Part shown: positions 1-41,757 of the stretch, piece by piece
Numbering within the stretch: position 1 is the first letter of the stretch
How the letters are laid out: each line of letters begins with the position of its first letter
Origin: a virus
Length of the DNA: 41,757 nucleotides
Strand: one strand, 5' to 3'
Virus record (IMG/VR): IMGVR_UViG_3300029570_000020
Location: 1 to 41,757 of that record
The notes under the pieces: model-generated
The model's input: the letters and a program-made list of their open reading frames with translations, nothing else
What the model was told of the DNA's origin: nothing
Databases searched by the model: none
Translations under genes and position numbers: made by a program

Positions 1-170
1 CGCCGGAAACGCCAGCCGTAGCCGCGCCGTACTTGCCGGCCGTAGCCGCGCCGGCATCGCCGGCCGTAGCCGCGCCGTACTTGCCGGCCGTAGCCGCGCC
101 GGCATCGCCGGCCGTAGCCGCGCCGGAAACGCCAGCCGTAGCCGCGCCGTAATCGCCAGCCGTAGCCTGT
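1..170. repeat. 24-bp tandem repeat array (about 7 units in this copy) encoding GAATAG[D/K/V][A/Y/S]
   Basis: Repeated gccg[g/c]...gtagccgcgcc units with a 24-nt period are read directly. The array continues at 41700-41757. Confidence 0.9.
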
Positions 171-502
171 TTGGGGTCTGTGTGTTTCATCGTTGTGTGC
201 TCTTTCACATACTGGATTTGAGCTTTTACAAGTCCGGCAATACCGATTTCTGCTTTCACGGCAATCTTTTTACCGCAGCGCTTGGAATCGCCGCTCATTT
301 GGTAGCTCACATCATCGAGATCAACCTCACAATAACGGCTCGTTTTGCTGGGTGCATAATATGCGAACACATCCAGCGGGCGCTCACAGGCATGGAAACC
401 ACTTTCGCACAGTTTGGCAGTTGATTCCTCGTAGGTCTTGCCGATTTCATACTGGAAATCACGGCATTTCAGGTCTTTGTCAAAGCCTTTATACATTTTC
501 AT
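1..502 (-). CDS. Repeat protein, N-terminal part (Cys/His-containing N-domain plus GAATAGxx octapeptide repeats); continues at 41757..41477 across the circular junction
   Basis: Manual translation from ATG 502 (GGAGG about 8 nt upstream): MKMYKGFDKDLKCRDFQYEIGKTYEESTAKLCESGFHACERPLDVFAYYAPSK...KEHTTMKHTDPKQATAGDYGAATAGVSGAATAGDAGAATAGKYG... There is no stop before position 1, so it is absent from the ORF track. From memory it resembles DUF7666-type phage proteins. Confidence 0.75.
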   Translation of the reverse strand, partial: MKMYKGFDKDLKCRDFQYEIGKTYEESTAKLCESGFHACERPLDVFAYYAPSKTSRYCEVDLDDVSYQMSGDSKRCGKKIAVKAEIGIAGLVKAQIQYVKEHTTMKHTDPKQATAGDYGAATAGVSGAATAGDAGAATAGKYGAATAGDAGAATAGKYGAATAGVSG

Positions 503-752
503 GAATGTTTTCCTCCTGTTTGAGAATCAGCCCGCACAGGGCGTTGAGCGCCAGCAGGGCGGCGAGGGTGGCGGGGATGTTGAGAGAACCGAGCGCAGCC
601 AGCAGCAGCACCAAATCTGCGGTGATTGCAAGCTTGACGGCTGCGCGTTTCAGTGATAGAATACAGTTAGAGCTTTTTGCGATGCTCTGTTCGTTTTGCC
701 GTCTCTGTGTGCCAGCACATGGGCGGCATTTTTTTGTTGCTGCTGCCATCAT
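489..752 (-). CDS. Small membrane protein (hypothetical)
   Basis: ATG 752 overlaps the upstream stop (ATGA). The C-terminal hydrophobic stretch is LAITADLVLLLAALGSLNIPATLAALLALNALCGLIL. Confidence 0.5.
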   Translation of the reverse strand: MMAAATKKCRPCAGTQRRQNEQSIAKSSNCILSLKRAAVKLAITADLVLLLAALGSLNIPATLAALLALNALCGLILKQEENIHENV

Positions 753-1354
753 TCTTTGATTTCCTCCCATTCAAAGCGGCCCTTGCCGCTGTTTCTCCAC
801 TGCCCAAGCCCGCGCTTTGCGCCGTAGTCGAGGCATTCACGAACCATATCCTCAAGCTTGGGGTCAAGGCATTCGATTTCAAACTCTGCTGTTGCACCTG
901 CGGGAACGCTCTCCGACTTTGCGATGCTGACGCGTTCGCCCATCGGGGTTTGCGCCCGCAGGGGGCGCTCGCAGAAATCAACCTTCATGCCGTGCAGGTC
1001 GTAGGGAATCTCGCGCGGGGTAACGAAAATCAAGCCATCGATAGCCTGTTTGTACGCCTTGATAGCTGCGCAAGCCTTGCCGCCTGCATAGCCAGCCTTG
1101 CCCGCTTTGGCAAGCATTTTGCAGCTGTCCTTGAACATACCCTTTACCTGATAGTCATACAGGAACGGCGTGCCGTCGGCAGTTTTGGGAAAGACGGTGA
1201 CGCGGTCTTCTGCGTTCTGCGCCTTGATATTGTCCACTTCTTCGGCGGTGAGGTCGCCGGTGGGGGCCTTGCTGGCAATATAGGTTGCGAGAAGTTCTTC
1301 ATTGCTGGGGGAAGAACCGAGAACTTCTTCCAAAAGAGTGATTTTTACTTTCAT
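749..1354 (-). CDS. Conserved early phage protein of unknown function with a RAMP/Cas7-like motif pattern
   Basis: 201-aa ORF with normal composition. Motifs: YDYQVKGMFKDS, ERVSIAKSESVPAGATAEFEIEC, and the G-rich C-terminus RGLGQWRNSGKGRFEW. Confidence 0.45.
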   Translation of the reverse strand: MKVKITLLEEVLGSSPSNEELLATYIASKAPTGDLTAEEVDNIKAQNAEDRVTVFPKTADGTPFLYDYQVKGMFKDSCKMLAKAGKAGYAGGKACAAIKAYKQAIDGLIFVTPREIPYDLHGMKVDFCERPLRAQTPMGERVSIAKSESVPAGATAEFEIECLDPKLEDMVRECLDYGAKRGLGQWRNSGKGRFEWEEIKE

Positions 1355-1375
1355 GGTGGTTGTCTCCTTTTTTAA

Positions 1376-1878
1376 TAAAATCGGTTGCTTTTCGGTGCCT
1401 ATGCCAGTCTACGCAATGCCTACGCAATGCGGTACTCCGCCATGCCGTTGCGGTGTCATTCGTCGCGTGGCCTCGCCATTCCATTGCCAATCAGAGCAAG
1501 CAGCACAAGGCTTTTCCACTGCTAATCAAATCGGTGCCTCCGAAAAACCTTGCCGGGCTATTCCGTTGCGTTGCATCTCTGTTCACTGCATCGCCTTGCC
1601 TTCGCGTCGAATCTCAATGCTATGCCTCTGCGTCGCAACGAAGCGCTTTGCCGAAGCGGTGCAACTCTACTCATTGCTTTGCCTTGGCAAAGCAACTCTC
1701 CGCCTTACCTTGGCTCTGCGAGACATTTCATTTCCGTTGCAACTCACTTCAATACCAAGCCTTGCCTTTGCAGCTCCATACACGGCTTAGCCTTTGCTTA
1801 TCTAACGAAGCAGTTCCGTTGCCATGCAATGCACCTCCATGCCATTGCTGTGCCTGGCTAAGCGGCGCAATGCCGCTG
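1376..1878. repeat. About 500-bp non-coding, motif-iterated region (candidate origin/iteron or regulatory leader)
   Basis: No credible ORF on either strand. CCGTTGC occurs 4 times (1445, 1563, 1734, 1816). GCAATGC occurs 4 times (1413, 1424, 1826, 1867). GCAACTC occurs 3 times (1661, 1692, 1739). There is a perfect 10-bp inverted repeat at 1674-1695. Confidence 0.5.
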
Positions 1879-2175
1879 CTACATAAGGATTTCTCGCAGC
1901 TCGGCAAGAACGCTGTCGATGCGCTCCTCGCGGGTGAGTTCGTGCGGTTTGCCGGGTTTGACGCGCCCGGATGGGAAGTAAGTTGCGAACTCGTCAAGCG
2001 AGATGTCAAGCATCTGGCAGACGGTGCAGACCTCCGGCCAGCGCCAATCATTAGCGCCGTTGATGCGGTTTGACATCTGCGTTTTGGACAAGGCGCAGAC
2101 ATCTGCAAGGCGCTGTTTGTTGTAGCCCTTGCTTTTGATTAGAGCTGTAAAAGCAAGGTTTGTCATGGTGGTCAC
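1879..2175 (-). CDS. XRE-like helix-turn-helix early regulator
   Basis: 98 aa. KQRLADVCALSKTQMSNRING shows an HTH pattern. It overlaps the upstream gene by 4 nt. Confidence 0.6.
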   Translation of the reverse strand: MTTMTNLAFTALIKSKGYNKQRLADVCALSKTQMSNRINGANDWRWPEVCTVCQMLDISLDEFATYFPSGRVKPGKPHELTREERIDSVLAELREILM

Positions 2176-2366
2176 TCCTTTCTTTCTGCGATCAGTTCAC
2201 TTACAGCCGCTTCCATCTTTTTCTGAATGTCGGGCGGTTTGCGCTTGCTGTTCAGAATCAAGCAGATATACGGCTTACCGTAACCGAGCTTTTTTGCTAC
2301 ATCTTCATAGGAAATGTCGTTGTTGTGCATCTTCCCAATCAAACGACCAGTCCAAGCTTCGGGCAT
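2172..2366 (-). CDS. Cro-like small DNA-binding protein
   Basis: 64 aa. ISYEDVAKKLGYGKPYICLILN is HTH-like. GGGAGGTG RBS. First gene of the leftward early operon, divergent from the CI-like gene. Confidence 0.55.
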   Translation of the reverse strand: MPEAWTGRLIGKMHNNDISYEDVAKKLGYGKPYICLILNSKRKPPDIQKKMEAAVSELIAERKE

Positions 2367-2404
2367 TTTTTCACCTCCCTAGTAAAAATTAGAAGTAAAC
2401 AAAA

Positions 2405-2433
2405 TTGACTGCCGCGACACAATACGCTATAAT
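2405..2433 (+). promoter_or_regulatory. Consensus sigma-70-type promoter P1 (TTGACT-17-TATAAT)
   Basis: TTGACT at 2405-2410, 17-nt spacer, TATAAT at 2428-2433, read directly. Confidence 0.7.
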
Positions 2434-2439
2434 CTGAAT

Positions 2440-2734
2440 TGCCAGAGTAAGGCAGAAAGGAAGGTGGTCGTCCCTTGACCCAACTTTTGAGTATGCCAGT
2501 TCCAGACTAAAGAAATTGCGTAACGCGCTATGGCTTAAACGGCTGCCCCAAAGCTGCCAAAGGTTACGGCAAGTCCACAGAATTGCAAGTTCGTTTTGCA
2601 AGCAGCGGATGCGCATTGCACAAAGGACCGTGTACTTGCCCGCTCACATTGAGCGGTTCCGTTGCTGCAAACTTGTTCTGGTAAAAAACTTTGGGAAAAA
2701 TCCGTCTGCTAACGAACAGCAGGCGGATTTTTTT
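2440..2734 (+). ncRNA. Candidate ~295-nt non-coding RNA in the immunity region
   Basis: Bounded by P1 and an intrinsic terminator. No SD-preceded ORF. Internal hairpins, e.g. CCGCTCA-cat-TGAGCGG around 2640-2657. Confidence 0.5.
2696..2734. terminator. Bidirectional rho-independent terminator
   Basis: Stem 2701-2710 (TCCGTCTGCT) pairs with 2718-2727 (AGCAGGCGGA). A5 lies upstream and T7 downstream. Confidence 0.7.
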
Positions 2735-2756
2735 GCTGTCGCGGCAGTGTAAGGTG

Positions 2757-2785
2757 TTGCAAATGTTTACAAAACGTGCTATATT
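2757..2785 (+). promoter_or_regulatory. Promoter P2 for the CI-like gene (TTGCAA-17-TATATT)
   Basis: Hexamers and 17-nt spacing read directly. The spacer contains TGTTTAC. Confidence 0.55.
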
Positions 2786-2873
2786 GTAGTTGTCAGATAC
2801 GTAATAGCATTTAGTTCAGGCATATAGCTGTCTGGGCTTGGTGTTTTGTTGCGTTTGTTGCCTTACAAGTGCC

Positions 2874-2902
2874 ATTATAACGTAAACATACGCAACAGTC
2901 AA
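2874..2902 (-). promoter_or_regulatory. Consensus leftward promoter P3 (TTGACT-17-TATAAT on the minus strand)
   Basis: The reverse complement of 2897-2902 is TTGACT and that of 2874-2879 is TATAAT, with a 17-nt spacer containing TGTTTAC. It faces P2. Confidence 0.65.
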
Positions 2903-2963
2903 GCGATTTTGTTGCTTTTGTTTACGTTTGTATGATTGCACAAATAATTAGGTGAAAAATTGT

Positions 2964-3314
2964 ATGTTCTATGACAACTTTATTAGATTGTGCGCAAAAG
3001 AAAACATATCCCCCAGTGCGGCAGCAGAAGAGATGGGATTTTACAGGTCTGTTGTTACTCGCTGGGGCAAGGGAGGGAACGTTCGTAAAGCAACGCTTGA
3101 AAGGGTAGCAAACTATTTTGGCGTTACCGTAGACGACCTCATAGGAGACGATTCCGCGCAAAAAGAAAAGCCCACCGCGCAAGGCGATGGGCTAAAACTA
3201 GATTCCTATGAAGACATCGATCAGTGGCTTGACACTTTAGATGGCAAAGGTCTTGATATGGTAATTGCGATGGCAGCAGCAAAGAAGGTGAAAGTCAATG
3301 AAGATAAATCCTGA
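2964..3314 (+). CDS. CI-like XRE-family repressor
   Basis: ISPSAAAEEMGFYRSVVTRWGKGGNVRKATLERVANYFGVTVDDL is a classic XRE HTH. SD AGGTG lies 8-9 nt upstream of ATG 2964; the track starts at the in-frame GTG 2952. Confidence 0.8.
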   Translation: MFYDNFIRLCAKENISPSAAAEEMGFYRSVVTRWGKGGNVRKATLERVANYFGVTVDDLIGDDSAQKEKPTAQGDGLKLDSYEDIDQWLDTLDGKGLDMVIAMAAAKKVKVNEDKS

Positions 3315-3732
3315 TTGCGTCCGAGATGTTATGCTCGGTCTTGAAGAACAGCTCGGTTTGTTCCTGAATGATAAATGCAGTATGGAGTTTGAATGTTCCA
3401 GCCCTGATAAGCTGAAAAAATCCTCTTTTATGAGGGGCAAAGGCTATTCCCGGGAAGATATATTTTATTCTTGCTTGCAGGCTGCTGAAAATGGCTATAT
3501 CGTGGCAGAATATCGAATAGACAAAGAACTCAGAACGATAGAGTTTTTTTATATTATGTATATCACGCCAAAAGGCCATGACTTTATTGCGTCAATTTCC
3601 AATCAGCAGACGTGGCAGAAAAAAATAAAGCCCACCTTGTCAGCGGTTGGCAATGTGTCTCTTACTGTGATTGAAACGATTGCAAAAGGTGCGGTAACTG
3701 CGCTTATTGAGCATCATCAATCCGGCTCTTAA
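3298..3732 (+). CDS. DUF2513-like winged-helix protein co-transcribed with the repressor
   Basis: Overlaps the CI-like 3' end by 17 nt. MKINPDCVRDVMLGLEEQ... and ITPKGHDFIASISNQQTWQKKIK fit the DUF2513 pattern recalled from memory. Confidence 0.55.
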   Translation: MKINPDCVRDVMLGLEEQLGLFLNDKCSMEFECSSPDKLKKSSFMRGKGYSREDIFYSCLQAAENGYIVAEYRIDKELRTIEFFYIMYITPKGHDFIASISNQQTWQKKIKPTLSAVGNVSLTVIETIAKGAVTALIEHHQSGS

Positions 3733-3943
3733 AGGCATTGTGCGGGCGGAACGCCGTGTTCCCCTGTGCTGCAATTACACTGGCCGCAATAGCTCTGTCC
3801 AGCTCTAACGGAAGATTTTGTGCATCGTAAAAGTTCATGCCGGAGACTTCAATCAGTTTCAGCATTTTTTCGATGACTTCATCCTTTTTCTTCCTGTACT
3901 CGCTGTCGTCGCACTTGTTGTAGACATCAATTCTATCCCGCAT
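3704..3943 (-). CDS. Hypothetical protein (79 aa)
   Basis: ORF track. AT-rich. Its start overlaps the stop of the upstream small ORF. Confidence 0.45.
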   Translation of the reverse strand: MRDRIDVYNKCDDSEYRKKKDEVIEKMLKLIEVSGMNFYDAQNLPLELDRAIAASVIAAQGNTAFRPHNAFKSRIDDAQ

Positions 3944-4082
3944 TGCTTGTCTCCTTTATAACCTCATTACAAATTGCAATAGCATCTTTGAGCGGCAGTT
4001 CCCGCATAAGTTGCTTTGCGCGTTCTCTTAAACTAAGTATCGTACTTTTTTCGACTTCTGTCAATTGTTCTTTTTTCATCAT
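3933..4082 (-). CDS. Hypothetical small protein (48-49 aa)
   Basis: Manual read: (M)MKKEQLTEVEKSTILSLRERAKQLMRELPLKDAIAICNEVIKETSNAG. GGGGG SD upstream. Below the track length cutoff. Confidence 0.4.
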   Translation of the reverse strand: MMKKEQLTEVEKSTILSLRERAKQLMRELPLKDAIAICNEVIKETSNAG

Positions 4083-4114
4083 AATTCCCCCAAATTAAAT
4101 AAGGTTGTGATACT

Positions 4115-4525
4115 ATGGGCTTTTTTGACTTTTTGAAGCCAAAACCGCAAAAGCCTGTTCCTGTTAAACAAACGCAATCAAAAAGGATTGAAAATGTCGT
4201 GTTTGATGATCCAGAAATTAGAAAGTTACAGCGCGATTTAAAAGCGCAGGACAAGCAGCTTGAACAAATCAAATACGCAGAATCCTATTTTGAAAAAACG
4301 GGTGATATTGGGTTTTTGGTTGAATTTTGGGAGGGCATCTGGAAAAGCGGCGGGCTGCTGTTCAACGGTTCAAAATGGACATTCCGGCTCCCTGATTTGT
4401 ATATAAAAATTGGCGAATACGATAAAGCACTTTCTATTTTAAAGAAAATAAAAAATCCGTATTACACAGATAGGCGAGATTCTTATATTGAACGAGTGAA
4501 AAAGATGCAAAGTAAGAACCGATAA
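4115..4525 (+). CDS. Hypothetical protein (136 aa), possibly TPR-like at the C-terminus
   Basis: ORF track. MGFFDFLKPK start. AT-rich passenger gene between the repressor block and the integrase. Confidence 0.5.
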   Translation: MGFFDFLKPKPQKPVPVKQTQSKRIENVVFDDPEIRKLQRDLKAQDKQLEQIKYAESYFEKTGDIGFLVEFWEGIWKSGGLLFNGSKWTFRLPDLYIKIGEYDKALSILKKIKNPYYTDRRDSYIERVKKMQSKNR

Positions 4526-4825
4526 GTGTATTTTACACAACCAGCAGTTGTGTTTCAACAGTTTCACAAAAATACTCATTTGTCAAGTATTTGCTGTCCT
4601 ATATATCGGATTTCCAGCACTTGACAACCGTTTTTTTTGGTCGTTTCCGTCCATGATGGGACGGCGGCTTGTTTACCAGCCTTTCCATTTGTCTGCCCCC
4701 CTTGACCAAAATTGTACTGCATTCACATATGTTTTTTTGTCGGAGGATGTAAATAACCAAAAAAGAAACTGCGATACACGACTGATCGTCGGCATTTGCA
4801 TCGTATCTGTCGTGTTTATCAGATA

Positions 4826-4866
4826 TTAAAAAAGCCCCTGCCGGTGTTCGCACCACCGGCAAGGGC
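4826..4866 (-). terminator. Rho-independent terminator oriented leftward, upstream of int
   Basis: 13-bp stem 4834-4846 / 4854-4866. On the minus strand it is followed by T6 (plus-strand A-run 4827-4833). Confidence 0.45.
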
Positions 4867-4928
4867 AAGAGCCGTCAACATAAAAAGTTGACGGCATTAT
4901 TATAACACACAAAAAAAGGAGCCGCAAT

Positions 4929-6014
4929 ATGAAAAGAACAAATACAGCGAGATGGATTGAATCTGCCCAGCGTTGGCAGATAAACGTGCAGAAAGACGGC
5001 GTGCGCAAGACGTTTACCAGCGCCAAACCGGGCCGCACAGGCCAGAGGGAAGCTAACAAAAAAGCAGATGAATGGCTTGACATAGGCGTAAAGACGGAAC
5101 GCATTAAGGTTTCTGACGCATGGGAACAGTTGCTGCAGCAGAAAAAACTTGTGTCTGATGCAGAATACAAAAACATGGCATCGTTCGGCCGCTCCCATTT
5201 GCTGCCGGCCATCGGGATCAAGTCGATAAAAACCGTTACTGAACAGGATTTCCAAAAAATTATAGATTATGCGTTTCGCCATCCACAGGGGAACAGCAAA
5301 GATCCCTTATCCAAAAAGACGTTACAGAACTATGCCAGCTACTGCAAGCAGTTTGTGAATTTTTGCCGAAAATCAAAATGGACAACGCTTGAGCTTGAGG
5401 AGTTACAGATTCCGGCAGCGTCCAGAAAAAAAGGAAAGAACGTGCTGACAGTTGAAGCGCTGAACACGCTGTTAAAAGTAGATACGACCATCATGCGCGG
5501 AAAATCTGTGCATGATGAATACATAAATTATTATAGGTTCCAAGTGCTAACAGGCATGCGGCCCGGTGAAATGCGGGGGCTGCGATGGGAAGATGTTGAC
5601 GGGAATCTGTGCAGACTAAAGCAGGCTATCAATGCGCACGGTCAAATCACGCAGGGAAAAAACGAAAACGCATTGCGCACGGTAGTGCTATCCAGACGCG
5701 CAGTGGACGTGCTGGAAGCTCAGAAAGCAGTGACTGGAAAGCAGGCCTATATCTTTCCAATGGCATCCATGCACACCTATTACCACCGCTGGCAGCGCTA
5801 TCAGCGCTCTAATGACATGCCGGAGCTGAGTCTTTACGAACTGCGCCACACGTTTGTGAGTATTGCGAAGGAGCTGCCGACTGGCGAGTTAAAGCAGCTA
5901 GTCGGGCATAGCGAGGATATGGACACATACGGCACATACTCCCACTACATCGCTGGAGATGACGAACGGACAGCCAAAAACCTACAAGAAATCTTTGATA
6001 GATTGGTGGACTAA
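4929..6014 (+). CDS. int: Tyrosine recombinase / phage integrase
   Basis: 361 aa. Motifs TGMRPGEMRGLRWEDV, LYELRHTFVS and GHSEDMDTYGTYSHY (R..HxxR..Y catalytic pattern). Adjacent to attP. Confidence 0.9.
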   Translation: MKRTNTARWIESAQRWQINVQKDGVRKTFTSAKPGRTGQREANKKADEWLDIGVKTERIKVSDAWEQLLQQKKLVSDAEYKNMASFGRSHLLPAIGIKSIKTVTEQDFQKIIDYAFRHPQGNSKDPLSKKTLQNYASYCKQFVNFCRKSKWTTLELEELQIPAASRKKGKNVLTVEALNTLLKVDTTIMRGKSVHDEYINYYRFQVLTGMRPGEMRGLRWEDVDGNLCRLKQAINAHGQITQGKNENALRTVVLSRRAVDVLEAQKAVTGKQAYIFPMASMHTYYHRWQRYQRSNDMPELSLYELRHTFVSIAKELPTGELKQLVGHSEDMDTYGTYSHYIAGDDERTAKNLQEIFDRLVD

Positions 6015-6039
6015 AAAGTACACACTAAAAGTACACACT
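6014..6039 (+). promoter_or_regulatory. Arm-type repeats, left arm: AAAAGTACACACT x2 in tandem
   Basis: Perfect 13-bp tandem copies at 6014-6026 and 6027-6039. Confidence 0.55.
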
Positions 6040-6139
6040 TTTTTTCTTAAATGTATGAAATAATAGAAAAAGTATGTGATAAAGCAAAAAATATAGCAAT
6101 ATACCGCTATATTTTCAACCACTAAAAGCATTGTGTATA

Positions 6140-6163
6140 GTTCGAGTCCTGTCACCTCGACCA
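6140..6163 (+). other. attP core: 3' end of a tRNA gene (T-loop, 3' acceptor strand, CCA)
   Basis: GTTCGAGTCCTGTCACCTCGACCA reads as T-loop TTCGAGT, T-stem CCTGT, acceptor CACCTCG, discriminator A, CCA. The upstream sequence is AT-rich and not tRNA-like. Confidence 0.65.
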
Positions 6164-6167
6164 AAAC

Positions 6168-6208
6168 AAATGCCGTAGATTCGTTATAATCTACGGCATT
6201 TTCTTTTT
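6168..6208. terminator. Bidirectional rho-independent terminator
   Basis: 13-bp stem AAATGCCGTAGAT (6168-6180) pairs with ATCTACGGCATTT (6189-6201). T-rich on the plus side and A-rich upstream. Confidence 0.7.
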
Positions 6209-6210
6209 CA

Positions 6211-6232
6211 AGTACACGTTTTAGTACACACT
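6211..6232 (+). promoter_or_regulatory. Arm-type repeats, right arm: AGTACAC / AGTACACACT
   Basis: Same motif and orientation as the left arm, at 6211-6217 and 6223-6232. Confidence 0.5.
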
Positions 6233-6235
6233 CGC

Positions 6236-6373
6236 CTATTTTCTCTGCAAACTGTGTACCAAATCATTATACACATCAGGTCTCACTTCTTTCAGCGCAT
6301 CCATAAACTCATCCAGCACACGCCACACTCGCCCGGTATCGGCCTTTTTTACAATCTCCAAAAATTCACTCAT
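6236..6373 (-). CDS. Small protein (45 aa), paralogous to the C-terminus of the upstream gene product
   Basis: Manual read: MSEFLEIVKKADTGRVWRVLDEFMDALKEVRPDVYNDLVHSLQRK. It overlaps the stop of 6366..6719 by 8 nt. Confidence 0.5.
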   Translation of the reverse strand: MSEFLEIVKKADTGRVWRVLDEFMDALKEVRPDVYNDLVHSLQRK

Positions 6374-6719
6374 CCTGTAAACGCTCCAATTTCCGCATTA
6401 CGCCATTGTATACTTTAGGATTTGCCACATACAGGGCAGACATAAGCTCATCCAGTACGTTCAGCGCCGCTGTTGTGTCTACGTTTGACACAGCCCGTAA
6501 AAAGTCGCTGCTGCCAACAGCAGCCCTTGTAGACGGCTCTGCCGCTTCGTAGTAGCGCACAGGCTCTTGCAGTTCTGCTTTCTGCGGGGGATGGGATGCA
6601 TCTGCAAGCTGCTGATTTTTCACAACATACAATGCCGCCAAATTTTTAACTCTGGTCATGGTGAGTTCGCTGTTTTCGATTTCGGCTATAGCGCCGTCAA
6701 TCTCTCGCACGTCAACCAT
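6366..6719 (-). CDS. Hypothetical cargo protein (117 aa)
   Basis: ORF track. Normal composition. The C-terminal region SDFLRAVSNVDTTAALNVLDELMSALYVANPKVYNGVMRKL is repeated in the next gene. Confidence 0.55.
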   Translation of the reverse strand: MVDVREIDGAIAEIENSELTMTRVKNLAALYVVKNQQLADASHPPQKAELQEPVRYYEAAEPSTRAAVGSSDFLRAVSNVDTTAALNVLDELMSALYVANPKVYNGVMRKLERLQDE

Positions 6720-6736
6720 AGCCCTTACACCTCACT

Positions 6737-7132
6737 TTAACCGTTTCGCATCGTGTCAATGCAGCGCTGGATGACTTCCCTGTCTTTGCTGTCAGCCCCG
6801 CGCATAATATCTTCCATGCGGGAAATCAGTGAATCGCGCCCATCGTCCATGCTGTAGTGCCCGCGCACATAATGCGAACCGCGCCGCGCATAGCTGCTGC
6901 CGCGTCCATAATTGCCGCGCATGTTGGCGCTCCAATCACCATCGCGGCTGTAATCCTCATCGCGGCTGTAACCGTCATCTTCCAGCATGACAATTTTATC
7001 GATGTTTTTGATAGTGTCAGTCAGCTTGTGAACAGTTTCCAAGTCACCGGCAGACATTTCACCCTTCTTTCCGATTTCGTCCAGTTCTGCGCACAGCATG
7101 TCTTTCAAGTCATACAAAACTCTTTTACTCAT
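6737..7132 (-). CDS. Hypothetical cargo protein with a Tyr/Arg/Ser/Gly/Asp-rich low-complexity centre
   Basis: 131 aa. Centre: DDGYSRDEDYSRDGDWSANMRGNYGRGSSYARRGSHYVRGHYSMDDGRD, flanked by helical segments. Confidence 0.55.
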   Translation of the reverse strand: MSKRVLYDLKDMLCAELDEIGKKGEMSAGDLETVHKLTDTIKNIDKIVMLEDDGYSRDEDYSRDGDWSANMRGNYGRGSSYARRGSHYVRGHYSMDDGRDSLISRMEDIMRGADSKDREVIQRCIDTMRNG

Positions 7133-7144
7133 GGTTTACTCCTT

Positions 7145-7567
7145 TCAGCTCACTCTCTCGACCACAAAGTTTGCGTTCGCAAACAAAACGGTTTGTGTGC
7201 TTGTATTTTCGGCGGCAACGGTCAGGCAGCAGCCGCGCGGAACTTCAACAAAAGACGTCACATAGATATTAAAGAAGTTTTCTACTGCTGCCGGTGTCAC
7301 GGTTGCAGTCGCACTGTTCAGCGGTTCACCGTTGATGGCAAGCGCCGCCGTAATAGCTTCTACTGTGCCGCCTGTAGGGATAGCAACGTTTGCACCGAAG
7401 CCCACTTTGAAACGAGCTTTGCACTGGTTCGTAATGCCGCGCAGCGTAACAATACCGGCGCCCTCTCTGTGTACGACACAGCCCTTACCCGCTACTGCCG
7501 TTTCCGTCAGCGGCACGTTCTGGCCTGCTGCCACGCTCACAGTATTGGCGTTTGTAAATTCAGCCAT
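7145..7567 (-). CDS. Hypothetical cargo protein, beta-rich; possible TNF/C1q-like (BclA C-terminal-like) jellyroll
   Basis: 140 aa. Alternating beta-strand pattern. ...LAINGEPLNSATATV...VPRGCCLTVAAENTSTQTVLFANANFVVERVS resembles BclA-CTD-type sequences from memory. Confidence 0.35.
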   Translation of the reverse strand: MAEFTNANTVSVAAGQNVPLTETAVAGKGCVVHREGAGIVTLRGITNQCKARFKVGFGANVAIPTGGTVEAITAALAINGEPLNSATATVTPAAVENFFNIYVTSFVEVPRGCCLTVAAENTSTQTVLFANANFVVERVS

Positions 7568-7582
7568 AAAATCATTCCTTTC

Positions 7583-7617
7583 AAAAAAAGATAGTGGCGG
7601 GACGATTGCCCCGCCAC
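7583..7617 (-). terminator. Rho-independent terminator after 7681..8460
   Basis: On the minus strand, stem GTGGCGGG/CCCGCCAC (7594-7601 / 7610-7617) is followed by TATC and T7. Confidence 0.65.
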
Positions 7618-7680
7618 ATTTTGCACTATCGGCACGGGGCCGAACATGTCAGATGTTCCGACAAGTTGCCGTATTCATTT

Positions 7681-8460
7681 TTAGCATCCGCAGCCGTTGC
7701 AGGCTCCGCAATTCCCATACTGATACGGTGCGGGAACGGGGAAAGCAGGAACAGGGCGGGGGTTGTAGTAAGCGAGCTGCCCGCTCATATAGGCTTTCAG
7801 CGTTTCATTCTGCGCAGCCTGACTTGCGGCAAGCTGTGCGGCAAAAAGCTGCTGGTTCTGCTCGGCAATCTTGGCATCCTTCGCTTCAATGCGCTGTGCG
7901 GTCATCGCGTCAAGAATCGCTCTTGCGTTGGCATTCTGGTTGTCGATGATGTCTCGTGTGCCAGTGTTGATGCTCTGCCGGGTCTCACATGCCTGTGTCG
8001 CAAGATTGTAATTCACGCCCTGAATCGCCTCGCGGGTTTCGCAGCAGCAGTTGGCCTGCTGCATCTGCATGGCATTCAGCTGCTGCATAAATGCCGCCTG
8101 CTGGTTTGCGCGGCTGATTTCAGCTGACATAAAGCCGTTGCTCATGCCCTGCTGTACGCCGTTGATAAGCTGCGCCTGCTGATAAAAGCCATCGCACAAG
8201 CCATTGTTCACGTTGTCAATTTTGCGCTCAATGTTGGCGAAATCAGAGGTCAGCACATAGCCGTCAACCACCCCAGCGCCGTTGCCAGCATTGTTGCCCC
8301 AGCCGTTACCATTGCCCCAGCCGCCAGCAAAAATGAACAGAAACAGCACAATCAGCCACAGAGCGCCGTTATCGCCCCAGCCGAAGCCGCCACCATTAGA
8401 ATTGGCGTTTGCGGGCTGAACCGGCATAGTCATTACAGTTCCATCCGAAGAAAGACTCAT
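7681..8460 (-). CDS. Membrane-anchored Gly/Asn/Trp-rich, Gln-rich, Cys-cluster protein (unknown function)
   Basis: ATG 8460 with AAGGAG SD. Features: GGGFGWGDNGALWLIVLFLFIFAGGWGNGNGWG (TM flanked by Gly-rich runs), NCCCETREAI, ACETRQSI, and the C-terminus GNCGACNGCGC. Confidence 0.6.
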   Translation of the reverse strand: MSLSSDGTVMTMPVQPANANSNGGGFGWGDNGALWLIVLFLFIFAGGWGNGNGWGNNAGNGAGVVDGYVLTSDFANIERKIDNVNNGLCDGFYQQAQLINGVQQGMSNGFMSAEISRANQQAAFMQQLNAMQMQQANCCCETREAIQGVNYNLATQACETRQSINTGTRDIIDNQNANARAILDAMTAQRIEAKDAKIAEQNQQLFAAQLAASQAAQNETLKAYMSGQLAYYNPRPVPAFPVPAPYQYGNCGACNGCGC

Positions 8461-8485
8461 AATTGTTCTCCTTAAAAAAATATTA

Positions 8486-8508
8486 TACAAATCTGCGCAG
8501 ATTTTGTA
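8486..8508. promoter_or_regulatory. Near-perfect 22-23-bp palindrome between divergent genes (candidate operator)
   Basis: TACAAATCTGC|GCAGATTTTGTA. The perfect 16-bp core AAATCTGCGCAGATTT lies at 8489-8504. Confidence 0.45.
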
Positions 8509-8513
8509 TTTTG

Positions 8514-8522
8514 TGGTATAAT
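8514..8522 (+). promoter_or_regulatory. Extended -10 promoter element (TGgTATAAT) for the HNH gene
   Basis: Read directly. AAGGGAG SD and ATG 8561 lie downstream. Confidence 0.45.
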
Positions 8523-8560
8523 AGAAACAGAATAATCCACCACGTAAGGGAGTACAGTTT

Positions 8561-9163
8561 ATGGAAAAATGGTTACCTGTTCCGAATTACGAAGGCTTAT
8601 ATGAAGTAAGCAATTTAGGAAAAATAAAGAGCATAAATTACAATCATACGAAAGTAGAAAAACTTCTTTCCGAAAAGAGCCATAAAAGCGGTTATAAAAC
8701 CGTTGTCCTATGTAAAAACGGAGAAAAGAAAAACAAATCCATTCACATTCTTGTCGCGAGCGCATTTATACCAAACCCGCAGAAGAAGTGTCAAGTAAAT
8801 CATATTGATGGGAATAAATCAAACAACTGCGTTGAAAATTTAGAATGGGTTACTGCGTCAGAAAACATTCGACATAGTTTTGTTTCTCTTGGTAAAAAGT
8901 CTCCAAATAAGGGAAGATTTGGGGAAAGTCACTATGCGTCTGTTCAAATATTCCAGTATTCACTTGATGGAAAATTTGTCCGTGCTTGGGCTTGTATTTC
9001 CGATGCTGCGAGGAAACTCAGTTGCAATCCATCACAAATATTGAACAACGCAAAAGGGAGAACGAAAACGTGTCACGGATTTATGTGGCGTTACGAAAAA
9101 GCCGAAAGAATAGATAATTCTCCAGTGCTAAACAGGAAAACCCACAAGAAAAAAGGATTATAA
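8561..9163 (+). CDS. Free-standing HNH homing endonuclease (NUMOD4 + HNH + C-terminal DNA-binding module)
   Basis: MEKWLPVPNYEGLYEVSNLGKIKS (NUMOD4-like), VNHIDGNKSNNCVENLEWVT (HNH), ISDAARKLSCNPSQILNNAKGRTKTCHGFMWRY. AT-rich and on the opposite strand to its neighbours. Confidence 0.85.
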   Translation: MEKWLPVPNYEGLYEVSNLGKIKSINYNHTKVEKLLSEKSHKSGYKTVVLCKNGEKKNKSIHILVASAFIPNPQKKCQVNHIDGNKSNNCVENLEWVTASENIRHSFVSLGKKSPNKGRFGESHYASVQIFQYSLDGKFVRAWACISDAARKLSCNPSQILNNAKGRTKTCHGFMWRYEKAERIDNSPVLNRKTHKKKGL

Positions 9164-9373
9164 CAGCCCCTGAAACTGCTGCGCCATTGTCTGCAACTGG
9201 TTAAGCTGCTGCTGGCTCATCTTCCCGGACTGCAGTAGTTTCTGCACCTCTTGTTTCGGGTCGCCCTGAAAATTCTGCCGAAACTGCTGAAACTGCTGCA
9301 TCATTTGCTGGAATTGTCCCATCGCGCCCGGCATTTTGCCGCCGCCAAGAGCGTTAAACAGAGGGTTGCTCAT
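9158..9373 (-). CDS. Gln-rich small protein (71 aa)
   Basis: ORF track: GQFQQMMQQFQQFRQNFQGDPKQEVQKLLQSGKMSQQQLNQLQTMAQQFQGLL. Confidence 0.5.
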   Translation of the reverse strand: MSNPLFNALGGGKMPGAMGQFQQMMQQFQQFRQNFQGDPKQEVQKLLQSGKMSQQQLNQLQTMAQQFQGLL

Positions 9374-9824
9374 TGTCTGCCTCCTTTTTCTTGCGCGTCA
9401 AAGGTTTATCCGCCGCCAGCGCGTCAAAGCGGGCTGTCAACGCGTTGAACTCTTGCCGTGTGACATATTCCTCTTTAGGTTTTTGCGTTGTCTGTGCGGG
9501 CTGTTTCTGGCTTGCCGTGCGTTCCGAGTAGTCAAAAACGCGCAATGGCTGCGGCATACCGCTGGCGTCGGTGGACTTAATGTAAAATGTACTGTTTTCG
9601 CTGTCCATCAGCAGTACGCTGTTCCCTGCCGCCACCATATACGCTTTGGCTCCTTCTTCACCCTGCACCCAGATAATAGGCGAGCTTTGCTGTGCCGGTT
9701 GCTGCTGCGGATATGCCGCTTGCCGGAGCTGTGTAAGCTGATCGGGCATGGCCGAAGGCATCTGCTGCCCCATTGGATAATAGTTCGGCATATAGCTGGG
9801 CTGATACGGTACGCCAAACGCCAT
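9354..9824 (-). CDS. Gln/Pro/Tyr-rich N-terminus plus small beta-domain protein (unknown function)
   Basis: ATG 9824; the track starts at TTG 9830. PYQPSYMPNYYPMGQQMP...IIWVQGEEGAKAYMVAAGNSVLLMDSENSTFYIKSTDASGMPQPLRVFDY. Confidence 0.55.
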   Translation of the reverse strand: MAFGVPYQPSYMPNYYPMGQQMPSAMPDQLTQLRQAAYPQQQPAQQSSPIIWVQGEEGAKAYMVAAGNSVLLMDSENSTFYIKSTDASGMPQPLRVFDYSERTASQKQPAQTTQKPKEEYVTRQEFNALTARFDALAADKPLTRKKKEADNEQPSV

Positions 9825-9830
9825 AGTCAA

Positions 9831-10208
9831 TCATCCTTTCTGCCAGTAGTACAGCGGCACTTCATCGCCGCTGTCCCATGTATCCAGCCAATCGCCATTT
9901 TGCACGCACACAACATGCGTAGCCATTGCCAAAATATACGTGCCGTCCGAGTGGTCTTTTGCAAACTGCGCCACTGTGTAACAATCCGGGCAGCTGTTTG
10001 GCAACGTGTAGCGCTTCCACCCACATCGCCGCAGATAACTGCCCCAGACATAGTTTGCAGACGGCATATCATGAAGTTCAAATCCTGCCAACACAAGCGC
10101 CGCATATACAGTCGCCCACTCTTGATGCGTTGCGGCTGCAATGGCTCTGACTGTACAATCTCCAACGCGCTTTTGTTCCGGGTTTAGGTTGATTTGCTTG
10201 TATGCCAT
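9831..10208 (-). CDS. Putative papain-fold cysteine peptidase-like protein
   Basis: ATG 10208 with AAGGAG SD (125 aa). Candidate triad: GDCTVRAIA (Cys), ATHVVCV (His), DTWDS (Asp). Confidence 0.35.
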   Translation of the reverse strand: MAYKQINLNPEQKRVGDCTVRAIAAATHQEWATVYAALVLAGFELHDMPSANYVWGSYLRRCGWKRYTLPNSCPDCYTVAQFAKDHSDGTYILAMATHVVCVQNGDWLDTWDSGDEVPLYYWQKG

Positions 10209-10235
10209 CCGAACCGCTCCTTTTATATAAATTGT

Positions 10236-10290
10236 ACACAAAAAGACGGCACACTGTGGGCCACCGAAGTGCCAACATTGTGCCGTCTTT
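10236..10290 (-). terminator. Long stem-loop with a U-run (second of two tandem terminators)
   Basis: 12-bp stem 10242-10253 / 10279-10290. On the minus strand it is followed by TTTTTGTGT. Confidence 0.5.
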
Positions 10291-10295
10291 GGGAC

Positions 10296-10333
10296 AAAAT
10301 AAAAAAGGCGCGGCCACAAAAGCAGCCGCGCCC
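10296..10333 (-). terminator. Strong rho-independent terminator ending the late operon
   Basis: GC stem GGCGCGGC/GCCGCGCC (10307-10314 / 10325-10332), followed on the minus strand by TTTTTTATTTT. Confidence 0.75.
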
Positions 10334-10339
10334 TTTAAA

Positions 10340-10504
10340 TCAGCCTATTTTGTTTTTGATGCTGTGTACGCGCCGTTTTACCGTGCGCTCGCTACAATTC
10401 AGTTCTGCCGCAATATCAGCATTGCGCCAGCCGCGCCGCCGAAGCTGCAAAACATCCGTTTCTTCATCGGTCAGCAAACCGCCGACAAAATCAAACTTTG
10501 GCAT
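10340..10504 (-). CDS. Small LuxR / sigma-70 region-4-type HTH protein (54 aa)
   Basis: Manual read: MPKFDFVGGLLTDEETDVLQLRRRGWRNADIAAELNCSERTVKRRVHSIKNKIG. Below the track cutoff. Confidence 0.5.
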   Translation of the reverse strand: MPKFDFVGGLLTDEETDVLQLRRRGWRNADIAAELNCSERTVKRRVHSIKNKIG

Positions 10505-10506
10505 GA

Positions 10507-10701
10507 TTACTCATCCTTCTTGTTCTTGCTTTCGGTCTGTGTTCCAAAATAAAAGGCTACGACCATTGTAACAATGGTCATCACTGTGTCCGGCTGCAGG
10601 CCGCCCCGCAGTGCCATTACGGCAAAAACAGCAACGACAACCAGCGTCACAATGGTTTTTACCTTAATAAGCGCTGCCAGATTTTTCAAAAAATCGCCCA
10701 T
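10507..10701 (-). CDS. Holin (two TM segments, charged C-terminus)
   Basis: 64 aa. IVTLVVVAVFAVMAL and VMTIVTMVVAFYFG, then TQTESKNKKDE. It neighbours the lysin gene. Confidence 0.65.
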   Translation of the reverse strand: MGDFLKNLAALIKVKTIVTLVVVAVFAVMALRGGLQPDTVMTIVTMVVAFYFGTQTESKNKKDE

Positions 10702-10717
10702 AGATATGCACCCTCTT

Positions 10718-11071
10718 TCAGCCGATCAGATGCTTCTGCAAATCTTTCTTTGCTTTCTGCATCTGGTCAATGTTGTTTCCATCCAGATTGTGGTCAAGCA
10801 GGGCAAGCAGCGCCTGCATGGTCACGCGCTGCCCCTCGTCCATGCGGTCAAGCCGCTGTTTGTCGTTTCTCAAGAATCCCTCCATGGCGTTCACCCGCTC
10901 TTCAAGCTGTGTAATGCGTTTGTCCTGGTCGGCTTTCGGCTTTTTTATGGCAGTGATGACTTTGCTGATGGCAACGCCACCGGCATACAGTCCGGCAGCA
11001 GCGCCCGCCGCGTAAATCAAAAACGCCCAAGCCTCCGCAAGTGTAAACGAAAATACATGCTGCATCGGCAT
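10718..11071 (-). CDS. Membrane-anchored coiled-coil protein in the lysis cassette
   Basis: ATG 11071 overlaps the lysin stop (TGATG). N-terminal TM AWAFLIYAAGAAAGLYAGGVAI, then a heptad-like helical region. Confidence 0.4.
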   Translation of the reverse strand: MPMQHVFSFTLAEAWAFLIYAAGAAAGLYAGGVAISKVITAIKKPKADQDKRITQLEERVNAMEGFLRNDKQRLDRMDEGQRVTMQALLALLDHNLDGNNIDQMQKAKKDLQKHLIG

Positions 11072-11742
11072 CACACCTCCGCCCATTCAGATTTATACAG
11101 CCCGGCATCGGTCAGGCCGCGGCTCTGGCACACGGCAAAGACGGCGTCTGCATCGCCCTGCGAGACCGGCCCTACCGTGATGACCTGCAGCTTGCCGGTG
11201 CCGTTCCGGGCCGTCTGAGCGCCGCTGGCGGCCTGCTCGGGCAGCTGTACAGCGTGCTCGCCGGGGCGGTATGTAAACACCTGCCCGCTCGCCGTGGTAA
11301 AATCGCTGTCCATCCACACAAGCGGGTTGGTGCGCTTGCCGTTCAGAATCACTTCAAAGTGCAAATGCGCGCCAAACACATTCCCGGTCACGCCGCTGAA
11401 GCCGATGAGCTCGCCCTCCTTCACCTGCTGGCCGTACTTGACGCAATAGCCGCTCAGGTGCCCGTACCGCGTCTGCAGCACACCGCCCTTGTAGGGCGCG
11501 TGCCTGATGCGCACCATGTCGCCATAGCTCTGCATACCCGTCCGGGTGTGGCCGTCCCAGTCCTGCACCTGATCCACGGTGCCGTCCTCGGCAGCGTATA
11601 CCGGCTGCGTGCTGGTATTGCCGATCTGGGTGCGCAGGTCGATGGCCTGATGCAAGCTGCCATCGTTGTAGTACCACCCCTGCGTGATGATGTGCTGGGC
11701 CAGAGGCCAGCGCAGCAGTACCTCACCGTTTGAAAGTCTCAT
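11071..11742 (-). CDS. M23 (LytM-type) peptidase, probable endolysin, with a possible SPOR-like C-terminal domain
   Basis: HQAIDL (HxxxD) and GAHLHFEV (HxH) motifs. The C-terminus KLQVITVGPVSQGDADAVFAVCQSRGL resembles the SPOR pattern. Confidence 0.75.
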   Translation of the reverse strand: MRLSNGEVLLRWPLAQHIITQGWYYNDGSLHQAIDLRTQIGNTSTQPVYAAEDGTVDQVQDWDGHTRTGMQSYGDMVRIRHAPYKGGVLQTRYGHLSGYCVKYGQQVKEGELIGFSGVTGNVFGAHLHFEVILNGKRTNPLVWMDSDFTTASGQVFTYRPGEHAVQLPEQAASGAQTARNGTGKLQVITVGPVSQGDADAVFAVCQSRGLTDAGLYKSEWAEV

Positions 11743-11873
11743 TGTATCACCTCATCATTGTCCATCACAAGCGCTTCATACTCATCCAGCAGATCCCGCG
11801 CGGCCGGTATGGCCTCGCGGTAGTCCCACAGCACAAGCATCACCCGCGCCAGCAGATCGGCCTCCTCGCTCAT
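11739..11873 (-). CDS. Hypothetical small acidic protein (44 aa)
   Basis: Internal Met of track ORF 11739..12089. ATGA overlap with the upstream stop. MSEEADLLARVMLVLWDYREAIPAARDLLDEYEALVMDNDEVIQ. Confidence 0.4.
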   Translation of the reverse strand: MSEEADLLARVMLVLWDYREAIPAARDLLDEYEALVMDNDEVIQ

Positions 11874-12301
11874 TCTTCCACCGGCGGCGTGGGCCACTGC
11901 ACCGCGTAGGGGAAGCCCGCCTGCTCGGGCACATCCCGCAGGGCCTGCCGGTAGGCCTTCCAGTCGGCCTTCACCGTCTTGGCATCGCCCAGCACAGTCC
12001 AGTCCGTGGCGGCGATCAGCTTGTCCCGCTCTGCACGCACAGCAGCTGCAGCGGCATCGTAGTCGTGCTGCCTGACCAGCGCGGCCCACGCATCCGGGTT
12101 GGTGCTGATGCCGCCGGCGGGCAGCGCTGTGACCATCTCATAGGTCGTATACTGCCAGCCGTGCCGGGGCGTGTCCATAGCGGACACAGCGTCGTGGGTG
12201 ACTTCCTGCTCATCCTCATAGAGCCGGATGAGCGTTGCTCCACCGGGCAGCGGCTCACACTCAAAGCGATCGCGCCGCTCTGCGCACTCAGTTTTTACCA
12301 T
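11870..12301 (-). CDS. Tail-fibre assembly chaperone-like protein
   Basis: The C-terminus RDKLIAATDWTVLGDAKTVKADWKAYRQALRDVPEQAGFPYAVQWPTPP fits the phage tail assembly chaperone pattern. It lies directly downstream of the fibre genes. Confidence 0.5.
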   Translation of the reverse strand: MVKTECAERRDRFECEPLPGGATLIRLYEDEQEVTHDAVSAMDTPRHGWQYTTYEMVTALPAGGISTNPDAWAALVRQHDYDAAAAAVRAERDKLIAATDWTVLGDAKTVKADWKAYRQALRDVPEQAGFPYAVQWPTPPVEE

Positions 12302-12365
12302 GTGTAATCACTCTCCTTATATTTTTGTATCTTGTCAATATCGGTCAGTTTTGTGGGGCCCCCGC

Positions 12366-13937
12366 TTAGCCGGGGATAGAAAGGTCCGCCGAACGGTCCC
12401 ACCAGATCCACGAAGCGTCGCCGGGGAGGGCGAGGCTGAATGCACCCGCGATGTCACCGCCCCTGGAGAGCGCACCGCGCAGAGCGACACGGGTGCCACT
12501 CTTGTTGATGTAGAAATAGTCGGCCAGATGGGTTCCGCTGCTGCCGCCGACTTCCTTTGTGATCTGCAGCCACGGGAACCGCTCATCCGCCTGGAGGTTC
12601 TTTGCCCAGCCCTCGTTAGGCAGCGTGAGGGAATCCAGCTTCGTGTAGTTCTCAACGCTCGACCAGTTGTAGTTGGTGTCGTTGCAGATGTAGGGCACGC
12701 CGTCAACGATTTTCCAGTCGCACTCAAAGCGCCACTGGTTGCCATAGAGCGGGTTCTCGCAGCCGTAGAACACAAAGCTGTGCTTGCCGTCCGTGTTGCT
12801 CACAGGGCTGCCGCAGGTGGAGATCACGCTGTTGGCCGTGCCGGCGGACTGCATGATGCGCCAGATTTTGTGGTCGGTGGTCGTGGTGACCGCATCACCG
12901 TCAAAACTGACCTTGACATTGGCGCTGTCGCCGTCAATAGCCTCTACAGCGGTGACGATGCGGCGCTTGGCAATGCTCTCATCCTCGCTGCCGGTGCCGA
13001 TGGAGATGACATTGCCGACCTCCAGCACGCCCTTGGCGACCGTGACGGCACTCTCTCCGGTGCGTGCTCCGGTGATGGCGATGTCGGTTGCGTACAGCGA
13101 CACGCAGCCGTTAATTTTGCTCTGAAAATTCCGCGTGCCATACACAACAGTCATCAAGTAGGCCAGTACCTCAAAGTCAGCGCTTGTGCCGATGCTGTAA
13201 GTCTCGCCCCAAAGCCGTGCCGCAGCCAAAAACTGCGAGATCGTCTTGTTGCCGGTGGAGACAACGCCCGCAATGCTGTGCAGCTTGCCGTCCGCACCGA
13301 TGCTGCCGGGGAAGGCGGGCAGGTAGCACTTCTGCTTGAGGGAGCCGTCCGCGTTCTGAAACTTCTTCGGTGCGCGGAATCCCGGCATCGGCACCGCCGA
13401 CACGTGCGGATTTACATCAAGCATGCCGGAGACATAGAACAGCGGCACCTCAACCAGCACCTCACCGTTCGTGCCATCCTCAATGTAGCCGGGCTGGCCC
13501 TTGTAGGCGTTGACCGTGACCGTGCCGTCCGCGTTCAGCGTGCAGCAGCAGCGCCGCATACCCGCCCAAGGATAGACGCCGTCAAAGTCGTTTTGTCCTG
13601 CGCTGGTATCGGTGCCGGGGGTAAACACAAACTCCGCAGCTGCCCCCGTCCGCGTGCCCGCGCTGGTACTGCCGGAGAAGTCTACACCGTAGAATGTAGC
13701 ACCAACAGCCGAAGCCGCAGCCTTGGCAGATGCCGCCGCAGCATTCGCGCTCTGGTCTGCCTGCGTAGCACTGGTCTGGGCGGCGTTCTTGGCCGCGTTC
13801 GCCTCGGCCAGATTCGTGCCGGCGTTCGCCAGCAGCGTGCCGAACTCATCGCGCGTGCCGGTGTAGCCGTGCGCCTTGGCGTCAGCGTAGGCGGTCACAG
13901 CGCCCAGATCGGTGGTAAAAACAGAACTATCAGCCAT
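12366..13937 (-). CDS. Tail fibre / receptor-binding protein
   Basis: ATG 13937 overlaps the upstream stop, with a GGAGG SD. N-terminal Ala-rich coiled coil and a large C-terminal globular part. Confidence 0.55.
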   Translation of the reverse strand: MADSSVFTTDLGAVTAYADAKAHGYTGTRDEFGTLLANAGTNLAEANAAKNAAQTSATQADQSANAAAASAKAAASAVGATFYGVDFSGSTSAGTRTGAAAEFVFTPGTDTSAGQNDFDGVYPWAGMRRCCCTLNADGTVTVNAYKGQPGYIEDGTNGEVLVEVPLFYVSGMLDVNPHVSAVPMPGFRAPKKFQNADGSLKQKCYLPAFPGSIGADGKLHSIAGVVSTGNKTISQFLAAARLWGETYSIGTSADFEVLAYLMTVVYGTRNFQSKINGCVSLYATDIAITGARTGESAVTVAKGVLEVGNVISIGTGSEDESIAKRRIVTAVEAIDGDSANVKVSFDGDAVTTTTDHKIWRIMQSAGTANSVISTCGSPVSNTDGKHSFVFYGCENPLYGNQWRFECDWKIVDGVPYICNDTNYNWSSVENYTKLDSLTLPNEGWAKNLQADERFPWLQITKEVGGSSGTHLADYFYINKSGTRVALRGALSRGGDIAGAFSLALPGDASWIWWDRSADLSIPG

Positions 13938-14946
13938 GAATCTGTACCTCCAAATTCGTGTCATTGACAATAGCAAAATCAATCTTATCTTTCAGATTGG
14001 TCGTGCGCGTGTACATCAGATGCCCCGTGTCCGGGTCAACGCCCATCTGCATGTAGCCGTTGCTCAGCGCAGCCTGCCGCGCCAGCTCCACGCTTGCATC
14101 AACTTGCTGCTGCTTTTCGGTCACATCCGCTTGGCGCTCCTTGACATCGGCCTGGATCGTCTCCATCTGTGCCAGCTTGTCCGCCACGCCCGCCTCATTG
14201 ACCTTGGTTGCCGCATCGCCCGCAGTCTTAGCCGCAGCAGCCGCAGCATCCGCCGACTTTTTAGCTGCCTCCGCGCTGTCGGCCGCGGCAGTGGCAGAAT
14301 CGGCAGCCTCCTTGGCCTCGCTCTCTGCGTTGTCCTGTGCAGTCAGTGCATCCCTTGCCGCAAGCCGCGCACCATCGCTGGCCGCCTCTGCCGCTTCTTT
14401 GGCAGCAAGCGCGGTCCCTGCATACGGCCCGGCCTTGGCAGCATCTGCCGCCGCATTTTCCGCCGCCTGCTGTGCCTTTTCAGCATTTTCTTGAGCCTTA
14501 TTTGCGTTAGCTTTGGCTTCTGACGCATTTTGAGCAGCTGCCTCCGCGTTTGATTTAGCTTGCATAGTTGCTTCAAGCACCTGCGCCGCCAGCTCGGGCG
14601 TCGGCTCTGCATCCGCGCCGCCGTATACGCCCGCTTGCTCAAGAATAAGATACTCCACGTTACAACTCGCCCGCTGCACGCTGGAGGCCAGCCCGGCCAG
14701 CACAAGCACGCCATCCTTAGCCTCCTTCGTTACCTCGGGCGGCACATCCATGGCATCCCCATCCAGCAGGGCCACGCGCAGCGGCTCTTCCCGCCCGGGG
14801 ATGTGCCATGTTGCAGTGAGATTTAGACCATCCCACCCGGCCCCGCGCTCAATCTTGATACTCTCCGTGCCAAAGCTGGAATTAGTCCCTAGCACCAACT
14901 TTCGCGGAATTGGGGTGTAGTTATCCAGCCTTAAAGTATGTACCAT
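13930..14946 (-). CDS. Tail fibre protein with a long Ala-rich coiled coil
   Basis: 338 aa. The centre AEAAAQNASEAKANANKAQENAEKAQQAAENAAADAAKA... is typical of fibre shafts. Confidence 0.55.
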   Translation of the reverse strand: MVHTLRLDNYTPIPRKLVLGTNSSFGTESIKIERGAGWDGLNLTATWHIPGREEPLRVALLDGDAMDVPPEVTKEAKDGVLVLAGLASSVQRASCNVEYLILEQAGVYGGADAEPTPELAAQVLEATMQAKSNAEAAAQNASEAKANANKAQENAEKAQQAAENAAADAAKAGPYAGTALAAKEAAEAASDGARLAARDALTAQDNAESEAKEAADSATAAADSAEAAKKSADAAAAAAKTAGDAATKVNEAGVADKLAQMETIQADVKERQADVTEKQQQVDASVELARQAALSNGYMQMGVDPDTGHLMYTRTTNLKDKIDFAIVNDTNLEVQIHG

Positions 14947-15049
14947 GCTCTACCTCCTTAGGCGTTGATTATGATCGGCTCCCTCATGGTTTCATTTCTC
15001 ATGCTGATTTCATGAATAATAGTTTCGGACATTATTTCACGCTCCTTTC

Positions 15050-16438
15050 TTAGTAGATCATATACACCTTAAACAAGACATTGGATATAAAAGCGCCAGC
15101 TTTTCCATAAGACTGTGCGCCGACAGTCAACATGCCGGTATCAGGATTGTAAGAAACATAGTCAGCGCAGGCTCCGCTTCCGGAAGTAGCAACATCGGTG
15201 CTGTTCCCGCTCCAAGCATAAGGGACGGTATAAAAATTACTGCGGCTCAGCTTGTCATAAATGCTCCCATAGTGTGACTTCACATCATATGTGAAGTTTG
15301 TGAAAGCGGCGGTTTGCTGGCCCAGATAAACAGTTTTGTAGCTGCGTTTTGCAGTTACACTCCCGCTGCCGTTGTGATACCCAATAGGGATTTCGTAAGA
15401 ATCGCCCGGGTAGATAGCTTCGCTTACTGCGCCCCTGTTCGGCATTTTTCCTTCTTTGATGGTTTTACCGCCTGCGTAGAACTTATTCCCTGCCAGCACA
15501 TTGTCCTCTGTGGCGGTGGCCTGTGCCAGCTTCGCATTGGATAATCCACCGCCGCCGTTAAAATCCAGCCGCGTGCCATCGTATACAAACGTGATCCACC
15601 GCCCGGCAACAACGCTGTCCCCGTCCGCCGCGTCCGCCCCGCAATACGCAGGCACGGCCACGCCGTTGACTGTCCACGTGTCGCCCGCACTCCACGCGGC
15701 GGGGACTTTAAACCGCCCCACCGCGCCGGTGCCCTTCAGTGCGTAGACTTTGCCGGACTTCGTACAGCTGTACAGCTGCACCGCCGCATCAAGGCCCAGG
15801 CCCGCCGGGTCATACTCGCCCTTGGTCATCACGGCAGTGCCCGCGTGCAGTTTGGAAAGCTCGGTCTTTACCTTTTCCAGCAATGTGGAAAACTGCGCCT
15901 GCATGGTGGTAGTATCAACGCTAACCCAATCCGTAACAAGCCCACACACATCGGGGTCAAGCCGTTCGTCCGTGATGCTGTCCGCAGAAATGCTGCTTAC
16001 CGCTGCTGCGACGCCAATACGCGCAAGAGAAATTTGCCGTTTCAAAGTGTTGTTTGTAAGTTCCGGGGCGGTAGGTGCATTATTTGGCGTACCTTTTAGC
16101 ACTTCAATGCGCGGCTTTGACGCATAATCCACCGTATCCCAGCTAACAACAACCCTGTCAATACGTGGCAGGATGGCATCTGCCAACGGGATTGTCAGCC
16201 GCAACTCGCTTCCAGTCTGTTCTTTTGTATCATTCCAAAAAACTGTGCCGTCCGCTTTGTCGTTCGCCAGCCAACCCACGCCATCTGAAACGCTTACCGT
16301 CATATCGCCGTTTGCGGTAACACTTAAATTGTCATCCGCGCCAAACACGCCGCTGGAACGACCATGCAGCCATTTCATCACATTTTCGGCTCCGATATAT
16401 TCATCCACGTTATTCGGAAAATTTTTGATTTCTGCCAC
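15050..16438 (-). CDS. Tail-tip / receptor-binding structural protein
   Basis: 462 aa, positioned between the baseplate-like proteins and the fibres. Confidence 0.5.
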   Translation of the reverse strand: MAEIKNFPNNVDEYIGAENVMKWLHGRSSGVFGADDNLSVTANGDMTVSVSDGVGWLANDKADGTVFWNDTKEQTGSELRLTIPLADAILPRIDRVVVSWDTVDYASKPRIEVLKGTPNNAPTAPELTNNTLKRQISLARIGVAAAVSSISADSITDERLDPDVCGLVTDWVSVDTTTMQAQFSTLLEKVKTELSKLHAGTAVMTKGEYDPAGLGLDAAVQLYSCTKSGKVYALKGTGAVGRFKVPAAWSAGDTWTVNGVAVPAYCGADAADGDSVVAGRWITFVYDGTRLDFNGGGGLSNAKLAQATATEDNVLAGNKFYAGGKTIKEGKMPNRGAVSEAIYPGDSYEIPIGYHNGSGSVTAKRSYKTVYLGQQTAAFTNFTYDVKSHYGSIYDKLSRSNFYTVPYAWSGNSTDVATSGSGACADYVSYNPDTGMLTVGAQSYGKAGAFISNVLFKVYMIY

Positions 16439-16442
16439 TTTA

Positions 16443-17453
16443 TCACCTCAAAACTGTTAAAATCGGGTCGCCAATAACCAGCTTGACGCTTGATCCGTTT
16501 GCATCCTGTGAATACTTTGCTGCCGTGATTCTTGCCTTGTACTTTACACCCAGCCGCAAAGAAACGCACCAAACCAAATCGCCAACATTGTATGACGTGC
16601 CAAGCTCGTCACCGTCCGCGTCAATCGAAAAGCCGTTGCGGTTCAGGTGACTGCCCAACTGTAAAGCAGCGTACTGCTTTACGCGGCTTTCAAAATCCGC
16701 GTTACTTTCATCATCTTGCTGGCTGTCGCCGCTGAAACTTGCCCATAGTTCCCGTCGCTCGTTGTCGCTGGCCGTGCCAGCCTTTACAACAAAGCTTGTG
16801 CCGTCCTTATATTCGGCTTCGCAGTAGCAAACGTTTTTGTACTCAGAAATATCCTTGTCAACTACCAGCCCGGGCGCTGTGCCGCGTTCTTGAACAAACA
16901 AAACTGCGGTCAGTCCCTCTGTGCGGTCAACACCCTTATACACCTCAAATGTCTGAGTCTTGGACCGATAGTCAAAAACAATGCGGTTACCAAGGCCAGC
17001 GTCCGTCAAAACTGGAATTATCTTTTTTAAAAGTTCCTCGCCGTACACCTCTGTCGCAGGCACGGTTTCAGGCAGGCCTTTACCAGCCGCCAGCAGCACC
17101 GGCAGCCCACGCAGGTTGTTGCGTACAACGTTGTAAATGTCAGTCTCCACGTTCACAACGCTGGCCGATGCTGCCACTATGCGCCGATTCAGTCGGTTGT
17201 TTAAGCTGTAGCCGTTCAACGTGATTTCTCCGTTGTCGCTGTCAAACTGTACCTCTGCTACTTCGTAAGCTAATCTACGCTCTACGATGTACAAAACTGC
17301 GTCCAGTTCTACAATAGAGATACTGTAATCGTCCATCGGTAGAACCAACGTGAATTTTCCCACATCGTTATAATAGTCCGAAAACTCGCTGCTGATGGCG
17401 TGGGTAATTTCGTGTCGGTTGCTAAGATCATGGGAGAAAAGCTCTAATCTCAT
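16443..17453 (-). CDS. Siphovirus Gp37-like tail/baseplate protein
   Basis: MRLELFSHDLSNRHEI...GKFTLVLPMDD...ITLNGYSLNNRL fits the ReqiPepy6 Gp37-like pattern from memory. It follows Dit. Confidence 0.55.
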   Translation of the reverse strand: MRLELFSHDLSNRHEITHAISSEFSDYYNDVGKFTLVLPMDDYSISIVELDAVLYIVERRLAYEVAEVQFDSDNGEITLNGYSLNNRLNRRIVAASASVVNVETDIYNVVRNNLRGLPVLLAAGKGLPETVPATEVYGEELLKKIIPVLTDAGLGNRIVFDYRSKTQTFEVYKGVDRTEGLTAVLFVQERGTAPGLVVDKDISEYKNVCYCEAEYKDGTSFVVKAGTASDNERRELWASFSGDSQQDDESNADFESRVKQYAALQLGSHLNRNGFSIDADGDELGTSYNVGDLVWCVSLRLGVKYKARITAAKYSQDANGSSVKLVIGDPILTVLR

Positions 17454-18304
17454 ATTACAGTTACACCCGCACTTTCTTCCGCAAACGAAACACTCATTTC
17501 AACGTTTTCAAGCCCGCTGTCCGCAGTAGGTTTCCACGCATTATCGCCCGTATGAATTCTGTACAGTGTACTTTCAAGCGTAAGTGCGCCCCGACAGTCA
17601 CCGTCCTTAGAGCTTGTGACCGTTGTCTTTCCGTGAGATGTCTTGATAACGACACGCTCATCTTCCACAAGCGTTTTTTCCAGCCGCAGCACTTCACCTG
17701 TTAGCATATTTTCAATGCCTACGTTTGTTGCAGTCTCGCCAATGCAATTGATTTCCAACCTAAACGGCACATCAAACTGACCAAAATTCTGCAAAACAAT
17801 GTATTTCAGCACAATGACTTTGCCGAAATAATACGTTTTGCTGATATTCCATGGGAATTTAAAACCTTTTTGCACGCCGCGCAGCTGCATTGCCTTTCGT
17901 TCACCGCTTTCCCAATACGAGTAGGGGGCAAGCAGGCCAAGCTGAAACGGCGCACCGCGTTTTGATGCGCCAATGGTAGGCGATGCCGTTACAACAACAT
18001 CTATGTGCCAATCTCCGGCATATAACACCCCGGTCAGGTCAGGTCGTACAACGGTCACAAGTGCATCTTTAAGCGCTTGTGCATTATCGCCGATAACTCT
18101 TCCATTGATGGTAATAGGCCGCGTCTGAATGGCCTTAGATTGTACCGTAGCGCCTACTTGACCGATGCCCTGTGCCGTGTTGGCTGTGACCGAAATTGTA
18201 TCAATGCCATCTGGCTTGCTGATAAGATAACCATGCTCATAGTCAAACACGATAGATTGCCCAAGCGAGTTGACGTATTTAAAAGTTTTGCTTAAAAAAC
18301 TCAT
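17450..18304 (-). CDS. Distal tail protein (Dit-like)
   Basis: Immediately downstream of the tape measure gene. ATG 18304 overlaps the TMP stop (ATGA); the track starts at GTG 18313. Confidence 0.6.
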   Translation of the reverse strand: MSFLSKTFKYVNSLGQSIVFDYEHGYLISKPDGIDTISVTANTAQGIGQVGATVQSKAIQTRPITINGRVIGDNAQALKDALVTVVRPDLTGVLYAGDWHIDVVVTASPTIGASKRGAPFQLGLLAPYSYWESGERKAMQLRGVQKGFKFPWNISKTYYFGKVIVLKYIVLQNFGQFDVPFRLEINCIGETATNVGIENMLTGEVLRLEKTLVEDERVVIKTSHGKTTVTSSKDGDCRGALTLESTLYRIHTGDNAWKPTADSGLENVEMSVSFAEESAGVTVI

Positions 18305-20682
18305 AACGCCCACCTCGCCCGCTGGAAATACGCCGCTGTGCTTGCTGCCAGTTCAACCGGCGTCTGCTTTGCCGCGTAAATTGTCTGATTAACTGTAAAG
18401 CCGCCCACGCCGCTATTGCCGCGCCGGTAAGCCTCCGCTTCATCGGCTGTCAGTACCATCTCGCCGCGATGCAGATTTGCAACGTAGTTGTTATAGGGGA
18501 CATAATCCATACCGCCTGCGTGGCTACCGTCAGACCCCGTGTTGTTTTTCACATCACTTGCATTGATGACAAAAATGCTCTTGATGCCATCCCACAAGCC
18601 CTGCACAAAGCTGACAAGGCCACCCCAAACAGCCGCAATGCCACCCTTGATGCCCTCCACAACGTTTTGGCCGACCGTAGAGAAGAAACCAAACGCACCA
18701 TCAAAGATGCCCTGAATCGACTCCCACGCGCTCTGAAAGTCACCGGACAACACAGCGTCAATCGTAGAGAACACGCCAGTAATCAAATCAAATACAGTCT
18801 GAAAAAAGCTGACCGCAACATTCCAGATGCTTTGAATAATGATCCACGCGACCTGAAAAAATCCGCTGACAATCGGTGCAAACGGCGTAAAGATGACCAC
18901 AATTGCCTGAAAGATGGCCTGAAAGAATGCGCTTGCCCATGACCATACAGTCTGTACAAGGCTCCATGCGGCGCTGAACGCTTCACCGATGCTCTGTATG
19001 GCTGGTGTCAAATCTGTAATGGCCTGCGTAACGACCTGCCCAATAACCTGCATAGCCGCTTCAACATAAGGCTGTACAAATGCCACGACTTCCTGAATCT
19101 TGGCAGAAATTGCATCCCACGCGGCGTTTACTTTGCTGCGGAAATCCTCGTTTTTGGCATACAGAACCGCCAGTATACCGACAAGAGCGCCGACTGCAAC
19201 AATGACTAGCGCAATCGGATTCGCCGCCAAAACCGCATTGAATGCAGCTTGTGCCTTTGCCGCCGCCGTCTGTGCAAGTGTCATTAACGAAATCTTGCCT
19301 GTAAGCAATCCTGCTAGAACCTCGGAGGCTTTTAATGTTCCGTTGAGCGCCCCTTGCGCGATTTCGGCGTCCGAAAGCCCCATACTGAACAAGGATACGG
19401 CGACTTTTGCTTCGTCAAACCCTGTTACAATGGACTGTATCTTTTTGCCGATTTCCCAGCCCTTAGCAGCTGCGCCCACCGTTACAAGTGCAGGAGCAAT
19501 TTTTTCAATTAACGGAACAACTCCTTCGACTGCCTGCTTAACCTTCTCAAAAATATCAAGCAGGAACGAAAAGTCGGAGTTTTCAACAGCAGTTGTAAGC
19601 CCGGAAACAATCGCATCGCCCAAAAAAGAGAATACATCGGCAACAATGGGCTGCAATTCGCTTGCTACACTGCTTAGACCGTCAAAAAGCGCCTGCAAGC
19701 CTTCCTCAACGGTCGGCTCCAGCTCCATTATTACGCTGCTTACATAAGGCGCAAGCTGTGTTACAATTTCGCTCAATCCGTCAATCAAAGTAGGTACAAT
19801 TTGCTTTATTCGCGGAATAATATTGTTGCCAGCCGTTACAAAACTATTTACAAAATCATCCATCAGCCCTTGAAAGTTCTGTTCCGGGTCAGCAATTCCC
19901 GTAAGCAAATTTTCCCACGCACTTCTCATTGACGCGGTACTGCCTTGAATCGTTGACGCTGCTTCGTCTGCCGTTGTGCCTGTGATGCCCATTTCCGTTT
20001 GCACAACGTGAATGGCTTGCACAATGTCCGAAAAGCTGTCAATGCTGTATTTTGTGTAGATGCCCTGCTTTGCGTTCAAAGCGTCTGCATCGGCAAGAAG
20101 TCGTTGCATTTCCGTTTTCGTGCCGCCATAGCCGATTTTCAAGTTGTCCAGCATCGTGTAATTCTGCTTTGAGAATCCGCGGTAAGCGTCTTGGACGCTC
20201 TGGACAGAGGAACCCATTTTGTTCCAGTTGTCTGCCATATCGGATATTGCCATATTCGACATTTCCGCTGCTGCATCTGTATCGCCCGCAAGGCTGGACA
20301 CAAGCGATGCTGCAAACGACGTTGATGTTTCCATATAGTCGTTTGCAGACATACCTACATTTTCAAAAGCTCGTTTTGCATACTGTTCAACGACTTTCGC
20401 GCTGCTCTTGTACAGCGTTTCCACGCCGCCTACAAGCTGCTCGTACTCGCCGTAGCTATCCAGCGATGCCTTGCCGATTGAAATTGCCGCGCCGGTTGCC
20501 ATTTTTCCTATGGTAACAAAGCCATTTGCGATATTGCGCAGACCGTCGGTGACAACGTTTCCCAGCACAGTACCGGAAAACACGTCCATCAGAGAAGAAG
20601 CCCCGCCCTTTGCCTTTTCTACGCCTTTTTCGTATTCGCTTGTGTTTAGGCTCAGTTTGGCATATAGATTAAAAACGTCCAA
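18301..20682 (-). CDS. Tape measure protein
   Basis: 793 aa. MDVFNLYAKLSLNTSEYEKGVEKAKG start, helical with Trp/Phe-repeat segments. Positioned after the chaperone genes. Confidence 0.85.
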   Translation of the reverse strand: MDVFNLYAKLSLNTSEYEKGVEKAKGGASSLMDVFSGTVLGNVVTDGLRNIANGFVTIGKMATGAAISIGKASLDSYGEYEQLVGGVETLYKSSAKVVEQYAKRAFENVGMSANDYMETSTSFAASLVSSLAGDTDAAAEMSNMAISDMADNWNKMGSSVQSVQDAYRGFSKQNYTMLDNLKIGYGGTKTEMQRLLADADALNAKQGIYTKYSIDSFSDIVQAIHVVQTEMGITGTTADEAASTIQGSTASMRSAWENLLTGIADPEQNFQGLMDDFVNSFVTAGNNIIPRIKQIVPTLIDGLSEIVTQLAPYVSSVIMELEPTVEEGLQALFDGLSSVASELQPIVADVFSFLGDAIVSGLTTAVENSDFSFLLDIFEKVKQAVEGVVPLIEKIAPALVTVGAAAKGWEIGKKIQSIVTGFDEAKVAVSLFSMGLSDAEIAQGALNGTLKASEVLAGLLTGKISLMTLAQTAAAKAQAAFNAVLAANPIALVIVAVGALVGILAVLYAKNEDFRSKVNAAWDAISAKIQEVVAFVQPYVEAAMQVIGQVVTQAITDLTPAIQSIGEAFSAAWSLVQTVWSWASAFFQAIFQAIVVIFTPFAPIVSGFFQVAWIIIQSIWNVAVSFFQTVFDLITGVFSTIDAVLSGDFQSAWESIQGIFDGAFGFFSTVGQNVVEGIKGGIAAVWGGLVSFVQGLWDGIKSIFVINASDVKNNTGSDGSHAGGMDYVPYNNYVANLHRGEMVLTADEAEAYRRGNSGVGGFTVNQTIYAAKQTPVELAASTAAYFQRARWAL

Positions 20683-20697
20683 TTTATCACTCCCTTC

Positions 20698-20726
20698 TTG
20701 AATTTTTCAATTCAGTATTGTATTCT
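20698..20726 (+). promoter_or_regulatory. Candidate promoter (TTGAAT-17-TATTCT) for the opposite-strand moron
   Basis: Hexamers and 17-nt spacing read directly. The -10 is weak. Confidence 0.35.
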
Positions 20727-20746
20727 ATCTGCAGGAGGTGTTTTTT

Positions 20747-21121
20747 ATGGCAAAAGCAAAAAATGCAGTTATTGCAGGCGATTTTGTCGGAAAGAAAGTT
20801 TCGCTTTCTTTTGGCACGGTGTCGATGGATGTCGGCGGTATGTCGAACCTCGAACTTAACAGCCGTACTGTCGCGGGTTATTCCGTTGCAGACGAAAGTC
20901 ACAACAAGTCAATGGCATCCGGCGTTATGCGCGGCATGGTCGGCGGTGCTTTGTTTGGTGGTGCTGGCATGGTTGCCGGTGCAATGACTGCCAAGCAAAA
21001 AGGCGTTTATCAAGTGGTTATCCAACTTATAGATGACCCGCAATGGCGTTACAGCGGCAAGCGATTTATGCTTGAAGTTGACGAGCCGATTTACAAAGCC
21101 ATTATAAAAAACTGCTTCTGA
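20747..21121 (+). CDS. Opposite-strand moron: glycine-zipper membrane protein (124 aa)
   Basis: GGAGG SD 8 nt upstream of ATG 20747. GVMRGMVGGALFGGAGMVAGAMTA is a glycine zipper. It has its own terminator. Confidence 0.6.
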   Translation: MAKAKNAVIAGDFVGKKVSLSFGTVSMDVGGMSNLELNSRTVAGYSVADESHNKSMASGVMRGMVGGALFGGAGMVAGAMTAKQKGVYQVVIQLIDDPQWRYSGKRFMLEVDEPIYKAIIKNCF

Positions 21122-21124
21122 TTG

Positions 21125-21154
21125 ATGCCGCCCACTCGGGCGGCATTTTATTTT
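21125..21154 (+). terminator. Rho-independent terminator of the moron
   Basis: Stem ATGCCGCCC (21125-21133) pairs with GGGCGGCAT (21138-21146), followed by TTTATTTT. Confidence 0.7.
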
Positions 21155-21462
21155 GTAATTTTCAAGCCGTGCCGCGTTGCAAATTCCTTAAAATCTGCTT
21201 GTATCTGCTCCGGCGTTCTGTTGTCAACCTTTGGCGGTCGGATAATATCAATGTATCTCGCTGGCATATCCTTTGCCCCTGTTATGGCCATTACAATACT
21301 CAACGCACTGTCTGTCAGGTACACCTTGTATTGCATTTCTTCAAATTCTGTTTTCAGGGCATAAGGCAGCGCCGACACAAGCGCCTTTGCGCTCAGTTTC
21401 GGCATTTTAAGCAGCACAGGAATTACTTGTTCTGCCCGCCATCGAGATACGATTTGAAAAAA
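21148..21462 (-). CDS. Tail assembly chaperone frameshift extension (T-like, -1 frame)
   Basis: The -1 frame opens exactly at the slippery site, just after an in-frame TGA at 21465-21463, and runs to 21148. Confidence 0.6.
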   Translation of the reverse strand, partial: FFQIVSRWRAEQVIPVLLKMPKLSAKALVSALPYALKTEFEEMQYKVYLTDSALSIVMAITGAKDMPARYIDIIRPPKVDNRTPEQIQADFKEFATRHGLKITK

Positions 21463-21794
21463 TCAACAAACCCCTTATCGTTCAACAGGTCGTAAACTTG
21501 CTTGCAGGTAATAAGGAAATTCTGTTTGCCGATTTCTTCCACTGTCAGGCCGTTAAACGGTGCAAGGATTGCGTACACATCCACGCGGTGCTGCTTCAAC
21601 GCAATGTTCAGCAGCTTAACGATTTTCGCAAGGCCAAAACGCTGCATTGCAATACGGGTCGTTTCGCCCTTCGGCATCGCTTTCTGCATCTCTTTCACAA
21701 GCGTTTCATCATCAATCAAATTTGTGATGGGCTGCGCGATTTGTAAAACGACTTCCAGCGCTTCGTCAGTGCTAAGTTCAGAAAAAATCCGCAT
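21423..21794 (-). CDS. Tail assembly chaperone (G-like)
   Basis: 123 aa, between the major tail protein and the tape measure. It contains the slippery heptamer near its 3' end. Confidence 0.65.
   Translation of the reverse strand: MRIFSELSTDEALEVVLQIAQPITNLIDDETLVKEMQKAMPKGETTRIAMQRFGLAKIVKLLNIALKQHRVDVYAILAPFNGLTVEEIGKQNFLITCKQVYDLLNDKGFVDFFKSYLDGGQNK
21456..21462 (-). promoter_or_regulatory. Programmed -1 frameshift slippery heptamer U UUU UUC
   Basis: Plus-strand gaaaaaa at 21456-21462. In the G frame it reads GA[T TTT TTC], 12 codons before the G stop. Confidence 0.65.
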
Positions 21795-22387
21795 TAGGCT
21801 TCATCCTCTCCGGCCTTGATATACACCTCACACGGCACAGTGTCCTGCGCGGTAATGGAGTAGTGCGCTGTGTATTCAAAGCTCATCTGGCCTTTTTCCT
21901 TGTCCCCGGTCTGCAAACTGAAACCGCCGGTGGACAGCGTATTCAGCATGTGGATGGCGCAGAAACCGCCATTCGTAGTGCCGTGCTTGTCGGAATAATC
22001 GCACAGCAGCCACAAATCGGTAAAGTCGCTGTCTTTCAGGTCGTTGCGCGGCGTGATTTTGGACACATTGGAAGTGGTCGTAACATCCGCAGCGCCAAGC
22101 ATGCTCTTGGCATTTTCTGCCGATGCCGAAACATAAGTGCCACTACACTTGACTTCCCAAGATTCAATCTGCTTCAGCTCTTTCATGTTCTTGGGGCAGT
22201 TGTCGATATCCTCGCCGAAGTCGGTAAAGCTCGGCACAGCCGTAAAGTTGATGCCGCCGGTCGTAGCGCCAAGCAGCGCACTTTCTTCCGGCGCAGTACC
22301 GGCAGCCGGGTCAAATGTAGTTGCAAGATAGCCCGCGTTCAAGACCAGTTCTTTAAACGCAGATTCAGGAATACGAGTAAATTTCAT
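21794..22387 (-). CDS. Major tail protein
   Basis: 197 aa. Its position between the tail terminator and the chaperones is canonical. Confidence 0.65.
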   Translation of the reverse strand: MKFTRIPESAFKELVLNAGYLATTFDPAAGTAPEESALLGATTGGINFTAVPSFTDFGEDIDNCPKNMKELKQIESWEVKCSGTYVSASAENAKSMLGAADVTTTSNVSKITPRNDLKDSDFTDLWLLCDYSDKHGTTNGGFCAIHMLNTLSTGGFSLQTGDKEKGQMSFEYTAHYSITAQDTVPCEVYIKAGEDEA

Positions 22388-22396
22388 GCTTTCACC

Positions 22397-22765
22397 TCAA
22401 TTTAGGCATAAAAATTCGGCGGTCACGTTGATATACCGCCGTTTTAGGTTTTTGTCTGTGTCATCTGCCAGCGATTGGCAGAACGGGGAGCCGCGTTTTA
22501 ACCAAATCAATCCGCCATCTACCGGCAGCGTCACGCCACCAATGCCCAGCGCGTCCGAAAGCTCAAGCGCCTTTGCATTGGGCACCGCTTCGCTCGTGGT
22601 ATGGAACCACATGTTGACCGTCAGCGATACCGCCCCGCCGCCCCATGCGTCAAACACAGCATCATATGTCAGGTATGGGAGTACAGCGTCATCCGGCACA
22701 GCATTGCTGGCGTAAGCGGTCATAAATTGCCCGAAAAACCGCTGTAATGCAGCGCCCTTTGTCAT
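22397..22765 (-). CDS. Tail completion / terminator protein
   Basis: 122 aa, directly upstream of the major tail protein. Confidence 0.5.
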   Translation of the reverse strand: MTKGAALQRFFGQFMTAYASNAVPDDAVLPYLTYDAVFDAWGGGAVSLTVNMWFHTTSEAVPNAKALELSDALGIGGVTLPVDGGLIWLKRGSPFCQSLADDTDKNLKRRYINVTAEFLCLN

Positions 22766-23139
22766 GTAGGCAATCCCTCCCGCAATCGTTCAGCCGTAAA
22801 ACTTTTTAGGCCGTTCAGCATCTGGGAAGCGCTTGCCGGGGCTTGCTTTTCTTCTGGTCGGCTCGTAACCCGGAAATATGCCCCGGTAGTCAAGTCCTTG
22901 TAGACGCTGCCGTACTCGATGGGCACATCTTTCCGCACAATGCCGGTATACACGCTTGTCACGCCCTGCGCTTCGGCCTGCCGTGCTTCAAGGCTGCTGT
23001 CCAGTGCAACGTAATTCGCAAACTCTGCGCCCTCTCTCCACTCGGTAGCATAGCCGCCTTCTCCGTCAGGCTTTGTCAGCTTGTCCATGATGATGCAGCT
23101 ATGCGAAAAATCATCTAATAGGCTCATAGCTTTCTCCAT
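22762..23139 (-). CDS. Head closure / head-tail joining protein
   Basis: 125 aa. Call based on gene order and size; ...KPDGEGGYATEWREGAEF... is adaptor-like. Confidence 0.5.
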   Translation of the reverse strand: MEKAMSLLDDFSHSCIIMDKLTKPDGEGGYATEWREGAEFANYVALDSSLEARQAEAQGVTSVYTGIVRKDVPIEYGSVYKDLTTGAYFRVTSRPEEKQAPASASQMLNGLKSFTAERLREGLPT

Positions 23140-23549
23140 TTGTTCAGCCGAGAAGCAAACACGCCCTGCCAGCCCGTCACAGAGCCGCCAGAATGGTTGC
23201 TTGCAGTAGATTTGGTGTAACTATACCCCGCAAAGCTTTCACTCTGATATGGGCTGTTTGCGGCGTTCTCGTACTGCGTGCGCCACGCCTTGATTTCTTC
23301 TTCAAGGTGCAGAAATTCGGCAGGAACGGACATAGCCCAGACAGCCCCGTCAAAGGTTTCATCCCTCAACGAGCAGTTGCCGTATTGATACACACCATCG
23401 TTCAGAACGCTGCCCACAACGCGGAAATACTGTCCGGCACGCAAAAAAGGGAGCGCAATGCTCCCGCCCTTGATGCTGAACTCGCCCAGATGGACGCCAT
23501 TCTGTGTGACAAACCAGTTCCGGCACTCCCTCATCAATTCTTCAAGCAT
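23124..23549 (-). CDS. Head-tail connector (adaptor) protein
   Basis: 141 aa, first gene after the major capsid protein. Confidence 0.5.
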   Translation of the reverse strand: MLEELMRECRNWFVTQNGVHLGEFSIKGGSIALPFLRAGQYFRVVGSVLNDGVYQYGNCSLRDETFDGAVWAMSVPAEFLHLEEEIKAWRTQYENAANSPYQSESFAGYSYTKSTASNHSGGSVTGWQGVFASRLNKWRKL

Positions 23550-23564
23550 CGCACTCCCTCTTTT

Positions 23565-24524
23565 TTACTGTACTGCCTTACCAGTTTTTGCGCTCTGGGT
23601 TTCTGCGGGCGTATTTGCGCTTCGGCTTTCTGCGGGCGTAATGGTGGCAACGGCGATACCGTCCAAGTACTCTGCCCAAAGCTTCATGCCCATAAGAGCG
23701 TACATATCGCCAGTTGCGCGGCTGTAGTCGCCGTCAACATGCACACCAATCAGGTTGGTTTCGCCCTCGACGGTATAGTTCAGGCCCAGCTTGGCGAAAT
23801 CGCTGTCGGCGGGGTCGATGTAATACAGGTCGATGTTCTCAACAGGGATGGCAATAACCTTGTTGCGGGCGATGTACTTTGCGGGCAGCAGGAACAGGGT
23901 GGAATAACCCATGAAATTCTGAACATAGGTCAGGCCGAAGGCGGTCTGCGTGGTGATTTCCTTGTCGCCCAGATAGCCGTAGAAGTCCAGAATGTTGGCA
24001 AAGCCGACAACCTCGGTAACATCACGATCCATGCTGGCGAACTTGTCCAGCACATTGCCCTTTGCCAGAGCAAGACCCTGCTGCCAAGTGGTAGCAGCTA
24101 CAGCCAGAGAGCCAGTGTTCAGGAAGGTGTAGAAGTCGCCCAGAACCTTGTTTTGCAGGGCGACAAGGAACGCCTCGTCGGTCTTTTCAACGGCAATATC
24201 TGCGCCGTACTTGGCTACCGCCTCAACAGACACGCTCTTAGCATACTTGGCAATCTCAATGTCGCCGTAGGTTTTGGGCTCGACCTTCATCTTGGTCAGC
24301 GGAATCTCATCGCCCTCGGCAACGGATGTACCGCCAGCCAGAGTGCCGTCAACAGCGGCCTCATAGGAGACCAGCTTCGTGCCGGGGGCCTTTCGGATGG
24401 GGCGCATAATGCCCATGATGGTGCGCAGCGCGTCCCAGTTCTTGCCAAAGCGGGTGACAAAGTCAACCTCGCGGGCGTTGACAGTAATCTGGGCGGCGGT
24501 AGTCAGGTTAGTTTTTGCAGCCAT
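23565..24524 (-). CDS. Major capsid protein
   Basis: 319 aa, downstream of the scaffold. MAAKTNLTTAAQITVNAREVDFVTRFG... is an SPP1-type capsid start. Confidence 0.8.
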   Translation of the reverse strand: MAAKTNLTTAAQITVNAREVDFVTRFGKNWDALRTIMGIMRPIRKAPGTKLVSYEAAVDGTLAGGTSVAEGDEIPLTKMKVEPKTYGDIEIAKYAKSVSVEAVAKYGADIAVEKTDEAFLVALQNKVLGDFYTFLNTGSLAVAATTWQQGLALAKGNVLDKFASMDRDVTEVVGFANILDFYGYLGDKEITTQTAFGLTYVQNFMGYSTLFLLPAKYIARNKVIAIPVENIDLYYIDPADSDFAKLGLNYTVEGETNLIGVHVDGDYSRATGDMYALMGMKLWAEYLDGIAVATITPAESRSANTPAETQSAKTGKAVQ

Positions 24525-24541
24525 ATTTTGGCTCCTTTCTG

Positions 24542-25180
24542 TTAATCGTCAGATTCGTTTTGCATGAGGTTCACAAGCGCCGCCTGCCGCTCAGAGGTGG
24601 ACAGTACATAGCGGCCCTTGTCGTCCGTCTTGTAGATGTCCTTCCGCGTCAGGGCTTTTCCACCGTTGTTTGCAGGGGGAGTAGACGTTTCTGCGCCTTT
24701 GGTGCTGCTCGTAGTGATGTACTCGCCATAATCGGTCTTGAGGCTCTTTTCAAGTGCAGCAGCGTCTTTGATAGCGCCCTTGTCATCCAACTCCAGTTTG
24801 TCAAGCAGGCCATCTCCCTTTGCAAGGCGTGCAACAGAGGAAATCCGTTTTTCAGAAATGCCGATTTTCAGCAGGACGTCTGACAGAGCCTTTTCTTTGG
24901 CAGCCGTTGTTTTTTCAGCGTCTACGTTGGCCTTGTAGTCCCCGAAAGCCTTGTGCTCTGCTTCATACTTAGCCTTGTAGCCGCCGTCGCCCTGCGCTTT
25001 CAGGTCGTCCAACTCCTTCTGAACGCCCGGCAGCTTTTCTGCATCGGCTTTATACCGCGTGACGTCGTCCTTCAGCGGGTCAACAACGCCCAGATGGAGC
25101 GCCACCAGCTGATTTTCAATTTCGTCAGTGCAGCTTTCGCCAATGATTTTACGGATTTCAGCGCGTGTAAATTTTGCCAT
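24542..25180 (-). CDS. Scaffolding protein (GP20-like)
   Basis: 212 aa, charged and helical, directly upstream of the capsid gene. Confidence 0.65.
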   Translation of the reverse strand: MAKFTRAEIRKIIGESCTDEIENQLVALHLGVVDPLKDDVTRYKADAEKLPGVQKELDDLKAQGDGGYKAKYEAEHKAFGDYKANVDAEKTTAAKEKALSDVLLKIGISEKRISSVARLAKGDGLLDKLELDDKGAIKDAAALEKSLKTDYGEYITTSSTKGAETSTPPANNGGKALTRKDIYKTDDKGRYVLSTSERQAALVNLMQNESDD

Positions 25181-25265
25181 GGGGGTTCTCTCCTTTTCTT
25201 CGGTGGCGGTTCTTCGCCATTTGAGTTTATTTATTCAAAACAGCAGTGCTTCGCTGTTTTTGCGT

Positions 25266-25304
25266 ATAAAAATAGCAACCGCCGAGAAAGCCTCGGTAGT
25301 TGCT
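25266..25304 (-). terminator. Rho-independent terminator after the lipoprotein moron
   Basis: 13-bp imperfect stem 25274-25286 / 25292-25304, followed on the minus strand by ATTTTTAT. Confidence 0.55.
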
Positions 25305-25319
25305 AGGTAAACTTGTATT

Positions 25320-25703
25320 TTACGGTTTCACTTCAACGCTGGGCAGCACATTTGTGTGGAAATACAGCTTGTAATGGTACGGGTCTGTGTGTGTGCCTGT
25401 AATGTCCTCGACAACATACATCGTGTAGCTGTTCAGGTAGATGTAATTTTTCCTGTAAGTATCAGGGCCAACCTTTACAGTGCAGACAAGCTCGTTGTTG
25501 GAATTGTTGGAGATAGACATATACCCCTCGGCTTCCATAATGACCTTGTCTGTTCTGGCGTTGTATACGGTGATTTTTCGTTCGCTCTCAAAGTAATCGG
25601 CTTGCTTGGAAATATTGGCATTTGCTTTGTCAGCTTCAGAACAGCCGCACAAAAGCAGCGCTACAGTCATAATCGTGATTGCGATATAAAGAATCTTTTT
25701 CAT
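25320..25703 (-). CDS. Lipoprotein moron inside the head module
   Basis: MKKILYIAITIMTVALLLCGCSEAD is a signal peptide plus lipobox. GGGAGG SD before ATG 25703. AT-rich, flanked by hairpins. Confidence 0.65.
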   Translation of the reverse strand: MKKILYIAITIMTVALLLCGCSEADKANANISKQADYFESERKITVYNARTDKVIMEAEGYMSISNNSNNELVCTVKVGPDTYRKNYIYLNSYTMYVVEDITGTHTDPYHYKLYFHTNVLPSVEVKP

Positions 25704-25736
25704 GTGCTTTCCTCCCAATAAAAAGAGCCGAAAGGC

Positions 25737-26135
25737 TTATTTGCCTTTCAGCTCTTGTTTGATAATTCTTGTGTACTGCGCGGCATGGCCTGCCACTGCG
25801 GGTTTGATGTACGGTTTTGCGCGTTGTCCGTGCGTCAGATGCCAATTGCCTTTTGCGTCTTGATATACCCACGGCGTTTGTCTGCCGCCCGGATAGTAAA
25901 TGCCCGTGCCGCACTCCACATACACGCCGTATTCGCTGTTTGTGCCGATATACGCAGCTTTTTCGCCGTCGTTTACCATATGGGTAATGCTGTTGCGCAG
26001 GTTGCCAGTGTCCACAGGGCATAGCTTTTTAGCGTACCCTTCAGCCACAAGCCCGCACTTTTCTAGCGCCCGCTGGCAAGCCGCTTCAAGCTCTTTGTAA
26101 ACTTCAGCGCTGTGGTCTTCAAGTGTGATTTTCAT
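25737..26135 (-). CDS. HK97 gp10-family neck/tail-completion protein
   Basis: PVDTGNLRNSITH motif. 132 aa. Confidence 0.6.
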   Translation of the reverse strand: MKITLEDHSAEVYKELEAACQRALEKCGLVAEGYAKKLCPVDTGNLRNSITHMVNDGEKAAYIGTNSEYGVYVECGTGIYYPGGRQTPWVYQDAKGNWHLTHGQRAKPYIKPAVAGHAAQYTRIIKQELKGK

Positions 26136-26292
26136 TTTTTTGTGCGTCTATAAATAATTCGTAATCTCCGCCGGAAAAATACGGGCATTTAACTTCACGG
26201 TTTTTTATTTTTTGCGGGATAGGCTCATAATATTGGCACTTATCATACTGCTTAAAATTATTACATTCTAAGCAAATCGGAATAAACTCCAT
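26119..26292 (-). CDS. Small Cys-rich protein (57 aa, zinc-ribbon-like)
   Basis: Manual read: MEFIPICLECNNFKQYDKCQYYEPIPQKIKNREVKCPYFSGGDYELFIDAQKNENHT. Its ATG abuts the MuF stop. Below the track cutoff. Confidence 0.45.
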   Translation of the reverse strand: MEFIPICLECNNFKQYDKCQYYEPIPQKIKNREVKCPYFSGGDYELFIDAQKNENHT

Positions 26293-27972
26293 TTATTTGC
26301 CCTCCGCAATTTTTTGAATGATTTCTGCAATGTTTTGCGGCAATCTTTCATCGCCAAGATGATACGCTGCCCACGCTTCTGCAAATGCTTCATCAGGCGT
26401 TTTCAAAATGTCGCATTTGCTTTCTTCTGCCCATGCGCTGGATATTGATTCCCAATTATCAGGCAATCCGCGAACATCAACAACACAATGTCCAAATTCG
26501 TGATACGCGGTAGCTCTGCCGTCAGTGTTAAACGACCAGTCATTTCCCGTTTTTGCACGATACTTTTCGTTGTTTTTCTCTTTTGCTTTTGTTATGTCAT
26601 CGATGCTTTTGAATTTTTGTGTATTCAAGCCAACAAGAATACCCCCATCGTAATCGGTTTTGTCGTACCCAAGTTGCATTGTACGAATACCAAATTGTCT
26701 ATAATCGTATGTGACGCCCCACCATTGATCTGCCTTTCTGCCTAACGGTCTTCCGGTCGCAGTAGAAATGTCTTTGCCATTTGCAATCATTGCGGGGCGG
26801 CAATCCTGCGGCAAGGTATCGACCGCATTAAGAATGTTATTTACCTGTTCAAGGTTCATTTTGTCAAAACGCGCATACTTAACGCCTTTACTTTCTGCAA
26901 GCGCAATTCCATCATCAACGGATGCAGCCTGCGTTCTAAGCGCATTTTGAATTCGCAAGTCTTTACCATTGATAGTAGTTTCTTTTTTCCACCACACCCA
27001 CTCTGCATAGGTCATATCTCCCACAAGCACAGACTCCCTCGTTTTTGGGTCTCTGGCGCGTCTGCCGCCGCTGCTTGTATCCTCGCCGTCAACCTCCGAA
27101 ATCTGGGTGCATCGGCAATTGTACACGAGATAACCCGGTGCGGAACTGTCTCCCGGATACATAAGCTCGTAACCGTCCACCTTAAACGGCTTGTCTACAT
27201 CTACTGTCTGGCCGTCAAGCATTGCGTGTGCGTGGCGTGTGCGATTGTCCAGCGTCGCCAGCCAGCGCTTTTTGAGCCTGATTCCCATATCTTGTGCGGC
27301 GCGGTAAGTATCTAACCGCCCCGCGTTCTGCGCCCCTGTAACCGCCGTTCTCGCCGTTCTGATGGCGCTTGTGCGGTTCATATCCTGCATACGGTGTTGC
27401 AGGTCGTTGGCGATTTTCGGTATGCTTTTGCCTTGCAGGATGGAGCTCGTGACGCTGGCTGTAATCTGTTGCTTGCCGTATTTCAAATCAATACCGCGCT
27501 GCAATGCACGCTTTGGCGGGTAGTACGGCATCAAGTCAGGCTGTTCCACAATCAGACGTTTCACTGTCTGCTCATCCCACAGCGTAAAATCTGCTTTGTC
27601 GGAAACCTGCTCGATTTTGTAAGCAGAGTAATTGCGGTTCAAGCTGTAAATGCCCGGCGTGGCGTCATTGACGTATGCTACAGCCGTTGCATTGGCATCA
27701 GTGTATCTTTCTGCCACCTTGTCCCTCAGCGCCGTAAAACGCTTGCCTCTGCCCATCTGCGCAAGCCGCCATTGCTTGTACTGCTGTTCGGTGATTTCGC
27801 CTGCATCGAGCTTTTCTTTCATGGCTGCATCACGCTTCTCGAACTGCTCAAAATAGGCGTTTACCGTGTCGGTCAATTCGTCAGCAGCTTCTTTGTACAT
27901 CTTTGCGATGCGCTGTTCCAGCTTGGCGAGCTGTTCGTCCGTCGGTTTGTGGGCATAATCATGTTTTTTCAT
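26293..27972 (-). CDS. Head morphogenesis protein (SPP1 gp7 / MuF) fused to a C-terminal ATLF-like HExxH metalloprotease domain
   Basis: MuF core RWLATLDNRTRHAHAMLDGQTV...YNCRC. C-terminal AYHEFGHCVVD (encoded at 26488-26502) plus DEAFAEAWAAY, matching anthrax lethal factor HEFGHAV...EFFAEAF. Confidence 0.8.
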   Translation of the reverse strand: MKKHDYAHKPTDEQLAKLEQRIAKMYKEAADELTDTVNAYFEQFEKRDAAMKEKLDAGEITEQQYKQWRLAQMGRGKRFTALRDKVAERYTDANATAVAYVNDATPGIYSLNRNYSAYKIEQVSDKADFTLWDEQTVKRLIVEQPDLMPYYPPKRALQRGIDLKYGKQQITASVTSSILQGKSIPKIANDLQHRMQDMNRTSAIRTARTAVTGAQNAGRLDTYRAAQDMGIRLKKRWLATLDNRTRHAHAMLDGQTVDVDKPFKVDGYELMYPGDSSAPGYLVYNCRCTQISEVDGEDTSSGGRRARDPKTRESVLVGDMTYAEWVWWKKETTINGKDLRIQNALRTQAASVDDGIALAESKGVKYARFDKMNLEQVNNILNAVDTLPQDCRPAMIANGKDISTATGRPLGRKADQWWGVTYDYRQFGIRTMQLGYDKTDYDGGILVGLNTQKFKSIDDITKAKEKNNEKYRAKTGNDWSFNTDGRATAYHEFGHCVVDVRGLPDNWESISSAWAEESKCDILKTPDEAFAEAWAAYHLGDERLPQNIAEIIQKIAEGK

Positions 27973-28331
27973 TTTTTCTTAACTTTTATACCAAGTAGCC
28001 ATGTGCCACTTAGCTCTGTAGAAATGTTCGCTTTATAACCTTTGTGCGTTTCAAGCAAAGCAAGATTTCGACGTTCTGTTTTGGACATTTTTGACGCATC
28101 CACAAAAATCTGATTTCTTTTGTCAAATCCTTTTGTTAAGGAATTCCTGTATTTATCAAGGTCAACGCCGGATTGATGTTTTACCCACGGAACAATGTCT
28201 TTTGCTGTTTTCAAAGTAGGCGCGGTCGTTTTTTCTTGAGTTACTTTTTTTAAAGTCTTTACAGGGTTTCCGAATCTGCTTTTAGCCTTGCTGCCCCCCC
28301 TACCAGAGCCGCCGCTACCGCGTTTTGCCAT
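27969..28331 (-). CDS. Basic hypothetical protein (120 aa)
   Basis: ORF track. MAKRGSGGSGRGGSKAKSRFGNP start. AT-rich. Confidence 0.5.
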   Translation of the reverse strand: MAKRGSGGSGRGGSKAKSRFGNPVKTLKKVTQEKTTAPTLKTAKDIVPWVKHQSGVDLDKYRNSLTKGFDKRNQIFVDASKMSKTERRNLALLETHKGYKANISTELSGTWLLGIKVKKK

Positions 28332-28953
28332 GTGCGATCAACCGCCTTTCTTTAATTTTCTCGTATCGTGGCGCAATTTTTGTCACGTTCCAGTCAAATT
28401 CATCCGGGCATTTGCCGTACCACAAAATTTCTGACGGTTCCAAAATTTCCAGCGCCTTGCGGCATTGCCTGGCAAAGCATTCTTTTTCATAGTCGTTGCT
28501 TTGTGTGCCAACGCTTGAAATAGAAACAATGCTGTGTTTTGGTGTGCCGTCTAAGCACCATTCAAAGCTATCCATGCCGCACCAACATAGGGTAGGAATA
28601 ACGTGTATCCCGTGCGCCTGCCAATACGCCGCGCACCAATGCTTGCGGTAATGGTTGTAAATCTGCATAGCGAGTGGCATTTCAGAATACAGCGAAAAAT
28701 CTGGTGCGCAGACTGCACCAAACTGCGAAAGCAGATTGATGTACTTGTCAGGATTATTCCATACTCTGGAAAACAGGAAGTCGTAGCAGTAGAAATGCAC
28801 GCCTTTTGTGGCTCTGTCTTTGGATACAAGCGCCTTATCAAACGGAATCCACTCCAAATGCCGCACGTCTATATGTTCCGGCTGAATAATTGGCGTATCG
28901 TATTTGTCAACACCTAAAAAGTTGGCTTTGTCGAGGTTTTCAAAATTTAACAT
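28315..28953 (-). CDS. DUF4417-family protein
   Basis: VHFYCYDFLFSRVWNNPDKYINLL...PDFSLYSEMPLAMQIYNHYRKHWCAAYWQAHGIHVIPTLCW matches the DUF4417 pattern from memory. Confidence 0.65.
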   Translation of the reverse strand: MLNFENLDKANFLGVDKYDTPIIQPEHIDVRHLEWIPFDKALVSKDRATKGVHFYCYDFLFSRVWNNPDKYINLLSQFGAVCAPDFSLYSEMPLAMQIYNHYRKHWCAAYWQAHGIHVIPTLCWCGMDSFEWCLDGTPKHSIVSISSVGTQSNDYEKECFARQCRKALEILEPSEILWYGKCPDEFDWNVTKIAPRYEKIKERRLIAHGKTR

Positions 28954-28957
28954 CTTG

Positions 28958-30304
28958 TCATCCCTCGCCTTCTGTCGTACGGTCTAATTCCTCTGCCGCC
29001 TTGCGGCGCATCAAGTCTTCAAACTGGTCTGCGTCGCCGAGAATAGTAAGCAGCTTTTTGGTGATGTACTCATCATCGTAGTACTCCGCGCCCAGTAGCA
29101 CGGTCTGCGCTTCTTCCTGCTTGTTGATAATCTGGTTGCGCGTATATGTCGGATCGTCATCAAGACCGGCAACCGCCAAAATGCCCTTTATGCAGCGCGT
29201 CACGCAGCTTTCAAACTTGTCTGTTTTCAGGTCGAGTGGCACATAACTGGCCTTGATAGCCGTTGCAGTTTGGTTGCCAGCGCTGACAGCCGCAGAATCA
29301 AATGCCTGAAAGTCCTCGTATAACTTTTTGGTGAGCATATCAATGGTGGCTTGCGTGCCTTGGAACGGGGCTTCGATGCTCTGTGGCGTGGCCTTTGCGC
29401 CCTCGTCACCGTCAGCGTGGGCTACATGGGTAGTTTTCAGACGCTCAATGAACTTTGTATCGTCCTGCTCGTCCATGCCTCCGCAGTTGGTCAGAACCCA
29501 GAAAATCAGGTTGCCCTCGTCAACATTGTTTACCATGTTGGAGCTTGCAAGGTCGAGTGCGTCAATGGTATTCTGTCGCCCCTGTAACTCGCTGTGGGCC
29601 TGCTCGCCGTTTTTCAGCGGGATAATGGGAAATCCGGGATAATTCTCACCGTCATAAATTTCTGTTCCGTCTGCCTCGCTGGTGCGCAACTTCAGCTTAT
29701 AGGCGCGTTTCGGCTTGAGAATCGCCATATCATCGCTTTTGGGCTTTAGATACTCTGTATAGCCGTCAAGCTCGTACAGCGTGGCGCGTAGCGGCTTATT
29801 GTCTGCCACCTGCCAGAAACGGATTCCGGCTTTAATGGAGCCATCTTCCTCGTCGTACAGTGGAACAAATTCCTCTGCTGCGAACACCTGCACATGGTCG
29901 AGATTCCAGAACACGAAAGACTGCCCGTCAATCAAAGCATGGCGGGCAGCGTCCATAATATCTTCATCAAACGTCGCACCCAGCGCCTTTTCTGTCTCCG
30001 GCTTCTGAAATGAAACGCCATTGCCCAGCAAATACGAAACTTCTTGGTCTACGGCCAACCCAAAGAACTTGCTTGCGATCTTGTGATTTGCCGTGTACAT
30101 GTCACGGTGCGCCTTGCCCTGCATGTCGTAGATGATTTTCTCGTATTTGTTGATTGTAGGGTTTTCTCCGTGGTAATACTTGTTGGCGTTCGCTGCAAGG
30201 CGTGTGCTATGGTCGGACTTATACTCATTGATTGCACCCAGTATGAAACTCATGCGGGCCTTTTCGTCCTCGCCAACCGCTACAAAATCTTGGTATGTTT
30301 TCAC
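28958..30304 (-). CDS. Portal protein (SPP1 gp6-like)
   Basis: 448 aa, immediately downstream of the large terminase. Confidence 0.85.
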   Translation of the reverse strand: MKTYQDFVAVGEDEKARMSFILGAINEYKSDHSTRLAANANKYYHGENPTINKYEKIIYDMQGKAHRDMYTANHKIASKFFGLAVDQEVSYLLGNGVSFQKPETEKALGATFDEDIMDAARHALIDGQSFVFWNLDHVQVFAAEEFVPLYDEEDGSIKAGIRFWQVADNKPLRATLYELDGYTEYLKPKSDDMAILKPKRAYKLKLRTSEADGTEIYDGENYPGFPIIPLKNGEQAHSELQGRQNTIDALDLASSNMVNNVDEGNLIFWVLTNCGGMDEQDDTKFIERLKTTHVAHADGDEGAKATPQSIEAPFQGTQATIDMLTKKLYEDFQAFDSAAVSAGNQTATAIKASYVPLDLKTDKFESCVTRCIKGILAVAGLDDDPTYTRNQIINKQEEAQTVLLGAEYYDDEYITKKLLTILGDADQFEDLMRRKAAEELDRTTEGEG

Positions 30305-30319
30305 ATCTTCTCACCGCCT

Positions 30320-31591
30320 TTACACGAAAATGCTCTTGTATCTGGTTTCGGCGGTGTCTCCCGCCTTGTTTGCTGTGCTCTCCATTGCGTACCGCACTGC
30401 ATCAATGTGATGGTTGTTCAAATCCGGGTAGCCTTCCAGCACTTCACCTGTTTTAGCGTCGCGCTCATACTCGTACTCGCTGAATTCCTTTGCTGTGTCC
30501 GGGCAACGTTCCGGGTCAATGACAATAGATTCCAGCATTTGCAGCCATTTTGTGCCGTATCGAACCGATTTCGGTCCTTTACGGGCAGGGAATGTTTTCA
30601 CGCCGTACTTGTTATAGTCGGCGATGGATTTCGGCTCAGCGCTATCCGCGCAGACTTTATCCTCACGCGTCAGCCCTCTATCCAAAAGCAGTTGCGCCGT
30701 GTCCCTGTTGCTGGTTCTACGCCGTGTCAGTTCATCGAAGATGTACAGCGTGCGCCGCGCTGCGTCATAGTGCATTGCATTGTATGCCCATGGGTCAGGG
30801 TACCAGCCCCAGTCAACGCCGCGCTTGATGCGGTCAAAACTGGCAATCTGTTCATCTGTGATTGGTTCAATCCGCAGATTCTCAAATACCGCCGTTCCAC
30901 TGCCCACGACCTCGCCCAAATACTCGTGTCGGTAGGCCGTTTCGTTTGTGCGCTGCAAGTATTCAGCATCGGACAGAAACCGCTCTCCGAGCCATTCTGC
31001 AGGCGTTGTTTTATAAGTGCTATGATGTATCAGCTTTCCGCTGCGGGCTTTCAGTGCGTAGCCGTTTGCCCAGTTCCGCGCCATTGCAGGCGGGTTGAAG
31101 CTCTTGAACGTAATGAACCAATCGCCGCCGCGCAGGCAGGATTGTTCCACGTCTCGGATTTGCTCTTCCCCGTCAAACTGGTCTAGTTCTTCAAACCAGC
31201 AGATGCCGATATAACCAAACGGCACTTTGATTGACTTTACCTTGCCGGGGTCATCAACGCCGAAAAAAAGCACCTTTTGCCCAGTAGGCAAATAGGTGCA
31301 TTCCATAGGAGAAATCGTGCAACGAAAATGATCGTGCAAACCAAGCTCATTGATAGCCCAGGCGATTTGCGCATAAACACTTGTGCGCAGTGTGTTGCCA
31401 ACCTTGCGGAACACTGCTGCGTGGCATTGCGGGTGCTGTATCAGCTGCAAAATAAGCTCGATGCTTATGTAACTCGACTTTGTAGAGCCGCGCCCGCCCT
31501 TTGCGACAAGCTCTTTTACATTGCCTGCCTTGATTTCACGGTGGACTTCGGCGAAGCAAGGGGAAACAATCCCGGATAGCTTACAAGTCAT
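30320..31591 (-). CDS. terL: Terminase large subunit (PBSX/Terminase_3-like)
   Basis: Walker A VAKGGRGSTKS. 423 aa. Overlaps terS. Confidence 0.9.
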   Translation of the reverse strand: MTCKLSGIVSPCFAEVHREIKAGNVKELVAKGGRGSTKSSYISIELILQLIQHPQCHAAVFRKVGNTLRTSVYAQIAWAINELGLHDHFRCTISPMECTYLPTGQKVLFFGVDDPGKVKSIKVPFGYIGICWFEELDQFDGEEQIRDVEQSCLRGGDWFITFKSFNPPAMARNWANGYALKARSGKLIHHSTYKTTPAEWLGERFLSDAEYLQRTNETAYRHEYLGEVVGSGTAVFENLRIEPITDEQIASFDRIKRGVDWGWYPDPWAYNAMHYDAARRTLYIFDELTRRRTSNRDTAQLLLDRGLTREDKVCADSAEPKSIADYNKYGVKTFPARKGPKSVRYGTKWLQMLESIVIDPERCPDTAKEFSEYEYERDAKTGEVLEGYPDLNNHHIDAVRYAMESTANKAGDTAETRYKSIFV

Positions 31592-39290: not shown

Positions 39291-39293
39291 AGG

Positions 39294-39635
39294 TTAGTCC
39301 TCCGTAATATCGAGATAGTTTTTGTAAAAGCGTTTTCGGAACTCCTGCACTGTCCAGCCGTAGCGCTGCATAGCAATGCGCTGGGCCTGTGCGTGATACT
39401 CGGATTGCAGCTGCCCGCTGCCGTGAATTTCTGCATGACAGGCGGGGCAGACATTGACCCATAGGCCGTATTGCTTTGATTTGCTGCGCAGTGCGCCGCC
39501 AAAGATTTCGTGGCGGGCGGTATCGCGGTATTGCTCGCACTTGAAGCATTGCAGCGGCTTGTGTGCCATGATGGTGGGGGCATAGCCGTTAGAATCCAGC
39601 TTGACGCCGTATTCATTGCGTGTCTGTCGGCGCAT
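39294..39635 (-). CDS. NinG/HNH-like zinc-binding putative nuclease
   Basis: CFKC...ARHEIFGGALRSKSKQYGLWVNVCPACHAEIH gives a CxxC...H...CxxCH arrangement. Confidence 0.4.
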   Translation of the reverse strand: MRRQTRNEYGVKLDSNGYAPTIMAHKPLQCFKCEQYRDTARHEIFGGALRSKSKQYGLWVNVCPACHAEIHGSGQLQSEYHAQAQRIAMQRYGWTVQEFRKRFYKNYLDITED

Positions 39636-40164
39636 CGTCTGTCAGTCCTTTCAACTTGGAGATTTCCTCAGGGATCATGGTGGGGATGCCCTGCTGCCGG
39701 CATTCCTGCACGATCAGTTCAATGAGGCGGTGCATCTGGGTGCTATCGAACACGGACGAGCCGTACCAGCATTGCAGGTTGCAGAAGGTTCCCTGCGGGG
39801 TGGGCATGTCATCGATCTTGCGAACCTGCCAGCCCTCGCCCTTGCTCTCCCAACCGTTTTTGAATGCCTTTGCAGCATCGGCACGGATGGTGACAAGGGC
39901 GGAGCTGCCGCCGATGTCGCGGATCAAGTCGCGGTAGATGTCCAGCACAGGGCGGTTGATTTTGGCGGCAAGCTGGTTCATGAGCGTCCATGCGTAAGCG
40001 TTGGCAGACAGGCTGCGCTTTTGTGAGGCCGTGCCGATGACGGCGGCAAGGGGCTTGCCCTCGTCAATGACGGCGCGGGCTTTATCGCAGTCAGCCGGGG
40101 AACATTCCAGTGTGATTGTGTTGCCGATAACAACGGCCTGTTTGATGGAGATTTGTTGCTTCAT
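39613..40164 (-). CDS. ninB: NinB/Orf-like recombination mediator
   Basis: SQKRSLSANAYAWTLMNQLAAKI and YGSSVFDSTQMHRLIELIVQECRQQGIPT parallel lambda NinB RNRSLDQNRKLWACLGDVS and GQSTSRMRVGEFAELLELIQAFG. Confidence 0.5.
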   Translation of the reverse strand: MKQQISIKQAVVIGNTITLECSPADCDKARAVIDEGKPLAAVIGTASQKRSLSANAYAWTLMNQLAAKINRPVLDIYRDLIRDIGGSSALVTIRADAAKAFKNGWESKGEGWQVRKIDDMPTPQGTFCNLQCWYGSSVFDSTQMHRLIELIVQECRQQGIPTMIPEEISKLKGLTDDAPTDTQ

Positions 40165-40871
40165 TTTCTGTGTTCAAACTCCTTTGCAACGCTCCGCCAA
40201 TCATCATCGGTGAAGTCCTTAAACAACTTGCCAATAAAGGTCTTTGCTTCTGTTTGGACTGTCTTTTTGTCCTTACCAGTTCGCTGTGCATATCCTGCCA
40301 GCGCAGTTGTTGCCATGTCCTTTACGACCTGTGCGGTAACTTCTGGCGATGCTGTGACCGGCTGAGGTTCTTCTTCATAGCGCTCTTTAAATTCATCTGC
40401 TTCACTGTCGGAATAGATGCCGTCAAACGCAAGTTTGCAGATTTTTAAAACAACACGGTCAAAAAGCCTTTTATAAGCCATCGCATAAGGGTACGCATTC
40501 TTGCAATTTTGAGCGGATGCCTCGCCGACCTCGTATAAGCCTTGTTCCCTGTTGACATAAGTAAAGACAAGAGAGTTTCCGTATCCGGATTTGTCAACGG
40601 AAACGCAATCCGGATTAAACTTGTCTTTTTCGGGAAGATTGTCATTGATTTTAAGACAAGCATTGTGGTTTATTATCAAACCCGTGTACAGCATCTTTCC
40701 GTAGTTGGTTTCGTTCTTAAGAATCCAAAAATCGGATTCCTTGAGATATTTTCGTTCTTCGAGAGCCTTTAATGCTTTGTCTCGGCTGGAAATATATTTG
40801 GCGCTCTGAATCACTGGAATTTCTTGTCGAGATTTAAACGAACACTCCTTCTGCTTTTCGCCGAACATCAA
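40161..40871 (-). CDS. Putative single-strand annealing protein (Erf/Rad52-superfamily-like); weak call
   Basis: 236 aa. GEASAQNCKNAYPYAMAYKRLFDRVVL motif, followed by an acidic segment. It sits with NinB-like, SSB and RusA genes. Confidence 0.3.
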   Translation of the reverse strand: MMFGEKQKECSFKSRQEIPVIQSAKYISSRDKALKALEERKYLKESDFWILKNETNYGKMLYTGLIINHNACLKINDNLPEKDKFNPDCVSVDKSGYGNSLVFTYVNREQGLYEVGEASAQNCKNAYPYAMAYKRLFDRVVLKICKLAFDGIYSDSEADEFKERYEEEPQPVTASPEVTAQVVKDMATTALAGYAQRTGKDKKTVQTEAKTFIGKLFKDFTDDDWRSVAKEFEHRK

Positions 40872-41263
40872 ATTTCATCTCCTCTGTAAAGTTTTTGCAA
40901 AAGTTCCTCCGGGATGGGAGTAGACGGTGCGGCTGGTACAGAATCATCCGTGGGTGGTGTGGTCAGGTGGATGCGGTAGCAGCTGGCTGGCGGCAGGGTC
41001 ATGTCCGGCTTGCGGGTTTTCAGGTCGTAGTAGTAGACCGGAATGCCGTCTGCCAAAAAATAAGTGCTGTTCAGGCCGTATTCATGTTTTGCGAAAAGCG
41101 GTATGAATGTGCCGATGCTCTCGGAATAGATGCGGCGTGCAGCTTGCACCGCGTTGAAATAGCAAGCGCTGATGCCCTTTCCAGTGGGGATGAACTCAAC
41201 AAGATGCCGGCCCTTCAAAAGTGCGTGCGCCTGTTTCAGGGCGCTGATGTCGTCAATGGTCAT
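40868..41263 (-). CDS. Hypothetical protein (131 aa)
   Basis: ATG 41263 with a GGAGGA SD. The track start at 41356 overlaps the upstream gene. Confidence 0.45.
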   Translation of the reverse strand: MTIDDISALKQAHALLKGRHLVEFIPTGKGISACYFNAVQAARRIYSESIGTFIPLFAKHEYGLNSTYFLADGIPVYYYDLKTRKPDMTLPPASCYRIHLTTPPTDDSVPAAPSTPIPEELLQKLYRGDEI

Positions 41264-41264
41264 T

Positions 41265-41480
41265 TTAGTAGTCCTCCATACAGCGGGAGTCTTCCCAAGG
41301 GTCGTCCTCTTGGACATCCTCACCGGGAAAGTCGTCGGAGTTATAACACATATCACAGCCGATGATTGCTGTACCGATTAAGTAGATAGTTCCGCATTCC
41401 TCACCGCATACAGGGCAGCGGGGGCGGCGGGGCTCGTCAGGCGGGAAGGGGTTGTCTTGATGCCCCCAAAAGCTAGTCAT
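41265..41480 (-). CDS. Small zinc-ribbon protein (71 aa)
   Basis: CPVCGEEC...CDMC motif. Acidic C-terminus. Confidence 0.5.
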   Translation of the reverse strand: MTSFWGHQDNPFPPDEPRRPRCPVCGEECGTIYLIGTAIIGCDMCYNSDDFPGEDVQEDDPWEDSRCMEDY

Positions 41481-41757
41481 TCGGATACCTCCACAAGGCC
41501 GCCGTTCTTCAAAGTGTAAAATGTATCAGGCTTGACGGTTTCGCCATCAACGACAACGGATTTCCACTCTTTAATGTCGTAACCGTAAACATCCTCCACA
41601 GCAATCACAAGGATGGCACCCATGCCGCCTTTAATTTTTATTTTTGTACCGCGAACAAGCCCACAGCCATTTTCACCGACAGAAACGGAGCCGCGCGAAG
41701 TAGCCGCGCCGGCATCGCCAGCCGTAGCCGCGCCGGAAACGCCAGCCGTAGCCGCGC
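41477..41757 (-). CDS. Repeat protein, C-terminal part (continuation of 502..1 across the junction)
   Basis: In frame with 1..502 through the 27-nt overlap. ...AATAGVSGAATAGDAGAATSRGSVSVGENGCGLVRGTKIKIKGGMGAILVIAVEDVYGYDIKEWKSVVVDGETVKPDTFYTLKNGGLVEVSE, with the stop overlapping the next ATG. Confidence 0.75.
   Translation of the reverse strand, partial: AATAGVSGAATAGDAGAATSRGSVSVGENGCGLVRGTKIKIKGGMGAILVIAVEDVYGYDIKEWKSVVVDGETVKPDTFYTLKNGGLVEVSE

Follow-up and report, generated by a model that had tools for sequence, protein, structure and literature searches.

Positions 2367–2963 of the window (the whole 41,757-nt stretch of DNA analyzed, from IMG/VR virus record IMGVR_UViG_3300029570_000020) separate a leftward cro-like gene from a rightward cI-like gene, and raise the question of what three closely spaced promoters, a set of short repeats and a structured RNA gene do in the space between two regulators. 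The region is predicted to control the choice between lysis and lysogeny in a temperate phage of gut Clostridia, a reading that agrees with the phage immunity switch of the initial annotation. We are confident of the architecture described below, i.e., a core of two facing promoters, P2 and P3, with their operators. To the full account, in which switch, operators, FuFi-1 RNA cassette and inferred workings are taken as one whole, we give about an even chance. The features on which the argument draws are collected in Table 1.

Table 1. Regulator genes, promoters, repeats and RNA features of the predicted switch (window coordinates).
Feature	Position	Strand	Remarks
Second small HTH gene	1879–2175	−	98 aa; early operon; Pfam HTH_26
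cro-like gene	2172–2366	−	64 aa; ORF; first of leftward early operon
P1-side copy GTAAACAAAATTGAC	2395–2409	+	Holds minus-strand TGTTTAC 2395–2401; overlaps P1 −35
P1 promoter (sORF-FuFi-1 transcript)	2405–2433	+	TTGACT-17-TATAAT; 11/12; promoter scan
Left arm of perfect 12-nt inverted repeat, ACTGCCGCGACA	2408–2419		Inside P1 −35 and spacer
Predicted P1 transcript	2440–2735	+	~295 nt; 5′ hairpin, SD, short ORF, FuFi-1, terminator
5′ terminal hairpin TGCC-loop-GGCA	2440–2454	+	Conserved at transcript start across the family
Shine-Dalgarno-like AAAGGAAGGTGG	2456–2467	+	Upstream of short ORF
Short ORF	2475–2510	+	TTG start; MTQLLSMPVPD, then stop (11 codons)
FuFi-1 RNA core	2518–2732	+	Rfam RF02986; 117.3 bits
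Intrinsic terminator of P1 transcript	2696–2735	+	17-pair stem, −22.9 kcal/mol, then seven U
Right arm of perfect 12-nt inverted repeat, TGTCGCGGCAGT	2737–2748		9 nt upstream of P2 −35
P2 site GTTGCAAATGTTTAC	2756–2770	+	Overlaps P2 −35 and spacer; copy 2 of TGTTTAC in the initial annotation
P2 lysogenic promoter, toward cI-like gene	2757–2785	+	TTGCAA-17-TATATT; 9/12; TG extension (TG-n-TATATT)
5′ stem-loop of P2 transcript	2799–2854	+	−24 kcal/mol, z = −5.1
O-left GTTGCGTTTGTTGCC	2848–2862	+	~+5 to +19 of P3; without TGTTTAC
P3 early lytic promoter	2902–2874	−	TTGACT-17-TATAAT; 11/12; promoter scan
O-mid GTTGCGTATGTTTAC	2882–2896	−	Within P3 spacer; TGTTTAC copy 3
O-right GTTGCTTTTGTTTAC	2911–2925	+	8 nt upstream of P3 −35; TGTTTAC copy 4
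Conserved word TTGCACAAA	2936–2944	+	Just upstream of cI-like SD in all immunity types
cI-like repressor gene	2964–3314	+	116 aa; XRE-type HTH; Pfam HTH_26 and HTH_3
DUF2513 gene	3298–3732	+	Lysogenic strand; overlaps end of cI-like gene

Regulators, convergent promoters and operator repeats

The cro-like protein has a weak PHROG match ("transcriptional repressor") and no Pfam match, and homologues of it occupy the same position in 80 viral contigs. Its AlphaFold model (pLDDT 85) consists of four helices, for which the top Foldseek matches are lambda-repressor-like proteins, SinR and 434 Cro/repressor, all at non-significant E-values; as modeled, the first early protein is of the 434-Cro/XRE-type fold, not of the Cox/Apl type. 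The second small HTH gene of the operon is a mosaic that differs between close relatives, the divergence beginning left of position 2172. On the lysogenic side, the cI-like protein matches PHROG transcriptional regulator and repressor families. Searching the PDB by sequence with the two regulators returned nothing informative, and a blastn search of 50,697 phage records with the window's 2-kb switch gave a sole match, to the cro-like gene of Flavonifractor phage Chenonceau, the only named relative in our comparison.

P1, P2 and P3 are all consensus matches, predicted from sequence. The promoter scan, which found 8 promoter-like matches in the region against 4.1 ± 2.1 in shuffled sequences, recovered the hexamers and 17-nt spacing of all three as first annotated. 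P2 and P3 do stand face to face, with predicted starts near 2792 and 2867 (~75 nt apart) and overlapping transcripts, and relatives with about nine different cI-like alleles keep their hexamers and 17-nt spacers in otherwise diverging sequence. P3 has a fixed place in every immunity type, ~55–60 nt ahead of the cI-like start, and where plus-strand genes have been inserted as protein-coding cargo (L173, L155, L208) P2 is the sole promoter in front of them. The stem-loop at the 5′ end of the P2 transcript is strand-specific, the minus strand folding to only −6.3 kcal/mol (z = 0.3). The cro-like ATG at 2366 lies beyond a terminator as seen from P3, again as first annotated, and between P3 and this gene (2367–2873) the minus strand holds no further promoter, either at ≥9/12 in the scan or by eye; a cro promoter close to 2366 was rejected on the same two readings.

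The initial annotation had linked the three promoters through the word TGTTTAC, and its four copies are found where it placed them (2764–2770 and 2919–2925 on the plus strand, 2882–2888 and 2395–2401 on the minus strand), in the spacers of P2 and P3 and, in one case, 3 nt from the P1 −35. Across the window the word is unremarkable, since the 9 copies in 41.7 kb (4.8 expected) are reached in 7 of 100 shuffles; four of the nine lie within 531 bp, where the window-wide count would by simple arithmetic place ~0.1. Matches to the longer word GTTGCNNNNGTTNNC number 5 in the window where 0.64 would be expected, a count that none of 100 shuffles reaches, and 4 of these 5 fall at 2756–2925. What is conserved around P3 is a 15-bp operator unit, GTTGC-N4-GTTNNC, present in three copies and better conserved in its GTTGC half. 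The TGTTTAC copy at 2395–2401 fits this unit only in part: the P1-side copy, set in an A-rich stretch upstream of P1, matches the P2 site only partly and in inverted orientation, and in the diverged L158-type cassette the word is not kept and reads GTTAATAAATTGAC.

From one immunity type to another, the repeats around P3 change together with the recognition helix of the cI-like protein. The helix MGF(Y/Q/K)RSV(V/I)TRW and the repeat GTTGC-(G/T)TTT-GT are common to types A, E and H, and types B, C, D and G carry other repeats at the same three positions (type-B operators read GC(A/G)AACTTTTTAAAC). Given this co-variation, the three P3 repeats are predicted operators of the cI-like protein. The P2 site, by comparison, reads GTTGCAAA(A/T)GTT(T/A)AC constantly among immunity types and travels with the cro-like gene; it could equally be a Cro-like operator, plain promoter sequence, or both. 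In this phage it also matches the type-A operator consensus and may be bound by the cI-like protein too. Pairs of operator and recognition helix can be read for about nine immunity types and can be used to predict to which immunity group an uncultured phage belongs.

As we picture the switch, P3 would be the early lytic promoter, from which ~500 nt must be read leftward to reach the cro-like gene, and P2, inside the P3 leader, would read rightward over P3 into the cI-like gene. In the lysogen, the cI-like protein on its three operators would keep P3 off, with cI expression maintained from P2; after induction, the Cro-like protein on the P2 site would turn P2 off.

An optional FuFi-1 cassette

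Downstream of P1 lies an RNA of the FuFi-1 family, which matches the full model (1–175) at 117.3 bits, well above the gathering score of 59.6 (E = 5e−25). Three features of the region had escaped the initial annotation, namely this plus-strand RNA gene closed by a terminator, the operator-like copy at 2848–2862 and the 12-nt inverted repeat. FuFi-1 is an orphan motif, to which the single indexed paper naming it (2017, PMC5737381) assigns neither function nor context; its complex, sequence-conserved fold was read there as the sign of a sophisticated biochemical role and a riboswitch role was judged improbable (Weinberg et al., PMC5737381). The window's RNA shares with the published motif (RF02986) a multi-stem junction followed by an intrinsic terminator and an occurrence in Firmicutes-type genomes. 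It differs in that promoter, 5′ hairpin, SD and short ORF precede it in a longer unit, of whose transcript it forms the 3′ domain, and in that its carriers are mostly phages and prophages, where it is an optional cassette running antisense to the early operon within the lysis/lysogeny switch.

The FuFi-1 5′-module set comprised 11 MAG contigs (Lachnospiraceae, Oscillospiraceae and relatives) and more than 100 viral contigs, and the 61 distinct sequences upstream of the Rfam core have promoter, 5′ hairpin, SD and short ORF in common. In ~30 non-redundant FuFi-1 loci a sigma-70-like promoter stands at the same distance upstream of the 5′ hairpin, and P1 is very probably the FuFi-1 promoter of the window. 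The predicted transcript folds with an MFE of −108 kcal/mol (z = −3.8). Read from the minus strand, its terminator is weaker (−18.5 kcal/mol, with an internal mismatch, then five U), a G-U pair of the plus strand becoming a C-A mismatch on the other; the scan also gave a minus-strand terminator-like match at 2722–2706. The window's FuFi-1 has no counterpart of the ~150-nt middle domain seen in the long forms and carries a ~40-nt insertion in one hairpin, and neither long-form nor short-form cassettes matched any of the 50,697 phage records in blastn. Two pairings were considered for the RNA. A possible pseudoknot between the second hairpin loop and the pre-terminator segment is compatible with three types (CCCAAAG/CTTTGGG in the window, CCAAA/TTTGG in the consensus, GCCGA/TCGGT in the L158 type), and the loop variants CCATAA and CCAAGA do not covary. 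Pairing of the conserved GGGTAAACAAATTTGG segment with TGTTTAC transcripts was discarded, the window's FuFi-1 having no GTAAACA.

The short ORF follows the consensus M-T-K/Q-L-L-x-L/M-P-A/V-P. In all 61 distinct modules an SD-like 4-mer precedes the start codon by 4–13 nt and codon 8 is Pro, written in three synonymous codons; the starts are TTG (29), ATG (23), GTG (7) and CTG (2), and the stop falls anywhere from 10 to 40 codons. No third-codon-position excess of variation is seen within the ORF (mean column entropy 0.42, 0.50 and 0.46 bits at codon positions 1, 2 and 3), and L028 retains the nucleotides with the reading frame shifted. On balance we lean toward the short ORF being translated. 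In the MFE fold of the lytic leader the complement of its SD pairs with the cro SD, but because z is 0.24 and the centroid structure differs we do not argue for sequestration of the cro SD.

With its P1, 5′ hairpin, SD, 11-codon ORF, FuFi-1 domain and terminator, the cassette spans ~370 bp on the lysogenic strand between the cro ribosome-binding site and P2. It is absent as a whole from L144 and L150, whose cro-like proteins are 94–100% identical to the window's and whose cro ribosome-binding site is joined straight to P2 in an otherwise complete switch; Rfam finds no FuFi-1 in L144, L150, L153 or L164. The 5′ module occurs in 37 of the 80 loci of the cro-like family, always in the same place and orientation, and an obligate link between the 64-aa protein and FuFi-1 was rejected in view of the 43 homologous loci without this module. 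Phage Chenonceau, a cultured relative with the P2/P3 core in common, has a different unit in the same slot (promoter, 39-aa ORF and terminator) and relatives carry other cargo genes between P2 and P3, so that the switch appears as a cargo hot spot.

Beyond this family, in L016, L061 and L030, whose cro and cI genes belong to other families, a strong early promoter stands on the far side of the cassette from the first early gene, and in the L025, L022 and L017 types the cassette comes after the first early gene; neighboring genes in these loci encode HTH_3/CI repressor, Peptidase_M78, Peptidase_S24 and HTH_17 proteins. In several unrelated phage groups the cassette lies antisense in the lytic leader. 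The perfect 12-nt inverted repeat brackets the RNA gene in the window, and other FuFi-1 types have analogous flanking repeats of unrelated sequence. An inverton was considered in view of the inverted repeat and rejected because no inverted copy was found (37 of 37 loci have the same orientation).

What the cassette may do

P1 would make a sORF-FuFi-1 RNA on the lysogenic strand, and transcripts from P3 would therefore face three obstacles: head-on transcription from P1, a terminator to be crossed in reverse, and full complementarity to the FuFi-1 RNA. With these in its path, early transcription of cro and the genes behind it should be damped or delayed, and lysogeny stabilized. That such damping of the lytic leader in cis is the role for which the cassette has been selected is our tentative proposal, which we hold at somewhat less than even confidence; the folded RNA or the micropeptide is likely to act in trans as well. 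Several observations count against the proposal. The cassette is dispensable, the terminator still reaches −18.5 kcal/mol with five U in reverse, and the short ORF shows no third-position excess, a frameshift in L028 and two CTG-start loci. A simple antisense RNA would, moreover, need no such complex, sequence-conserved fold, and the antisense orientation could merely be the sole tolerable one, as a sense terminator would block early transcription and a sense promoter would make cro constitutive.

Rather unlikely, in our view, is that the cassette is pure cargo, a moron expressed from the prophage that works in trans, through its RNA or micropeptide, on some target in the host or the phage (defence, counter-defence and host physiology are examples) and whose place in the leader has no regulatory meaning. 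Much of what is described above is what such cargo would look like: the cassette is optional, alternative cargo occurs in the same slot (Chenonceau) and between P2 and P3 (relatives), it brings its own near-consensus promoter and strong terminator, its fold is complex and conserved in sequence, and its short ORF is conserved. Its distribution speaks differently, however, as the ~30 non-redundant loci lie among small switch HTH genes rather than at the other usual moron sites, and in at least four unrelated phage groups the cassette sits in the 5′ part of the early operon. In several types, P1 also shares repeats of 10–27 nt with the post-terminator region that holds the switch promoters. Finally, by what is generally known of transcriptional interference and antisense RNA, the lytic transcript must be affected by a strong convergent promoter and an RNA that is complementary to it throughout.

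We consider it improbable that the cassette is a conditional terminator of the PRE kind, in which P1 is a strong promoter for the establishment of lysogeny, short ORF and FuFi-1 form a sensing leader, and a riboswitch-like or attenuator choice is made at the stop at 2735, read-through RNA being antisense to the lytic leader or to cro, and sense for cI. Most loci do have a cI-like gene on the same strand 150–650 nt further on, with at most one small convergent cro-like gene in between, the leader ORF is preceded by an SD, and the motif always ends in a terminator and is conserved in the manner of riboswitches (PMC5737381). Yet the cI-like gene is served by a promoter of its own (the conserved P2 or, in L030, a back-to-back promoter), only minus-strand genes lie downstream in L028 and L059, the short ORF may stop anywhere between 10 and 40 codons, no conserved pairing for an alternative antiterminator was found, and Weinberg et al. 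(PMC5737381) judged a riboswitch role improbable. Equally speculative, and with a similarly small chance, is the broader idea that FuFi-1 cassettes are portable decision modules, in which a strong promoter on the lysogenic strand feeds a leader peptide and a fold sensing a ligand or factor, and the fold sets termination at the terminator of the module. Were it true, stopped transcripts would be an abundant antisense RNA against the lytic leader, read-through would act like lambda PRE (antisense to cro, sense for cI), a physiological signal would be coupled through RNA to the choice between lysis and lysogeny, and FuFi-1 would gain a function.

The model of the initial annotation, in which all three promoters form one switch through a shared TGTTTAC half-site and P1 is itself regulated, now seems very improbable. 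It has in its favor the clustering of four TGTTTAC copies at three promoters and the partial inverted match of the P1-side copy to the P2 site. However, P1 cannot be held as a third switch promoter when it drives a FuFi-1 cassette that near-identical phages with a complete switch do without, and TGTTTAC gives way as the shared element to GTTGC-N4-GTTNNC, one copy of which (2848–2862) is without it. The P2 copy, furthermore, does not co-vary with the repressor, the P1 copy is lost from the L158-type cassette, and the window-wide count is not significant. That all these are chance consensus matches in AT-rich intergenic DNA, with no functional promoters or operators, is hardly credible and already disfavored by the comparative data: shuffled sequence does yield ~4 scan matches per 3 kb, but two of the promoters score 11/12, P1, P2 and P3 keep positions, hexamers and spacers while their flanks diverge, and the operator repeats co-vary with the repressor allele.

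Likeness to known switches and significance

The published layout of P2-like phages puts the operators of the repressor across the lytic promoter and a separate site across the lysogenic one (PMC7498355). The window's switch resembles these phages in its convergent promoters with overlapping transcripts (186 pR/pL, P2 Pe/Pc; here by prediction), in repressor operators over the lytic promoter (here inferred from helix co-variation), and in operator half-sites that are direct repeats about one helical turn apart. If the P2 site is an operator and not plain promoter sequence, it would correspond to their separate site at the lysogenic promoter, beside the first early gene (PMC7498355). The window's switch departs from these phages in that no protein homology is seen, the first early protein is modeled as 434-Cro/XRE-type rather than Cox/Apl-type, the host is a Gram-positive gut anaerobe, the starts are ~75 nt apart instead of 40–60 (and far more in cargo-carrying relatives), and an RNA cassette lies in the lytic leader. 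The likeness to 186/P2 first suggested for this locus holds in the convergent logic and in the layout of the repressor operators, without extending to homology. Since the first early protein does not appear to be an excisionase-regulator of the Cox/Apl type, we regard the switch as P2-type in its working and not as a member of the family.

With lambda OR the switch shares three repressor sites around the lytic promoter, and with lambda PRE a promoter on the lysogenic strand whose transcript is antisense to the cro message. P2, however, has a good consensus and, judging by sequence, needs no CII-type activator, and Cro and CI probably do not share operators here as they do in lambda. No conserved back-to-back PRM of the lambda type was found for the cI-like gene across immunity types; the candidates, 8/12 by eye (TTGTTG-16-TATGAT, 2909–2936) and 9/12 in the scan (2921–2948), are not conserved. 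Like lambda OOP and P22 sar, the cassette is a small transcription unit that has a promoter and a terminator to itself and converges on an early lytic transcript complementary to its own. FuFi-1 differs from these in its length (~300–400 nt), its high degree of structure, its portability, its short ORF and the conservation of its sequence across unrelated phages. A riboswitch or attenuator leader was also considered as a parallel and set aside, given the cI-like gene's own conserved P2 and the lack of a conserved antiterminator pairing.

The convergent-promoter switch logic of the P2/186 kind is hereby documented in phages of gut Clostridia. For FuFi-1, our analysis adds that it is mainly a phage RNA, situated inside the lysis/lysogeny switch and antisense to the early operon, and that it forms the 3′ domain of a longer transcript, in which a ribosome-binding site and a reading frame of 10–12 codons are conserved. 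There are also natural phages nearly identical except for the cassette, and taken as a whole these points make the orphan FuFi-1 motif a testable question.

Promoters and genes of the immunity region

The genes surrounding the promoters (a 64-aa cro-like protein gene, HTH, XRE-type HTH and DUF2513 genes, and an integrase gene further right on the same strand as the cI-like gene) place them in a prophage-type immunity region, as the initial annotation had proposed. The three promoters that it read, P1 to P3, were recovered in the sequence and by a promoter scan, and the four TGTTTAC copies that it listed are all present, so that four of the nine copies in the window fall within 531 bp; the window-wide count (9 versus 4.8 expected) is not significant alone.

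Features of the immunity region (promoter scores are matches to an assumed E. coli-like sigma-A consensus)
Feature	Position	Strand	Description
98-aa HTH protein gene	1879-2175	leftward	ORF and domain search
cro-like gene (64 aa)	2172-2366	leftward	ORF
P1	2405-2433	+	TTGACT-17-TATAAT, 11/12
Inverted repeat, first arm	2408-2419		ACTGCCGCGACA; within P1 (spacer)
Short ORF	TTG 2475 to TAA 2510	+	encodes MTQLLSMPVPD
FuFi-1 (Rfam RF02986)	2518-2732	+	117.3 bits (gathering score 59.6)
Inverted repeat, second arm	2737-2748		TGTCGCGGCAGT; directly past terminator
P2	2757-2785	+	TTGCAA-17-TATATT, 9/12, with TG extension
Stem-loop of P2 transcript	2799-2854	+	-24 kcal/mol
O-left, putative operator	2848-2862		GTTGCGTTTGTTGCC; P3 +5 to +19
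P3	2902-2874	-	TTGACT-17-TATAAT, 11/12
O-mid, putative operator	2882-2896	-	GTTGCGTATGTTTAC; inside P3 spacer
O-right, putative operator	2911-2925		GTTGCTTTTGTTTAC; 8 nt upstream of P3 -35
cI-like gene (XRE-type HTH)	2964-3314	rightward	followed by DUF2513 gene

We oriented all cro-family loci as the window to compare their promoters across the immunity types, which differ in cI-like allele. P2 and P3 do face each other, and both are kept with 17-nt spacers in every type: P3 as TTGAC(T/G/C) or TTTACA followed by TATAAT/TATTAT/TATACT, 55-60 nt ahead of where the cI-like gene starts, and P2 as TTGCAA/TTGAAA followed by TG-n-TATATT/TACTAT/TATTAT, also in the cultured phage Chenonceau. This anatomy and its conservation are plain from the aligned loci. 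In five related loci (L173, L155, L177, L208 and L193) a plus-strand gene of 100-120 aa, whose start is about 35 nt beyond the P2 -10, has P2 as its only promoter, and mRNA synthesis in the direction of the cI-like gene is thus assigned to P2 in these phages. The products of these genes, in loci that lack FuFi-1, have a hydrophobic C-terminal stretch, and between P2 and P3 the same loci also have a small minus-strand ORF, membrane-like, that follows P3. The 5' stem-loop of the P2 transcript is strand-specific (z = -5.1 on the plus strand, 0.3 on the minus strand). Since the scan found no further minus-strand promoter from P3 to the cro-like gene, P3 transcripts can reach cro only by reading through about 500 nt, the entire FuFi-1 cassette in antisense among them.

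The face-to-face layout is shared with P2-like coliphages, whose lytic promoter is overlain by the repressor operators; their first early protein has a separate set of sites, located at or close to the lysogenic promoter (PMC7498355). The switch of the window would work like that of P2/186 and falls outside that group by the nature of its first early protein; the back-to-back PRM of lambda is missing from it. The cro-like protein was modeled as a four-helix 434-Cro/XRE-like domain (pLDDT 85), whose top Foldseek matches were lambda-repressor-like, SinR and 434 Cro proteins with E-values that are not significant; a Cox/Apl-type identity was rejected on this model.

Several features lie elsewhere in the window. 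A D12-methyl RNA (Rfam RF02950, 88 bits) at 32960-33023 (-) is immediately upstream of a 294-aa ORF at 32021-32905 (-). This ORF contains a DPPY motif, repeats LQR/LQS internally and is followed by small and large terminase-like ORFs. Within the leftward early operon, about 500 bp (~1360-1870) hold no convincing ORF and many CCGTTGC, GCCTTGC and GCTTTGC words; Rfam gave no match to this segment, which could represent iterons, an origin or another RNA. Seven copies of a 24-nt tandem repeat occupy the left edge (1-167).

Probable operators around P3

TGTTTAC had been proposed as the shared operator half-site, a role the comparison does not support: it is the less conserved half of only two of three operators. 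The three repeats around P3 keep fixed positions in all immunity types, and their sequence changes with the repressor allele. This co-variation with the cI-like recognition helix is the best available evidence for regarding them as probable repressor operators. GTTGCNNNNGTTNNC matches the window five times (0.64 expected), with four of the five in the switch.

Recognition helix of the cI-like protein and operator repeat by immunity type
Type	Recognition helix	Repeat
A (window)	MGFYRSVVTRW	GTTGC-(G/T)TTT-GT...
E (L155, L185, L191)	MGF(Q/K)RSV(V/I)TRW	GTTGC-(G/T)TTT-GT...
H (L179)	MGFQRSVVTRW	GTTGC-(G/T)TTT-GT...
B	LGISKGTVASW	GC(A/G)AACTTTTTAAAC
C	MGISKTTVNRW	AGTAACTTTAGTAAC
D	MGIAKATVSRW	ACGCTAAC-N5-NAAC
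G	IGLSNAAASGW	TCTAACTTTTCTAAC

A fourth copy over P2 (2756-2770) reads GTTGCAAA(A/T)GTT(T/A)AC in all immunity types and, because it is constant across them, may be either plain promoter sequence or a site of the conserved cro-like protein. The TGTTTAC copy beside P1 matches this P2 site in part and in inverted orientation; the L158-type cassette does not keep it. The word TTGCACAAA at 2936-2944, directly upstream of the cI-like Shine-Dalgarno (SD) sequence, is kept in all immunity types while its flanks differ.

P1 and the FuFi-1 cassette

P1 had been read as a promoter of the switch; it is instead very probably the conserved promoter of a transcript carrying a short ORF and FuFi-1, and the terminator noted between P3 and cro is the 3' end of the FuFi-1 RNA. 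On the plus strand the terminator stem has 17 pairs (-22.9 kcal/mol) with seven U residues after it; from the minus strand the hairpin has an internal mismatch (-18.5 kcal/mol). The predicted P1 transcript runs from 2440 to 2735 (about 295 nt; whole-transcript fold z = -3.8). FuFi-1 was described as an orphan motif suspected by its authors of a sophisticated biochemical role, for which no self-cleavage was found and a riboswitch role was thought improbable (PMC5737381). A pseudoknot may join its second hairpin loop (2547-2553) to the pre-terminator segment (2689-2695), which would pair CCCAAAG with CTTTGGG in the window, CCAAA with TTTGG in the consensus and GCCGA with TCGGT in the L158 type; no covariation is seen for other loop variants.

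The cassette is polymorphic in presence. Homologues of the 64-aa protein occur on 80 viral contigs, 37 of which have the 5' module on the opposite strand; in every case some 85-135 nt separate it from the 64-aa gene, to which it is upstream. Two loci (L144 and L150) encode proteins 100% and 94% identical to that of the window yet lack the entire cassette, and about 13 nt past their cro ribosome-binding site comes GTTGCAAAAGTTTACAAAGTATGCTATATTG, which is P2. Because these loci join the cro ribosome-binding site directly to P2, the segment from ~2380 to ~2750, with P1, short ORF, FuFi-1 and terminator, is on sequence comparison an insertion into a complete switch. The Rfam pattern agrees, with FuFi-1 in L136, L137, L156, L158, L170 and L199 and absent from L144, L150, L153 and L164. 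The perfect 12-nt inverted repeat around the cassette has its sole two copies in the window there. Unrelated sequences form inverted repeats at the equivalent two places in L016, the L029/L030 type, L035 and L103, and direct repeats of 21-26 nt in L061 and L092. Such flanking repeats were found at 10 of 26 non-redundant FuFi-1 loci versus 2 of 52 control windows, and a shared regulator site, a clamp within the leftward transcript and a recombination scar were considered as possibilities.

We collected FuFi-1 loci from a genome collection scan (11 confirmed, in Lachnospiraceae, Oscillospiraceae, Eubacterium, Acutalibacteraceae and other MAGs) and from viral contig scans (10 close relatives and 100 further stretches), many of the viral contigs being so closely interrelated that locus counts overstate independent events. 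Their alignment extends the RNA beyond the Rfam model. A sigma-70-type promoter lies ~85 nt upstream of the Rfam core in short forms, including the window, and ~230-250 nt upstream in long forms; the transcript starts with a TGCC-loop-GGCA hairpin, followed by the SD-like GAAAGGAG, a start codon 7-10 nt on and a conserved frame, M-[T/S/K]-[K/Q/E/A]-[L/F/I]-L-x-[L/M/Q]-P-[A/V]-P. Start codons in the 61 distinct 5' modules are TTG (29), ATG (23), GTG (7) and CTG (2), an SD-like word precedes the start by 4-13 nt in all 61, codon 8 is always proline (through CCT, CCA and CCC) and codon 10 is proline in 57. These modules show no excess of third-position variation in the short ORF, one locus (L028) keeps its nucleotides with the frame shifted, and the stop varies from 10 to 40 codons, all of which speak against a simple coding constraint. 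On balance we lean toward the short ORF being translated. A 36-codon version matches only 'hypothetical protein [Caudoviricetes sp.]' in public protein sets. In the abundant short-form group of L030-type loci (e.g., L030, L033 and L051) the 36-codon ORF enters the first FuFi-1 stem (MTQLLNLPVPFALNPSVLIPRQSKQVKDGSDCFVSD), and public data hold it as a hypothetical protein on >100 contigs.

Antisense placement and possible roles of the cassette

At distant loci, FuFi-1 neighbors HTH_3/Phage_CI_repr proteins, ImmA-type Peptidase_M78, LexA-type Peptidase_S24 repressors and HTH_17 proteins; homologues of the window integrase, where found, lie downstream on the same strand (12/12). Three loci with unrelated regulators have, seen from the first early gene, a strong early promoter beyond the cassette: TTGACA-17-TATTAT (11/12) in L016 and in L030, and TTGACT-17-TATAGT (10/12) in L061. 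In L025, L022, L017, L028 and L024 the cassette comes after the first small HTH gene. What these loci have in common is a unit on the lysogenic strand, lying antisense inside the first few hundred nt of the early lytic operon. The RNA belongs to the known family FuFi-1; for that family we did not find this context, the 5' module with its short ORF, the optional and portable nature or the antisense placement in lytic leaders described in the indexed literature.

In the mechanism we propose, the cI-like protein bound to the three operators would turn P3 off, P2 would supply cI and the Cro-like protein would turn P2 off. The P1 unit would oppose the lytic leader through head-on transcription, its terminator read in reverse, and an RNA that is complementary along its full length and probably abundant. 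We tentatively regard damped or delayed early expression as the likeliest consequence of the cassette for the switch. In the main rival reading, which we consider somewhat less likely, the cassette would be cargo whose function is exerted in trans. This reading is favored by the cultured Flavonifractor phage Chenonceau (L011, ON453904), which has the same P2/P3 core and fills the FuFi-1 slot (4194-4490) with a different autonomous unit of promoter (TTGACT-17-TATACT), SD, 39-aa ORF (MKNNFRTSAEIASLAGRLMHHWCKEIRSLAAIALANRRK) and terminator, and by relatives that carry other cargo between P2 and P3; a third point in its favor is that the phage may just not tolerate any orientation but antisense. 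A conditional terminator, acting as a PRE-like sensor, seems improbable.

Follow-up and report, generated by a model that had tools for sequence, protein, structure and literature searches.

The OOP RNA of phage lambda and the sar RNA of phage P22 are short cis-antisense RNAs of lysis-lysogeny regions, simple hairpins of 69 to 77 nt, and neither is known to have an ORF or a fold that is conserved across phages. On pCF10, an ORF for a small peptide lies on a terminated, structured RNA that is opposed by convergent transcription. Other systems that invite comparison are the leader-peptide attenuators Erm, Cat, and TnaC and the 5' “Stab-SD” stabilisers of Gram-positive bacteria. FuFi-1 was described by Weinberg et al. 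in 2017 as a “sophisticated” orphan RNA of their survey (PMC5737381); no function is given in the main text, and assays for self-cleavage were negative. No other paper was found to mention FuFi-1.

The DNA analysed here is IMG/VR record IMGVR_UViG_3300029570_000020, whose full 41,757 nt we call the window; the unit under study is positions 2440-2734 of the plus strand. The record derives from a temperate phage of about 42 kb, which we infer to be a phage of gut Clostridia. Its nearest phage-record matches come from human faeces, and both close and distant relatives of the unit occur in genomes of Clostridia (Oscillospiraceae, Lachnospiraceae, Acutalibacteraceae, Ruminococcoides, and Acetatifactor). 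Searching annotated phages by BLAST gave no match for this region of the window, for a typical unit, or for the Rfam consensus, and no example from a cultured or annotated phage turned up. The unit belongs to the lysis-lysogeny control region, where it is embedded, on the opposite strand, in the leader that precedes the leftward early operon, and it points toward the genes for a cI-like repressor and an integrase, which share its strand (Table 1).

The original prediction described a promoter-to-terminator RNA of about 295 nt, antisense to that leader, and proposed a comparison with Rfam. This comparison identified a known family: positions 2518-2732 (+) are a full-length match to FuFi-1 RNA, RF02986 (117.3 bits, E = 4.6e-25, model positions 1-175; curated gathering threshold, 59.6 bits). 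Our own model, R1, scores the same copy at 67.6 bits. The window RNA is a new member of this orphan family, and we are almost certain of the identity and anatomy of 2440-2734 (+) as a FuFi-1 cassette composed of promoter, 5' hairpin, Shine-Dalgarno (SD) region, micro-ORF, and core with terminator. A discrete RNA gene of about 295 nt is supported, and a simple antisense RNA is not.

Table 1. Features of the FuFi-1 unit and its surroundings in the window
Feature	Position	Strand	Remarks
HTH_26/DUF739-like gene	1879-2175	-	98 aa; next after the 2172-2366 gene
First leftward early gene	2172-2366	-	64 aa; weak “transcriptional repressor” PHROG match
Promoter P1 of the unit	2405-2433	+	-35 TTGACT 2405-2410, 17-nt spacer, -10 TATAAT 2428-2433; 11/12
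Inverted repeat, left arm	2408-2419		ACTGCCGCGACA; inside promoter P1
5'-terminal hairpin	2440-2454	+	UGCC-AGAGUAA-GGCA; GCC-loop-GGC in nearly all aligned units
Shine-Dalgarno region	2454-2467	+	AGAAAGGAAGGUGG; 7-10 nt before start codon
Micro-ORF	2475-2510	+	11 codons, MTQLLSMPVPD*; TTG start 2475, TAA 2508-2510; TTG ACC CAA CTT TTG AGT ATG CCA GTT CCA GAC TAA
FuFi-1 core	2518-2732	+	RF02986 match and covariation
Helix P1 of core	2518-2524/2563-2569	+
Helix P2 of core	2541-2545/2554-2558	+
Tertiary pairing 1, 5' side	2547-2553	+	P2 loop CCCAAAG; partner CUUUGGG 2689-2695
Helix P3 of core	2570-2575/2670-2675	+
Helix P3a of core	2583-2588/2596-2601	+
Tertiary pairing 2, 5' side	2589-2595	+	P3a loop GUUCGUU; partner, terminator loop AACGAAC 2711-2717
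Extended P4 of core	2602-2665	+
Linker of core	2676-2695	+
Tertiary pairing 1, 3' side	2689-2695	+	Linker CUUUGGG; covariation
Terminator helix of core	2696-2732	+
Intrinsic terminator	2701-2734	+	Stem 2701-2710/2718-2727, loop 2711-2717, U7 2728-2734
Inverted repeat, right arm	2737-2748		TGTCGCGGCAGT; just past terminator
Leftward promoter-like site P3	2874-2902	-	TTGACT-17-TATAAT; precedes the 2172-2366 gene
cI-like XRE-family repressor gene	2964-3314	+	Next gene on the RNA's strand
Integrase gene	4929-6014	+	Same strand as the RNA

The window copy shares with the FuFi-1 model its helices and conserved junction bases (UUAAA, AGAA, UGCA, and GGUAAA...UUUGGG), a Firmicutes host range, in keeping with a family that occurs in Firmicutes or Fusobacteria, and the rho-independent terminator that RF02986 includes as its 3' element. 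It departs from the model in an insertion of about 40 nt in P4 and in the micro-ORF, the stop codon of which lies 7 nt before helix P1, where the core begins. The SD and micro-ORF domain, helix L, and the synteny with phage switch regions are absent from the Rfam model and from the main text of Weinberg et al. 2017 (PMC5737381).

Relatives were sampled with three specific sequence patterns, and 24 of them were confirmed by Rfam. The pattern used for the first collection, GGTAAANAANTTTGGGAA, was dropped in favor of these because it gave mostly chance matches, with only 8 of 119 loci being real. In the alignment of the relatives, 86.7% of cells are paired, compared to 59.8% in shuffles, and the covariation score is 0.664, a value reached by none of 500 shuffles (0.197); slid controls score 0.11 to 0.18. 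Every nested helix (P1, P2, P3, P3a, and P4) shows pairs changed on both sides, and the frequent G.U pairs indicate that the plus strand is the structured one. The entire 2440-2734 stretch also folds better than its shuffles (z = -4.82).

The core forms a three-way junction with two covarying tertiary pairings, neither of which would be needed by a simple cis-antisense RNA. The first (helix 3 of the alignment), between the P2 loop and the linker, has 80% of its cells paired and four pairs changed on both sides; its variants in relatives include CUCAA/UUGAG, CUAAA/UUUAG, and CCCUAA/UUAGGG. The second (helix 6), between the P3a loop and the terminator loop, is 91% paired, with six of seven pairs changed on both sides. 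Its loops match perfectly over 7 nt or more in 36 of 39 distinct sequences, in about 20 versions, and the complementarity averages 6.97 in cis and 2.89 between sequences. Because the P3a loop pairs with the loop of the terminator, the folded product corresponds to the terminated RNA. Two ORFs listed for this region, 2516-2752 (+) and 2389-2616 (-), of 78 and 75 aa, do exist as the original prediction had noted, but they overlap covarying RNA helices and we reject them as genes for that reason. Promoter and terminator have no long ORF between them.

It had also been stated that no SD-preceded ORF lies between promoter and terminator, and this proved wrong: an SD region is followed by the TTG codon of a conserved 11-codon ORF. 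Equivalents were found in 46 of the 47 distinct FuFi-1 units sampled by the three independent patterns, with AAAGGAG 7 to 10 nt before a start codon of the form NTG (TTG, ATG, GTG, or CTG) and the consensus M-[TKSE]-x-[LIFC]-L-x-[LM]-P-[VA]-[PL]. A search with the leader pattern alone led to nine leaders, all nine of which have a FuFi-1 core downstream. The substitutions are those typical of coding sequence, with proline codons varying at the third position and exchanges among Leu, Ile, and Phe and between Leu and Met. Conservation extends over exactly 10 codons and gives way to variable sequence, and neither peptide length (11 to 29 aa) nor the C terminus is conserved. A conserved small ORF with a ribosome-profiling signal had been named as what would count against the RNA-level reading; the conserved, SD-preceded ORF is present, and its translation is a prediction.

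The 5' region carries constraints of its own at the RNA level, namely, invariant TTG Leu codons, the elements UGCC/GGCA/UGCC, and a small hairpin, GGUC 2466-2469/GACC 2477-2480, with the start codon at its loop/stem edge. Part of what looks like conservation of coding sequence could therefore be structural, and one unit, L315, has an indel that breaks the frame while its nucleotides are otherwise conserved. The GGCA of the 5'-terminal hairpin can alternatively pair with UGCC at 2494-2497, as it does in the minimum-energy fold. As an independent stable structure, the 5' domain folds no better than shuffles (z = -0.5). Programmed frameshifting at CUUUUGA was considered and rejected, as a canonical slippery heptamer is lacking and the distance to the fold varies from about 25 nt to over 100 nt. 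Short variants, to which the window copy belongs, have 13 nt between codon 10 and the start of helix P1; in long variants, codons 12 to 14 or so are paired with an 8-nt stretch immediately before helix P1, and these pairings show compensatory changes. The micro-ORF is very probably translated, and it ends at the foot of the fold.

Promoter P1 had been called a perfect consensus; a promoter-like site of the sigma-70 type is indeed present, with transcription predicted to start near 2440, but a match at 11 of 12 positions makes it near-consensus only. Such a site recurs in 35 of 39 distinct related units, always equally placed with respect to the micro-ORF, which puts it beyond chance. The intrinsic terminator was confirmed, with a folding energy of -22.9 kcal/mol (z = -5.15) on the plus strand. 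The further claim that it works in both directions holds in part. With A5 at 2696-2700 upstream of the stem, the minus strand also looks terminator-like in the window, but its hairpin is weaker (-18.5 kcal/mol, with one C.A mismatch, followed by U5), and the upstream A-tract needed for leftward termination is absent from many FuFi-1 relatives, so that bidirectionality is not a feature of the family.

The unit is bracketed by a 12-bp perfect inverted repeat, of a length reached in none of 200 shuffles; in the sister clade the relation is kept with a different sequence (15 bp in unit L184 and 10 bp in L161). An invertible switch is not supported, as the 18 distinct window-type units listed, from about 30 contigs, are all in a single orientation. 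With its own promoter and terminator around a small gene set amid oppositely transcribed phage genes, the unit has the makeup of a moron. Its position relative to the Cro-like gene varies between phage lineages, and the inverted repeat flanks the unit of the window clade.

Most of the sampled units are in prophage switch regions, codirectional with a cI-like repressor and an integrase and head-on to a strong leftward early promoter. The next downstream gene on the same strand encodes an XRE/CI-type HTH protein in 25 of 34 units, and an integrase lies downstream in at least 18. Typically the unit has a Cro-like gene on one side and the rest of the early genes on the other, and a convergent Cro-like gene stands between the terminator and cI in most relatives. 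No conserved protein partner was found beside the FuFi-1 units; the genes around them are of generic kinds, namely, HTH, Cro, CI, and early genes. At least one unit, L131, is chromosomal and lies between an MBOAT gene and rplM-rpsI, outside any phage switch.

This layout bears on the first alternative, that the RNA is purely a cis-antisense regulator acting only through pairing and collision with the leftward early transcript, its hairpin stopping transcription in both directions and its fold serving stability alone. In the window, no leftward promoter-like site other than P3 lies upstream of the start codon at 2366, and the leftward early transcript would for that reason cross the whole unit in antisense. 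To that extent, and going by promoter and terminator positions, the predicted antisense relation to the leader holds. A leftward promoter-like site is found beyond the terminator in 30 of 39 related units, mostly matching at least 10 of 12 positions, and few lie inside the unit; the location among early genes and the terminator-like character of the window's hairpin on both strands fit as well. Like OOP and sar, the window RNA runs from promoter to terminator opposite to an early lytic transcript and in the orientation of the repressor. It differs from them in being about 295 nt long and pseudoknotted, in carrying a micro-ORF, and in overlapping a leader instead of a coding region, and its family also occurs outside switches. 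An RNA of the OOP/sar type would owe its function to complementarity only, whereas here the tertiary fold, unpaired bases, and micro-ORF are all conserved. Pairing or collision does not require sequence and tertiary structure to be kept across unrelated phages, yet the junction, the pairings, and the unpaired bases are kept, and the conserved SD and micro-ORF go unexplained. The missing A-tract in many members also weighs against it. Antisense action on the early operon of a phage is not the general function of the family, because L131 lies outside a phage switch. The antisense reading thus fits the topology in the window and leaves the conserved fold and micro-ORF unaccounted for, and as a complete explanation we consider it unlikely.

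Translation could also be more directly involved, with FuFi-1 forming the 3' domain of an RNA device that is coupled to translation and in which ribosome occupancy sets the folding, stability, or termination of the RNA; we regard this as rather improbable. Within such a device, a ribosome on the conserved decapeptide M-T-K-L-L-x-L-P-x-P might pause or terminate on reaching the base of the pseudoknotted fold, a step to which we give similarly little weight.

A conditional terminator or leader for repressor establishment is a further alternative, in which the micro-ORF would act as an attenuator or arrest peptide and read-through would yield an anti-early RNA joined to a sense cI/int transcript. 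Promoter P1 is placed like the P_RE of lambda, downstream of the early promoter and facing back to cI, and the XRE/CI-type repressor is commonly the next gene on its strand, with the integrase beyond. Short arrest peptides are conserved over few codons, and the 10 conserved codons of the micro-ORF, with its end adjoining the fold, are reminiscent of them. The Erm, Cat, and TnaC leaders and the “Stab-SD” stabilisers likewise combine a strong SD with a very short ORF close to the 5' end; in these, as here, conservation covers the first 10 codons only and is followed by structured RNA and a terminator. Unlike in these systems, however, the RNA downstream of the ORF is a conserved tertiary fold of 160 to 215 nt and no simple platform of two hairpins, no alternative antiterminator helix was detected, and no regulated gene follows directly. 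The next same-strand CI-like gene is at least 230 nt away and often beyond the convergent Cro-like gene, and it has its own promoter-like sites, which in the window are at 2757-2785 and 2921-2948. The terminator itself is strong and built into the tertiary fold. No covarying, mutually exclusive terminator and antiterminator pairings of the kind expected of a riboswitch or attenuator were found, and no conserved partner exists for the terminator 5' arm (6.4 nt of complementarity within sequences and 6.2 nt between them). Two candidate antiterminators were rejected: pairing of the 5' arms of P4 and the terminator (AGCGGAUG/CGUCUGCU) is present in the window clade and absent from the sister clade (L156 and L184), and a similarity between helix P1 and the terminator in some members is not general. 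FuFi-1 was, moreover, judged to be rarely 5'-UTR-like in the main text of Weinberg et al. 2017 (PMC5737381). We consider the conditional leader improbable.

If the peptide were the product, an 11- to 26-aa peptide (MTKLLxLPxP...), for example a signal or regulator, would be encoded with FuFi-1 as its structured 3' UTR, which would terminate transcription and shield the message from nucleases. Amino-acid-preserving substitutions, NTG variation at the start codon, the strong SD, and the promoter-gene-terminator form of a phage moron agree with this. A terminator or stabiliser, however, could be far less elaborate and less conserved than this RNA core, the length and C terminus of the peptide drift, and L315 keeps its nucleotides while losing the frame. 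The face-to-face promoters at the genetic switches of coliphage 186 (pR/pL) and pCF10 (prgQ/Anti-Q) resemble the arrangement in the window, but there is no kinship in sequence or structure, no RRNPP-type receptor gene is nearby, no receptor-type gene recurs beside the relatives, and no regulated termination was seen. A peptide product is very improbable in our estimation. Self-assembly through pairing of 2589-2595 with 2711-2717 between molecules, as in phi29 pRNA, which forms dimers or rings by loop-loop pairing, is hardly credible: covariation is equally compatible with intra- and intermolecular pairing, but nothing speaks positively for it, an intramolecular contact is simpler with both loops in one compact junction, and there is no link to packaging genes.

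The explanation that we find best, and hold tentatively as a whole, is a moron-like cassette with a folded, ribosome-loaded RNA and an additional effect in cis on the early operon; its mechanistic part is the more doubtful. The unit would be transcribed in the lysogenic direction and would yield a stable, compact RNA onto which ribosomes load. The conserved fold and conserved unpaired bases may reflect recognition of a conserved cellular partner, and the ribosome would be the best candidate, given a geometry that couples ORF and fold physically in all variants. In the window phage, head-on transcription from the near-consensus promoter, the two-way terminator-like hairpin, and the fully complementary RNA would together lower leftward early expression, which would favor lysogeny.

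A conserved micro-ORF and a FuFi-1 RNA are combined in one predicted transcript that, in most sampled copies, is situated at the lysis-lysogeny switch and head-on to the early lytic promoter. The phages concerned are temperate phages of human-gut Clostridia, a clinically relevant group of the microbiome. Were a translation-coupled device to operate at this P_RE-like position, it would feed the translational state of the host into the lysis-lysogeny decision of many of these phages. If the RNA affects induction or lysogenization, the decision circuits of phages of this group would include an RNA component of a new kind; if it has no such effect, the unit would still be a clean example of an RNA moron.

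The unit studied here, a predicted plus-strand RNA running from promoter P1 to an intrinsic terminator, belongs to FuFi-1, an orphan RNA family already known. Rfam cmscan matched window positions 2518-2732 (+) to RF02986 (FuFi-1 RNA) with 117.3 bits, compared to a gathering score of 59.6 (E = 4.6e-25), over model positions 1-175. The final helix of the model is the terminator, and hairpin P4 of the window copy carries an insertion of about 40 nt relative to the model. Every feature of the family that could be tested was found in the window unit. In the literature searched, FuFi-1 is described only by Weinberg et al. 2017 (PMC5737381); the authors report no self-cleavage and judge a riboswitch role improbable, the motifs being rarely in 5′ UTRs.

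Features of the FuFi-1 unit and other elements in the window
Feature	Position	Strand	Details
24-nt GC-rich tandem repeat (CGCCGGAATCGCCGGCCGTAGCCG)	1-167		seven copies, at window edge
Direct-repeat region	1355-1880		~525 nt; CTACGCAATGC twice plus variants, 45-nt units five times, CATTGCTTTGCCT four times
Half-site GTAAAC	2395-2400		adjoins -35 of promoter P1
Promoter P1, sigma-70-like site TTGACT-17-TATAAT	2405-2433	+	score 11/12
12-bp perfect inverted repeat	2408-2419/2737-2748		one arm within promoter P1, the other directly after the terminator
Micro-ORF MTQLLSMPVPD	TTG2475 ... TAA2510	+	predicted from sequence
P2 loop CCCAAAG with linker CUUUGGG	2547-2553 with 2689-2695	+	tertiary pairing
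P3a loop GUUCGUU with terminator loop AACGAAC	2589-2595 with 2711-2717	+	tertiary pairing
Terminator	2701-2710/2718-2727	+	10-bp GC-rich stem, 7-nt loop, then seven T; ~295 nt 3′ of promoter
Operator-like repeats TGTTGC-N4-GTTTAC	2755-2770, 2847-2859, 2882-2897, 2910-2925	both	four copies
Leftward promoter-like site	2902-2874	-	sole one upstream of first leftward gene (start codon 2366)
Leftward neighbours			64-aa gene; 98-aa HTH_26/DUF739-like gene
cI-like XRE gene	2964-3314		rightward neighbour
DUF2513 gene			rightward neighbour
Tyrosine integrase	4929-6014		rightward neighbour
D12-methyl RNA (RF02950)	32960-33023	-	full length; 88.2 bits, cut-off 57

Public collections were sampled with three patterns, for the linker, the leader, and the P2 hairpin, each of which yielded relatives. 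The sample comprises 47 distinct units from viral contigs of about 40 kb and from Clostridia genomes (Oscillospiraceae, Lachnospiraceae, Acutalibacteraceae, Ruminococcoides, Acetatifactor, and others), and Rfam confirmed 24 of the 24 tested loci whose end did not truncate the motif. A covariance model (R1) led to a structure-guided alignment (A6) with 43 sequences (39 distinct). Standard pairs fill 86.7% of its cells, compared to 59.8% after shuffling and 36-51% in slid controls; its covariation score is 0.664, compared to 0.197 for shuffles (none of 500 as high) and 0.11-0.18 in slid controls. The frequent G·U pairs indicate that the plus strand is the structured one.

Two long-range pairings beyond the cmscan structure line are strongly supported by covariation. 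In 36 of the 39 distinct sequences, the P3a and terminator loops show perfect Watson-Crick complementarity over 7 nt or more, with about 20 versions of the sequence, and complements average 6.97 nt within a sequence, compared to 2.89 nt between sequences; by column, 91% of cells are paired, with both sides changed in six of seven pairs. The P2 loop and the linker are paired in 80% of cells, CUCAA/UUGAG and CCCUAA/UUAGGG being among the compensatory versions. Since the terminator loop pairs with the P3a loop, the terminator is integral to the fold, and it is the terminated RNA that forms the folded product. Pairing between molecules, in a loop-loop assembly, is a much less probable alternative.

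The 5′ part of the unit appears to be a conserved mini-gene and not a spacer. The 78 nt from the predicted start (~2440) to the Rfam core are kept upstream of nearly all cores, in the order 5′ hairpin (UGCC-loop-GGCA), AGAAAGGAG-type Shine-Dalgarno sequence, NTG start 7-10 nt farther on, and short ORF. The original prediction that no SD-preceded ORF lies here was wrong, as the predicted micro-ORF follows a Shine-Dalgarno sequence and is conserved in relatives. Variation over 32 distinct leader sequences is coding-like: the start is TTG, ATG, GTG, or CTG, with bases two and three invariant; codon 4 is (C/A/T)TT (Leu/Ile/Phe), codon 7 (T/A/C)TG (Leu/Met), codon 8 CCN (third-base entropy, 1.5 bits), codon 9 G(T/C)T (Val/Ala), and codon 10 CCN (CTC in two units; third-base entropy, 1.07 bits). 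Distant units keep the peptide despite nucleotide changes (MKAILNLPAP, MSQFLNLPAP, MEAFLNLPAP, and MSQCLTLPVP, the last with TTG changed to TTA). Beyond codon 10, sequence and length are variable, with peptides of 11-29 aa. All nine leaders found by the leader pattern alone precede an Rfam-confirmed core, and the leader is present at all eight cores found by the P2 pattern, including L315, a Lachnospiraceae MAG locus with a frame-breaking indel. This 1-nt insertion breaks the LPxP frame with the downstream nucleotides still conserved; unless it comes from misassembly, it hints that constraint 3′ of codon 8 is mainly on the RNA. Constraint on the RNA is also seen in the 5′ part as a whole: the start codon is held in a GGUC/GACC hairpin, with compensatory variants in L126 and L308, and an invariant UGCC/GGCA/UGCC triplet permits two alternative pairings. 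Less probably, the peptide is itself the product, with the RNA as its 3′ UTR.

The micro-ORF is also physically tied to the fold. In the short variants, including that of the window, codon 10 ends just 13 nt before P1, the first helix of the core. In long variants, codons ~12-14, often with the stop codon, pair with the 8 nt directly 5′ of this helix (helix L), with compensatory versions UUAUAAGG/CCUUAUAA, CAUUGAGA/UCUCGAUG, and CUGCGAGG/CCUUGCAG and a mean pairing of 7.2 nt within a sequence, compared to 6.0 nt between sequences. Long units (e.g., L150, L153, L126, L270, and L299) have an added middle domain of 100-200 nt, closed by helix L, with conserved blocks GCAACUGAUACGG and CCACCGUAU..GUACUCCUUG; the window clade is without it.

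The promoter and terminator originally described are present at the spacing given, as are the two long track ORFs, the promoter being near-consensus and not perfect. As a whole, 2440-2734 has a better fold than shuffled sequence (z = -4.82). The plus-strand terminator hairpin folds with -22.9 kcal/mol (z = -5.15) and its minus-strand version with -18.5 kcal/mol, with one C·A mismatch, then U5, so that the hairpin is predicted to be terminator-like both ways, as had been proposed, and weaker leftward. Because there is a sole leftward promoter-like site upstream of the first leftward gene, an early leftward transcript would have to traverse the unit in antisense. The proposed antisense topology is reasonable.

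The inverted repeat flanking the whole unit could serve as a pair of operators or as a site of recombination, or it could form a long-range stem within the leftward transcript. Its relation is kept with a different sequence in the sister clade (15 bp in L184, 10 bp in L161), and other FuFi types are without it; no inverted copy of the unit occurs among the window-type units listed. The operator-like repeats surround divergent promoter-like sites in 2750-2930, between the terminator and the cI-like gene. In L156, a window-like phage, a borderline Hammerhead_II match (1255-1318, +; 37.5 bits, cut-off 37) falls within the leftward early leader, 5′ of the Cro-like gene and near FuFi-1 (1590-1803, -); no counterpart was detected in the window. 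The direct-repeat region, flanked by leftward genes and without a convincing gene, has degenerate repeats throughout and looks like an iteron array/origin or a protein-binding array. The repeats at the window edge probably encode a repeat-containing protein running off its end. With the D12-methyl RNA, this phage has two known orphan RNA motifs, the other being FuFi-1.

Among the 39 distinct units, 35 have their own promoter-like site at a fixed distance, 30 a leftward one past the terminator (mostly strong, ≥10/12), and eight one within the unit (mostly weak, 9/12). The first downstream same-strand gene is an XRE/CI-type HTH gene in 25 of 34 units (six with Peptidase_S24), a small convergent DUF739/HTH (Cro-like) gene lies between terminator and repressor in 15 of the 39, and a same-strand recombinase is found farther on in at least 18 units (17 tyrosine, one serine); upstream, the divergent genes that come first are early genes of various kinds. 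The usual layout is thus early genes leftward, FuFi unit rightward, Cro-like gene leftward, CI-like gene rightward, and integrase; the window clade differs in having the early promoter on one side of the unit and the first early gene on the other. The Acetatifactor locus L131 has a complete micro-ORF and FuFi-1 unit (3576-4026, -; ATG start, MKAILNLPAPLIQGRIIKTEQR) that is chromosomal and non-prophage, flanked by an MBOAT/DUF6783 pair and by rplM-rpsI on the same strand, and so the prophage-switch setting is not universal.

These comparisons establish the unit's anatomy and synteny; how it works we infer. In the preferred reading, it would be a moron-like, autonomous cassette with transcription in the lysogenic direction, yielding a compact RNA on which ribosomes are predicted to load. 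The conserved fold would recognise a conserved cellular partner, for which the ribosome is the best candidate because the ORF-fold geometry is invariant. In the window phage, position may add a cis brake on leftward early expression, through head-on transcription, the hairpin that is terminator-like both ways, and a fully complementary RNA. The unit's likeness to OOP/sar, to phage 186 and pCF10 prgQ/Anti-Q (switches with convergent promoters), to arrest-peptide leaders, and to Gram-positive Stab-SD elements is one of functional analogy and not of homology. The unit may be a pure antisense RNA of the OOP/sar type, which the topology fits, but antisense alone does not describe the FuFi-1 unit and leaves the conserved fold, the ORF, and the chromosomal copy unexplained. 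Less probably, the unit is a P_RE-like conditional terminator that feeds cI and int; this is topologically attractive, but the terminator is strong and forms part of the fold, and neither a covarying antiterminator in related units nor an alternative terminator/antiterminator pairing in the FuFi-1 relatives was found. What the analysis adds is fourfold: conservation of the micro-ORF domain, covariation in two tertiary contacts, helix L, and synteny in the switch region, which together open FuFi-1 function to experiment.

Follow-up and report, generated by a model that had tools for sequence, protein, structure and literature searches.

The eight minus-strand genes beside the attachment site attP of this phage are part of a self-contained cassette with a terminator and a putative regulator and promoter of its own, which is common to thousands of phages of gut Clostridia. 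The window analysed here is the whole 41,757-nt stretch (IMG/VR record IMGVR_UViG_3300029570_000020, positions 1 to 41,757). Comparison between loci revealed a conserved layout, with every gene on one strand, that runs from a small transmembrane (TM) protein and a GerE-type HTH protein, g0, through an intrinsic terminator fused to an extended -10-type promoter, to g1, g2-g6 and g7/g8. Genes g2, g4 and g5 form the core, g1 is an optional member, and g7/g8 are a variable tail. I tentatively propose that this is a portable, separately transcribed accessory cassette of gut-Clostridia/Bacillota phages, which makes a membrane-anchored complex in infected cells.

Gene organization in the window

All eight open reading frames were found on the minus strand as listed in a preliminary description of this DNA: g1 (9831-10208, 125 amino acids), g2 (9354-9830, 158), g3 (9158-9373, 71), g4 (7681-8460, 259), g5 (7145-7567, 140), g6 (6737-7132, 131), g7 (6366-6719, 117) and g8 (6236-6373, 45). 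The g4 reading frame reaches back to a TTG at 8490, beyond the chosen ATG, which has an AAGGAG ribosome-binding site.

Between g3 and g4, and antisense to the cassette, lies a free-standing plus-strand gene for an HNH homing endonuclease (8561-9163; Pfam NUMOD4, HNH_3 and NUMOD1, and PHROG phrog_59), which the preliminary description had overlooked. The insertion altered the final codons of g3, and GC content falls to 0.436 in the region 8001-9000. An HNH endonuclease is present in ∼7 of 84 close relatives, and loci L001, L102, L111 and L137 carry the gene at the same g3-g4 junction. A TATAAT hexamer on the minus strand (8482-8487), 21 nt upstream of the g4 ATG and at the edge of the insertion, could allow transcription to restart for g4-g8.

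Upstream genes and the promoter-like junction

The context gene just 5' of the cassette (10718-11086, minus strand) encodes a 122-amino-acid protein with an N-terminal TM segment and a coiled coil, which matches phrog_1296 'holin' (E 1.4e-6) and the coiled-coil Pfam family DUF7365 (28.6 bits). Homologues adjoin the cassette in L088 (6753-7058) and L086 (1351-1776), and where the cassette lies within a head operon, g1 and the HTH gene are separated by such a homologue. The gene that immediately precedes the HTH gene (10507-10701, minus strand) encodes a 64-amino-acid membrane protein with two hydrophobic segments (phrog_13256). Of 40 loci, 29 have a reading frame with a strong TM segment at this place, a feature shared by 13.7% of background reading frames.

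The HTH gene itself, g0 (10340-10504, minus strand, 54 amino acids), lies upstream of the terminators and belongs to the GerE/LuxR type (Pfam GerE PF00196, 39.5 bits against a cutoff of 23.5), its HTH being sigma-70 region-4-like. In ∼45 of 70 divergent loci it immediately precedes g1 or g2, at any genome position, and it is a candidate regulator of the cassette. That g0 travels with the cluster had previously been overlooked. In large phages, neither g0 nor the adjacent TM gene accompanies the cassette.

Two terminators had been described ahead of the cluster. Both are strong, and fold as minus-strand structures in the gap that separates g1 from the HTH gene. Terminator 1 (10297-10336) consists of a 15-bp GC-rich stem (10336-10303) followed by UUUUUUAUUUU (-26.9 kcal/mol, z -7.1), and terminator 2 (10237-10290) of a long interrupted stem (10290-10242) followed by UUUUUG (-28.8 kcal/mol, z -4.6). 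Fused to the T-run is a promoter-like element on the same strand (10217-10240), with TGTGTACAAT (10240-10231) and then AAGGAG (10222-10217), which, as read from the sequence, precedes the g1 ATG at 10208.

Versions of this junction are conserved in at least 25 divergent loci, where a hairpin and T-run are followed by TRTG-C-GAAAAT, ∼6 nt, CATA and GGAGG; the hairpins are unrelated in sequence across loci, yet the same motif lies downstream. A search with a strict junction pattern on both strands of 88 diverse loci returned 37 matches, ∼25 of them at the cassette start, in divergent loci. Terminator-like hairpins were found upstream of the first cassette gene in 28 of 66 loci, compared to 12.9% of random windows, and in the large phages devoid of g0 a terminator and TGaTATAAT are still present upstream of g2. 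The motif could alternatively bind g0 or serve another sigma factor.

Attachment site and integrase

Comparison of the phage-form and integrated-form junctions among relatives identified the attP core, GTTCGAGTCCTGTCACCTCGACCA (6140-6163, plus strand), which reproduces the 3' end of tRNA-Pro(UGG) exactly. Nine near-identical relatives have this tRNA joined to the same terminator and cluster, corresponding to the integrated form, and no complete tRNA was found in the window. Around the core, the attP arms (6017-6231, plus strand) carry four direct AGTACACRY repeats, at 6017, 6030, 6211 and 6223; these are the only four in the whole window, where 0.55 would be expected by chance, and are candidate arm-type integrase sites. 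A tyrosine integrase gene (4929-6014, plus strand) is convergent with the cassette, and integrase homologues adjoin the cassette in many loci.

The cassette is separated from the attP core by an intrinsic terminator (6168-6201) that folds on both strands (z -5.9 and -8.0), and in lysogens this element separates it from tRNA-Pro. The preliminary description of attP beside the cluster, of this bidirectional terminator and of a terminator-bounded unit is thereby borne out, and the unit has in addition a promoter-like element of its own.

Features of the encoded proteins

None of the eight proteins has a significant match in Pfam, NCBIfam, PADLOC or PDB sequences, and none resembles known virion, lysis or defence families, as had been noted. 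The compositional biases noted earlier for g2, g3, g4 and g6 were all recovered.

g4 (phrog_16490, E 2e-48) is the putative membrane anchor and a core member of the cassette; its family comprises >7900 clusters at 90% identity, none of them named. It possesses an acidic N-tail and one TM helix between G/N/W-rich flanks, where the K+R charge is 0.47 on the N-terminal and 1.32 on the C-terminal side of the helix. Then come a helical domain that bears Cys (GLCDGFY, NCCCETR), a coiled coil, and a C-terminal part that carries a GCGC and in which the motif P-[IV]-P-A-[YF] is conserved. There are nine Cys residues, including a CCC and the C-terminal CGACNGCGC. The AF2 model is poor (pLDDT 44), with only the TM helix and three long helices. 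g4 had been likened to YjcZ, but does not belong to that family by sequence, and it does not match the exosporium-leader model TIGR03720.

For g5 (phrog_20016, E 2e-57), the AF2 model has a pLDDT of 96 and a pTM of 0.86, and indicates a stand-alone TNF/C1q-like jellyroll. A Foldseek search of the PDB with this model matched BclA/TNF-type folds (9h38, 7r1m, 9h3d, 8d02, 1wck and TNF-family ligands; TM-scores 0.7-0.78, E ∼1e-6), the nearest being the exosporium proteins BclA, in its C-terminal domain, and ExsFA/BxpB. The earlier assignment of g5 as BclA-CTD/C1q-like therefore stands for the fold, but not for sequence, since the domain search gave no membership in BclA_C or C1q. The fold also matches the phi812 central spike, a cyanophage A-1(L) fibre and Klebsiella phage fibres; in BFVD, the matches are stand-alone phage proteins of 130-142 amino acids. 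g5 has no shaft or attachment domain; it has the CC pair described earlier, and a GCC is conserved.

g1 (phrog_3754, E 1e-28) shows the Cys/His/Asp pattern previously described, as an invariant Asp17-Cys18...His98...Asp109, and is a putative papain-like cysteine hydrolase. Its family counts 1262 clusters at 50% identity, with solo occurrences in Bacillus Tsamsa-like phages, where it is annotated 'putative peptidase', Geobacillus GBK2 and Lak megaphages. g2 (phrog_21718, E 3e-35), found in 71 of the 88 diverse loci, consists of a Q/P/Y-rich N-terminal region (Q+P+Y+M make up 60% of residues 1-50), then a small domain rich in beta structure and, at the C-terminus, a helix (YVTRxEF...), and the PDB search returned no match. 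The helical g3 (phrog_22984, E 1.5e-23) is 28% Gln; its N-terminus, MSNPLFNALGGG, is conserved, its centre holds an [FYM]xG.[ND]P turn, and it co-occurs with g1 and g6 across loci. In g6 (phrog_28802, E 5e-9), which 62 of the 88 loci encode, the two ends are helical and flank an R/G/Y/S/D-rich centre that is probably disordered (residues 52-98 are 77% Y/R/S/G/D), and nothing matching was found in Pfam or the PDB. g7 is helical, and g8 is a paralogue of its C-terminal part, in agreement with the paralogy proposed earlier: the g7 HMM matches g8 (E 9e-12), and the two also cross-match by BLAST.

Distribution and mobility

The cassette recurs in ∼170 loci, in phages of Oscillospiraceae, Lachnospiraceae and other Bacillota, and the same gene order is found in 88 diverse loci, as well as in Dulem viruses 33, 35 and 39 and Butyrivibrio phage Ceridwen. 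The carriers include Gemmiger, Subdoligranulum, Lachnospira and Butyrivibrio, genera that are not known to sporulate, and the cassette is also present on Anaeroplasmatales and Mollicutes MAG contigs.

It occupies at least three positions in phage genomes, always oriented like the late genes. In the first, it follows the lysis genes at the end of the prophage, and in lysogens is the last block, directly adjoining a tRNA or tmRNA gene. In the second, found in Lachnospiraceae prophages, it is located within the head operon, with Phage_min_cap2 on one side and the scaffold/major capsid genes on the other; in Dulem virus 35, a separate lysis cassette adjoins the integrase. In the third, it follows the tail fibres or tail proteins of large phages (73-151-kb contigs), which encode DNA pol III alpha, NrdD/G and dUTPase. 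The 'classical lysogenic-conversion position' of the preliminary description is only one of these. Ceridwen carries the cassette without an integrase, and has been observed in the lytic cycle only (PMC7372960). The carriers comprise both temperate and virulent-looking phages.

The genes of the block move together, both from one genome position to another and among phages without detectably related capsid genes. In L122, g5 is 60% identical to that of the window while the major capsid protein has no BLAST match; for Dulem virus 35, identity is 55% in the capsid protein and just 35% in g5. Between phages with no BLAST match in their lysis, tail-tip, fibre and integrase genes, g3 is 72% and g5 62% identical. 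Some copies contain unrelated cargo, namely a C5 methylase or HNH gene.

Possible functions

In the model that I tentatively favour, g0 would be made from the preceding late/lysis transcript, read-through would be halted at the terminator, and transcription of the cassette would then start at its own -35-independent promoter, perhaps adjusted by g0. g4 would enter the cytoplasmic membrane, its short acidic N-tail facing outward and the Cys-rich helical domain inward, an orientation suggested by a weak charge bias. A TNF-like g5 trimer may dock on the conserved Pro-rich C-terminal motif of g4, by analogy only with the mode in which ExsF binds Pro-rich leader peptides (PMC12357932). g2, g3, g6 and g7 would be recruited as soluble partners, and g1, where present, may process or modify partner proteins. 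The membrane-anchored complex would work in the infected cell, and perhaps in the lysogen as well.

Late-gene orientation, sites among tail-fibre and head genes, and the frequency of TNF-like knobs in phage fibres would fit a virion role, with g5 as a trimeric knob or decoration on the head or tail, and the others as an anchor, chaperones or ejected membrane-active proteins, made late. The matches of g5 to the phi812, A-1(L) and Klebsiella phage knobs and the lytic carrier Ceridwen also fit. I nevertheless consider this unlikely: the cassette has a terminator and a putative regulator and promoter of its own even within a head operon, its position varies, g5 remains 53-60% identical where capsid genes are not detectably related, g5 lacks a shaft or attachment domain, and a C5 methylase and HNH genes are tolerated inside. 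Moreover, the site between minor capsid and scaffold genes is a known accessory-gene hot spot, exemplified by the anti-CRISPR loci of Mu-like phages. It is less likely still that the proteins build up late in the cytoplasm and are freed by the adjacent holin or lysis, and, once outside, serve as an adhesin, matrix or bacteriocin-like factor. Such an arrangement would resemble the clostridial UviA/UviB/Bcn and TcdR/TcdE systems, which combine a sigma-like regulator, a holin and a signal-less toxin; the likeness to UviA/UviB is one of architecture, not of sequence homology. In most loci a TM/holin-like gene and a sigma-region-4-like HTH come before the cargo, even where the lysis genes of the phage itself lie at a distance, TNF/C1q-like domains typically act as binding heads, and the soluble products have no N-terminal signal peptide obvious by eye, so that a vegetative surface role would need lysis or holin-dependent release. 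Against this, g4 would stay in the membrane, domain-model searches detected no toxin, enzyme or carbohydrate-binding domain in the cassette proteins, and the large phages have neither g0 nor the adjacent TM gene.

The preliminary description raised, as a speculative link, lysogenic-conversion cargo for a cross-linked assembly of the spore coat, exosporium or surface, to the benefit of the lysogen, an option I regard as improbable. The g5 fold, a linked regulator from the GerE family, the Cys-, Gln- and Tyr-rich products, and a promoter and terminators at the prophage end beside attR all agree with it, and spore-coat proteins, too, are not known to carry signal peptides. But the GerE Pfam family spans LuxR-type HTH domains generally, no product belongs by sequence to BclA_C, C1q, the exosporium leader, YjcZ or any coat family, and the cassette is found in head operons, in the integrase-less Ceridwen and in large phages with their own replication genes. 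Carriers not known to sporulate, together with the Anaeroplasmatales and Mollicutes contigs, also argue against a spore-coat role. Equally improbable is a new type of prophage anti-phage defence or superinfection exclusion, with g4 as membrane effector and g5 as sensor. The prophage end and accessory hot spots, the neighbouring methylases and HNH genes, a membrane protein and a promoter that could fire in lysogens are compatible with this, but there were zero matches to PADLOC models, domain-model searches found no nuclease, NTPase, TIR, Sir2 or similar domain, the sequences are well conserved rather than fast-evolving, and virulent-looking phages carry the cassette too.

For the membrane-anchored complex proposed here, the most plausible role is conditioning of the membrane around lysis, or blocking the entry of rival phages, and not a spore-coat or dedicated lysogenic-conversion function. 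What counts against this reading is that a superinfection-exclusion or defence system usually consists of one protein or includes an enzyme, and the cassette shows neither feature. The cassette is tied neither to spores nor to lysogeny.

Genome organization and attachment site

The window represents a siphovirus-like temperate phage in its unintegrated form, with a genome of ∼41.8 kb. Its minus strand carries the terminase, portal, minor head protein, major head protein and major tail protein genes, the tape measure, Dit, tail and fibre genes, and the genes for an M23-peptidase endolysin (11071–11742), a “holin” with a transmembrane (TM) segment and a coiled coil (10718–11086), a small two-TM protein (10507–10701) and a 54-aa GerE/LuxR-type HTH protein, g0 (10340–10504); the tyrosine integrase (4929–6014) is encoded on the plus strand. 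Two DNA methyltransferase genes are found in the early region, at 32021–32905 (phrog_56) and 36019–37374 (phrog_116), both on the minus strand. The endolysin is mosaic among relatives: the 421-aa version (6751–8016 in locus L182) carries an additional domain in its centre, flanked by the conserved N- and C-terminal parts, and tblastn of the window protein against many loci returns it split in two pieces.

The preliminary description had placed eight minus-strand genes (g1–g8) between two tandem intrinsic terminators and a bidirectional terminator next to attP, and this arrangement was borne out. Two hairpins follow the HTH gene on the minus strand, with stems at 10336–10303 (−26.9 kcal/mol, z −7.1 against shuffles) and 10290–10242 (−28.8 kcal/mol, z −4.6); the eight ORFs then run from 10208 to 6236, and a perfect 14-bp hairpin at 6168–6201, with T-runs on either side, folds on both strands. 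The attP core, GTTCGAGTCCTGTCACCTCGACCA (6140–6163), is identical to the 3′ end of tRNA-Pro(UGG). Some near-identical IMG/VR relatives have the phage junction of the window, and nine represent the integrated form, in which a complete tRNA-Pro(UGG) is joined at the core to this terminator and cluster; attB is tRNA-Pro(UGG). The direct repeat AGTACACRY occurs four times in the window (0.55 expected by chance), always around the core (6017–6231), and these copies probably serve the integrase as arm-type sites. More distant prophages have a tRNA or tmRNA gene on the opposite strand, 80–300 nt past the last cluster gene.

Conservation and genome positions of the cassette

Homologues of the cluster, hereafter the cassette, are always found together, on one strand and in the same order, in Dulem viruses 33, 35 and 39, Butyrivibrio virus Ceridwen and unannotated human faecal phage contigs. 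A one-genome-per-species scan gave the same order and strand in 80 loci, mainly from Oscillospiraceae, Lachnospiraceae and Acutalibacteraceae, with some Bacilli and Anaeroplasmatales MAGs. The core consists of g2, g4 and g5; g1, g3 and g6 tend to co-occur, and g7/g8 form a variable tail. Both the g4 and the g5 family are very large, with over 7000 clusters apiece at 90% identity in public metagenomes; gut samples account for nearly all of them, and none bears a functional name. Among the sources that have a name are Gemmiger formicilis, Faecalibacterium sp., Eubacterium sp. and Caudoviricetes MAGs. Cultured carriers are Butyrivibrio phage Ceridwen, Vescimonas fastidiosa MM35, Lachnospiraceae bacterium JLR.KK009 and Lachnospira intestinalis CLA-AA-H89B.

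At least three different places in phage genomes can hold the cassette. In the window, Dulem virus 33, many Oscillospiraceae prophages and the isolate V. fastidiosa MM35, it follows the lysis genes and is convergent with the integrase, forming once integrated a terminal block that adjoins the tRNA. In Dulem virus 35, MT835739 and Lachnospiraceae prophages, including that in the complete chromosome of JLR.KK009, it lies within the head operon, with a Phage_min_cap2 gene on one side and the scaffold and major capsid genes on the other; Dulem virus 35 retains an ordinary lysis cassette beside its integrase. The third position is after the tail proteins, in phages on 73–151-kb contigs that encode DNA polymerase III alpha, NrdD/NrdG, dUTPase and peptide deformylase, and that look virulent. 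In one of these large phages (L172, 16877–20423), a NUMOD4 endonuclease gene appears to interrupt nrdD, which encodes the anaerobic ribonucleotide reductase. Ceridwen likewise carries the cassette, whose products there are QHJ73766–73771; it has no integrase, and has been seen in the lytic cycle only (PMC7372960). The cassette is thus carried by both temperate and virulent-looking phages, and its orientation is always that of the late genes.

Between the window and Dulem virus 33, g3 and g5 are 72% and 62% identical, while the lysis, tail-tip and fibre genes and the integrase give no BLAST match, so that conservation is higher in the cassette than in the genes around it. The cassette is also uncoupled from the capsid: g5 of the JLR.KK009 prophage (L122) is 60% identical to that of the window although the capsid protein gives no BLAST match, and the capsid protein of Dulem virus 35 is 55% identical, with g5 at only 35%.

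Eleven relatives picked by their holin gene seemed to be cassette-free. In at least one (L182), ∼7.5 kb of other genes precede g0, where the retrieved locus ends. The inserted stretch (8575–15902 of IMGVR_UViG_3300045988_140759) lies between the small TM gene and the HTH gene and holds a 288-aa Q-rich ORF and a giant 2132-aa ORF; the same insertion occurs in some close relatives, moving the HTH gene ∼7.5 kb downstream.

Foreign genes were found inside the cassette. The JLR.KK009 prophage (CP143549) has a C-5 cytosine DNA methylase gene between g4 and g5 (8825–9940 of L122), indicating that the cassette tolerates foreign cargo. In the window, a gene overlooked in the preliminary description lies antisense between g3 and g4 (8561–9163, plus strand) and encodes a free-standing homing endonuclease with NUMOD4 and HNH_3 domains (49.6 and 41.8 bits in Pfam). 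Only ∼7 of 84 close relatives have it, and its insertion took the place of the short g3–g4 spacer and the final g3 codons. The same junction hosts an HNH gene in four other lineages (L001, L102, L111, L137). With I-HmuI-like phage endonucleases it shares its domains, a GC content lower than that of its surroundings, presence/absence polymorphism at a fixed site and recurrent insertion at a single junction, and nothing sets it apart from other free-standing phage HNH endonucleases; it is a passenger with no part in the function of the cassette. The g4 start is preceded, at a distance of 21 nt, by a TATAAT hexamer (8482–8487) that borders the insertion.

Candidate HTH regulator and putative terminator-promoter junction

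The HTH gene g0, also overlooked previously, belongs with the cluster, being linked to it in ∼45 of 70 loci. Its product scores 39.5 bits against PF00196 (GerE; cutoff 23.5) and is above the cutoffs for Sigma70_r4_2 and Sigma70_r4 as well. In the Oscillospiraceae type the gene immediately precedes g1, the head-operon type has it between g1 and g2, and in loci lacking g1 it immediately precedes g2. In 29 of 40 loci, the ORF immediately before the HTH gene encodes a strong TM segment, as do 13.7% of background ORFs. Small single-TM proteins of one family, whose C-terminal motif resembles YQWSQFDTIVVDS..GGNANY.GNDGDINN, recur at this place (L120, L122, L124, L125, L127, L128, L132, L137, L143, L157, L160).

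Directly downstream of the HTH gene is a GC-rich hairpin whose sequence varies by lineage, and its T-run is followed by the conserved elements TRTG-C-GAAAAT, ∼6 nt, CATA and GGAGG. A strict form of this pattern gave 37 matches on both strands of 88 diverse loci, ∼25 of them exactly at the start of the cassette; the window has the variant TGTGTACAAT (10240–10231) followed by AAGGAG. In 28 of 66 loci the 350 nt preceding the first cassette gene contain a terminator-like hairpin, compared with 12.9% of random windows. In the large phages the HTH gene is absent, but a terminator and TGaTATAAT still precede g2. Between the promoter-like motif and g1, many relatives have a short conserved ORF of ∼40–50 aa (MTYFERLIAANIPEDEAEAL..., MYERLLACGFTEQMAMDIL...) that is absent from the window (L091, L092, L098, L105, L111, L128, L137).

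TRTG is the “−16” motif of Gram-positive promoters. I read TRTG-C-GAAAAT as a putative extended −10 promoter, with transcription predicted to start at CATA, leaving a very short leader, and with the −35 position falling inside the terminator. A sporulation-sigma promoter was considered and rejected, because the gap between GAAAAT and CATA is only 5 nt, as for a −10 element and start site rather than a −35/−10 pair. The cassette is therefore a putative transcription unit of its own wherever it sits. At the sequence level it has the promoter and flanking terminators expected of a moron: in the window, a pair of terminators and a −10-like element precede the genes and a bidirectional terminator follows them, and the junction is conserved in at least 25 loci. 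The label of “terminator-insulated cargo” in the preliminary description is therefore supported as regards organization.

Proteins of the cassette

Six of the eight cassette proteins match PHROG families of unknown function, and public annotation lists every member as “hypothetical”. Searched as single sequences, g1–g8 gave no significant match in Pfam, NCBIfam, PADLOC or the PDB, nor did the family profiles of g1, g2 and g6; those of g2 and g6 found nothing in the PDB or Pfam. No RNA family was found by Rfam over 5900–10700, and no paralogues elsewhere in the window with the cassette HMMs. Judged by eye, g1–g3 and g5–g8 have no obvious N-terminal signal peptide.

A fold was assigned to g5 (7145–7567, minus strand). 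The AF2 model of this 140-aa protein (76 homologues, pLDDT 96) is an all-beta, ten-strand jellyroll of the TNF/C1q type spanning residues 2–138. Its best Foldseek matches in the PDB are the F-BclA C-terminal domain (CTD), ExsFA/BxpB and the BclA CTD, then TNF-family ligands (EDA, 4-1BBL) and phage fibre knobs, with TM-scores of 0.7–0.78 and 9–15% identity; BFVD contains many stand-alone phage proteins of 130–142 aa with the same fold. The earlier guess of a BclA-CTD/C1q-like protein with a CC pair thus proved right for the fold and the cysteines but not for family membership, as PF18573 (BclA_C) and PF00386 (C1q) gave no match at E ≤ 0.1, where the one Pfam hit was a spurious MoCoBD_1, and there was no NCBIfam match and no PDB sequence below E 1. 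BclA proper, with an exosporium leader and a collagen-like GXX stalk, can be rejected: the jellyroll fills residues 2–138, and the leader profile TIGR03720 matches no cassette protein.

Close in fold to ExsFA/BxpB and the BclA CTD of the Bacillus exosporium (7r1m, 8d02, 9h3d, 1wck, 9h38), g5 is a stand-alone jellyroll of ∼140 aa that, as in ExsF, comes without a collagen stalk. The trimers of ExsF bind Pro-rich leader peptides in clefts at the subunit interfaces (PMC12357932). A conserved Pro-rich motif is carried in the cassette by g4. In contrast to ExsF and BclA, g5 is only 9–15% identical to them, lies outside the Pfam and NCBIfam families, has no partner with an exosporium leader and is set in phages, and some carrier genera are not known to sporulate. 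The cassette HMMs show no similarity of g5 to the tail-fibre genes of the window, so that a role in receptor mimicry or masking gains no support.

The composition reported for g4 (7681–8460, minus strand) was confirmed: the protein has nine Cys, some of them in CCC and CGACNGCGC, and its one hydrophobic helix is embedded in a G/N/W-rich region. From the N- to the C-terminus, the family alignment shows an acidic tail, a single TM helix surrounded by G/W/N-rich sequence, GLCDGFY, NCCCETR, a coiled coil, P-[IV]-P-A-[YF] and a C-terminal GCGC; the AF2 model (52 homologues, pLDDT 44) was discarded. K+R per 30 residues is 0.47 before the TM helix and 1.32 after it, a weak hint that the N-terminus may be outside and the remainder inside the cell. 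The proposed likeness to YjcZ did not hold, with no Pfam or NCBIfam match at E ≤ 0.1. In architecture g4 resembles the i-spanin Rz in its N-terminal TM helix, long helices and coiled coil, conserved Cys and Pro-rich segment, but it is longer, has the CCC and GCGC motifs, and shows no sequence similarity. A spanin was rejected, since g4 has no lipoprotein partner and the hosts are not known to have an outer membrane.

For g1 (9831–10208), described earlier as a Cys/His/Asp peptidase-like protein, D17, C18, H98 and D109 show conservation of at least 90%, up to invariance, across five close and 63 distant homologues. The Asp-Cys...His...Asp pattern thus stands and has the residue order, Cys, His and a third polar residue, of papain-like and NlpC/P60-like enzymes, but no peptidase family was matched in Pfam, NCBIfam or PDB profiles, and “putative peptidase” appears only as a label given by annotators of Bacillus phages. 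This gene is an optional add-on, as it occurs without the rest of the cassette in Tsamsa-like Bacillus phages, in Geobacillus GBK2 (L176) and in Lak megaphages. In the Tsamsa-like phages, such as Bacillus phage Izhevsk (L175, 9583–9978), it is in an early region, beside a Ser/Thr kinase and an Ocr-like anti-restriction gene.

The remaining minus-strand genes are as had been described. Residues 1–50 of g2 (9354–9830) are 60% Q/P/Y/M, g3 (9158–9373) contains 28% Gln and a conserved LGGG, the centre of g6 (6737–7132) is 77% Y/R/S/G/D, and g8 (6236–6373) is a paralogue of the C-terminus of g7 (6366–6719).

Nature and possible role of the cassette

In kind, this is a moron-like accessory cassette. 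Like phage morons and lysogenic-conversion cassettes, such as lambda bor and lom or the toxin genes between the lysin and attR of Streptococcus and Staphylococcus prophages, it is an autonomous, terminator-bounded unit with its own promoter set between functional modules, and in the window lineage it has the same place between the lysis genes and attR. Unlike these, it comprises seven to ten genes rather than one or two, has a linked HTH regulator, is also found in head operons and virulent-looking phages, and its products have no recognisable host-benefit function or obvious signal peptide. What makes it unusual is its size, its abundance, the regulator and terminator-promoter junction linked to it, and the complete lack of recognisable enzymatic or structural families bar one TNF-like fold. 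A search of the literature found no description of it.

The carriage by both temperate and virulent-looking phages, the late orientation, the conservation and the decoupling from the capsid fit a mobile accessory module acting in the infected cell. My favoured explanation, held tentatively and at somewhat less than even confidence, is that the cassette encodes a membrane-anchored complex made from its own transcription unit, with most weight on the organizational part. The cassette would be switched on from its own promoter once the HTH protein is made from the late transcript; g4 would anchor the complex in the membrane, a g5 trimer may dock on its Pro-rich motif by analogy with ExsF and the leader peptides, and g2, g3, g6 and g7 would be soluble partners. 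Such a complex might exclude rival phages, or it might act around lysis, by conditioning the membrane or by preparing cargo to be released.

The same facts bear on the other explanations. They argue against spore-coat proteins or a purely lysogenic conversion, the reading of the preliminary description; the exosporium-like fold of g5 notwithstanding, I regard a spore or surface conversion as very improbable. They argue less strongly against capsid decoration, and an accessory role in the virion, although unlikely, is the most plausible of these alternatives; g5 as the decoration protein is weakened by the fact that its identity does not track that of the capsid. The release of the products as cargo at lysis is rather less likely still. 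In UviA/UviB/Bcn of C. perfringens pIP404 and TcdR/TcdE of C. difficile, a sigma-related regulator and a holin-like protein accompany signal-less cargo, and the cassette resembles these in architecture, with g0 and a holin-like gene adjoining products apparently without signal peptides. However, g0 is a region-4-like HTH only (54–100 aa) rather than a full sigma factor, and the cargo is not a toxin. A new defence system is as improbable as a spore role, as no PADLOC model matches any of g1–g8 at E ≤ 0.1, which places them outside known anti-phage defence.

A more far-reaching version of the membrane-anchored complex, which I consider a long shot, joins the structural and regulatory observations. 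The cassette would encode a hitherto unrecognised, self-assembling, membrane-anchored protein structure that phages make in vegetative gut Clostridia, a viral counterpart of exosporium-type assemblies, in which an ExsF-like trimer is docked on a Pro-rich anchor and the Cys- and Gln-rich partners are possibly cross-linked or processed by the Cys-His-Asp protein, under a portable regulator/terminator/promoter switch. If so, a terminator hairpin fused to a −35-less promoter, beside a region-4-only HTH protein, would be a new phage timing device.

Defining the cassette as a unit makes it testable, and corrects a tempting spore-coat or lysogenic-conversion annotation. A block of seven to ten genes that is abundant, conserved across unrelated backbones and equipped with its own junction must matter to the phages of dominant human-gut Clostridia, namely Gemmiger, Faecalibacterium relatives and Lachnospiraceae.
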